A DNA stretch of 64,000 nucleotides, from the NCBI RefSeq assembly GCF_039654945.1, contig NW_027361709.1, positions 6,448,001 to 6,512,000 on the forward strand, in the 5' to 3' direction. This document shows, one piece after another, positions 1-64,000 of this stretch; positions within the stretch are counted from its first letter, which is position 1, and the number at the start of each line of letters is the position of its first letter. The translations under genes and the position numbers were made by a program. The notes under the pieces are model-generated. The model was not told the origin of the DNA. It saw only the letters and a list, made by a program, of their open reading frames with translations, and did not search any database. Source of the DNA: Dendrobates tinctorius. Lineage: Eukaryota.

Positions 1-626
1 CACGGTATATGATGCTGACAGCACAAATAAAGGGAAAGTCATCAGTGTCTTGGTTGTGGAACATCCCTTTAAGTTACTCGAGAGCAGGTTTTGTATACTT
101 TGAGGTCGGGTGATTCCAGCGGTCACCGGAAGCGGTCAGGGTGGGATCAGCTGACAGAGGCAGCCGCAGACCTCTCCTCCCGGGCAGCGGAGGCACAGAC
201 TGTATATACTGACAGCGCACATCAGAGTACACAGCACCCGCTGCCATTGTGTATGATTAATATCGGGGTGACGTCACCGGATGCCTCCTCCGTCCTTTCC
301 TTATCTGCCCTCATCTCTGACAACAACTTGTTTTCGTTCCATTTATTCCCCCTGGTCTCATTAACATCACATGAATAGGTCCCTCTTAAAATCCTCTGCA
401 CTGCTGTGGAATACACCCCTTGCTCTACATTCATCCATCCCACTTTTCCTCCGTTAATGCAAGAACAGACCAGTCACTGCATGGTTAATGCATTGCTTAA
501 ATACTTTGTGCTGCGGTGACTCCTTGCATCATGACACCTACCGTGTCACACCATGAGTCAGGGTCGCGTTGCTCTTGGTAATCGCTCTTTTTTTCCCTTC
601 TCTTCACAGATTATTTTCTTTGAAAG

Positions 627-5820
<5,194 letters not shown>

Positions 5821-7390
5821 GGGGGGAGAAGGTGAACCTGGAGTCCTTCACTAACAGATATCACACTTAGGCCTTCGAACATGAGACCCCTCTCCCCTCC
5901 CTGCCCAGAGTGTAAAGGATAAATATTAATCGCCTGCGCCCTCTCCAGATCCCAGGCACCGGTCCAGATGGAAACAGACACCTGTATTATAAGCAGATCA
6001 CCATCATCCTCCTCATCACCCCCACCCTCCCTGTGGACTACACGCCCATGTCTTTGTTAACCCTTGTCTCACCAAGTGGCCTGCAACCATCAGCGTTGCA
6101 GGCCTCTTCGGGGCGCACAGCGGTTAACGCCAGATACCTTTACGGTCTTGTTAGAACATAAGTTAATTTTTGTGTCTTGTGGAGAGACGGGGTTTTGTTC
6201 GTTTTTTTGTTTGTTTTTTTTCATTCTTTTTACAGTTTTGTGTATAATTAACATATATGATATGACAATAAATCTTTTAATTGTTCCGTGTCCCTCCAAA
6301 GGCGCCTGCTGGGACTGCTGCATACCCTCTTCTCTTTACAAGCTCAGCACCCCGGTGTCCACTGCTCGGTTCTTTTGAGTTTTGTATTGTTCCTGTTAAT
6401 TTCTTTATTACTTTTAACTAATCAGAACTTTTTACAGAATCCATTTATGATGTAATGCTTCCTTTAGAGCAGAAACCAGTCAGAATCTTATAGTACATGT
6501 TAATATATGCAACCAAGTAAATGTATAAATTAGTGTAAGAATAATATTTGTTTTGTTTTTTTTTGTTTTTTTTTGTTTTTTTTCTTGATTTAAGTAATGA
6601 AGCACACGTAAAAATATAGGGACGCCTCCTTACAATTTGCGTGCTTTGCCTGCAAACGTTTCAGACGCAGCTTATGGCTTTGTCGGAGCGAGTCTGCCCA
6701 TCCTCCTAGACGTAGGGCAGCTGCATCAATATTCAGCCAATCACTTTCAATTGGGAGCTAGTGACCGCCACCTGAGGAACCGGGTATGCAGATGATAGGC
6801 TGATTGTTAACTCCGCCTCCCAACGGGTACAGTTTGAACAGGCTGCTACTCGTTCATCTCACTAACCCCAGGCTGTCAATGGCTCCATGACTGCAGTTAG
6901 GTCTGTAACCATGATGTGAATATTGGACGTTATTTGTATGGTTAAGTACAGGTATTATTACGCCTTTTTTTTTTTTTTTTTTTTTTTTTTTATTATATAT
7001 AATCTTGCCATGTCTGCAGGGGAACCTTGCTATGCTCAGATTTGGGGAGTAAATTTCCCCAAATATCTTGTAGAGTTTCAGTGCTATTCCCAATCTGGGG
7101 TGTAATATATGTTTCATTCCCTCCACTGGCAGGTAACATGTAGTATTAGAAGCCCCTCCCCCTTTTCCTAGACCCTCCCCCGCGGATCAGACTCTTGTAT
7201 TAAAACCTTCTTGGCCGTTCAGCTTCCCTAATGTCTGGTATTTCAGTTTGTAGCTTGGACCCATATTCCCATAGAGCACTGCTACTTTTTTTTTTTTTTG
7301 TTTGTTTTTTTATTTTTTATTTTTTCTCTTCCATACAGTCTACATTGTACGGTGTAGGCTGGGTTCTTCTGTAAAGATGAAAATGATGCC

Positions 7391-7396
7391 AATAAA
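7391..7396 (+). terminator. Probable distal polyadenylation signal of rab7a
   Basis: AATAAA followed by a GT/T-rich downstream element (tgtgtgtgtaatttgtc). A proximal AATAAA also lies at 6267-6272. Confidence 0.6.
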
Positions 7397-8557
7397 CTTA
7401 ACAAGAAAAGTCTATTGTGTGTGTAATTTGTCTTAAGTTCTCATTTAAATATGCAAATGAGCTATTCCAGAAGAAGGCGGAGTCTCTCGTGCCTCCTGTC
7501 AGGGGTTAATACTGGAAGTCATCCAGTGGAAGAGACAATATGGAGTCCTACAGGCAATGCTCCATGGGAGAAGGCATGCAAATTAGGCCTCCTCCCCTGA
7601 ATGGTGTGCAGTGCCACCTACTGGAGGTGAATGAGAATCACTTGTTTTCTCTTTGCCAAGACAGAGTTGACCCGCTCATAGGAACAGGAAGCCTACAGAA
7701 TAAAAGGGGCGCTGCCCCTCGCCTCCTCAGTTGGTTTCCTGTTCCAACGGGAACCTGCGGAAAAAGAAGAGGAGTACCTCAGCCTGAGCATGCCGCCTGT
7801 GCAGAGTGTCCGTGAGACTGGCAGGGGCTGCAGCGTCAGGGGAGCCCTGCCGGTCAGTCTCCCCCCTTCGTCTGGCGATGGGATCGTGAGGACCTGGATC
7901 CGGTGATGGCCGTCTGGGCTCACGAGGAACGCGGTGCAGGGCAGGCACGGAGGCAGAGTGTGACTCTGCCTATTAAGCCGATTCCCCTTCTTTCTGTGTA
8001 CCTCCCTTTCAGGTTAAGAAAACAAAAACAATCCAAACATAAGTGTGTGCCTGCAGCCCCTGCCTGACCCCTATCCTAAAAGACGGTGCCAGGGTTGTAT
8101 CAGCCAGACATTACAAGGGGAGGCTGCGATTACATCTGCTGATAAATGGATGATAAGGGAAGAGCTCCAGGCCTTAGATCAGTCGGAAAAATGTCCCCCC
8201 TGCCTCCAGCCTGGATTCTGGTAGTGACCAGGTCAGGTCCTCTGGATTCTGATTCATCTTCATCATCATCTGAGGAAGGACGTTCTTGTTTCCCCATTGA
8301 GAGTATAGACACCTTGGTGAAGTCAGTCAGGAATACCATGGGGGGCGCAGACACAAAAGCCCGATCTACGCAGGACATTATGTTTGCGGGTCTCGCACAA
8401 AAGAAGAGGCGGCAAGCCTTCCCGGTTATTGCAGCAGTGAGACAAACGGTCAGCGAGGGTTCCTCCCTTCATCTTCTAAGAGAAACGCGTTGACAACCTG
8501 TTCCAAGGTCACCAAAGTGGCGGTGGCGTCATCTGTCCTGCCGGTGGAGGATGTGGA

Positions 8558-11500
8558 CAGGGCTGCCACTAGGAATTTCGGGGCCCCATACTGGCAAAAT
8601 TTTCGGGGCCCCCTTTAGACTCCGCCCAGGCTCCATCCAGCCCCGCCTCCACCACTCGAACTGTCCACAGTCCCACCGCTCTCTTGGATAAACTCCACTT
8701 CTCACCTATCACACATTAACAGTTCCCATCACCAGGTCACACATATAGCCAGCAGCTTTTGCTTTGGCCAAAAGATTGTTTTAAGTCGCCACCATAACAG
8801 GGTAGACACTTTTGGCCAGGCCCTACTCTACTGTAACCTATTAAATATTTGTTAAAATATGCAATACAATTTAGGTATTTTTATTTTTTCAATTTTTTAA
8901 AATGACCAATAATATCACATACAAGGAACAAATACCGCTACACCATGTCCAGACCACATATTACCACCACATAGTGACCTATAATAAGACGTACAAGGAA
9001 CAAATACCGCCATACCATGACCAGACCACATATTACTACCATAGTGACCGAATAATATCACATACAACGAACAAATACCACCGCACCATGAACAGACCAC
9101 AAATTACCACCACAAAGTGACCAAATAATAGAATATACAAGGGACAAATACCACTGCACCACGCCCAGACCACATATTACCACCACATGGAGACTGAATA
9201 CTACAGTACTGACATTAATTAAAAAAACATAATACTATGACCATAAGAGACATTATACACACAAGATCTGTACTTAGTATGCAGTGTCTGTGTACAGGTA
9301 ATATAGTGATCAATGACATTATACACAGGAGCTCTGTATATAATGTACAGGTAACACAGTGATCACCGGTGACATTATACACAGGACCTCTGTACATAGT
9401 GTCAGTGTACAGGTAACACACTAACTCACCAGTGATGTCTCTAGGTGAAGTCCTTCATCTTTGTTTTTCATCTTTCATCCAGCACAGATCGCCATCACGT
9501 CTTCCAGCCAGGACTTGTCTCTGCAGGAAATATCACAGTTATCTAGAGCTCCGCTTGCAGAACACATTACTTATTTTTTCCCAACTTCTACATTACACCA
9601 CATGAAGAAAAAAAGGCGACATAGTATCACTCTACACAGTAACAGGACCGCCCCCCCATTTACAACAGTATCCTCAAGAAAATAAAATACATCACTGCAG
9701 TAATAATATCCCTTAATTAGCCCCTATGGTAATAATATCCCCCATCCTGACTCCCGTGTGTCTCATTTTTGGCTTCAGCCATATGTTCTCCCATCCCACC
9801 CTCATCAGTATCCATTCTGCCCCATATGATCTCCCCTCCTGACCAATCTGTCTAAATCGTATCCATCCTGCCCCATGACCCTGCTCCATCTATCTCCAAT
9901 CATGCCCGGTGTCTCACATTCTGCCCCCTCCTGTGTCTCACTGTCACATTCTGCCCCCTCCTGTGTCTCACTGTCACATTCTGCCCCCTCCTGTGTCTCA
10001 CTGTCACATTCTGCCCCCTCCTGTGTCTCACTGTCACATTCTGCCCCCTCCTGTGTCTCACTGTCACATTCTGCCCCCTCCTGTGTCTCACTGTCACATT
10101 CTGCCCCAGTCTCTTGCATTCTACCCCCAGCGTCCACCATTCTGCCCGCAGCGTCCAACATTCTGCCCCAGCTCACAGCCTGCCCCCATGTCCAGCATTC
10201 TGCCTCAGTCTCCAGCATTCTGCCCCAGCTTCGAGCATTCTGCCCCATGTCCAGAATTCTGCCCCAGCGTCCAGCATTCTTCTGCCCCATGTCCAGCATT
10301 CTGCCCCGTCTCACAGTCTGCCCTCATATCCAGCATTCTGCCACCAGCGTCCAGCATTCTGCCCCCAGCGTCCAGCATTCTGCCCCATGTCTATTCTGCC
10401 CCCAGTGTCCAGCATTATGCCTCATGTCCAGCATTCTGCCCCAGCGTCCAGCATTCTGCCCCATGTCCATTCTGCCCCCAGCATTCTGCCCCATGTCCAG
10501 CATTCTGCCCCCAGCGTCCAGCATTCTGCTCCCAGCATTCTGCCCCTAGCGTCCAGCATTCTGCCCCCAGCATTCTGCCCCCAGCGTCCAGCATTCTGCC
10601 CCCAGAATTCTGCCCCCAGTGTCCAACATTCTGCCCCCAGCATTCTGCCCCCAGCGTCCAGCATTCTGCCCCCAGCATTCTGCCCCCAGTGTCCAACATT
10701 CTGCCCCCAGCATTCTGCCCCCAGCGTCCAGCATTCTGCCCCCAGCATTCTGCCCCCAGCGTCCAGCATTCTTCCCCAGCGTCCAGCATTCTGCCCCCAG
10801 CGTCCAGCATTCTGCCCCATGTCCATTCTGCCCCCAGCATTCCTGCCCCATGTCCAGCATTCTGCCCCCAGCATTCTGCCCCCAGCGTCCAGCATTCTGC
10901 CCCCCGCATTCTGCCCCCAGCATCCAGCATTCTGCCTCCAGAATTCTGCCCCCAGCGTCCAGCATTCTGCATCCAGCATTCTGCCCCCAGCTTTCTGCCC
11001 CCAGTGTCCAGCATTCTGCCCCCAGCGTCCAGCATTCTGCCCCCAGCGTCCAGCATTCTGCCCCCAGCATTCTGCCCCCAGCGTCCAGCATTCTGCCCCA
11101 GTGTCCAGCATTCTGCCCCCAGCGTCCAGCATTCTGCCCCCAGCATTCTGCCCCCAGTGTCCAGCATTCTGCCCCAGTGTCCAGCATTCTGCCCCCAGCG
11201 TCCAGCATTCTGCCCCAGCATCCAGCATTCTGCCCCCAGCATTCTGCCCCCAGCGTCCAGCATTCTGCCCCCAGCGTCCAGCATTCTGCCCCCAGCGTCC
11301 AGCATTCTGCCCCCAGCGTCCAGCATTCTGCCCCCAGCGTCCAGCATTCTGCCCCCAGCATTCTGCCCCAGTGTCCAGCATTCTGCCCCCAGCATTCTGC
11401 CCCCAGCGTCCAGCATTCTGCCCCAGCATCCAGCATTCTGCCCCCAGCATTCTGCCCCCAGCGTCCAGCATTCTGCCCCCAGCGTCCAGCATTCTGCCCC

Positions 11501-11884
11501 AGTGTCCAGCATTCTGCCCCAGGCCCCCTGGATAGCCGCTCTCAAAAAAAAAAAAAAAAAAAAATTCTTCTTACCTTGTTATCTGGCTGTGCTCCACACT
11601 GACTGAATGAGGAAGTGGAGGAGCAGAGCAGTGTCAGGTGAGGGCGGAGCTGTGGCTGGACCATTGTGCAGGGGGGGATTTCGGCGCTGGCTGGACCATG
11701 GTGCGGGGGGTGCCTGCCCGAGGGGCCCGGCAGGCGCTGAGTCTGAATTTAAAATAAAGCTGCAGAAGCCTGTATAAAATGTAGGGGGGCCCCAGCGCGG
11801 ATCGGGCTGCCAGCATGGTCGGGCCCCCCTAATCACCGGGCCCCATACACATGTAAGGCCTGTCATGCCCTGATGGCGGCCCTG
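8558..11884. mobile_element. Non-autonomous hAT DNA transposon with internal minisatellites
   Basis: Imperfect TIRs CAGGGCTGCCACTAGG / CCTGATGGCGGCCCTG and a perfect 8-bp TSD GATGTGGA (8550-8557 and 11885-11892). Confidence 0.88.
9912..11520. repeat. Minisatellite: 30-bp unit (tcacattctgccccctcctgtgtctcactg) then mixed 15/22-bp units (cagcattctgcccccagcgtc)
   Basis: Tandem repeats are directly visible and explain the overlapping ORFs at 9805-11606. Confidence 0.95.
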
Positions 11885-14800
11885 GATGTGGAGGTTCTGT
11901 CTGACCCACTAGACCGCAAAGCAGAGACACTACTCAAGAGGTCATGGGAGTCTTGTACCGGACCGGCCATATCCAGCACGGCGAGGTCAATGGTAGTTTT
12001 GGTGGACCAGCTGGAGGAGCAAATCACAAGGCAGGAGTGACTAGGGAGTTGTTATCCTCCATTCTGTTGATCAGGGGAGCCACAGCGTATCTAGCGGACA
12101 CATCAGCGGATTCCGTGTCTGGTGGCTAGGTCAGCTGGTCTGGTTAATTCTGCTGGTCTGGTTAATTCTGCTGGTCGTGTTCTGTGGCTGCTGGGAAGGT
12201 GATGTGCAATCAAAACCTAAGTTGTGCGCAGTCCCATGCCAGAGTGAGTTCCTGTTCGGCAAGGTACTTGATGAGATCCTCACCAAGGCCAGAGAGAGAA
12301 AGGGGATCCCTAACAAGTCTGTTCCATCCTACAGAACGTTCAGAAAGCCTTATGAAAACCGGGATCGCTGGGACACAAAGGAGACCAAACAAAATGGTGC
12401 CCTTTTCAGTGGATCCTCTTCCAGAAAGAGTTGCTGTCGTGGACTCCATAAAACACTATTACCGGTAAGTAATCTGGATTTTTCTTCTCCAGTCACATTC
12501 AAAGCTCCAGCTGGAAAACCTCCCAGCATTCATCTGTAGGGTGAAGTCATTCTTGGGAACCACTGGGTGAGCAAAGAAAAAAGTTTGACATTCCCTTGTG
12601 CTGCCAAAGTTTGTAGCCCCCCAATATGAAGCTGAGCCTCTGATGGAAACAGTGGATGTAATGCTGCCTGGAGGAGGAATCCCCTTTCCAGCATCCTGTT
12701 ATTTTGTCATTGGGGTCCCCAACTGTAGACACCCCCTTTAAGTGCCATTGTGTACTCTGCTGGAAGCGGATGCGTCACACGTTACAGTGCCACCTAGTGG
12801 CAGAAGATGGTAGTGCATTATAAAACGCCAACCTTCAAATGTCCGTCACAGATTTCCTCTGTGCCGGCAGAAATTCTGTGACATCTTTTAGGTCAGACTC
12901 GGACGTATGGGACATGCAGAATAGATGTAATCCAAGTAACAATGTGACCGTTCTGCTTTACTGCCGCTGATTATACATTCATGCAGATATAATGTAGTAT
13001 AGTTACTAATAAATAATTTGAAGCCCCCAAAAATCTTCATTTAATATTATCCCACCAAAAGCCTATAGATTTGAGGTTGGAAGGGGCTCCGCAGTGAGCT
13101 GCTCCCTGCAGCGCCACTAGGTGGCGCTCACTGCGCACACTGATAGAGCTTCCATGGATGTATAATTCCCTATACAGTGAGCTCCCCCTAGTGGTGGCTG
13201 CAGTTAGGTACAGGGGAACGCTGACTTTACAATCTCATTGTCCCAATTTTAAATTGTCCACCTCTTTAATGGAACATCTAATATTAATCCGATGGAATAT
13301 CGTCATTCAGCCACAACATCTGACTCTTCTGTGGTTTTCCCTTGGCACGTCTGCCCATACATGTCACATAGAAGAATGCTCGGTCGCCTGCACGATGGGA
13401 AGTAAGCGGCCACCGGGACCTCAGGGTGCAACTCACCACTGAGAAAGCTATCCCTCCTGATCGACATCCATCAGCAGAACTCGTGGTCGAGTGCGACGTA
13501 GCCCCCCACAATGCCGAGGGCATGTGATGCGGTAGACGACCTAGTAATGGCCGCACGGTAATAACATCCACGTCAAATTGTCTTCACCGCTCAACCTATT
13601 GCCCTTAAAGGGGTATCCCAGCCTGGGGTCGGGCCACTGAAAACCAGGATGGGGAATTATCCAGGAACTTGAGTAAGTGTTGGTGCCCACTGTGTGTGTG
13701 GAGCGGGCGGTTGTACAGCTGGCACCTGGCTCTATCTGCCACAATGCTGTCACCCAGGAGCGGGCTGTAATTGTGTCCCCAGTTCTCTGGCAGCAGGACA
13801 CCCCTCCTCCATTTTAACAGATAATGGGTTATAACTTGTTTAGGCTGGAATACCTGCATATAGAAGGAAATTAAAATCCATAAGACCTCTCTGGAAAAAT
13901 AACCTATCACCCTCACATTGAGCATAACAGATTAATTATAGCTGGGGAAGAGAGAAACGAATTATAACTAGGGGATGTGAGAGAGTCGACCCTTCAACCT
14001 CCATTGTAGTAGGGACCTCCTGCAATGATCAGGTAATTACCACAGAGATCAATTCTGGGGAAAAAGACACCCAAGATTGAGATCTGTTTATTCAGATTTG
14101 GAGATGTACAGGGGCTTCCTCTGTTCAAAAGGTTTTTTGTTTTTTTTTAGCCCTTTTGGAACCAGTGGCCAGTCATGAATATTGGAGTTTGCATGAATCT
14201 AATATTTAAAGGAGAAATATTTTTTGGTGAAGAGACACACATAACGCCTTCACTCACATCGCCATAAGACCATATCATGTACTGATGGATGATGCTATCC
14301 ATGCAATGTTTTGTCTATATAAAGGTAAAATAGAGATAAGAAACATGATGATGATATCTATTGCCTGGGACCTCCAGGGGTGAAGGTGACAATCTCATAA
14401 AATTCTAAAGACCTAGCACTTACCACAACCAGCCCCCATATGATCCCACCAAGGGGAGGTATATGTGTGTAACCTTGATCTAATAAGAATAGCGTTTTGT
14501 CATTGTTTATTCTGGACCACAGTTTGCTGTGTGTCCCATTTTCCTAATCGGAGCACTTCTCTTCAAAAAAATAAGAGTCATTCCTGCAGCATCAGGTTTA
14601 GGACTTCTCTTTCGTTGTTCCTGTTTATAATGTGATTGTATATATCACATTGCTTTCTTCCCGTTTCGTAATATCTTTGTATTTTTTTTATAAACACATC
14701 CTATCCTTCCCGATTAACTACAGAATGTAATATCTTTGTTCCTCTTGCTCTGTAAACCGCACCCCTGAAGACCTACATGAGTTGGAGGTGTATATACCAT

Positions 14801-15129
14801 ACGCTCACTGTGAGTTCCCCAATAACCAGCGAATGGAGGCAGTGGAGTCTGTCTCCCTGACAAACTGGTGACAGTGGTGGGATCTAGGGATCCTGACTGT
14901 CATCTGTGACATATTGGTGGCAGCGGTTGGATCTGCGTGACTCTACCAGCTGTCATCCATGACATACCACTTTAAACAAAACCTGTCATTTTACTCTTTC
15001 CAGAAACACCATGCCAGAATAGACCACCTGGGATAATTACCATATAGTGAAAGCATAACCCCGCAGGACTTTTCAGATGCTGTAAAATCAATGGCGCTTG
15101 CTATATTGTAATTGGAACTAAACAGTCAG

Positions 15130-15426
15130 AAGGACGGTGCTGCATGCGAGCGAGTCAGGAGGACGGTACTGCATGTGGGAGAGTCAGTTGGGCGGTGCTG
15201 CATTTGGGAGAGTCAGGTGGGCGGTGCTGCATGCGGGAAAGTCAGGTGGGCGGTGGGTGCTGCATGTGGGAGAGTCAGGTGGGCGGTGTTGCATGTGGGG
15301 AGAGTCAGGTGGGCGGTGTTGCATGTGGGGAGAGTCAGGTGGGCGGTGTTGCATGTGGGAGAGTCAGGTGGGCGGTGCTGCATGTGGGAGAGTCAGGTGG
15401 GCAGTGCTGCATGCGGGAGAGTCAGT
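15130..15426. repeat. ~29-30-bp minisatellite (gggagagtcaggtgggcggtgctgcatgt)
   Basis: About 10 visible tandem copies. Confidence 0.9.
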
Positions 15427-15775
15427 CCAATGTCTATTCCCATCCTTCCAGTGTTGATTGGCATTATGATGTCGCTCTATATCACTCCCAGCCTCCTCCA
15501 TACCGTGGGCATGTGTGCTGCTGCCAGGCATACTGTACCCAGCTCCATCACTACACTCTACTTATAGCTAATGCCCAATCCCACTGTCAGCATGAATAGC
15601 AGCGTCCCAGTGTGAATGAGGCTCTCACACACCTCAATAGTCCCACCGGCTAATCAGAAGCACAAGATGCCAGTGTCTATCTTATTTCGTCTTATTTTGC
15701 TTTAATTATTGTATTGTTAGCGTTGTTACTTATGACTTGTGTTTTGAAACTGTTAAACTGTAAAGCGCTGCGGAA

Positions 15776-15806
<31 letters not shown>

Positions 15807-15869
15807 CCAGCACTTGCGCAGTACAGATATGTGTTACTGGGTTAACAACTCGCTCACTGATTGGAAACA

Positions 15870-16290
15870 ATGGGAGGTTATTAATGGAAAACACTGGGTC
15901 ACAGCTAGCAGTGGGGAACCACAGGGGTCAGTATTGGGCCCTCTTCCTTTTAATATTTATTAATGACCTTGTAGCAGATATGCAGAGGCGAATTTCATTA
16001 TTGGCAGATGATAATAAACTCTGCAGGGTTAATCATCACAGAGGAGGATAATTTAAAGTTACAGAATTGGGTGGGTGGGCGGCAAACTTCACTTTAGGGA
16101 CCAGTGTCAGGCAGATAAAATAATGGGATGCGTTAAAGAGGCAGAGGCGCTTGATGAGAATGTAGTTTTGCCTCCATACAAGTCACTAGTGCGGCCGCAC
16201 AGATTATTACTGTGTACAATCTGTTTCTCCGGTATATAAGAAGGACATGAGTGACCCAGAGCGGGGGCAGAGAAGAGCGACCAAGGTCAT
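15870..16290 (+). mobile_element. Degraded CR1-type LINE reverse-transcriptase fragment
   Basis: agtggggaaccacaggggtcagtattgggccc...atttattaatgacctt...gcagatgataataaactc corresponds to decayed SGVPQGSVLGP...FINDL...ADDTKL motifs. Confidence 0.7.
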
Positions 16291-17067
16291 TAAGGCAATG
16301 GGTACATGTGAAAAATCATAAATGGAAACTGTGCGGTCATCATTATGGCTTTGCAGGCGTCTAGGAGGCTCCACATCAGCACCCTTGTAACTGACAGACT
16401 GCCCCAGTGAGATCCATTATGGGGGATGTGAGTGGGTCGTGTAGCCGAGGTCATGGCCACTAATGGCCCAAGAAACCAGGACATGTGGGGAGTAATAGGA
16501 AAAGGGCTCCAAGTGATCTCATACCCTTCTCGTCATCAGGACAGTGCACACAGGGCCATTGTGCTGTATGTGTGGAGATATTGGGGGCATTTGGCTCCCC
16601 CTGGACCCCTTCTTCTCTTGCTCGGTGGATGAGGATGAGGAGGGTCCTTCTGTGAAATTTAGATGTAGTTTTGGTGACGTGCGCTTCCTCCATTCCTCCA
16701 GCAGAGGGCGCAGACTGTGTTAGTTCCAAGAAATTAAAGCCTTTAATTTAAAAGTCCCAATGTAACGACCCCCCCGAGATGGGGTCCGGCGGCGCCTGCG
16801 GGGGGCTCTCTCTGCACCCCCGGTGTTTATCCTAGTAGAATCACTGGGGAGCCTGAGAAATAGAGGGGTGAAGTGCAGCCCCCCACCCCTGGCTGCAGCG
16901 CTGACATAGGGAGCACCTGTTATTTTCTGTCTGGGGGGGATTTCTGGGGGGATTCTGCAGGGGGGTCGCGGTGGGAGGTGAAGGGAAGCGTCCGGACTGC
17001 AGGAATGGGGGGTCCTCGGCGCTGGGGGGGCGAAGGGTGAGGGGGGACAGGGCGGCGAAGGCGGCAG

Positions 17068-17140
17068 AAGAAACACAAGTTCCTGCAGAGAGAGGAGGAG
17101 GCGGCTGTCCTCAACGCGGTCCGCTCCGCCAGTACAAGAG
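17068..17140 (+). promoter_or_regulatory. Promoter of H1-10 copy A: H1 box plus H4-site-II-like box
   Basis: AAGAAACACA (H1/AC box) at 17068-17077 and TCAACGCGGTCC (TCAN4GGTCC) at 17111-17122. TACAAG occupies the TATA position. Confidence 0.7.
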
Positions 17141-17159
17141 GAGGAGGAGGAGGAGAGGA

Positions 17160-17370
17160 GCTGAGCAGAGGAGGCAGCAGAGTACCGAGCAGAGGAGAGG
17201 AGGCAGCAGAGTACTGAGCAGAGGAGAGGAGGCAGCAGAGTACTGAGCAGAGGAGAGGAGGCAGCAGAGTACTGAGCAGAGGAGAGGAGGCAGCAGAGTA
17301 CTGAGCAGAGGAGAGGAGGCAGCAGAGTACTGAGCAGAGGAGAGGAGGCAGCAGAGTACTGAGCAGAGCG
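17160..17370. repeat. 29-bp tandem repeat in the presumptive 5'UTR of H1-10 copy A
   Basis: gagcagaggagaggaggcagcagagtact, about 7 copies, immediately upstream of the ATG at 17392. Confidence 0.9.
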
Positions 17371-17391
17371 ATCCACAGAGCGGAGCAGGAG

Positions 17392-17961
17392 ATGTCTCTG
17401 GAGCTGGAGGAGAATGTGCCCAGCACTGAGGAGGAGGAGGATGGGGAGGAGGAGGAGAGCCCCGCAGGGAAGAGGAGCTCCAGGAGGAAGCAGCCGGCCG
17501 CAGCCTCCTCGGGGGCCTCCAAGAGGAAGAAGAAGAAGAACCAGCCGGGCCGCTACAGCCAGCTGGTGGTGGACACCATCCGCAGCCTGGGCGAGCGCAG
17601 CGGCTCCTCCCTGGCCAAGATCTACGGCGAGGCCAAGAAGGTGTCCTGGTTCGACCAGCAGAACGGCCGCACCTACCTGAAGTACTCGGTGAAGGCGCTG
17701 GTGCAGAACGACACCCTGCTGCAGGTGAAGGGCCAGGGGGCCAACGGCTCCTTCCGCCTCAACAAGAAGAAGCTGGAGGGCGGCGGCGGGAGCCCCCCGG
17801 AGAGGAGGAAGGCGGCACCGGCCAGGAGGACTACAAGTGCCAGCAGCGCCGCCAAGAAAAGCCACAAGAAAGCCAAGAAGGAGAAGCCCAAGAAGAGCAG
17901 CAAGAAAAAGGCGGCGGGGAGCAAGAAGGCGAGGAAGAAGCCCAAAGCCAGGAAGGCGTGA
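17392..17961 (+). CDS. h1-10: Linker histone H1.10 (H1x), canonical-type copy A, 189 aa, intronless
   Basis: MSLELEE start (human H1x MSVELEE) and the diagnostic H1x globular domain [29 protein letters not shown]...[38 protein letters not shown]. Lys-rich tail; syntenic with HMCES/COPG1. Confidence 0.95.
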
Positions 17962-18019
17962 GAGGCCGAGCACCGAGCAGAGACCGAGGGGACCGTGGGG
18001 CCGCAGGAGAAGGACCGCG

Positions 18020-19100
18020 CGCTCCTCCTCCTCTTTCCTTATTTTTCCTCTCCCTTCTTTTCTTCCTCTTTCCTCTTCTTTATCTTTTTCCTCCTCCTCC
18101 CCTGTCTTCCTCCTCCTTCTCCTCGGGACCTTTCCTTCTTTTGTAGATTTTCTCTTGCTCTTTACACTTTATAATTTTATCTTTTCTGTATTTTGTGTTT
18201 GGTGATTTTTTATGCTTTTTTTTTTTTAAAGTTGTATAAACCTTTGTGATAATTTGTTTATGAGGAATAATTGCATTTCTATAGCGCCGACATGAGATCA
18301 TGAGAGCAAACAATGAGAATGTTGTGCGCCAGAAGCACTTAAAGGGGTTGTCTGGTGAAAAGCAGGTTCTGAGAGGTGAACAGGTCCTGTTGGGGGGCAC
18401 TGAGCAGGTGGCTTGTATATACTCGTGTTTGTGCAATGATGTGATCATGTCCTGAGAGATGGAGCCCGGACACAACGACCTGAGGCCGGACACAGCAGCC
18501 CGGAGCCGCTGCCGGGACACAATGTATCCGCCATCATTCTGCTCGGAACTTTGACACGATCTGCACCACTCGATTGGCTGGAGAGAAGCTGTCACCCTAG
18601 CAACAGCGTTCCAGGTGCGTGGCCTCAGTGACAGCTGGGATGGGGCAGGAGGAGCTGCAGGACAGTGACAGCTCAGTGCTTCTCCTCCGTCTTCTTTTTC
18701 GCTTCCTTCTCCTCTTTCCTCTTCTACTCTTCTTTTCCTCCTCTTTCTTTTTACTTTTCTCCACTTTCTTCCTCTTCTCCTTTTCGCCATCTCCTCCTTC
18801 TCTTTCCTCTTCATCTCTTTGCTCTTCTTTTCCTCCTTCTTTTTCTTCTCTTTCCTCTTCTCCCATCTTCTTTTCCTCCTCCTCCTTTTCCTTCTTGTTT
18901 TTCTCCTCCTCCCCTGTCTTCTTCTCCATCTCCTCCTTCTCATCTCCTTCTCTTTGCTCTTCTTTTCCTCCTTTTTCTTCTCTCTTCTCCTCCCATCTTC
19001 TTCTTTTCCTCCTCCTTCTCTTTGCTCTTCTTCTTCTCCTCCTCCTTCTCGTTTCTCTCCTCCTCCCCTGTCTTCCTCCTCCTCCTCTTTTTCTCCTTGG
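18020..19100. repeat. Polypyrimidine (CTT/CCT) low-complexity tracts downstream of H1-10 copy A
   Basis: Near-pure C/T tracts at about 18020-18125 and 18680-19100. Confidence 0.85.
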
Positions 19101-19322
19101 GACCTTTCCTTCCTTTTGTAGATTTTCTCTTGCGCTTTATTTTGCACTTTATAATTTTATCTTTTCTGTATTTTGTGGTTGGTGATTTTTTTTTATGCTA
19201 AATGTAAAAAAAACAAGTTGTATAAACCTTTGTGATATTTTGTTTATGAGTAATAATTGCATTTCTATAGCGCCGACATATGAGAGCAAACAATGAGAAT
19301 GTTGTGCGCCAGAAACACTTAA

Positions 19323-19583
19323 AGGGGTTGTCTGGTGAAAAGCAGGTTCTGAGAGGTGATCAGTCCTGTAGGGTGGGGGGTGCCGACCCCTGGGACCCTC
19401 GCTGAGGCGCAGATCAGGCGCTTGTATCTCTGTAACAGTGGAGCACGCTCCTTCGTTCCACCTCACACTCCATTTTGTATCAGGTACAATCATTTGCCGA
19501 TCAGCGCCGGTCCCAACTGCTGGACACGACCAGTCGATAAGTGATCACCTATCCCCCAGATAAGTGATAACTTTGAGACCCCT
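19323..19583. mobile_element. TTAA-targeting MITE (T2/Kolobok-like); one example of several similar ends in the window
   Basis: ttaa|AGGGGTTGTC ... GAGACCCCT|ataa with internal imperfect palindromes. Confidence 0.5.
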
Positions 19584-19749
19584 ATAAAGCGCCACTGGCA
19601 TTTTTTATTTTTTTCCCCACCGAAGTAGCGCTTCTAAGTCCCCAGCCCCCCAGTCTAATACTCACCCGCCACCATCTTCATATTCGATCAGCACCGCTGG
19701 AGTCAGACTTCAGTAGTTAGTGACCTACCGGAGGACACGTATCTCTGCA

Positions 19750-21580
19750 AATCTATGAGGGTCTCATCCTGGCTCCCATAGATGTACATTAGGATCTGTG
19801 AGGGTCTCTTTCTGGCTCCCATAGATGTACATCAGGATCTATGGGGGTCTTGTCCTGGCTCTCATAGATGTACATCAGGATCTATGAGGGTCTCGTCCTG
19901 GCTCCTATAGATGTACATCAGGATCTATGAGGGTCTCTTTCTGGCTCCCATAAATGTACATCAGGATCTATGGGGGGGTCTTGTCCTGGCTCTCATAGAT
20001 GTACATCAGGATCTATGGGGGTCTTGTCCTGGCTCTCATAGATGTACATCAGGATCTATGAGGGTCTCTTTCTGGCTCTCATAGATGTACATCAGGATCT
20101 ATGGGGGTCTTGTCCTGGCTCTCATAGATGTAAATTAGGATCTATGAGGGTCTCGTCCTGGCTCCTATAGATGTACATCAGGATCTATGAGGGTCTCTTT
20201 CTGGCTCCCATAGATGTACATCAGGATCTATGAGGGTCTCTTTCTGGCTCTCATAGATGTAGATCAGGATCTATGAGGGTCTCATCCTGGCTCCTATAGA
20301 TGTACATCAGGATCTATGAGGGTCTCTTTCTGGCTCCCATAGATGTACATCAGGATCTATGGGGGTCTCGTCCTGGCTCCCATAGATGTACATCAGGATC
20401 TATGAGGGTCTCGTCCTGGCTCCCATAGATGTACATCAGGATCTATGGGGGGTCTCGTCCTGGCTCTCATAGATGTAAATTAGGATCTATGAGGGTCTCG
20501 TCCTGGCTCCCATAGATGTACATCAGGATCTATGAGGGTCTCGTCCTGGCTCTCATAGATGTAAATTAGGATCTATGGGGGTCTCGTCCTGGCTCCCATA
20601 GATGTACATCAGGATCTATGAGGGTCTCTTTCTGGCTCCCATAGATGTACATCAGGATCTATGAGGGTCTCGTCCTGGCTCCCATAGATGTAAATTAGGA
20701 TCTATGGGGGTCTCGTCCTGGCTCCCATAGATGTACATCAGGATCTATGCGGGTCTCGTCCTGGCTCCCATAGATGTACATCAGGATCTATGAGGGTCTC
20801 GTCCTGGCTCCCATAGATGTACATCAGGATCTATGCGGGTCTCGTCCTGGCTCCCATAGATGTACATCAGGATCTATGCGGGTCTCGTCCTGGCTCCCAT
20901 AGATGTACATCAGGATCTATGAGGGTCTCGTCCTGGCTCCCATAGATGTACATCAGGATCTATGAGGGTCTCGTCCTGGCTCCCATAGATGTAAATTAGG
21001 ATCTATGGGGGTCTCGTCCTGGCTCCCATAGATGTAAATTAGGATCTATGGGGGTCTCGTCCTGGCTCCCATAGATGTACATCAGGATCTATGCGGGTCT
21101 CGTCCTGGCTCCCATAGATGTACATCAGGATCTATGAGGGTCTCGTCCTGGCTCCCATAGATGTACATCAGGATCTATGCGGGTCTCGTCCTGGCTCCCA
21201 TAGATGTACATCAGGATCTATGCGGGTCTCGTCCTGGCTCCCATAGATGTACATCAGGATCTATGAGGGTCTCGTCCTGGCTCCCATAGATGTACATCAG
21301 GATCTATGCGGGTCTCGTCCTGGCTCCCATAGATGTACATCAGGATCTATGCGGGTCTCGTCCTGGCTCCCATAGATGTACATCAGGATCTATGAGGGTC
21401 TCTTTCTGGCTCCCATAGATGTACATCAGGATCTATGCGGGTCTCGCCCTGGCTCCCATAGATGTACATCAGGATCTATAGGGGGGGTCTCGTCCTGGCT
21501 CCCATAGATGTAAATTAGGATCTATGAGGGTCTCGTCCTGGCTCCCATAGATGTACCTCATGGGAGCCAGGAGGAGACCT
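19750..21580. repeat. 43-bp minisatellite with palindromic core (catagatgtacatcaggatctatgagggtctcgtcctggctcc)
   Basis: About 42 visible tandem copies. Confidence 0.95.
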
Positions 21581-21852
21581 ATGTTGGAAGACCATTTCCG
21601 GTGACTACCTCTTGAAGCTCATCAATAGAATGCCAAGAGTGTGCAAAGCAGTAATCAAAGCAAAAGGTGGCTACTTTGAAGAACCTAGAATATAAGACAT
21701 ATTTTCAGTTGTTTCACACTTTAATTATATAATTCCACATGTGGTAATTCATTGTTTTGATGCCTTCAGAATGAATCTACAATTTTCATAGTCATGAAAA
21801 TAAAGAAAATGCTTTGAATGAGAAGGTGTGTCCAAACTTTTGGTCTGTACTG
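21581..21852 (+). mobile_element. 3' fragment of a Tc1-like transposon
   Basis: Translates WKTISGDYLLKLINRMPRVCKAVIKAKGGYFEEPRI* and ends in the TIR-like ggtgtgtccaaacttttggtctgtactg. Confidence 0.8.
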
Positions 21853-23681
21853 TGTATATGTCCTTTATGCTAGTATATATCGGGATAGGGAGGGGCCCGT
21901 CGGACTCTATGCTACTGCTTGGCGCCGTCCTTTTCTGTTTGCCTCTGTTCATCTGCTGCATCTGTAATGAAAAGGGAAGCAGACGGATCCCAATGATTGT
22001 GACGAGTTGTAGTTTTTAGTATGGAAGTAAAAAATGTTGTTAACAAGATGTGACCAGAGCCTTCGAAGGGTCAACGACAAATTGATCCCAGGATGCCCCC
22101 GCTGTCGAGACCCCATGTTTCGCTGTAGTTTGGAGTCACTGGAACTTGCAGCGACAGAGGCGATGCTGCAGAGGTTTTTTCGCTTATCCTTTATAGTCCA
22201 CAATTACTGGGGGAAGATGGAAATCTGACAGATCCACATTGGTGCAATGACATCATCAGCACTAAGCCAGTTATGTCATCAGGCCCAGGGTCACATGACC
22301 ACCCTAATCTGGACCAATATAAAGGTCCTCGAAACATAAAGAGCTCTGAGACCCATGGGCAGAGTGCAACGTCATAACACTTCCCTATTGCGCCACCAAA
22401 TTATAGGGTTATGCCCACCACCATTCATTCTCTAAGGTTGGAAATATGACCACCAGATGTCGGACCTCTGCTCAGGGGTGGACGTACCATTGGTGCAACC
22501 TGTGCAGCCGCCCAGGGGTCCTAGAGGTCAGGGGACCACATGTACCTTCAAAGCAGGTGAGCGACTGCAAAGCGACCATATAGTGTTCCCTCTTCGGTCT
22601 GTGTCCGCTCCGCCCTGTAAAAATCCAAAAATTATCCCCAATCCATAAAGGGTTTTCGCCCTTTCAAAAAAATCCCTGTCCCCCATTCACCCCGGATCCT
22701 GCACCCCCCCCCCCACAGCAAATTAACAAGAGCACCTACATTAAAATGAGTCCAATTCAATTGATCTCAATAGACCCATCTGTCCTGCAGCCATTGGGAA
22801 AGCTGGGGCAAAGAGAGCAGGGTCCTGGGGGGCCGTCAGGTTACAGGGCTATTCCTGAATGCTGGGTTATTCCAGGGGAAAAACTGCTTCAAAAGGACAT
22901 AGCTCAGCAAAGGAGACAATCCCTGTAAAAGCCATCTCTATACAATAAACCCAGGCAGATCTGGGCAACGTGCGGCCGGCAGACCGAGCCAACCGAAGGC
23001 CCACACCGTGCTCCCACACGCCACCGCCGCTGTCACCGACATCCGTATCCTCAGGATGCAGACAGCAGTGAATGTATTGGTGGAGGACAGAGCGTGTTTA
23101 TTATTTCTTCTTGATCGTTCACGCAGGGTTCACTACTGAACGTTGAGGCACCTGCAATGAAAGGACGTACCTTGTAGGTGTTTGTACGTCCCCAGAAGGA
23201 TGGCTTAAATATCCAACTGGCCATTGGCAGAAAGAAGGTTCCTCACCCCTGCTGTATATAGTGGGCTATGTGGGGGCTTGTAGTGTAGTTAGGAGGCTGG
23301 GTGGAGACTCATACTGTAGATAGAGGCTATGTGGGGTTAACACTGTATATAGGAGGCTATATGAGGCTCATACTGTATATTGGGAGCTATGTAAGGGCTC
23401 ATACTGTATATAGGGAGATATGTAAGGGCTCATACTGTATATAAGGGGCTATGTGGGGGCTCATACTGTATATAGGAGGTTCCTCATCCCTGCTGTATAT
23501 AGTGGGCTATGTGGGGGCTTGTACTGTATTTAGGAGGCTGGGTGGAGACTCATACTGTATATAGAGGCAATGTGGGGTTAACACTATATAGGAGGCTATA
23601 TGAGGCTCATACTGTATATAGTAGGCTATATAAGGGCTTCACTGTGTATAGAGAGGCTATGTGGGGCTCCTACTGTATATA

Positions 23682-25304
<1,623 letters not shown>

Positions 25305-26170
25305 TAGGAGGTTCCTCACCCCTACTGTATATAGTGGGCTATGTGGGGGCTTGTACTGTATTTAGGAGGCTGGGTGGAAACTCATACTGTATATAGCAGG
25401 CTATATGAGGCTCATACTGTATATAGGGAGCTATGTAAGGGCTCATACTGTATATAGGGGGCTATATAGGGGCTTAACTGTGTATAGAGAGGCTATTTGG
25501 GGCTCCTACTGTATATAGGAGGTTCCTCACCCCTGCTGTATATAGTGGGCTATGTGTGGGCTTGTACTGTATTTAGGAGGCTGGGTGGAGACTCATACTG
25601 TATATAGAGGCTATGTGGGGGCTTAGTGTATAAGGGAGGCTATGTGAGGCTAATACTGTATATAGGAGGCTATGCAGGGGCTCATTCTATTTATAGGAGG
25701 CTATGTGGGGTCCCATACTGTATATAGGGAGGCTATGCTGGGCTCACGCTGTATAGGAGGGTATGTGTATACAGCGAGCTATTTAAGGGCTCATACTGTA
25801 TATAGGGAGCTATGTGGGGAATCATACTGTATATAGGGGCTACATGGAGGTCATATTGTATATAGGAGGCTGTGTGGGGTTCATACTGTATATAGGGGCT
25901 ATGTAAGGGCTCATAATGTATACAGGTGGCTATGTGTGGGCTCATACTACATATAGGAGGCTAGTTGGGGCTCATACATTATATAGAGGGGTTCATACTG
26001 TATATACGGAGCCTATGTGGGGGCTCATACTGTATATAGGAGTCCATGTGGGGGTTCATACTGTATACAGGAAACTATGTGAGGGCTCATACTGTATATA
26101 GCGGACTATGTGGGGGCTCTTACTGTACACAGGCTATGTGAGGACTCATACTGTATATAGGGGTCTATGT

Positions 26171-29100
26171 CAGTGGTCCCTAACCTTTTTTGCACCAGGG
26201 ACCGGCTTCAAGCAAGACCATTCTTCCATGGCCCGGCAGGGCGGGGATAGAGGTGTGACAGGGGTGGGGCTTTGGTCATAAGGGGGCGGGGCTATGGATG
26301 CGGTTGTAGTTTATCATTTAATTATAACATTTATAATGTGACTCAACTCACCATAGGTTTTGAATGAGTGGGAGCACCTGGCTTGTTTCTCTGTTTCAGT
26401 GGTAGCACCGGGCTACTTCTACTGATGACCGTCACTGCTAATGATGACTGGAACCTACAAGGAAATGGAGCATTGAGCACTTAAGAAAAATTGTACTGGA
26501 GTACTGTACATGCAGATTATTTTCTAATCATCAGAAAATGTATGAGTGGTTCCCTCCGTCCTGTCGAGCTCTGTGTGGCTCCGAGCCCTGTTGTATGCAT
26601 GGCTCCCCTGTCCCATCCTTGTATACATGGCTCTGCTCCCATCCTCCCATCTTTGTATACATGGCTCTGCTCCCACTCTCCCTCCCTTGTATTTATGGCT
26701 CCGCTCCCACTCTCCCTCCCCTGTATATATGGCTCCGCTCCCACTCTCCCTCCCTTGTATATATGGCTCTGCTTCCACTCTCCCTTCCTTGTATACATGG
26801 CTCCGCTCCCACCCTCCCTCCCTTGTATATATGGCTCCGCTCCCACTCTCCCTCCCCTGCATATATGGCTCCGCTCCCACTCTCCCTCCCTTGTATTTAT
26901 GGCTCCGCTCCCACTCTCCCTCCCTTGTAAATATGGCTCCACTCCCACCCTCCCTCCCTTGTATATATGGCTCCGCTCCCACTCTCCCTCCCCTGCATAT
27001 ATGGCTCCGCTCCCACCCTCCCTCCCTTGTATATATGGCTCCGCTCCCACTCTCCCTCCCTTGTATATATGGCTCCACTCCCACTCTCTCTCCATTGTAT
27101 TTATGGCTCCGCTCCCACTCTCCCTCCCTTGTATTTATGGCTCCGCTCCCACTCTCCCTCCCTTGTATATATGGCTCCGCTCCCACCCTCCCTCCCTTGT
27201 ATACATGGCTCCGCTCCCACTCTCCCTCCCTTGTATATATGGCTCCACTCCCACTCTCTCTCCCTTGTATTTATGGCTCCGCTCCCACTCTCCCTCCCTT
27301 GTATACATGGCTCCGCTCCCACTCTCCCTCCCTTGTATATATGGCTCCGCTCCCACTCTCCCTCCCCTGCATATATGGCTCCGCTCCCACCCTCCCTCCC
27401 TTGTATATATGGCTCCGCTCCCACTCTCCCTCCCTTGTATATATCGCTCCACTCCCACTCTCTCTCCCTTGTATTTATGGCTCCGCTCCCACTCTCCCTC
27501 CCTTGTATTTATGGCTCCGCTCCCACTCTCCCTCCCCTGTATATATGGCTCCGCTCCCACTCTCCCTCCCTTGTATATATGGCTCCGCTCCCACCCTCCC
27601 TCCCTTGTATATATGGCTCCGCTCCCACTCTCCCTCCCCTGCATATATGGCTCCGCTCCCACCCTCCCTCCCTTGTATATATGGCTCCGCTCCCACTCTC
27701 CCTCCCTTGTATATATGGCTCCACTCCCACTCTCTCTCCCTTGTATTTATGGCTCCGCTCCCACTCTCCCTCCCTTGTATTTATGGCTCCGCTCCCACTC
27801 TCCCTCCCCTGTATATATGCCTCCGCTCCCACTCTCCCTCCCTTGTATATATGGCTCCGCTCCCACTCTCCCTCCCCTGCATATATGGCTCCGCTCCCAC
27901 TCTCCCTCCCTTGTATTTATGGCTCCGCTCCCACCCTCCCTCCCTTGTATATATGGCTCCGCTCCCACTCTCCCTCCCTTGTATTTATGGCTCCGCTCCC
28001 ACTCTCCCTCCCTTGTATATATGGCTCCGCTCCCACTCTCCCTCCCCTGCATATATGGCTCCGCTCCCACTCTCCCTCCCTTGTATTTATGGCTCCGCTC
28101 CCACCATCCCTCCCTTGTATATATGGCTCCGCTCCCACTCTCACTCCCTTGTATTTATGGCTCCGCTCCCACTCTCCCTCCCTTATATATATGGCTCCAC
28201 TCCCACTCTCCCTCCCTTGTATTTATGGCTCCGCTCCCACTCTCCCTCCCCTGTATATATGGCTCCGCTCCCACTCTGCCTCCCCTGTATATATGGCTCC
28301 GCTCCCACCCTCCCTCCCTTGTATTTATGGCTCCGCTCCCACTCTCTCTCCCTTGTATTTATGGCTCCGCTCCCACTCTCCCTCCCCTGTATATATGGCT
28401 CCGCTCCCACTCTCCCTTCCTTGTATATATGGCTCCGCTCCCACTCTCCCTCCCTTGTATTTATGGCTCCACTCCCATTCTCCCTCCCCTGTATATATGG
28501 CTCTGCTCCCACTCTCCCTCCCCTGCATATATGGCTCCGCTCCCACTCTCCCTCCCCTGCATATATGGCTCCGCTCCCACTCTCCCTCCCCTGTATATAT
28601 GGCTCCGCTCCCACTCTCCCTCCCCTGTATATATGGCTCCGCTCCCACTCTCCCTCCCCTGCATATATGGCTCCGCTCCCACTCTCCCTCCCCTGCATAT
28701 ATGGCTCCGCTCCCACTCTCCCTCCCTTGTATATATGGCTCCGCTCCCACTCTCCCTCCCCTGTATATATGGCTCCGCTCCCACTCTCCCTCCCCTGTAT
28801 ATATGGCTCCGCTCCCACTCTCCCTCCCTTGTATATATGGCTCCGCTCCCACTCTCCCTCCCCTGTATATATTGCTCTGCTCCCACTCTCCCTCCCCTGT
28901 ATATATGGCTCTGCTCCCACTCTCCCTCCCTTGTATATATGGCTCCGCTCCCACTCTCCCTCCCCTGTATATATGGCTCCGCTCCCACTCTCCCTCCCTT
29001 GTATATATGGCTCCGCTCCCACTCTCCCTCCCCTGTATATATGGCTCCACTCCCACTCTCCCTCCCTTGTATATATGGCTCCGCTCCCACTCTCCCTCCC

Positions 29101-30935
29101 TTGTATATATGGCTCCGCTCCCACTCTCCCCTGCATATATGGCTCCGCTCCCACTCTCCCTCCCCTGTATATATGGCTCCGCTCCCACTCTCCCTCCCCT
29201 GTATATATGGCTCTGTTCCCACTCTCCCTCCCTTGTATATATGGCTCCGCTCCCACTCTCCCTCCCCTGTATTTATGGCTCCGCTCCCACTCTCCCTCCC
29301 CTGCATATATGGCTCCGCTCCCACTCTCCCTCCCTTGTATATATGGCTCCGCTCCCACTCTCCCTCCCCTGTATATATGGCTCCGCTCCCACTCTCCCTT
29401 CCTTGTATATATGGCTCCGCTCCCACTCTCCCTCCCCTGTATATATGGCTCCGCTCCCACTCTCCCTCCCCTGCATATATGGCTCCGCTCCCACTCTCCC
29501 TCCCTTGTATATATGGCTCCGCTCCCACTCTCCCTCCCCTGTATATATGGCTCCGCTCCCACTCTCCCTTCCTTGTATATATGGCTCCGCTCCCACTCTC
29601 CCTCCCCTGTATATATGGCTCTGCTCCCACTCTCCCTCCCTTGTATATATGGCTCCGCTCCCACTCTCCCTCCCCTGCATATATGGCTCCGCTCCCACTC
29701 TCCCTCCCTTGTATATATGGCTCCGCTCCCACTCTCCCTCCCCTGTATATATGGCTCCGCTCCCACTCTCCCTTCCTTGTATATATGGCTCCGCTCCCAC
29801 TCTCCCTCCCCTGTACATATGACTCTGCTCCCACTCTCCCTCCCCTGTATATATGGCTCCGCTCCCACTCTCCCTCCCCTGCATATATGGCTCCGCTCCC
29901 ACTCTCCCTCCCCTGTATATATGGCTCCGCTCCCACTCTCCCTCCCCTGCATATATGGCTCCGCTCCCACTCTCCCTCCCTTGTATATTTGGCTCCGCTC
30001 TCACTCTCCCTCCCTTGTATATATGGCTCCGCTCCCACTCTCCCTCCCCTGTATATATGGCTCTGCTCCCACTCTCCCTCCCCTGTATATATGGCTCCGC
30101 TCCCACTCTCCCTCCCCTGCATATATGGCTCCGCTCCCACTCTCCCTCCCCTGTATATATGGCTCTGCTCCCACTCTCCCTCCCCTGTATTTATGGCACC
30201 GCTCCCACTCTCCCTCCCCTGCATATATGGCTCTGCTCCCACTCTCCCTCCCCTGTATTTATGGCTCCGCTCCCACTCTCCCTCCCCTGCATATATGGCT
30301 CCGCTCCCACTCTCCCTCCCCTGCATATATGGCTCCGCTCCAACCCACCCTCCCTTGTATATATGGCTCCGCTCCCACTCTCCCTCCCTTGTATATTTGG
30401 CTCCGCTCCCACTCTCCCTCCCTTGTATATTTGGCTCCGCTCACACTCTCCCTCCCCTGTATATATGGCTCCGCTCCCACTCTCCCTCCCTTGTATATAT
30501 GGCTCCGCTCCCACCCTCCCCTGTATATGGCTCCGCTCCCACTCTCCCACCCTTGTATATATGGCTCCGCTTGGCTCCCCCATCCTCCCCCATCATTCTT
30601 ACCCTCACATTTCTGACCTTCCTTCCCGTCGCTGAACTTCCCTCCCTGCATCTCGCGGTGCTTTAGCTCCTGTGCGGAGCGATCACGTGCTACCGCTCAT
30701 TACGGTGCATGAATATGTACGCCATGCCTATGGGTGATGAGTGGCGTCCATATTCATGACCTTAATTGAGCAGTACACTTGACCGCTCAGCGCTGGATGA
30801 AGCCGCCGCGCCGGCAGGGACCGCTAGGTGAGTATCAGCTTCTGCACCACCGCCGGCTCCCCTTGTGTCCGCGGACCGGCAAGGGCACTGCAACGGCCCA
30901 GTGCTGGGCCTCGGACCGGTGGTTGGGGACCCCTG
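26171..30935. mobile_element. Non-autonomous hAT (Charlie-like) element carrying a ~4-kb minisatellite
   Basis: TIRs CAGTGGTCCCTAACC / GGTTGGGGACCCCTG and a perfect 8-bp TSD GTCTATGT (26163-26170 and 30936-30943). Confidence 0.9.
26590..30570. repeat. 34-bp minisatellite (ccttgtatatatggctccgctcccactctccctc), >110 copies
   Basis: Directly visible; generates the spurious 950-1391-aa ORFs. Confidence 0.97.
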
Positions 30936-31254
30936 GTCTATGTAAAGGCTCATACTGTATATATGGAGGCTGTGTGGGGGCTAATGTATACAGGGAGACA
31001 ATGTGGAGCTCATACATGTAGGGGTTGTCAGCATACCTAATTCTGCTCAACATTAAGTGATACAATCAATATAAAATAATTATAATTAATATGTTAATAT
31101 TAATGTTGAGCAGAATTAATTTCAGCCTATTGGTTCGGCCTCCACAACAGTCATGGTCTCTCATGTGGTCCCCTGGGGAAATTAATTGCCCACCTCTGCT
31201 GTAAGGGAAGGGTGGGTCTATCCAGTTCCTATAACTAAATTGTATTTTATTCTA

Positions 31255-31885
31255 TTTTCTATCCTAAACTCTGCTGCCCGACTAATCCACCTGTCCCCCC
31301 GCTATTCCCCGTCCTCTCCCCTCTGTCAATCCCTGCACTGGCTCCCCATTGCCCAAAGACCCCAGTTCAAAACCCTAACCATGACATACAAAGCCATCCA
31401 CAACCTGTCTCCTCCATACATCTGTGACCTCGTTTCTTACTTACCTGCACGAAACCTCTGATCCTCACAAGATCTCCTTCTGTACTCCCCTCTTATCCTC
31501 TTATCTCCTCTTCCCACAATCACATACAAGATTTCTCCCGTGCTTCCCCCCTACTCTGGAACTCTCTACCACCACATATCAGACTCTCGCCTACCATGGA
31601 AACCTTCAAAAAGAACCTGAAGACCCACCTCTTCCGACAAGCCTACAACCTGCAGTAACCACCAATCCACCAAACCACTGCACGACCAGCTCTACCCTCA
31701 CCTACTATATCCTCACCCATCCCTTGTAGATTGTGAGCCCTCGCGGGCAGGGTCCTCTCTCCTCCTGGACCAGTCGTGACTTATATTGTTTAAGATTACT
31801 GTACTTGTATGTATTATGTATACCCCTCCTCACATGTAAAGCGCCTTGGAATAAATGGCGCTATAATAATAAACAATATTATAAT
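31255..31885 (+). mobile_element. L2 LINE 3' fragment
   Basis: ILNSAARLI...LCQSLHWLPIAQR..FKTL...PPYI signature, with 3' end tgtaaagcgccttggaataaatggcgctataataataa. Confidence 0.8.
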
Positions 31886-32295
31886 TATTGTCACCAGAAC
31901 ACATTCATCTCTGCTGCGTCACCCGTCATTATCAGAGATACAGCAGAGGTGAGTTTGTCATTTGTTGCATCTCATCGTGATCAGTGGCGTAGCGTGGGGG
32001 GGGCGGTCCGCCCCAGGCGGCACGTTGTGGGGGCGGCGCGGCAGCAGCAGCAATTCCTCTCTGTGGGAGAAGCGCGGAGGCACAGTGCAGTGCAGCGGCG
32101 GGCAGGGAGCGATCACAGCAGCTCCGCTGCCTGCAAGAGGGAATAGCAGAAGCGGAGCTGCAAAGACCCGTCCTGCTTCCTGCCCGGAGGCCACGCTTCC
32201 TATTTGACACAGAGGAGCGCCGCTGAATGACGTCATCATTCAGCGGCCGCTGCTGTGTGAGCGAGGAAGAGCGGGCGATGCTGCGGACAGGTGAG

Positions 32296-32798
32296 NNNNN
32301 NNNNNNNNNNNNNNNNNNNNNNNNNNNNNNNNNNNNNNNNNNNNNNNNNNNNNNNNNNNNNNNNNNNNNNNNNNNNNNNNNNNNNNNNNNNNNNNNNNNN
32401 NNNNNNNNNNNNNNNNNNNNNNNNNNNNNNNNNNNNNNNNNNNNNNNNNNNNNNNNNNNTGTGTATGTCTGTGTGTATGTATGTCTGTCTGTGTGTATGT
32501 ATGTCTGTGTATGTCTGTNNNNNNNNNNNNNNNNNNNNNNNNNNNNNNNNNNNNNNNNNNNNNNNNNNNNNNNNNNNNNNNNNNNNNNNNNNNNNNNNNN
32601 NNNNNNNNNNNNNNNNNNNNNNNNNNNNNNNNNNNNNNNNNNNNNNNNNNNNNNNNNNNNNNNNNNNNNNNNNNNNNNNNNNNNNNNNNNNNNNNNNNNN
32701 NNNNNNNNNNNNNNNNNNNNNNNNNNNNNNNNNNNNNNNNNNNNNNNNNNNNNNNNNNNNNNNNNNNNNNNNNNNNNNNNNNNNNNNNNNNNNNNNNN
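32296..32798. other. Two unresolved or masked N runs (32296-32459 and 32519-32798) around a TG-rich microsatellite
   Basis: N characters in the sequence. Confidence 0.95.
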
Positions 32799-32829
32799 CT
32801 GGAGGAGATGGGGACATGAGAAGACTGTG

Positions 32830-33430
32830 ATGGGGAGAGAAGGCCATGATGCCTGGGGTGATGGGAGGCCATGAGGGGGTAATGGGAGAAGGCCTTGAGG
32901 GGGTAATGGGAGAAGGCCATGTGGGGGTAATGGGAGGTCTTGAGGGGGTAATGGGAGAAGGCCATGTGGGGGTAATGGGAGAAGGCCCTGAGGGGGTAAT
33001 GGGAGAAGGCCCTGAGGGGATAATGGGAGAAGGCCCTGAGGGGGTAATGGGAGAAGGCCTTGAGGGGCTAATGGGAGAAGGCCATGTGGGGGTAATGGGA
33101 GAAGGCCTTGAGGGGGTAATGGGAGAAGGCCTTGAGGGGGTAATGGGAGAAGGCCATGATGGGGGTGATGCAGAGAAGGCAATGATGGGAGTGATGGGGT
33201 GATGGAGCAGAAAATGATGGGGTGATGGAGCAGGCAATGATGGGAGTGATGGGGAGAAGGCAGTGATGGGATGATGGAGCAGGCAATGATGGGAGTGATG
33301 GGGAGAAGGCAGTGATGGGGTGATGGAGCAGGCAATGATGGGAGTGATGGGGAGAAGGCAGTGATGGGGTGAAGGAGAAGGCAATGATGGGAGTGATGGG
33401 GAGAAGGCATTGATGGGGTGATGGAGAGGG
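32830..33430. repeat. G-rich minisatellites (27-bp gggggtaatgggagaaggccttga-type, then gatgggg-rich units)
   Basis: Tandem units visible. Confidence 0.85.
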
Positions 33431-35506
33431 TAATGATGGGGTGGTGGGGGAAAAATAAATGATGATGGGGTGGTGGGGGAGAATGCAATGATGTGGTGGT
33501 GGAAAGGACAATAAATGGGGGTGGTGGAGGAGGAGGAAATGATGGAGGTGGTGGAATGGGCAATGATGGAAGTGGTGGGGGAGAAAGCAAAGATAGTGGT
33601 GGGGGAGAAGAAAATGATGGAGGTGGTGAAGAGGACAATGATGGGGTGGGGGAGAGGACAATAATGGGATTCGAGGGGAGGAGGACAATGAGGGGTGTGG
33701 GGAATTGGGATGGGAGGAAGGGGGACTTATAATGGCCTTAGGAACAGGGGGAGGTGGAGGAAGACATATCGCTTATTATGTCTAACACAGTCCCTTAGTA
33801 TATAGTGTACTCACTATGTCTAACACAGTCCCTTTGTATATAGTGTACTCACTATGTCTAACACAGTCCCTTAGTATATAGTGTACTCACTAGTTCTGTA
33901 TAACACCATCCTTAGTTACATAGTTTCCTCTTTTATTATGTATAACACCATCCCTTATTACGTATCATCCTCTCTAGTTATATACGTATTTTGCCGTCCC
34001 TTATTATATAGCTTCCTCTGCTGTTATGTATAGTGCTGTCTCTTACATAGTGTATTCTTGTTAATTTTGTTATTTACAGCGCCCTCTTTTATTACATAGT
34101 CCCCTCTCTTTTTAGATACAAAACGACTGCTGATCGAGGAGCCGGTGACCAGACGACCAGTCCATCAGCTCCTCCATTAGAAAGGAAGCTTTCCCATGCT
34201 CCATCAGCCATCATTGCATTATACAGCCAACAAGACAGGACGGCATGTGATAAAAAACAGGGCTCTATATAATCCAATATGTAAGGGACGGTACTGTACA
34301 TAACAAGAGAGGGCACTGTGTAATAAGGGACAGCAATATACATAATAAAGGAGACTATGTAATATATATACCTGTATGTGTGTGTGTGGCTATATAATAT
34401 CAATATCCATCTATACACACACACACGTAGCTTTGACGCCATAAAAGGAGGGGGGCCCGGACACATTTCTTGCACAGGGACCCCAAGCTGTCAGTGTCCG
34501 CCCCCTGTCCGCCAAAATAATTTGTACTTTCTGTTTTTTTTTTCTGTCACATTATTAAAAATTATTATTAAAAAAGCCATTAGGTCTTCATCCAGCATCA
34601 TCAAGCTAATACATACTTATAGAGAGAACTGCAAGATGAAAGTCTAGAAATGTAGAAATAATAACAGCCGAGTTAGTAGCAGCCTAAAAATTAGATCTTT
34701 GAGTGTAGTGTGGGCTCTTCGGATGCTTCCGGATTATCAATGACCAAAGGGGTGGCAAATTTTTCGACCGCCCCGGGTGCCACGAACAGTTGCTACGCCA
34801 CTTATTGTGATTCTAGAATCCATTATCTGTGGTTTACATAGGACTGCAGGGAAATCTGCTACATTATATCAGCAAGTCACTGCCATGTCCAAAACAAATA
34901 AACTACAAATTCATACAAGAACACTGATATAATTTGGCACGTCTCAGGATTTTACATAGGACTGCAAGAAATCTCCAGTTAAAGCCCTGACTGACTCTGC
35001 CCAGCAGCTGGGTGACACATTCAGCTCTGCTACATCATTCCTATAGTTTGGATCCTTCTCCCCAGACAGGGTGGGTGGGTGCCAGGACCCCCCACATATA
35101 CAGTGGCAGCCTGGGATCCCCCTGCAGCCGCAGATCACGTGGGGGGCGCCCTGTGTTACTTGCACCAATTTAACCCCCCTCTATCTCCAGCCCGGCTGAG
35201 CCCAGACCCCCCAAATAAATCCGCATCTGTCCCTTGAAACCCCCTCTCCTGGTCCCGACCCTGATCCCCCCTGATCGCCCCCGGGAAACCCCCGTAAATC
35301 GCCCCCCAGTGTCACGCCTCCCCACCGCTAGGGCTCCGGCAGCCTGGGGAGACGCCGATCAATCCGGGGATTTCAGGGTTAATAAGGCCGAGATCGGGGT
35401 CGGTTCCCGCGCAGATCGGTAGCGGGGGGTCCCGGGTGCGGGGGGCGGTGCGGGTCCCGGTGCTGGACGCTCCCGGATGGCAGAAAATGGCGCAGAACTG
35501 AGCGGG

Positions 35507-35581
35507 AAGAAACACAAGTTGCGGGGAAGCGGCGCAGGGAGCTGTTGTTGTTCCCAACGTGGTCCGCACCCTCCGTATAAA
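35507..35581 (+). promoter_or_regulatory. Promoter of H1 copy B: H1 box, H4-site-II-like box and TATA box
   Basis: AAGAAACACAAGTT at 35507-35520, CAACGTGGTCCGC at 35555-35567 and TATAAA at 35576-35581, about 45 bp upstream of ATG 35622, within a CpG-rich region. Confidence 0.75.
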
Positions 35582-35621
35582 GGAGGCGGAGGAGGCGGGG
35601 CCGGGACCAGAGAGAGGGAAC

Positions 35622-36158
35622 ATGGCGCAGCGAGAGGTCGCCCCGGCCACCCCCGGCAAGAAGTCCGGGGGCAAGAAGAAGAACCAGCCGGGCCGCTACA
35701 GCCAGCTGGTGGTGGACACCATCCGCAGCCTGGGCGAGCGCAGCGGCTCCTCCCTGGCCAAGATCTACGGCGAGGCCAAGAAGGTGTCCTGGTTCGACCA
35801 GCAGAACGGCCGCACCTACCTGAAGTACTCGGTGAAGGCGCTGGTGCAGAACGACACCCTGCTGCAGGTGAAGGGCCAGGGGGCCAACGGCTCCTTCCGC
35901 CTCAACAAGAAGAAGCTGGAGGGGCTGGCGGTGCCCACGAGGAAGACTCCGGCCCCCAAACCGGCCGCCAAGAAGCCGGCGGCTCCGAAGAAGAGCCCCA
36001 AGAAGGCGAAGCCGGCCCCCAAGAAGAGCAGCAAGAGCCCCAAGAAGGCGAGCGGGAGCCCCAAGAAGAGCAGCAGGAGCCCCAAGAAGGCGAGCGGGAG
36101 CCGGGCCCCCGGCAAGAAGGCGAGCAAGCCCAAGGGGCTGAAGGCCAAGAAAGCCTGA
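35622..36158 (+). CDS. Second H1.10(H1x)-type linker histone (copy B), 178 aa, short basic N-tail and SPKK-rich C-tail
   Basis: The ATG in aacATGg context lies downstream of the TATA box. The H1x globular domain is identical to copy A and the tail carries four SPKK motifs. AATAAA at 36548-36553. Confidence 0.92.
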
Positions 36159-36547
36159 GAGACCCCAGAGACTGTGCCCGAGCGAGGCCGAGGGGGCTGG
36201 AGAAAGCCCCCCACACTGTGCCCGAGGGGGCTGAAGAAAGCCCCCAGAGCCCAGACTGTGCCCCCCCGCATCCCCCGCGTTCTATTTGTTTATCTTCCAG
36301 GATGATCTTTGATACTTTGTTGCAATTTTTTTTTTCCCCTTTTGACGCTTTCGCTCCAGAGACAATAGCACTTATTCTTCTTCTTCTCCTGTGCAGGGTG
36401 TAAGGGGTTAACCCTGCTGACACTTTATTATGTTTTATTTTTTTTTAAGAATTTGATTATCTGTTTGTTATTGTTTGCATGTGACGTATAACTTTTTTTT
36501 TTTTCTACGGTCTGTAGAATATTTGTTTTTTTTATATATAATTTTTT

Positions 36548-36553
36548 AATAAA
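36548..36553 (+). terminator. Polyadenylation signal of H1 copy B
   Basis: AATAAA ends an AT-rich 3'UTR; no histone stem-loop seen after the stop codon. Confidence 0.65.
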
Positions 36554-39500
36554 ATAACAAATGTCTCATGAGGAGGATTTCGTTTTTTACCGTTTTTCTT
36601 TATAGTTTTGGGGGGAGGGGAGTGGTTTGAACACTTTGTATAGCACCATAAATTCCACAGCATCACAGTGCCCATTGGGGCTCATAAAATAGAAGACATG
36701 GAATCAATGGTGCTATAAAAATTTAAAGCCAGGTCAATATTTAGTGTTTTTATATCAGTATTTGTTTATCAAAATACAGTGAAACAATCCGAGACGTATT
36801 ACAAAGTGATGACGTGTTTCTAGCCCCCATTACTGGCTTTGGATTACAAATACTGATCTAAAAGACACAATGTCTCCCAATGTTACCAGATTTGGGGAAA
36901 ACTACAACTCCCAGCATTTCCTTTACAGATTGGGAGTTGGAGTTTTATCCCAGGTCTTGTGTTCTGGTTATTAACTGCAGATATTGTCATTGGGGGGGGG
37001 GGCGGGGGGCAGCCTTCATTTATTTAAAGGGATTGTCTATCCTAAAGTAAGCGCAGTACCTGTTCCTGCAGCCTCCTGAATACGCCGCTTCCCCAGTGCA
37101 GGTATTGAGCGCTGAGGATTCAGCGAATCCTTGCAAAGTACAATGCCTGCATTTGGGGGGGGATTCAGAAGTCTGCAGTCAGTGATTGAAAACTTTTCAT
37201 TTTGGCCTGAACAACCCCTTTAAGTTCTCAGTTTCATCTTTATGTAATCATCATATTGAAGTAACTTTTTTAAAATCTGGATTTTGCTTTTTGAAAAGTG
37301 CCGATAAATCCATTCATTTCGCACATCGCTGCTGCCAATCGCTCTCCTGATGTAGAGCTCTTGTGCTGCTCAGTGACTGGCAGCAGCGGTGAAAGATCAC
37401 AGAGAAGCCAGAGCAGCCCTGAGGAAGGGTGAGAACTTCTTGGCATTGTGTACACAAGATATTTTTCAGGCAGATTGCAATCCTAACGTGCACCATCAAA
37501 AATTAATTCTTGCACAGTAACGTTAAAATCCAATTTGCTGGTGCAGGTTCCATCTTGCCATTTCTTTTAACCACTTAAGGTAAGGAAACCATGAAGTGGT
37601 TAACAAAAGTGACATGCGCATTCGTCCTAGAGTAAGCTGACCACTCGCTATACGCAACCCCATACTGCGTGAATGGAAATCTGCAAGTGTTTGCATGGAA
37701 GATGTGACTACGGCGCCAGTGTCTAAAAGGCGCCGTGTGCACAGGGCCCGAGGCTGTTATGTTACATTACTGGAGTCATTTCTGGCACCAGAGTGGGAGC
37801 TAATTAATTCCCAGGATCAGAGTTGTAACGTCAAGCTCTTGGGTCCAAACTTTCATGGGTCTGTATTGATCTATTCCTATGGGACAAAAGGTACTTTTTT
37901 CCCTCCCTCCTCCCGATTAGTTGCAGCGCCCCGCACATGTGACCTCTCTCCATACGAGCCCAATCGGTAAGAGGTGGTTTTCGGGGCTCCTGTCCCAGAG
38001 GTGTCACAGATTACTGACGTGACCAATGGGATCAGGTGCTGCGAATAGATTTGGACCAACTATCTTGCACTTTTCTAAAAGTTGGAAACCCCTTTAAATA
38101 GTCTAGGGGGACTGTGGTGCTCCTGCGCATTGCCACATACACCTCGTCCCTAATCTAAATGCAATGATCTGCAGGATCAGACACGTATTGTAGGGGGGTC
38201 TCTTGCTGTGCTGGACCCACTAACCAAACATTGTTGGGCAGTCTTAAGGATAGACGATCAGTATTCTAGTCCTGGAGAACAGGTTTATGCCTGAAACAGC
38301 GCCACATGTCAGTGTAGGCTGTGCAAGGTATTACAGCTCTGCCTTATTCACTTGCTAGGAATGAGCTGTAGTTTCAGACAAAGGGTTAAAAAAATAAAGT
38401 CTTGGTCAGCCCATGTAACAGTAAAGGCCATGTGCTGGGCATCAGTGTTTGGTTAGATGGTGTCCGACGGAGTAATAGTACCTATAATGATTCAGTATCT
38501 CCTGATGCAGGGACTGAGAGTGAGGGGCAGCAGCCAAGAAGATTCCTTTATGGTGCCCCCTGATCTAGATAGAAGTCTGTCAGTGGCCGGAGCGCTCCTT
38601 TAATTATTTGCTGCTGGGTTTTCTCACTTTAGACCCTTATGACATCCGCAGGAAGACGAAGACCTCCTTATAAAGGGTGATCCCATCTCATAAAGTGATG
38701 GAAAATCACCAACTTTATGAACAGCGGGGGTCCGGCCTCCAGGACCTTCACTAATGCCTTCAGCTTATTTTACTGCAGAGCAGCACTCATAGTTCTGCAG
38801 GAGACCGCTTCTTCACGCACTGTACTTGGAATCCCAGGCACCATAACGGGGGCTACAGAGCTAAATGCGGTCTCGTTACATGATCCAGAAAACGCATAAC
38901 CGTTGTTTTAGTTAGTTAGCAGGTGCCATAAACTGCCTCTTTTCTGGAGCCTCCTTCGCTGGCACGCTGCCTGTTCGTGGCGTCATCAAGAAAGAAAATA
39001 GAAAAACACAAGACCTTTAAATGTCGTTTTTTGGTTTCTTTGTAAATGTGAATTTTTGTTACTTTTTGATAAACACTTCTAAAAGCATTGTGACCAAGAA
39101 CAGAACTATAAGGACAGAAGGACTGCAGCCCGGTGGGAGTTGTAGCTGTGCAGTGGCTGGAGAGCACTAATCCCGGGGGATCATGTCCCCAGACACCTCA
39201 GGGGACACCTTGTATTTTGCAGACCCCCCCATCCTACGTACAGTGCACGGTCGTTACATTTGGGGCACAGCTCAGTTTTCTATTTATAATGGGGGACCGA
39301 AAGTGTCGTAAATGCCAACAAAGTCCTGGGGGTAACTGTGTCACAGCGCGGTGGTTTCATGCTACGTGACACACGGCACAGCTGTGTGTGGGGGGTCGGC
39401 ATGTCATGGTGAACCCTAAACAATACCATCCCAGTTGTTGGCAGCAGCTGCTACTTTCTATGACAGCTGCTACAGTCCAAAACTACAGGGCACCACCATG

Positions 39501-40524
39501 GGCTCCGTGTGTGTCAGGTCTATCCCAGGCTTGGACAGACAGGAGCTCTGAGCACCAACGGGGTCAAAATTAAAGGTGGCCGCAGTATCCAGCGCAGCCG
39601 TTATTATATGTAATGGAAAACAATGAAGACGCTCACTAGGTTGGACCCCCATATACTTCGGATGGGTCTAGCTCGGCCCCTGTGGCGGGCGCAGGACACA
39701 GTGACGCAGACTGGACACGTTTCCATTAAAACTGGGGGAAGTTTATTGACACATTAAATAGAAAAAGACATTGTCCTATTTATAAAGAAACAATATTGCA
39801 CGCTATTCATAAAGTGCTTCTAGAAACGACTCGAGACGATCCCACCACACAGGAAAGAACGGAAACTCACTGCAATCAGCGTCATCGCTGTCAACCAAGT
39901 CATCGGACCCTAACAAGACGCCGCGAGAGCACCAGAGGACGGACGGGCGAGGATGGGGCGCCTGGGCTGGACTTACAATGGGGCCATGCTGGGATCCGTG
40001 CTCACTGTGCTGGTGATGAAGGGGCGATAACCAAGTCCAAGACAACGTACCCCCCAATAATACATGCAAGTCCCGAAGCAGAGGGGGTCGGGGGGGCTGC
40101 TGTTGTGCTGTTATATAGTCAGGACCAGAAAGTGCCGAGATCTGACACGTTTCTGGATGTGACGATTAGACCCCCAGCTGAGAACCTTAAGTCCCCCAGC
40201 CTCATCCCACAGCCTCCAAGCGTAAACCCAACCCCAGCGGAAATGAAAGCGGTTAACCCTTACCTTACCAGAAATGTTACAACCTAATAAAGGGCTTGGA
40301 TACAAGACCAGACACGACGGTTCCTGAAAGCCCCAATGTGCAGGAGCTTCATGTAACAGGTGTCATACAAGAGCGAAAATTCAGGGGGAGAAAATGTAAC
40401 AACAGTGGTCAACTTCTTACACACTTTCTCCTGGAGCAGTAGTTGTGCATCAACCAGATGGTGACAGGTTGGGGGTCACCGCTGTGGACTTCAGGAGCTG
40501 GAACATAAGAACTTCCATAGACTA

Positions 40525-41595
40525 GTAATGTATGTACACAGTGACTGCACCAGCAGAATAGGGAGTGCAGCTCTGGAGTATAATACAGGATGTAACTCAG
40601 GATCAGTAATGTATGTACACAGTGACTGCACCAGCAGAATAGGGAGTGCAGCTCTGGAGTATAATACAGGATGTAACTCAGGATCAGTAATATGTATGTA
40701 CACAGTGACTGCACCAGCAGAATAGTGAGTGCAGCTCTGGAGTATAATACAGGATGTAACTCAGGATCAGTAATGCAATGTATATACACAGTGACTGCAC
40801 CAGCAGAATAGTGAGTGCAGCTCTGGGGTATAATACAGGATGTAACTCAGGATCAGTAATGTAGTATTTGTATACAGTGACTGCACCAGCATAGTGAGTG
40901 CAGCTCTGGGGTATAATACAGGATGTATCTCAGGATCAGTAATGTAGTGTTTGTATACAGTGACTGCACCAGCAGAATAGAGAGTGCAGCTCTGGGGTAT
41001 AATACAGGATGTAACTCAGGATCAGTAATGTAGTGTTTGTATACAGTGACTGCACCAGCAGAATAGTGAGTGCAGCTCTGGGGTATAATACAGGATGTAA
41101 CTCAGGATCAGTAATGTAATGTATGTATACAGTGACTGCATCAGCAGAATAGTGAGTGCAGATCTGGAGTATAATACAGGATGTAACTCAGGATCAGTAA
41201 TGTATGTACACAGTGACTGCACCAGCAGAATAGTGAGTGCAGCTCTGGGGTATAATACAGGATGTATCTCAGGATCAGTAATGTATATACACAGTGACTG
41301 CACCAGCAGAATAGCGAGTGCAGCTCTGGGGTATAATACAGGATGTAACTCAGGATCAGTAATGTAGTGTTTGTATACAGTGACTGCACCAGCAGAATAG
41401 TGAGTGCAGCTCTGGGGTATAATACAGGATGTAACTCAGGATCAGTAATGTAATGTATGTACACAGTGACTGCATCAGCAGAATAGTGAGTGCAGCTCTG
41501 GAGAATAATACAGGATGTAACTCAGGATCAGTAATGTAATGTATGTACATAGTGACTGTACCAGCAGAATAGAGTGCAGCTCTGGAGTATAATAG
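40525..41595 (+). repeat. 81/86-bp satellite (cagtgactgcaccagcagaatagtgagtgcagctctggagtataatacaggatgtaactcaggatcagtaatgtaatgtatgtaca)
   Basis: About 12-13 tandem copies; same family as 57255-58480 in the opposite orientation. Confidence 0.95.
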
Positions 41596-42429
41596 AGGCC
41601 AACTATAAGATGCTCACCCCTTGCTGCAGATGTTACGTGCAGTGACTGTGCTCATACATTCTGTTACTTATCTTGCGCAGTTTTGGGGGTGCACATTAGT
41701 ACAATTGCTCGGGATCAGTCCATTATTCTTCATCTCTAAGGTGCTAACACTTTGTATCGGGGACGTCGGTGCAGTGCGGTCCCGCAGGGAGTCGGTGTTG
41801 GGCTGTGGGACATCACAGTAGACCGTCCCCCTCCGTACAGTATTGGGGTGATTGTACATACAGACCCCCATCTCCGTTTCCGGACCACACTGCAGAGAGA
41901 TGAAAATCATCCCTGATAGATCACACACAAAAATAATAAAATTCACATTTTTTGAGCTCATGCAGCGTCACCAATATACATAGCCGCGGCCCCTCCTACA
42001 GGTTCTGCCCCCAAAAAACACATGACCCCCCCACACTCCAGTATAAAAGCAGTTCTGACATTACACGTAGTGTAGAAAGGGTTAAGCAGCGATGTCCGGG
42101 ACAAGGTTCCATCCTGACAACCTGGAGAAACATTACAACACAGCACAACATGTGAACCCTAAGAACACGACGAGCGACCACAACCGGAACTAAGGGGAAA
42201 ACCTCTAAAAGGTGCGGAGCATGGAGAAACCAGAACCATTAACCCTACGTGAACACAGCAGAGAGCGGTGCCGAGGGGCGAGCTCTTTACCCCCCATGCC
42301 AGCAAAAAAATTAGCTCCAAAGGGGCCGATACGGAAACCGGGGCCACAAAGAACCACGAGGGCCAAATGTAGAGTGTAAGCCCACTGCACTCCGAGAAGA
42401 ACCCCTGGAAACTGAGGGGCAGACAGGAG

Positions 42430-43650
42430 CGAACCCCTGCGGGACCGTATGCGGGGGCAGGGGTTAACCCCTGCGGGACCGTATGCGGGGGCAGGGGTTA
42501 ACCCCTGCGGGACCGTATGCGGGGGCAGGGGTTAACCCCTGCGGGACCGTATGCGGGGGCAGGGGTTAACCCCTGCGGGACCGTATGCGGGGGCAGGGGT
42601 TAACCCCTGCGGGACCGTATGCGGGGGTTAACCCCTGCGGGACCGTATGCGGGGGTTAACCCCTGCGGGACCGTATGCGGGGGTTAACCCCTGCGGGACC
42701 GTATGCGGGGGCAGGGGTTAACCCCTGCGGGACCGTATGCGGGGGCAGGGGTTAACCCCTGCGGGACCGTATGCGGGGGCAGGGGTTAACCCCTGCGGGA
42801 CCGTATGCGGGGGCAGGGGTTAACCCCTGCGGGACCGTATGCGGGGGCAGGAGCTAACCCCTGCGGGGCCACATGGGGGGGCAGGAGTTAACCCCTGCGG
42901 CACCACATGGGGGGGCAGGAGCTAACCCCTGCGGGACAGTATGCAGGGGCATGAGTTAACCCCCGCGGGACCGTATGGGGGGGTAGGAGCTAACCCCTGC
43001 GGGACAGTATGGGGGGGATCAGGACAGGAGTTAACCCCTGCTGGACCGTATGGGGAGGTGGGAGTTAACCCCTGCTGGACATTATGGGGGGGGTCAGGAC
43101 AGGAGTTAACCCGTCGGACAGTATGGGCGGGGCCAGGACAGGGGTTAACCCCTGCAGGTCTGTACAGGGAGCCAAGACAGGAATTAACCCCTGCAGGACA
43201 GTATAGGGGCCAGGAGAGGAATTAAACCCTGTAGGACAGTATGGTGGGGCAAGACAGGAGTTAACCCCTGCAGGTCTGTACAGGGAGCGAGGACAGGAAT
43301 TAACCCCTGTGAGACAGTACGGAGGGGCAGGACAGGAGTTAACCCCTGTAGGACAGTATGTGGGGCAGGACAGGAGTTAACCCCTGCAGGTCAGTAGGGG
43401 GCAGGACAGGAGTTAACCCCAGTTGGACTGTACAGAGTCAGGACAGGAGTTAACCCCTGCGGGACAGTATGAGGGGACAGGAGTTAACCCCTGCGGGACA
43501 GTATGAGGGGGCAGGACAGGAGTTAACCCCTGAGGGACAGTATGGGGGGGGCAGGACAGGCGTTATCCCCTGCAGGACAGTATAGGGGGCAGGACAGGCG
43601 TTAACCCCTGCAGGATAGCATGGGGGCAGGGCTGAAGTTAACCCCTGCAG
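42430..43650. repeat. 34-bp GC-rich minisatellite with palindrome GCAGGGGTTAACCCCTGC
   Basis: Homogeneous copies at about 42430-42850 degrade into diverged copies towards 43650. Confidence 0.93.
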
Positions 43651-43928
43651 GACTGCACTCTGTACCCCAGTCTATACAGAGGATTGTGGAGGTAAAATCT
43701 GCAATAATGAATATTAACCCTTGAAGGATGTCAGACCGCCCCACCAATAGTGGAGATGGGGGTAATACTGGACACAGCATTGGTGGAGCTTAGGATCGAC
43801 ACCAGATTGATCGCTGCGCTGATCTATGGCCGACGATCCCCTCTCCCGGAGCAGACTCTGGTGCTGGGCTGGGGGTCCCTCGCTCCCCGGGCTCTGTGCT
43901 GGGCTGGGGGTCCCTCGCTCCCCGGCGC

Positions 43929-44342
<414 letters not shown>

Positions 44343-44464
44343 TTAGCGCCGGTTCCCGGGAGCAGCGCCGGGCGCGGGGGCCGGGTATGACGTACCGTGG
44401 TAGGTAGCGCGTTACACGGGATCACCTGCGGGAGCTCTGCCCTCCGCCACAGCCAGCGCCGCAC

Positions 44465-44520
44465 TGACGTCAAGCCCCGCCCACTCCGGCCTAGCCTACA
44501 GCGCTGAACACTCGGATTGG
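44465..44520 (-). promoter_or_regulatory. H2A promoter elements: CRE, GC box, CCAAT
   Basis: TGACGTCA at 44465-44472, CCCCGCCC at about 44475-44482 and ATTGG at 44516-44520, within a CpG-rich region with no obvious TATA. Confidence 0.6.
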
Positions 44521-44957
44521 CTAGTATCTGAGCGCTCCCTCCTTCTCAGTGGACAGTCCGTCATCCTCGATTTGCATGGACACGCCCCTCCCGAGTCTCC
44601 GCGTTCTGTTGTTGGATGGAACGTTCCGAGAACTAATAGGAGACATCGCGCGAATCTGATTGGTGGAAAAGATTCTAAACGATATTAATAAATACAATGT
44701 CTGACAATGGCTAATTATCACCAATAGCGCTTCCTCCATGATTAACCCTTTAATTACCCATCAGAAATGACATTCAATGGAAAACTGTAAAGGTCATGGG
44801 CAGGGGAGGGGGCATCAAAAGCAGAGAGACCCTTGTGCATGGAGGGGGCCTTATTTCCCAACTAATATTTTACTACATCTGTCCCTGATGTTACCAGCCC
44901 GAGAACAGTCCTGATCCTGACAGTGAGATGGAAAAACTGCTTCCCAGACTACAAATC

Positions 44958-47042
44958 AGTGACGTCACAGCTGCTCAGGTGATGTCACAGCTGCTCAGGT
45001 GATGTCACAGCTGCTCAGGTGATGTCACAACTGCTCAGGTGATGTCACAACTGCTCCGGTGATGTCTCAGCTGCTCAGGTGATGTCACATCTGCTCAGGT
45101 GATGTCACAGCTGCTCAGGTGATGTCACAGCTGCTCCGGTGATGTCTCAGCTGCTCAGGTGATGTCACAGCTACTCCGGTGATGTCACATCTGCTCAGGT
45201 GATGTCACATCTGCTCCGGTGATGTCTCAGCTGCTCCGGTGATGTCACATCTGCTCAGGTGATGTCAGAGCTGCTCAGGTGATGTCACATCTGCTCAGGT
45301 TATGTCACAGCTGCTCAGGTGATGTCACAGCTGCTCAGGTGATGTCACAACTGCTCAGGTGATGTCACATCTGCTCCGGGGATGTCACAACTGCTCAGGT
45401 GATGTCACAGCTGCTCAGGTGATGTCATATCTGCTCAGGTGATGTCACAGCTGCTCAGGTGATGTCACATCTGCTCAGGTGATGTCTAAGCTGCTCAGGT
45501 GATGTCACAACTGCTCAGGTGATGTCACATCTGCTCAGGTTATGTCACAGCTGCTCAGGTGATGTCACAGCTGCTCAGGTGATGTCACAACTGCTCAGGT
45601 GATGTCACATCTGCTCCGGGGATGTCACAACTGCTCAGGTGATGTCACAGCTGCTCAGGTGATGTCATATCTGCTCAGGTGATGTCACATCTGCTCAGGT
45701 GATGTCTCAGCTGCTCAGGTGATGTTTCAGCTGCTCAGGTGATGTTTCAGCTGCTCAGGTGATGTCACAACTGCTCAGGTGATGTCACATCTGCTCAGGT
45801 GATGTCACAGCTGCTCAGGTGATGTCAAATCTGCTCAGGTGATATTTCAGCTGCTCAGGTGATGTCACAGCTGCTCAGGTGATGTTTCAGCTGCTCAGGT
45901 GATGTCACAACTTCTCAGGTGATGTCACATCTGCTCAGGTGATGTTTCAGCTGCTCAGGTGGTGTCACAGCTGCTCAGGTGATGTCACATCTGCTCAGGT
46001 GATGTCACAGCTGCTCAGGTGATGTTTCAGCTGCTCAGGTGATGTCACAGCTGCTCAGGTGGTCACATCTGCTCAGGTGATGTCACAGCTGCTCAGGTGA
46101 TGTCACAACTGCTCAGGTGATGTCACAACTGCTCAGGTGATGTCACATCTGGTCCGGTGATGTCACATCTGCTCAGGTGATGTCACATCTGCTCAGGTGA
46201 TGTTTCAGCTGCTCAGGTGGTGTCACAGCTGCTCAGGTGATGTCACATCTGCTCAGGTGATGTCACAGCTGCTCAGGTGATGTTTCAGCTGCTCAGGTGA
46301 TGTCACAGCTGCTCAGGTGGTCACATCTGCTCAGGTGATGTCACAGCTGCTCAGGTGATGTCACAACTGCTCAGGTGATGTCACAACTGCTCAGGTGATG
46401 TCACATCTGGTCCGGTGATGTCACAACTGCTCCGGTGATGTCACATCTGCTCAGGTGATGTCTCAGCTGCTCAGGTGATGTCACAGCTGCTCAGGTGATG
46501 TCACAGCTGCTCAGGTGATATCACATCTGCTCAGGTGATGTCACAGCTGCTCATTTGATGTCACATCTGCTCAGGTGATGTTTCAGCTGCTCAGGTGATG
46601 TTTCAGCTGCTCAGGTGATGTCACATCTGCTCAGGTGATATCACATCTGCTCAGGTGATGTCACACCTGCTCAGGTGATGTCACAGCTGCTCAGGTGATG
46701 TTACAGCTGCTCAGGTGATGTCACATCTGCTCAGGTGATGTCTCAGCTGCTCAGGTGATGTCACATCTGCTCCGGTGATGTCACATCTGCTCAGGTGATG
46801 TCACATCTGCTCAGGTGCTGTTTCAGCTGCTCAGGTGATGTCACAGCTGCTCAGGTGATATCACTTCTGCTCAGGCGATGTCACAGCTGCTCAGGTGATG
46901 TCTCAGCTGCTCAGGTGATGTCTCAGCTGCTCAGGTGATGTCACAGCTGCTCCGGTGATGTCAAAACTGCTCAGGTGATGTCACAGCTACTCAGGTGATG
47001 TGACATCTGCTCAGGTGATGTCACAGCTGCTCAGGTGATGAC
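44958..47042. repeat. 20-bp minisatellite (ctgctcaggtgatgtcacag), about 100 copies
   Basis: Directly visible, between the H2A promoter and the hmces 3' end. Confidence 0.97.
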
Positions 47043-47986
47043 CCCTCCCATCCAACCACCAAGAGCGCGTATAAAGATGGTTATTACCAATAGGGATCAG
47101 GGAATGGATAGGGAGGAACCCAATTAGGAGGCACATAATGTCTCGGCAGCAGATGACAGCTTCTCTTTAAATTGACAGTAGGGTGCGGAGTCTGTCATCA
47201 GCCAATTCCAATTATCCAGCTGAATGTTCAGTCTTTTGGACCCTTCTCTCGCCCTCCGCACGTATTGTGCATGTAGAGAATATCTAACGGTCACGACGGC
47301 GCTGCGGACCGATCCTGCTCATATCAACTAAACTCAACATATTTATTTTATTAAAACATTTTTATTTATTTAACCATTTAATTCAACTTTTTATTGTTTC
47401 CTCACGAGACCAATGTAAGACCAGAAATAAAAACTGTGTATTTTCTATCAGAATTCTATGTACACCTGCCCCTTTGGGGGTCAAAACATATTCAAAGCTG
47501 ATCCCTGAAATGCCTGTATACTGTATTAGGAGCATCCAAAAAACTTTCATCATGAAGAGAAGATGACCAAAATGATATTTAGTCACAGGAATACACGCAT
47601 CAACATCAAAGCCCGCAAACTATGTGCACATCCAGCTGAAAAGGACATGAAGACGGAGCAGTCTGCTCTGCACCAATCAGCTTTACCAAGAAAAATTCCT
47701 GTGATGCTGATTGGCCAGCTGCCCTCAGCCACTTTCTACCCACAACCCTCCGCCCTTGTCCTTTCCAGCTGGATTCAGGCACAGGTCACAGTCTCATTAG
47801 TGCCACCGTCTACGAGGAGAAACAACTTATTGGAAAGAATTCCTTCTCGGAACCAACAATGTAGAAAGTGGAGCACAAAAATGGACAGAACCTCAACAAC
47901 AATGTGTATACAACAACGAGTAAACAAGGCAATGCTGTGACGGTGCAGGCTGGGTGTGCTGGGATCTGTAGCGCCCAGACTACATT

Positions 47987-50900
47987 TTATTTCCTCGGCC
48001 TCTTTGGCGACGGCTCTCCTTCTTTCTTCAGCCACTGGTGCATTAACCCCGCACTCGTCTTCTTGGGTGACAAAGCGAGCTGAGAAAGTTTAGCCGGCGG
48101 TTTAACCCCTTCTGGTTCCTCTTTCTTCGGAGATTTATTTTGTAGCCACGCTAACATCTTCTTACTGCTGGCGCTCAGAGCGGGCTCCTGTAAGAAAATA
48201 CAGTAGGGATATTAATGTAGAGCAAGCAGGAAAAGGATTCTTCATCATCGTGGACTGGACCCCGTTATCTTTTTTTTTTTTCTTATCATCGCCGCCATCT
48301 TTGTACTCCAATGTGGCCTCCATAGTGGACGGTCATTATTATTACTATACACTACAGTAGATCGTGCAAACGATCGCAGGTTCAAGTCCCCTAAGAGAGC
48401 TAAAAATATTATAAAAATTATCCCCTTTTCCTAAATAAACTAAAAGTTAAAAAAAAGCAAGTATATTTGGTATTATCAAGGCTGCGAAAGACATAAACCT
48501 ACACAGTAAACTAATAAATATGTATAAAAAAAATAAAATTGAACATTTAATTTATTGTTGTGCAGACTTGCCTTCTTCTTCTGCAGGATGATGGGAGTGA
48601 TGCATTCGGGGCTGTTGTTCCGAGAGTTGTTCACGATGGTGGACACAGGGTGGTAGGTGATGTTTTCGATGGGCTGTATAAGTTTCAGCGCTTCTTTGGC
48701 AGGAACATCTCCAAAGTCCAGCCATTTCTGGATCTCCTCATCACCGTCCAGTATCGCCGGCATCCTGGTGAGAGAGAACAAAGATGTCTTATACAGGAAC
48801 AGGAGCAGAATTGTGTCCGAGGGAAGAGGTCCCATCGGCTTCTGGCCATCACACGGGGGTCTCGGCCGGCATCTGTAGATGGGACCGCACTACTCATCTT
48901 CTGCGGGGCCAACGAACCCTTTAAAGCTCATAGAGGACATTTTTGCGCTGATTTCTGTAGTGTAAGTAAATGTGAAATTAGTATAATCTCAGTCTAGAAA
49001 ATGGAAACGGCGGCGCTGACAGACAAGCTGGTGTGCGCAGGAAGAGACACTTTCCGCTTCGCCAGCTCTGAGTCAATAAGAAACCGTTCAGCAGAGGCGC
49101 GATACAGAGGTCGGCACTTTCACTAGTTACACCATCACAAACGCCATGACCTGAGGATGATCTGGCGGGGGAACAGAAGACACAGGGTTCAGGCGGTTTA
49201 AGAACGGGGCTCATCAGCTGTCATATCAGCCCTGTGACCGGAAATACAGAAGAACTACACAGGTCACGCCGCCAGATCGTGCAACAAAACACACATGCAA
49301 TTTTTCTGCGACTTGTTTTAAAGTCTATGTGGGAAGTTACAACCAGAAACACAACGATGTTGAATTATTTTTTTGCAATGGTTGTGTCACAGTCAGTCTC
49401 AGCCACGGAAGATCATTACATGCCACGCTGCAAAGCGGCACCGCAAGCTTTATGCCTAGAAAGAAAACCTAAAATATAGTGTTGATTTTGTGGAATCTGC
49501 AGAATAAGCCTTTAATGTAAAGAATGAGAAGGTTCCAGCCTTCCACCTTCACGACTGCATGTGCACACTCACCTGTCCGCTGAAATTAATGGGAGACATG
49601 GAAGGGGTGAGACTCAGGAGGTGCCATAGATAAGGGAGGCTTTTACTTACCGGTCATGAATCCAATTCATACTTTTGGAGGCGTCCACTGTGATAATAGT
49701 GTAGGAATAAAGAGGGTCTCCGCATCCTGCAGGGGGGTCCCAGAGGTCAAACAGTCCAGCCATGGTGAGCAGCCTCTGCTCCCCTCCATCGGGACCGTCC
49801 TTAGTGTCTTCATACTGGAGAGAAATAATAAAAAATCCAACACAGATTTATGTATAAACTCCAGAAGGTGAACAGCGTTCAGATGAAAGACAGCAAGCAG
49901 AGATCCTGAAAACAGTGAGGCGTGTTTCATGATCTAAAAATGAGTTTTTCTTTGCTGGCACCTGTTCAGATTTGACCTTCGGGAAGTATATAAAGTACGG
50001 CTGCTTCTCCCCGTCCTGTCGTCTCCACTCATAGAATCCGTCCGCCAGAACCACACATCTCCGGCCTTTAAAAAACGGCCCCTGGGGGAAAGAAGAGGCC
50101 ATATCTTTAGGAGGCACAGCTGACACCCCCCAATCATTTGAGCCACCCCCTCCCCAAGTAGCAATCTGTGGGTGGTCTCCGGAATCCCACTCGCCTTATA
50201 CAGAGTCTTCTCGCACATGGTGTCGCTGCGGCAGTTGTTGGTGCTATATTGCATTTTAGATGGGTTTGATTCTGTGAACCAGGAGGGGATAAGACCCCAG
50301 CGCATGGCGGCGAGGACTCGCTCCGAAGAGTCAGCATCCTGGCGGCAGAAAAGAGAAGGCTTGAAAGGGTTTTGACGATCGCAGTTTTCAAGATCACTGC
50401 TTGCTCTCAGCACCCATTCTGGTCATTGGCGTTACAGGGCAAGTCAAACAGGAGTCTTGTAGAAAATTAAGCACCCGACCCGGAAAAGGTGCAAAAAAAA
50501 AGAAAAAAGTTTCCATTCCCTGACCACAAGCAGAGATCTTATAAACTGCAGGAATATGAAAAATATACATGATACATGTTTGCAAAACCAAAACCATTTG
50601 CAGATTCTATTGTAGATGCACTGAAACAATGGAATGTGCACAATGCAAGAATTTGGGGGGGTTTTGGGGAAGATTAGAAGTGCCTCTTTAAGCGGCTGGA
50701 GTCCACCTGATAAGGGATTGCGGGTGGTCCTGCTGCCCCCCTTCAGGGGTCAGAGAGAAAAGCTATGGGGTCATGATCCCCTAATCTACGCACTGATGGG
50801 GTCCTACATTGATGATATATCATAGTGCCCCCTCCTCACCTCTGCCGACCCCCCAGCTGTACAGTCCTGTTACCTTCTGGAAATGCTTCATGGACAGGAG

Positions 50901-51062
50901 GACGGGGCTGTTGGACTGGGGGCTTTTATTGTACGAGGGCCGGTAATTCTCAGCGTCGCCGTCCCTCCATTGCGGACACTTCCTTTGCCCTTGTTTGTCT
51001 TTATATTCGCAGGCTTTACTGACGTCCTCCGGGCCCAGCGTGCAGGCTGTGCGGCCACACAT
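47987..51062 (-). CDS. hmces: HMCES abasic-site processing protein (SRAP domain), 336 aa; exons 51062-50874, 50338-50195, 50081-49962, 49814-49651, 48764-48572, 48187-47987
   Basis: MCGR start with catalytic Cys2, [36 protein letters not shown] and VNNSRN motifs. Exon sizes 189/144/120/164/193/201 keep frame. PolyA signal at about 47342-47347. Confidence 0.96.
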
Positions 51063-52737
51063 CTCGGGGCCGGTTCTGAAAAAGAGACATTACAGGGGCT
51101 CTCGGCCATTGAGGACAATTATTAATGCGTGCATATTTTTTATACCGCTCGCCTTCTATTGCCTCCGACTTGCTATTGTCTATTGCCGGCTGCAGAATGA
51201 GTAAACTGTGAATCCCTCAGCGAGCTCACTCTGACGGAGCAACGAGAGCACTCGTACCACCTTTATCTGAACTCCTTTCAGCTGTTTCATCACCAAACAC
51301 CACAAAGTTGAACGTGCAGGGAAAAAAAGATCGTTTGATAGAAAAACTGGGCAAAAAGTCTAAAGAAAACGATCCAAAACTTCTGCAACCTTCTGGCATA
51401 AAATGTTTTTCAGTTCAGCGCCTCTGCTTGCTGACAGTAGTGTGGTCGTTCTTATAGAAACCCAGAAAGGCAGTACAAACCCGGCAGCTCTCGCAGCGGA
51501 GGGTTTGTCACAATTGCACCCGGTCCACAAAACCCTTGACTGACACATTGCAACAAACTATCAGCACAGAAAAGAGACTCGCTCTCACAGGGGACTGGAC
51601 ACAACTGTGACAACCCTCAATCTTTAGAAATTCACAAATTGTCAGAAAACAAAATTTTCTTTTCCCTTGTAAGTGGCGCCAAAATAATAATAATAAAAAA
51701 ACCTAAAAGCGAAAAGCTGCTACTTTCACTTTAAGTATAAAACCTCCTGGGAGCGAAGTGAAACCCACAAGAGCGCTGTATGGAGGTTTCAGGAGTGACA
51801 GCAGGGTACAGGGCGCCTGGAGTCACTTGCTGGGACTTGTGGTTCCCAGCACATTAATAGAGAAATAATAATAATTTATAACATGTAATGTAGTAGTCCG
51901 GAAACTACAACTCCCAGCATGCCCTGGCGGCCACAAGCTGTAAAGGCATGCTGGGAAATGTAGTTTCCCAACAAATATGGCAGCAAGGCAGCGCTGTGAG
52001 GTAAAGGTGCAGGTTACATCATTACTGACCGGTAATAATCCGATATTGGACACCGGGACCGAGCACAGTCACCGGGACACCGGGCAGGAGTGTGAGGACC
52101 GGGGGCAGGAGGAGGAGCAGCCGCTTACATAACAGGTCACCTGACCTAGAGCAAGGGGCGTGGCCAGAGAATGACTGACAGGTTGCAGTGTGCTTTCCGG
52201 CTGTCGTGATTCTGTCTTTCCTGGGACTGCTAGTTCCATACATGTCTACCATGGAAGCTACACCGTTGTCTATCACAGGCTGCTGCATACCTGCAGCTAG
52301 TCTCATCATGGCAGCTGTAGTCTGACAACTGCTGGAAAGCTTTCATGATACAAGTAAATATGGTTTGAAAGGAAACTGTCAGCAAGTTTTTATAGATGGA
52401 GATAGCGGAGCGGCTGTTACAGGAGTCTGCAGTGCACCCCAATGACAACCACACCTATCTTGTAGAGATCTGATGTCCCAGTCATGAGGAGTCATGCAGA
52501 ACTTCTATGCAAATCAGGCAGGAAGTGCAGCGGGGGCGTGTCAAGAGAGGCAGATGAGGAGCAGTGACACGCCCCCAGTGCACTTACTGCCTGATTTGCA
52601 TAGAAGTTCACTGAACGCTATTAGTCTGTAGTGAAATGTAAGATTCATCGTATACAAACCGTCCATAATATGGAGATAATCTGCACCTGTCTGCCGGATG
52701 TCTTATATCGATGCATCCAACCACCGCAGCCGGGGCA

Positions 52738-53740
52738 CCGCCGCTGATCTTCTCATCCCTTCCAAGCGCCGCTGATCTTCTCATCCCTTCCAGGCGCCGC
52801 TGATCTTTTCCTCATCCCTTCCAGGAGCTGCTGATCTTCTCATCTCTTCCAGGCGCCGCTGATTTTATTCCTTCCAGGCGCCGCTGATCTTATTCCTTCC
52901 AGGCGCCGCTGATCTTTTCCTCATCCCTTCCAGGCGCCGCTGATCTTTTCCTCATCCCTTCCAGGCGCCGCTGATCTTCCCTTCCAGGCGCCGCTGATCT
53001 TTTCCTCATCCCTTCCAGGTGCCGCTGATCTTTCCTTCCAGGCGCTGCTGATCTTCTCATCCCTTCCAGGCGCTGCTGATCTTTTCCTCATCCCTTCCAG
53101 GTGCCGCTGAGCTTTTCCTCATCCCTTCCAGGCGCCGCTGAGCTTTTCCTCATCCCTTCCAGGCGCCGCTGATCTTCTCATCTCTTCCAATCGCACTACT
53201 GATCTTATTCCTTCCAGGCGCTGCTGATCTCATCTATTCCAATCGCGCTGATCTCATCCCTTCCAGGCGCTACTGATCTTTTCCTCATCCCTTCCAGGCG
53301 CCGCTGATCTTCTCATCCCTTCCAGGTGCTGCTGATCTTCTCATCCCTTCCAGGCGCTGCTGATCTTCTCATCCCTTCCAGGCGCCGCTGATCTTTTCCT
53401 CATCCCTTCCAGGCGCTGCTGATCTTTTCCTCATCCCTTCCAGGTGCCGCTGAGCTTTTCCTCATCCCTTCCAGGCGCCGCTGATCTTCTCATCTCTTCC
53501 AATCGCACTACTGATCTTATTCCTTCCAGGCGCTGCTGATCTCATCTATTCCAATCGCGCTGATCTCATCCCTTCCAGGCGCTACTGATCTTTTCCTCAT
53601 CCCTTCCAGGCGCCGCTGATCTTCTCATCCCTTCCAGGCGCCGCTGATCTTTTCCTCATTCCTTCCAGGCGCCGCTGATCTTTTCCTCATCCCTTCCAGG
53701 CGCCACTGATCTTTTCCTCATCCCTTCCAGGCGCCGCTGG
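52738..53740. repeat. ~25-32-bp minisatellite (ccaggcgccgctgatcttttcctcatcccttc)
   Basis: Tandem copies with a higher-order duplication. Confidence 0.92.
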
Positions 53741-55297
53741 TTTTATGGAGGGCTGGACGGACCATTGGTGCAACCTGTGCACAGCGGCTCCACTTCTACT
53801 TCTGGCACAGTATTAGGATATGAATCAGAAAAGTATCTTGTATCTCATCAAAAAACATAAGTTCCTGTCCTGTCCTTTCCCCACCATGCTTTACCCTGCT
53901 TCTCAACTTGGTTGCCGTGTGAAAGTTTGCACCTTAGCTCTGCTCCATAAACAGATGACTCTTCCCTCTAGGGGAGAGATAATTTGCACCTTTTTTTTCC
54001 ATGGGCCATTGCCTGCAGGTCTCGGCCCACCATCTAACGTGTATGGGGGGCTCCCGACTGCTGACAGATCGTGTTGGAATGTCAATGCGTCCCCCTTTTC
54101 TTCTTGCAGCGGCGAGCGCCTCTCTGACCATTGAACTTGTTTGTGAATGTTCTCTAGTCCTCCCCCCGGAGTGATTTATGGACATCTGGAATTTTTTTTT
54201 TTTTTTTTTCACAAACTTTACAACTTTTTATCCTACAAAAAGGTTAAAGATAAAAAAATAAACAGCATTTTTAATTTTGCACAAAATTCATGAAACAAAT
54301 GGTTTATTCTGAAGATTTTTTTTTTGCGAAGATACCAGGAATCACGGTAAAATCTCATCATTTCTGTTTCAATTTGCGAGATCTTAAAATCGCAAGAAAA
54401 AAAAAACCAATCACACCACAATGGAAGGCAGGGAATTAGGTATTAGAAAGTATGAGCAACAACATCAAGGAAAATAATATATATGTGTCTGCAATAATAG
54501 TGAAATCATAAAGCTGAAGAAAGGGGGGAGTCTTGCAGATGGTCTTGTTAAAGGGGTCCCCCATAGCCCGCCGTCCAGCCGTCACCCCTCCATCATCAGG
54601 CCTTGGTGCAGTGACGGAACGTGGCAATAAGCCCCTTAATCGTCCCGAGTGCAGCTTGTAATGACGCAGGCGGCAGATCAGATTATTTTATTGTAGTCTT
54701 TCACACACAAAAAAGAAAAGCGTAACAGCGCGTACAGAGTCCAGGGGCGGCCATTCTCCGGAGCGCCGGGCGTTTCTCCATAGGATTTCCACACATCTCC
54801 CAGCACTTCATCACTGGATAATGAAATGTGGCCAATGAGACTCCTGGAAACGCAGGGCTCAGGTGAGGCCTCGGTGTGCTGGGTGCAGGGGCTTGTCCAG
54901 GACCCTTTTATTTGGCTATTAGGCTCTCATCCTGTGAGCAGAGGATCCCTTCTTTCTTCCTCCTCGATGTGCTGGAGGGACGAGCTGCATCACCTCTGCT
55001 GACTGCACGGAGGAATCTATGGCTTTCACTACAGGAGCAAAATCACATTTCTTTGTATTTTAAGTCCCATACTTAAAGGGGACAAAATATATCCCCTGTA
55101 TACATGACAGTATGTATGATCGCTGAGAGTCTGGCCGCTAGGACCCCCACGGTCCAGTCTCAAAACACTGTGTGAATGGAGAAGTAGTGAGCATGTGCGA
55201 CCATCTATAGGAGTGGTGGTCTCACACGCTCAGTACCGCTCCGTTCCCACATACATCACTCCATCATACATGTATCATGCCGTCAGTGCTACATGTA

Positions 55298-56239
55298 CAG
55301 ACGCTTCTCACATAATTAGAATATCATCAAAAAGTGAATTTATTTCAATTCTTCAGTACAAATAGTGAATCTCCTATATTCTCTAGAGTCAAGACACACA
55401 GAGTGATCTATTCCACGTGTTTATTTCTGGTAATGTTGATGATTACGGCTTACAGCCAATGAAATCCCAAAAGTCATTATCTCAGGAAATTCGAATACTT
55501 TATAACACCAGCTTGAAAAATGATTGTAAAATCTGAAATGTTGTCCTACTGAAATGTATGATCAGTAAATGCACTCAATACTTGGTCGCGGCTCCTTTTG
55601 CATCAATTACTGCATCAATGCGGCGTGGTATGGAGGCGATCAGCCTGTGGCACTGCTGAGGGGTTATGGAAGCCCAGGTTGCTTTTATAGCAGCCTTCAG
55701 CTCGTCTGTATTGTTGGGTCTGGTGTCTCTCATCTTCCTCTTGACAATACTCCATAGATTCTCTATGGGGTTAAGGTCAGGCAAGTTTGCTGCCAATCAA
55801 GCCCAGTGATACTGTTGTGTGTACACCAGGTATTGGTACTTTTGGCAGTGTGGACAGGGGCCAAGTCCTGCTGGAGAATGACACTTCCATCTCCATAAAG
55901 CTTGTCGTCAGAGGGAAGCATGAAGTGCTCTAAAATGTCCTGGTAGACGGCTGCGCTGACTTTGATAAAACACAGTGGACCTACACCAGCAGATGACATG
56001 TCTCCCCAAACCATCACTGATTGTGGAGACTTCACACTAGAACTTGTAAATCAAGGTCCCAGAGTCTGGAGGAAGAGTGGAGAGGTCACATTCCAAGCTG
56101 CTGGAGCTCTAGTGTGAAGTCTCCATGATCAGTGATGGTTTGGGGAGTCATGTCATCTGCTGGTGTAGGTCCACTGTGCATTGAAGAACTGAAATAAATG
56201 AACTCTTTGATGATATTCTAATTTTGTAAGATGCCCCTG
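55298..56239 (-). mobile_element. Internally deleted and rearranged Tc1-like element
   Basis: TA-flanked degenerate TIRs (CAGACGCTTCTCACATAATTAGAATATCATCAAAAAG / CTTTGATGATATTCTAATTTTGTAAGATGCCCCTG). Minus-strand fragments SVMVWG...QQDLAPVH and PDLNPIENLW...AKGAATKY. Confidence 0.85.
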
Positions 56240-57019
56240 TAGTTTATGTGACAACCCCGTAAAAGATTCCCAGCCTTTTTCTTATTCTATTTACAGGTGG
56301 TATACCACTTTAAGGACATATAAGAGCGTAATCTCTCTGTAGAGATATGAAAGAGCAATCTGTATTCCCCAGGATATTCCTTATGGCGTCTATAAAACAT
56401 ACAAATACCGGACTGATAATTCCTGAAAAAGAAGAAACATGCCGCTACCTCTCAGCTTAGGAATATCTTAAATAACCCTCTACACGCATTTCACACTCCT
56501 TTTCCAGCCAGGATTTGAACGCTGACTGCAAATATCCAGACCCAGGCAAATGGCGAAAGCAGAATAAAGGAACGCTGGGGCGACATTTATTGAAACTTGG
56601 TCTCCACAAATAGGCAGAGGAGGACGCTTGTGCATAATGTCCGAACTGAGAAGTGCGAGGAAATCAATACCGAGACAATAATTTTATCAGCAAGGATAAA
56701 GGTCGTCATGTTTTCGCTTGTTACAAAAGCAGAACCGATAATTACAGGATTCCTAAAGTAATTTTTTAACCCTTAGCCTGTCCACCTCGTAATAGACAGG
56801 CTTCCTTCTTTTTTTTTTTTTCTCCCCTTATGTATATGGTAAATCACTAGTGACCTGCAGATCCTCAGCAGGAGGACCGAGCAGTGAAAAGCCAGGAGGA
56901 CTGAAATATACTATGTGGTAGTGTTCCCATATATTCAAGGCACCCTCGTGGCTGAGAAGGGTTAATGGACTGTACAATGTAATGCCAATTCTGTCTGTAG
57001 CATAAAAAAGTTGCTACCC

Positions 57020-60000
57020 TTAACCAACTGATGCCATGATGGCGTCGACTGGATACTCCTCCTTACTCCGGGCTGTAACCTGCATAGTCACCGTGTCTGT
57101 CAGGACCAACTTTGCCCGTACCAAGATGTCATGGCCACCCCGAAATACACCTGTAAAACAATCAGAAAGACTCAAAGCAATGGAAAACCCATCCATACCT
57201 ATTGTACAACTAAGTCGTGACACCTTTTAAACATATTATACTACTTATTGGGTACTGATCTGTATTATACTCCAGAGCTGCACTCACTATTCTGCTGGTG
57301 CAGTCACTGTACACATACATTACATTACTGATCCTGAGTTACATCCTGTATTATACTCCGGAGCTGCACTCACTATTCTGCTGGTACAGTCACTGTGAAC
57401 ATACATTACATTACTGATCCTGAGTTACTTTCTGTATTATACTCCAGAGCTGCACTCACTATTCTGCTGGTGCAGTCACTGTGTACATACATTACATTAC
57501 TGATCCTGAGTTACATCCTGTATTATCCTCCAGAGCTGCACTCACTATTCTGCTGATGCAGTCACTGTGTACATACATTACTGATCCTGAGTTACATCCT
57601 GTATTATACCCAAGAGCTGCGCTCACTATTCTGCTGGTGCAGTCACTGTGTACATACATTACACTACTGATCCTGAGTTACATCCTGTATTATACTCCAG
57701 AGCTGAACTCACTATTCTGCTGATGCAGTCACTGTGTACATACATTACATTACTGATCCTGAGTTACATCCTGTATTATACTCCAGAGCTGCACTCACTA
57801 TTCTGCTGGTGCAGTCACTGTGTACATACATTACTGATCCTGAGTTACATCCTGTATTATACTCCAGAGCTGCACTCACTATTCTGCTGATGCAGTCACT
57901 GTGTACATACATTACTGATCCTGAGTTACATCCTGTATTATACTCCAGAGCTGAACTCACTATTCTGCTGGTGCAGTCACTGTGTCCATACATTACATTA
58001 CTGATCCTGAGTTACATCCTGTATTATACTCCAGAGCTGCACTCACTATTCTGCTGGTGCAGTCACTGTGTACATACATTACTGATCCTGAGTTACATCC
58101 TGTATTATACTCCAGAGCTGCGCTCACTAGTCTGCTGGTGCAGTCACTGTGTACATACATTACATTACTGATCCTGAGTTACCTCCTGTATTATACTCCA
58201 GAGCTGCACTCACTATTCTGCTGGTGCAGTCACTGTGTACATACATTACATTACTGATCCTGAGTTACATCCTGTATTATACTCCAGAGCTGCACTCACT
58301 ACTCTGCTGGTGCAGTCACTGTGTACATACATTACATTACTGATCCTGAGTTACATCTTGTATTATACCCCAGAGCTGCACTCACTACTCTGCTGGTGCA
58401 GTCACTGTGTACATACATTACATTACTGATCCTGAGTTACATCTTGTATTATACTCCAAAGCTGCACTCACTATTCTGCACATTTTAGCCAAAGACATTT
58501 CTTGCTGGCTTAATACTAACTGATATACACTCACTGGCCACTTTATTAGGTACACCATGCTAGTAAGGGGTTGGACCCCCTTTTGCCTTCAGAACTGCCT
58601 CAATTCTTCGTGGCAGAGATTCAACAAGGTGCTGGAAGCATTCCTCAGAGATTTTGGACCATATTGACATGATGGCATCACACAGTTGGCGCAGATTTGT
58701 CGGCTGCACATCCCTGATGCGAATCTCCCGTTCCACCACATCCCAAAGATGCTCTATTGGATTGAGATCTGGTGACTGAGGAGGCCATTTGAGTACAGTA
58801 AACTCATTGTCATGTTCAAGAAACCAATCTGAGATGATTCGAGCTTTATGACATGGCGCATTATCCTGCTGAAAGTAGCCATCAGATGTTGGGTACATTG
58901 TGGTCATAAAGGGATGGACATGGTCAGCAACAATACTCAGGTAGGCTGTGGCGTTGCAACGATGCTCAATTGGTACCAAGGGGCCCAAAGAGTGCCCAGA
59001 AAAAATTCCCCACACCATGACACCACCACCACCAGCCTGAACCGTTGATACAAGGCAGGATGGATCCATGCTTTCATGTTGTTTACGCCAAATTCTGACC
59101 CTACCATCCGAATGTCGCAGCAGAAATCGAGACTCATCAGACCAGGCAACGTTTTTCCAATCTTCTACTGTCCAATTTCGATGAGCTTGTGCAAATTGTA
59201 GCCTCAGTTTCCTGTTCTTAGCTGAGAGGAGTGGTACCCAGTGTGGTCTTCTGCTGCTGTAGCCCATCTGCCTCAAAGTTCGACGCACTGTGCGTTCAGA
59301 GATGCTCTTCTGCCTACCTTGGTTGTAACGGGTGGCAATTTGAGTCACTGTTGCCTTTCTATCAGCTCGAACCAGTCTGCCCATTCTCCTCTGACCTCTG
59401 GAATCAACAAGGCATTTCCGGCCACAGAACTGCCGCTCACTGGATTTTTTTTCTTTTTCCGACCATTCTCTGTAAACCCTAGAGATGGTTGTGCGTGAAA
59501 ATCCCAGTAGATCAGCAGTTTCTGAAATTCTCAGACCAGCCCTTCTGGCACCAACAATCATGCCACGTTCAAAGGCACTCAAATCACCTTTCTTCCCCAT
59601 ACTGATGCTCGGTTTGAACTGCAGGAGATTGTCTTGACCATGTCTACATGCCTAAATGCACTGAGTTGCCGCCATGTGATTGGCTGATTAGAAATTAAGT
59701 CTTAACACACAGTTGGACAGGTGTACCTAATAAAGTGGCCAGTGAGTGTATACATATACAGATCAGTGCCATGTTATTGTTATATATAGTTCACCATTTG
59801 GACCAAGTTCAGAAGAACACTTACCTGCCAGGTACAGGGTATGAGCATTTTTGTTCTCTGGCACTTTATCAGACCTCTCACATGGCTGCATTCCCAGGAA
59901 CTTTATTACATTTCCAACGGCATCTGTGGATAAAAAGACATCCCCAAGTCAGATTTGGCCACAAGATAAATGATGAAAACCAAATAAAATACAATATCCA

Positions 60001-63000
60001 TAGTCTGCCGCTTTCCGACTACTCAGCCTATCAGTAGCATATAGAGGTTTTACCTTCCAGAGTTTTAATGGTGGAAAGATTGAATGTCTCTTCTTTTTCA
60101 TATTCATCTCCCACCTCGTCCCAAGCGGCACCAAAGTTTGGCTTCAGAACTTTCTGTATGTGATCCACCACAGTCACCTCCACGTCCTCCAGCTGCAGAA
60201 AAGGAGCAGAAACTAATAAATCTGGCCCAACTGTACGTATCAGCGAGACTGACCGTCTGCCAGATAAAGTAACATATTTGTCGGACTATAAGACGCACCG
60301 GACCATATCCCACATTTTAGGGATGAAAATATAAAAAGATTTTTAAAAAAAATCTATTTTTTCCTAAGTGTCCATCTTATGGTCCAAATTTAAGGTATCT
60401 TACCTGGGGGCAGCGGTGGAGCGGGGTCAGAGGAGGTATGGTCCCTTTCTCAAAAAGCTGGCAGTGGCAGAAGTGTGACAATGCTACGGGCCCCTAGTGG
60501 GAGAAGTGGGTGCCCTAGCGATGCAATGCTGCAGGCCCGATGTCAGCGGTGAGGCAGAGCGCATTCCTTTCCCGGCAGCCATTTTCCTGAAGCCGTGGGC
60601 CGCTGGAGACCCAGACGAGATCTCGATCTGCGCAAGCGCCGCCTCTGGTGGCCACTTCCCTGAAGCCCGCAGCTTCAGGAAGATGGTCACTAGAGGCTGC
60701 ACATGCGCAGACTGGGATTTCGGCCCGGCTGAGATGTCAATCCAAGTAAGCGTCGCCTCTGATGGCCATCTTCCCGAAGCCATGAGCTTCATGGAAATGG
60801 CCACCAGAGTCGGCGCTTCTGCGGGCTGAGATCTCGGCCGTGCCGAAATCCCAGTCTACACATGCGCCGATTACAGCGGCCCACGGCTTCAAGAAATTGA
60901 CTGCTGGGAAAGCAATACATTCCACTGTGCCTCATCGATGACAGTATTGCACAGCTTCTACCGCCACCGGCATCTTGAGGAGATCCTGCCTCACCACTGC
61001 CGCAACCACCCGATAAGCTACATTTGGACTATAAGACGCACCCCCCAATTTCCCCCCAAATTTGGGGGGAAAAAAGTCTGTCTTCTAGTCAGAAAGATCT
61101 GGTAGTTAGAGACAATTATCCCCATTAAATAGTTCTCCCCCTCCCTTTTGGCAGTCATCCTTCGTGCCAACATTTGGCTCCTACCCAACACCAAGGATGA
61201 AAAGTTGGGTGAAACCATCTACTTACCACATACTCATCATCATAACCCTCTTCATCGGCTTCGCCGGTGTTAGGATCGCAGTCCTTAACAGTAAACTTCA
61301 ACATGCAGCTGAATGTGCATGAATCTAGAAGAGAAGGAGCAAATAAAAAGGAATTAAGAAACTTTAAAATTGGAGTCTGTTCAGAAGGTGGTGAAGTGCA
61401 AATAATAATAACATATAATTGTAAGCTGATCCCCAGTCCTTACAGGCAGAGAGATCTTCCTCAGGGATAGAGAGCAGAGTGTAACAGGTCCCGGGCTGGT
61501 TGTAGGACAGAGACTTCGCTGGCACACAGCAGATGACTTCATATCCCTCTATGGGCTCCATCTGTACAGTGACGTTCTCCAGGATCTGATCGTTCAGTGT
61601 ATTGGTGCAATCGAACTATGAAAGAGAAAAGTGGTCAGTAAAAGTGGACGTCAGGCTCCACATTGTGGGCACAGCAGCTACTGTGGGAATCTCACCTGGA
61701 ACACTATGTGATTGGCGAACGTGTGCTTCGTGCATCGGACGACGTATTCCGTCTCAGATTCAGTAAGGGCCACGGGTTCAGGAGACGACTTGAATAGAGC
61801 GCCGAGGCTCTTAAATTCAGGGACAGCAGAAAGTTGCTCTGAACAAAAGTTAAAAAAGAATGCATTACCATTGTATGGGATTTGCAAGAGAGAATGTGCC
61901 TTGCAAATCCCACAAATATCTGGTTTTGTGATGCAATTCACTATAAAGGGTAACTTACCTTGGAATATGTCCTGTCTGGTGGATACCACTTTTTCTGGCT
62001 GCCTTACTGCTGTGGCAGGTACATTTTCTAATAAACAAGAGACCGTACTAGTCACAAATTAAATAAAATGTATATGCCTGAGCATGTAGAAACATTTTTT
62101 CAAACTTATATTAGATTATGTTTTTATGACTGAGTTTGCATCTCTACAAATATTCGATATGTCCGGTCTATGTCTAGACTTCAAGCTTCTATACTAGACA
62201 AAGCACGACGTGGCGGTTTCTGAAATTAATGCAAACCCTGCTTGTAATCTTAGAAACCTTTTTATGCTGCCAACAATAACACATGAGCAGGACTGCACTG
62301 GAGAAGTAGGATGGGACTGCTCGATAATGTCAGTAATCACAGGGCTGTGCGTTGTCTGACGATGGGATGACCAACCTGCTCTCTGTTCTGCTATGGGTGT
62401 GGTAGCCAATGGCACGGCCTTCAGGTCAAATGGCTTTTCAGAGGGCTCCAGGGTGTATTGATGTAACGCCCGCTCCAATCCCGGGACGGACACCGTTAAC
62501 CCTGCGATCAGAAAAGAATTACGACATGTAGCCGTCCTGTGTGGAGCAGTCCGTAACTGAAAACATTTGCAGGAAATCAATGAACGCACCATTGAGGATG
62601 TAGGAAGAATTCAGAGCCTTTTGCCTGTGCTCCAAAATGTTCAGATAGAATGTAGCTCGATCTCGCACTTCATTATCGTCATCCATTACACATCTGGAAA
62701 AGACAAAAAAAAAAATATAATAATAATAGGTAAGAAACTAAAACAGAGATTCCTTACATCACTCATCCCACAGGTGAAAACTACAAAAAACTGAAACTGC
62801 TGTCCTTGGGTTGTGTCTGGTATTGCATCTCAAGACCCACTGCAGTAAACGAGGCTGGGCTGCAGTACCAGATGTGACCATAGTGGCGCCTTTTTTTAAT
62901 CACATATATTCATTTTACAGATGAAAAGTTTCCTTGAAAGACTGAGAAAGTTACTGCCATGGAAAAACAATACATCAATTTACGTACCTTCTCAACAACA

Positions 63001-64000
63001 CCAAAATGCTGGGCAACACGTCTTCATTTTGAGCACCAAATTTGGCCAAAGCACTGACAGCACCTACCAAACAGAATGGATAGCAGAATCAGAATGAAAA
63101 GGTCAGGACTTCTATATATACCCGAGACCCCGTGCGGCCCTCACCTGCTCGAACCTCCTCGTTCTCCAGTATAACTCTGTTGTAGATGAAGCGGATGTAT
63201 TTGGACGGACTGCTGGTCCTGGGACCTTCCTGTCCCAGGAGGTGGAGGATGCGGGTGGCCAGAACGGTGAACTCGCAGTCCTCTATGAACTCGCACAGAT
63301 GGGACAGTCCGGTCTCTTTGCTTTCTGGATTCTCCTCGATGATGCTGATGATACAGTCCACAATTGCTCTTTTGTAGTCAAAGCCGCCCTGTGTTCAAAG
63401 GAAATATTAAAAATACTCCTTAAATACTGACCAATTAATTGCCATCACTTTCAACCTCATAACCGAGTTTACCTCCTCCCTGAGCATTGTGAATAGGAAG
63501 TTCATCATGACAGCATGCTTACGGGGATACTTGTGACATAGAGCATTGATTGCTTGTACCACCACCACCTAGAAAACAAAATATGGGATATTAGACTTCA
63601 ATAAACATGTACAGCTACTAAAACACATCGTTCTGCTATAAGCTGGAGCTTCTATATTTTACATTTCTGCATTTTACCCTACGTTTATTATGATCTGGGG
63701 CCAGGAAAGACCATAAGATACATGTACTGGGAATAGAATTTCTGGAGAGAATCAATTAAGCTTTTGCAGATCAATGCCCTCCCTTCTTGTGATTGGTGGG
63801 GGATAGGTACTTAATGTTTCTGACCAGCCCACCCATTTCATAGACGATAAGATTCACACCTTGAACTCATCTGAGATTTCAGACATGAAAGAGGAGATCT
63901 GTTTCATGAGTCGGTCGATGCTGCTCTCGCTGCCAGTCTTCAGCAGCGTGGTGATGGCCAAGGTGGCAATGCTGCGGTTGGAGTCGGTCACCAGATTCTC
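57020..64000 (-). CDS. copg1: Coatomer subunit gamma-1, 3' portion (exons >64000-63860, 63568-63473, 63388-63145, 63063-62988, 62693-62590, 62501-62376, 62027-61959, 61838-61696, 61615-61444, 61324-61227, 60192-60054, 59923-59825, 57150-57020)
   Basis: Translations [54 protein letters not shown] and C-terminal [11 protein letters not shown]...[11 protein letters not shown]...ASVG* are COPG1-type rather than COPG2. GT-AG introns, frames consistent, synteny with HMCES. PolyA signal at 56586-56591. Confidence 0.95.
57255..58480 (-). repeat. 81/86-bp satellite in the last copg1 intron
   Basis: Reverse complement of the 40525-41595 array; about 14 copies. Confidence 0.95.
58528..59748 (-). mobile_element. 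Full-length DD36E Tc1 transposon, copy 2, in the last copg1 intron
   Basis: 1221 bp with the same TIRs as copy 1 and a clean TA TSD (58526-58527 and 59749-59750). Confidence 0.96.
58560..59600 (-). CDS. Tc1-family DD36E transposase (346 aa, intact)
   Basis: Differs from copy 1 at only 5 residues; DD36E triad intact. Confidence 0.93.
60271..61105. mobile_element. Non-autonomous TcMar (pogo/Tigger/Tc2-like) element in a copg1 intron
   Basis: Degenerate ends atatttgtcggactataagacgca ... gtcttctagtcagaaagatctggta, an internal repeat of ggactataagacgca, and internal inverted repeats. Confidence 0.5.

Follow-up and report, generated by a model that had tools for sequence, protein, structure and literature searches.

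Two tandem H1.10-type genes

The window, by which the entire analysed 64-kb stretch of the Dendrobates tinctorius genome is meant, contains two intronless linker histone genes, located 18 kb apart on the same strand. Gene A (17392-17961, forward strand) encodes a protein of 189 aa of the canonical H1.10 (H1x) type, with its globular domain set between an acidic N-tail and a basic C-tail. Gene B (35622-36158, forward strand) encodes an amphibian H1.10-like paralog of 178 aa with a short N-tail, a globular domain, and an SPKK-rich C-tail. Both open reading frames carry the Linker_histone domain (PF00538; aa 54-124 of A, E = 5.7e-16; aa 25-95 of B, E = 7e-16). A tblastn search of the 64-kb window found only these two genes and no third H1-like copy.

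In protein searches, the best matches of A were the A-type proteins of Engystomops, Pyxicephalus, and Hyperolius (annotated as "histone H1.10-like"), and the nearest relatives of B were the B-type proteins of Eleutherodactylus, Ranitomeya, and Leptodactylus. The named top matches, from amphibians, mammals, birds, and reptiles, are almost all labelled "histone H1.10", "H1.10-like", or "H1x"; only two, both B-type proteins of frogs, bear other labels ("H1.1-like" and "H1-like"). Both genes are thus closest to H1.10/H1x and not to somatic H1, H1.0, or oocyte H1. Many anurans possess two H1.10/H1x genes on one chromosome. The A-type proteins have in common the N-terminal motif MS[LV][EQ]LEE.VP and an acidic run, and because the N-terminus of amniote H1.10 reads MSVELEE, A represents the canonical H1.10. 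The B-type proteins are characterized by an N-tail of the form MAQ.EVAPA... and the C-terminal motif KPKAL[RK]AKKA.

Both genes resemble vertebrate H1.10 (H1x, H1FX) in the winged-helix sequence (NQPG[RK]YSQLVV...), and the lack of introns and of a 3' stem-loop, and B also has a candidate poly(A) signal; further likenesses are the MS[LV]ELEE N-tail that gene A has in common with amniotes and the location of the locus near HMCES. Amphibians differ in having a second, tandem gene B with another N-tail and an SPKK-rich C-tail, whereas no second H1.10-type protein of one amniote genome was present among the matches listed.

Aligning the sequences upstream of A and B in three frogs revealed a promoter element of ~60-90 bp that is common to A and B and has the conserved core CAACG.GGTCCGC. 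The promoter of gene B (35506-35581, forward strand) comprises an H1-box-like GAAGAAACACAAGTT (35506-35520), the conserved GCTGTTGTTGTTCCCAACGTGGTCCGC, and TATAAA (35576-35581); that of gene A (17067-17138, forward strand) comprises the same GAAGAAACACAAGTT box (17067-17081), the conserved CAACGCGGTCCGC, and TACAAG (17133-17138). The difference between TATAAA in B and TACAAG in A is paralog-specific in all three species, with Engystomops and Spea agreeing with the window. A 29-nt unit, CTGAGCAGAGGAGAGGAGGCAGCAGAGTA, is repeated about seven times in tandem in the likely 5'UTR of A (17160-17367), five of the copies being exact (17214-17358). Because of this expansion, which is absent from the A genes of Engystomops and Spea, the shared promoter element is located at -324..-238 in A as opposed to -115..-26 in B.

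RNA contigs of B begin at 35609. In the 3'UTR of B, cDNA-type contigs extend to ~36522, short of a candidate poly(A) signal (AATAAA, 36548-36553, forward strand), and show no poly(A) tails. A search of the whole window against Rfam at the gathering threshold returned no histone 3' stem-loop and no member of any other RNA family. These features of the sequence would fit a classification of A and B as replication-independent, polyadenylated genes of the H1.10 type.

Two synteny markers follow gene B. The first is an H2A-type gene (43929-44309, reverse strand), an open reading frame of 126 aa that starts with MSGRGK, lies between B and HMCES, and has a short C-terminal tail. The second comprises exons of HMCES, a gene with an SRAP domain (47988-49817, reverse strand), which were located by tblastx with the HMCES regions of Leptodactylus and Engystomops; HMCES probably extends past 49817. 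A large tandem array of a 34-bp unit (~26478-30500; at least 116 copies that are 90-99% alike) is situated between A and B in a C-rich setting with a strong negative GC skew. The same interval contains two runs of N, either gaps or masked sequence (32296-32459 and 32519-32798), neither of which touches A or B. Two repeat-rich blocks that are 16 kb apart (40525-41577 and 57260-58479) are connected by many overlapping inverted matches of 180-509 nt with 93-96% identity and look like opposite-facing arrays of one satellite or transposon-derived repeat.

An identical block between diverged tails

The sequence of gene B at 35673-35923 (forward strand) is identical to that of gene A at 17530-17780 (forward strand). 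Direct comparison of the two stretches of 251 bp yielded zero mismatches, third codon positions included, exactly as an earlier note on this DNA had claimed, and the identity cannot be extended by a single base at either edge; the adjoining 50-200 bp on each side show only 36-43% identity, which corresponds to the random level. The block starts in codon phase 0 of both open reading frames and encodes the winged-helix globular domain (aa 47-130 of A and aa 18-101 of B). It spans the Pfam domain together with KKKNQPG in front and KKKLEG behind; the peptide landmarks given in the earlier note (KKKNQP, KKLEG, and MSLELEE...) are correct.

The same note described the tails and untranslated regions of the two genes as unrelated. 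This holds for the N-tails and the 3'UTRs, for which no similarity between A and B was detected, but not for the C-tails and promoters, which have kept a weak homology. In the C-tails, the blastn alignment extends beyond the block at lower identity (to 36036 in B and 17905 in A), and a global alignment scores 0.55 vs 0.10 for shuffled sequences. The tails are diverged homologues rather than unrelated sequences.

The C-tail of B contains a tandem duplication of 42 nt (36017-36058 and 36059-36100; 41 of 42 positions identical), which doubles an SPKK-containing unit. Contigs of sequencing run X15, which stems from another individual, have an additional in-frame AAGAAGGCG behind position 36113. 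Because of this 9-nt insertion, the tail of B is considered indel-polymorphic, while the adjoining block is invariant.

Block and tails have conflicting phylogenies

The nucleotide comparison covered the 84 codons (252 nt) of the block in both paralogs of six frogs, namely D. tinctorius, Leptodactylus, Nanorana, Engystomops, Spea, and Pyxicephalus; Ranitomeya, the closest relative, and Rana temporaria are outside this set. The two copies of D. tinctorius differ at a single position, the 252nd base, which lies beyond the exact block. The paralogs of the other species differ at 5 (Leptodactylus), 9 (Nanorana), 10 (Engystomops), 13 (Spea), and 34 (Pyxicephalus) of the 252 positions, and sequences taken from different species differ from one another at 22-44 positions. 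The synonymous divergence (NG86 dS) between A and B of the same species is 0.017-0.19 in five of the six species and 0.92 in Pyxicephalus, compared with a median of 0.48 among orthologs.

The tree comparison proposed in the earlier note, carried out with these six frogs, gave the outcome expected for conversion: the globular domains group by species and the tails by paralog. In the block tree obtained by maximum likelihood, each A gene pairs with the B gene of its own species in all six frogs (support 79-100). A topology that unites all A genes in a clade is worse by 168 log-likelihood units (AU test, p = 3.6e-60), which rejects the clustering of globular domains by paralog that would have contradicted the note. 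The tail tree consists of an A clade and a B clade (support 100 and 99); the tail alignments are of low complexity, and the split in this tree rests on the clear motifs of the N-tails and C-termini. The nucleotide identity of the N-tails is 0.41-0.81 among orthologs and 0-0.26 among paralogs, values from a semi-global matrix that supports only this broad contrast and includes a few degenerate entries (0.00-0.03) caused by free end gaps.

The pattern of substitutions in the block agrees with the trees. Across the six species, there is not a single site in the block that is diagnostic of a paralog. Five sites carry derived states that are exclusive to the two copies of D. tinctorius, including the replacements K->S and N->S, and each of the other species has one to four sites with species-only derived states that are common to both paralogs, as illustrated by the KKVPWFD motif in both copies of Leptodactylus. 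The discordance between the block and tail trees supports the first explanation offered in the earlier note, according to which the duplication is old, conversion keeps the winged-helix regions of the two copies alike, and the tails specialise.

The limits of the homogenised tract vary. The longest exact runs between A and B are 251 nt in D. tinctorius and 173, 131, 112, 75, and 38 nt in the other species of the set. In Engystomops, Leptodactylus, and Nanorana, the differences are concentrated near the edges, and the long stretch between them is exact (P = 0.01-0.03 if differences were placed uniformly). In Spea, the similarity between A and B continues for ~60 nt into the C-tail, and the same is seen at the protein level in Pelobates. 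Also at the protein level, A and B of Hyperolius have identical globular domains that both contain QPGK, the B-type state in ranoids, and in Rana temporaria, five residues of the 5' half distinguish the two copies, which have the TLVQ of A in common in the 3' half. The differences in tract limits among lineages point to independent events, and conversions of varying extent and direction would leave such patterns. Homogenisation is neither universal nor continuous, because A and B of Pyxicephalus differ at 34 sites (dS 0.92); this pair looks long unconverted.

The variation among lineages also bears on the second explanation of the earlier note, a recent domain swap. One such swap, or a chimeric duplication confined to this lineage, by which the globular segment of one gene was inserted once into an otherwise unrelated H1 gene with no ongoing process, would account for the zero differences and razor-sharp edges of the D. 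tinctorius pair. However, the same mosaic is present in Engystomops, Leptodactylus, Nanorana, and Spea, and at the protein level also in Hyperolius and Rana, and the nucleotide data of the first four show 5-13 differences, other tract limits, and shared substitutions specific to the respective lineage, which points to a recurrent process rather than a single swap. Moreover, the B-type tails are orthologous across frogs, so that B cannot be a new chimera. A single swap is therefore improbable, and the last event in D. tinctorius, though recent, is one episode of the recurrent process.

The identity is reproduced by independent samples and exceeds codon bias

Since short identical repeats are a known hazard in polishing, and the evidence comes from assembled Logan contigs, which drop rare variants and do not represent single DNA molecules spanning a locus, and not from raw or long reads, the identity of the block could in principle be an artefact of assembly, polishing, or collapse, with the true differences of one copy overwritten by reads from the other. 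Both loci are present in DNA runs of the probable source sample and also in numerous small runs that other studies and samples of the same organism contributed; for gene A, 83-99% of the sampled words were found in small runs of independent samples. Four runs, among them three samples independent of the assembly, were compared over the region 35200-36700, and their contigs contain no alternative letter inside the block.

The contigs also join the block to its flanks. Run X6, which is considered a cDNA library because of its remnants of SMART template-switch and Nextera adaptors, provided a single contig of 710 nt, from the mRNA of B, that covers 35609-36315 with zero differences and crosses both junctions of B. 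Contigs of runs X11 and X15 link the N-tail of A (their loose end equals 17500-17529) to the block, again with zero differences, and contigs of runs X1 and X15 exit the block at 35923 into the C-tail of A. These junctions demonstrate that, in several individuals, the identical block occurs next to the flanks of A as well as those of B. Together with the near-identity of the same segment in independently assembled genomes of other frogs, they render an artefact, which the earlier note had named as a possible refutation, highly unlikely. Both genes appear to be transcribed. RNA runs X17-X20, which stem from a second organism, contain 14-19% of the 31-mers sampled from the two loci; this organism is apparently a related species with a near-identical stretch, probably the block.

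The remaining possibility without any exchange of DNA is a combination of extreme purifying selection and convergent, species-specific codon bias. The globular protein is 92-96% conserved among frogs, and the GC content at third codon positions (GC3) is 100% in both copies of the block in the window, which fixes all two-fold codons and inflates the apparent identity; explicit codon null models were therefore computed. With two independent draws from the synonymous usage of the block itself, the probability that 83 of 83 codons match by chance is ~10^-5.7 (~2e-6); with the overall usage of genes A and B, it is ~10^-12 (~6e-13). The lone copy of Ascaphus, whose block also has a GC3 of 100%, differs from the block in the window at 13 synonymous and 6 non-synonymous codons. 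Codon bias would, moreover, require parallel substitutions for the shared replacements K->S and N->S, and it does not account for the A/T-ending codons (e.g., CCA GGA and CGA AAA) that are common to both copies in species with a lower GC3, such as Engystomops (0.82-0.86). Chance or codon bias is thus excluded as the source of the identity, in line with the remark of the earlier note that GC3 bias alone would be insufficient, and selection and bias acting on two copies that never exchanged DNA is a highly unlikely scenario.

Both paralogs predate the split of Spea, hyloids, and ranoids

In the window, gene A is followed by B on the same strand, the 126-aa H2A on the opposite strand, and HMCES. 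The same arrangement exists in Engystomops, Leptodactylus, Nanorana, Spea, and Pyxicephalus, with B located 6-18 kb downstream of A; H1.10-like genes, H2A, and HMCES occur in this order in five frogs other than D. tinctorius. The 126-aa H2A follows B on the minus strand in Engystomops, Leptodactylus, Spea, Pyxicephalus, and Ascaphus; an H2A-type gene follows B also in Nanorana, where it is cut by the end of the locus. We take H1.10 to be adjacent to HMCES also in human.

Because both paralogs are present in Spea and Pelobates, in hyloids, and in ranoids, the duplication must predate their common ancestor. Spea, hyloids, and ranoids represent roughly 200 My of divergence. The converse assumption, that H1.10 was duplicated independently in each lineage and that the similarity within species merely reflects a young age, may draw on the caecilian Microcaecilia, where both copies have A-type tails and could form a separate young duplicate, but it is hardly conceivable for the frogs, since tails, the TATAAA and TACAAG elements, and gene order are orthologous for each paralog from Spea to hyloids and ranoids, which indicates one duplication older than the divergence of these frogs.

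In the salamander Pleurodeles, one gene combines SPKK repeats with a B-like N-tail (MATVAQETAP...), the other has an acidic N-tail, and at the protein level, the two copies have salamander-specific globular residues in common. These protein sequences hint that duplication and homogenisation may date back to the common ancestor of frogs and salamanders. In Ascaphus, there is one H1.10-like gene within ±10 kb, in the position of B. This gene of Ascaphus truei (positions 10001-10558 of locus L010), whose block is the one with the GC3 of 100% mentioned above, combines a B-type N-tail, MALRQQEVAPATP, with a C-terminus of the A/amniote type, KKVKKSAKPSVPKLPKSKKA, and may represent either the state of the tails before their divergence or a chimera.

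Gene conversion as the probable cause of homogenisation

From all these results, we consider it very probable that the winged-helix region, and only this region, of the two old tandem H1.10 duplicates has been subject to recurrent interlocus gene conversion, independently in different lineages. The conversion is deduced from phylogeny, and no event was observed directly. On this reading, A and B are old tandem duplicates of the replication-independent linker histone H1.10 (H1x), whose disordered tails and promoters evolve separately and stay orthologous between species. Gene A has retained the acidic N-tail of the MSLELEE type, and gene B is distinguished by its short MAQxEVAPA N-tail and its SPKK-rich C-tail. 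The winged-helix stretch of ~250 bp, by contrast, would be overwritten repeatedly and in a non-reciprocal manner, one copy from the other.

How conversion proceeds at the molecular level, why the tracts end where they do, and whether a functional advantage follows are matters of inference. A likely route is the repair of a break in one copy with the paralog 6-18 kb away as the template. Such repair fits two paralogs in the same orientation and tract lengths between tens and a few hundred bp, as is typical of non-crossover conversion in vertebrates. The tracts would end at KKKNQPG and KKKLEG because the homology ends there, and a heteroduplex could not enter the tails because they are indel-rich, of low complexity, and diverged. 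A tract that replaced a tail would also wipe out the specialisation of the paralog, and selection against such tail-erasing tracts may contribute. Purifying selection on the globular protein would keep the block a usable substrate for conversion, so that the process could sustain itself.

The last event in D. tinctorius would have covered the whole block. It must have been recent because there are zero differences over 251 bp, too recent for any difference to have arisen; at typical neutral rates of vertebrates, a rough estimate would place it a few million years ago at most. A single site, the hyloid B-type state YGEAKK in gene A of the window, hints that the direction of this event was from B to A.

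GC-biased gene conversion is suggested by a GC3 that is higher in the block than in the tails of most species and lowest in the block of Pyxicephalus, the least-converted pair, but the evidence is equivocal. Block and tails differ in amino-acid composition, and the GC3 of 1.00 in the lone copy of Ascaphus points the opposite way and weakens any simple link from conversion to a high GC3.

It is conceivable, though rather doubtful, that homogenisation has been maintained across Amphibia for hundreds of My by selection and not by passive homology. A and B would then possess one shared nucleosome-binding module and compete for the same binding mode, with the tails alone carrying the functional difference. 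Its SPKK/CDK-type sites raise the possibility that B is a form regulated in the germline or with the cell cycle. Teperek et al. 2014 (PMC4200797) include H1fx in their list of sperm-specific proteins from Xenopus laevis, which is only a lead regarding the role of a tail-specialised paralog.

Relation to other cases of concerted evolution

Classic cases of interlocus gene conversion are the primate gamma-globin genes, RHD/RHCE, and the red and green opsins. The frog genes resemble these cases in that the paralogs of one species are closer to each other than orthologs of different species are, segments of the same gene yield discordant trees, the tracts are short (tens to hundreds of bp) and end where the homology ends, and the copies have the same orientation and are located a few kb apart. 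They differ in that the frog tract corresponds to one folded domain between disordered tails and recurs in Spea, hyloids, and ranoids.

Among linker histones, the closest precedent concerns mammalian H1.1-H1.5, where GARD breakpoints flank the globular domain (Ponte et al. 2017, PMC5400378); these putative breakpoints are situated at both edges of the domain, which is where the frog tracts end. According to the prevailing view, which the same study restates, H1 subtypes group by type and have not evolved in concert. In contrast to this birth-and-death model of the H1 family (PMC5400378), the amphibian H1.10 pair evolves in concert, but only in the globular domain. Gene conversion or unequal exchange has been invoked to explain the likeness of histone paralogs within species (reviewed in PMC13525598). 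Replication-dependent histone clusters, however, consist of whole repeated units with many near-identical genes (PMC13525598), whereas the frog pair comprises two diverged, replication-independent variants of which one internal segment is homogenised. No report on gene conversion in H1x/H1.10 or on amphibian H1.10 paralogs was found in the literature searched. The mechanism as such is well known; the frog pair is a clear, domain-resolved, and phylogenetically recurrent example from a family generally regarded as free of concerted evolution.

Implications for linker histone evolution

The H1.10 genes of frogs have consequences for the analysis of histone genes. Current annotation based on gene trees calls both genes "H1.10-like", which has left an old amphibian paralog hidden and unnamed, and orthology assignments based on protein trees of the H1 globular domain can be misleading. 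At the same time, the locus offers a small, well-bounded system for studying the length, direction, and GC bias of conversion tracts in amphibians.

Linker histones are the textbook case of histones that evolve by birth-and-death, without concerted evolution (PMC5400378); with respect to this view, the pair constitutes a clean counter-example at the resolution of a single domain. If homogenisation were indeed maintained by selection, this would be a case of long-lasting, domain-resolved concerted evolution, and the salamander copies would match the pattern, for which there are only hints at the protein level. Two H1 variants that share their globular domain and differ in their tails represent a natural experiment on the contributions of domain and tails to the function of H1 variants.
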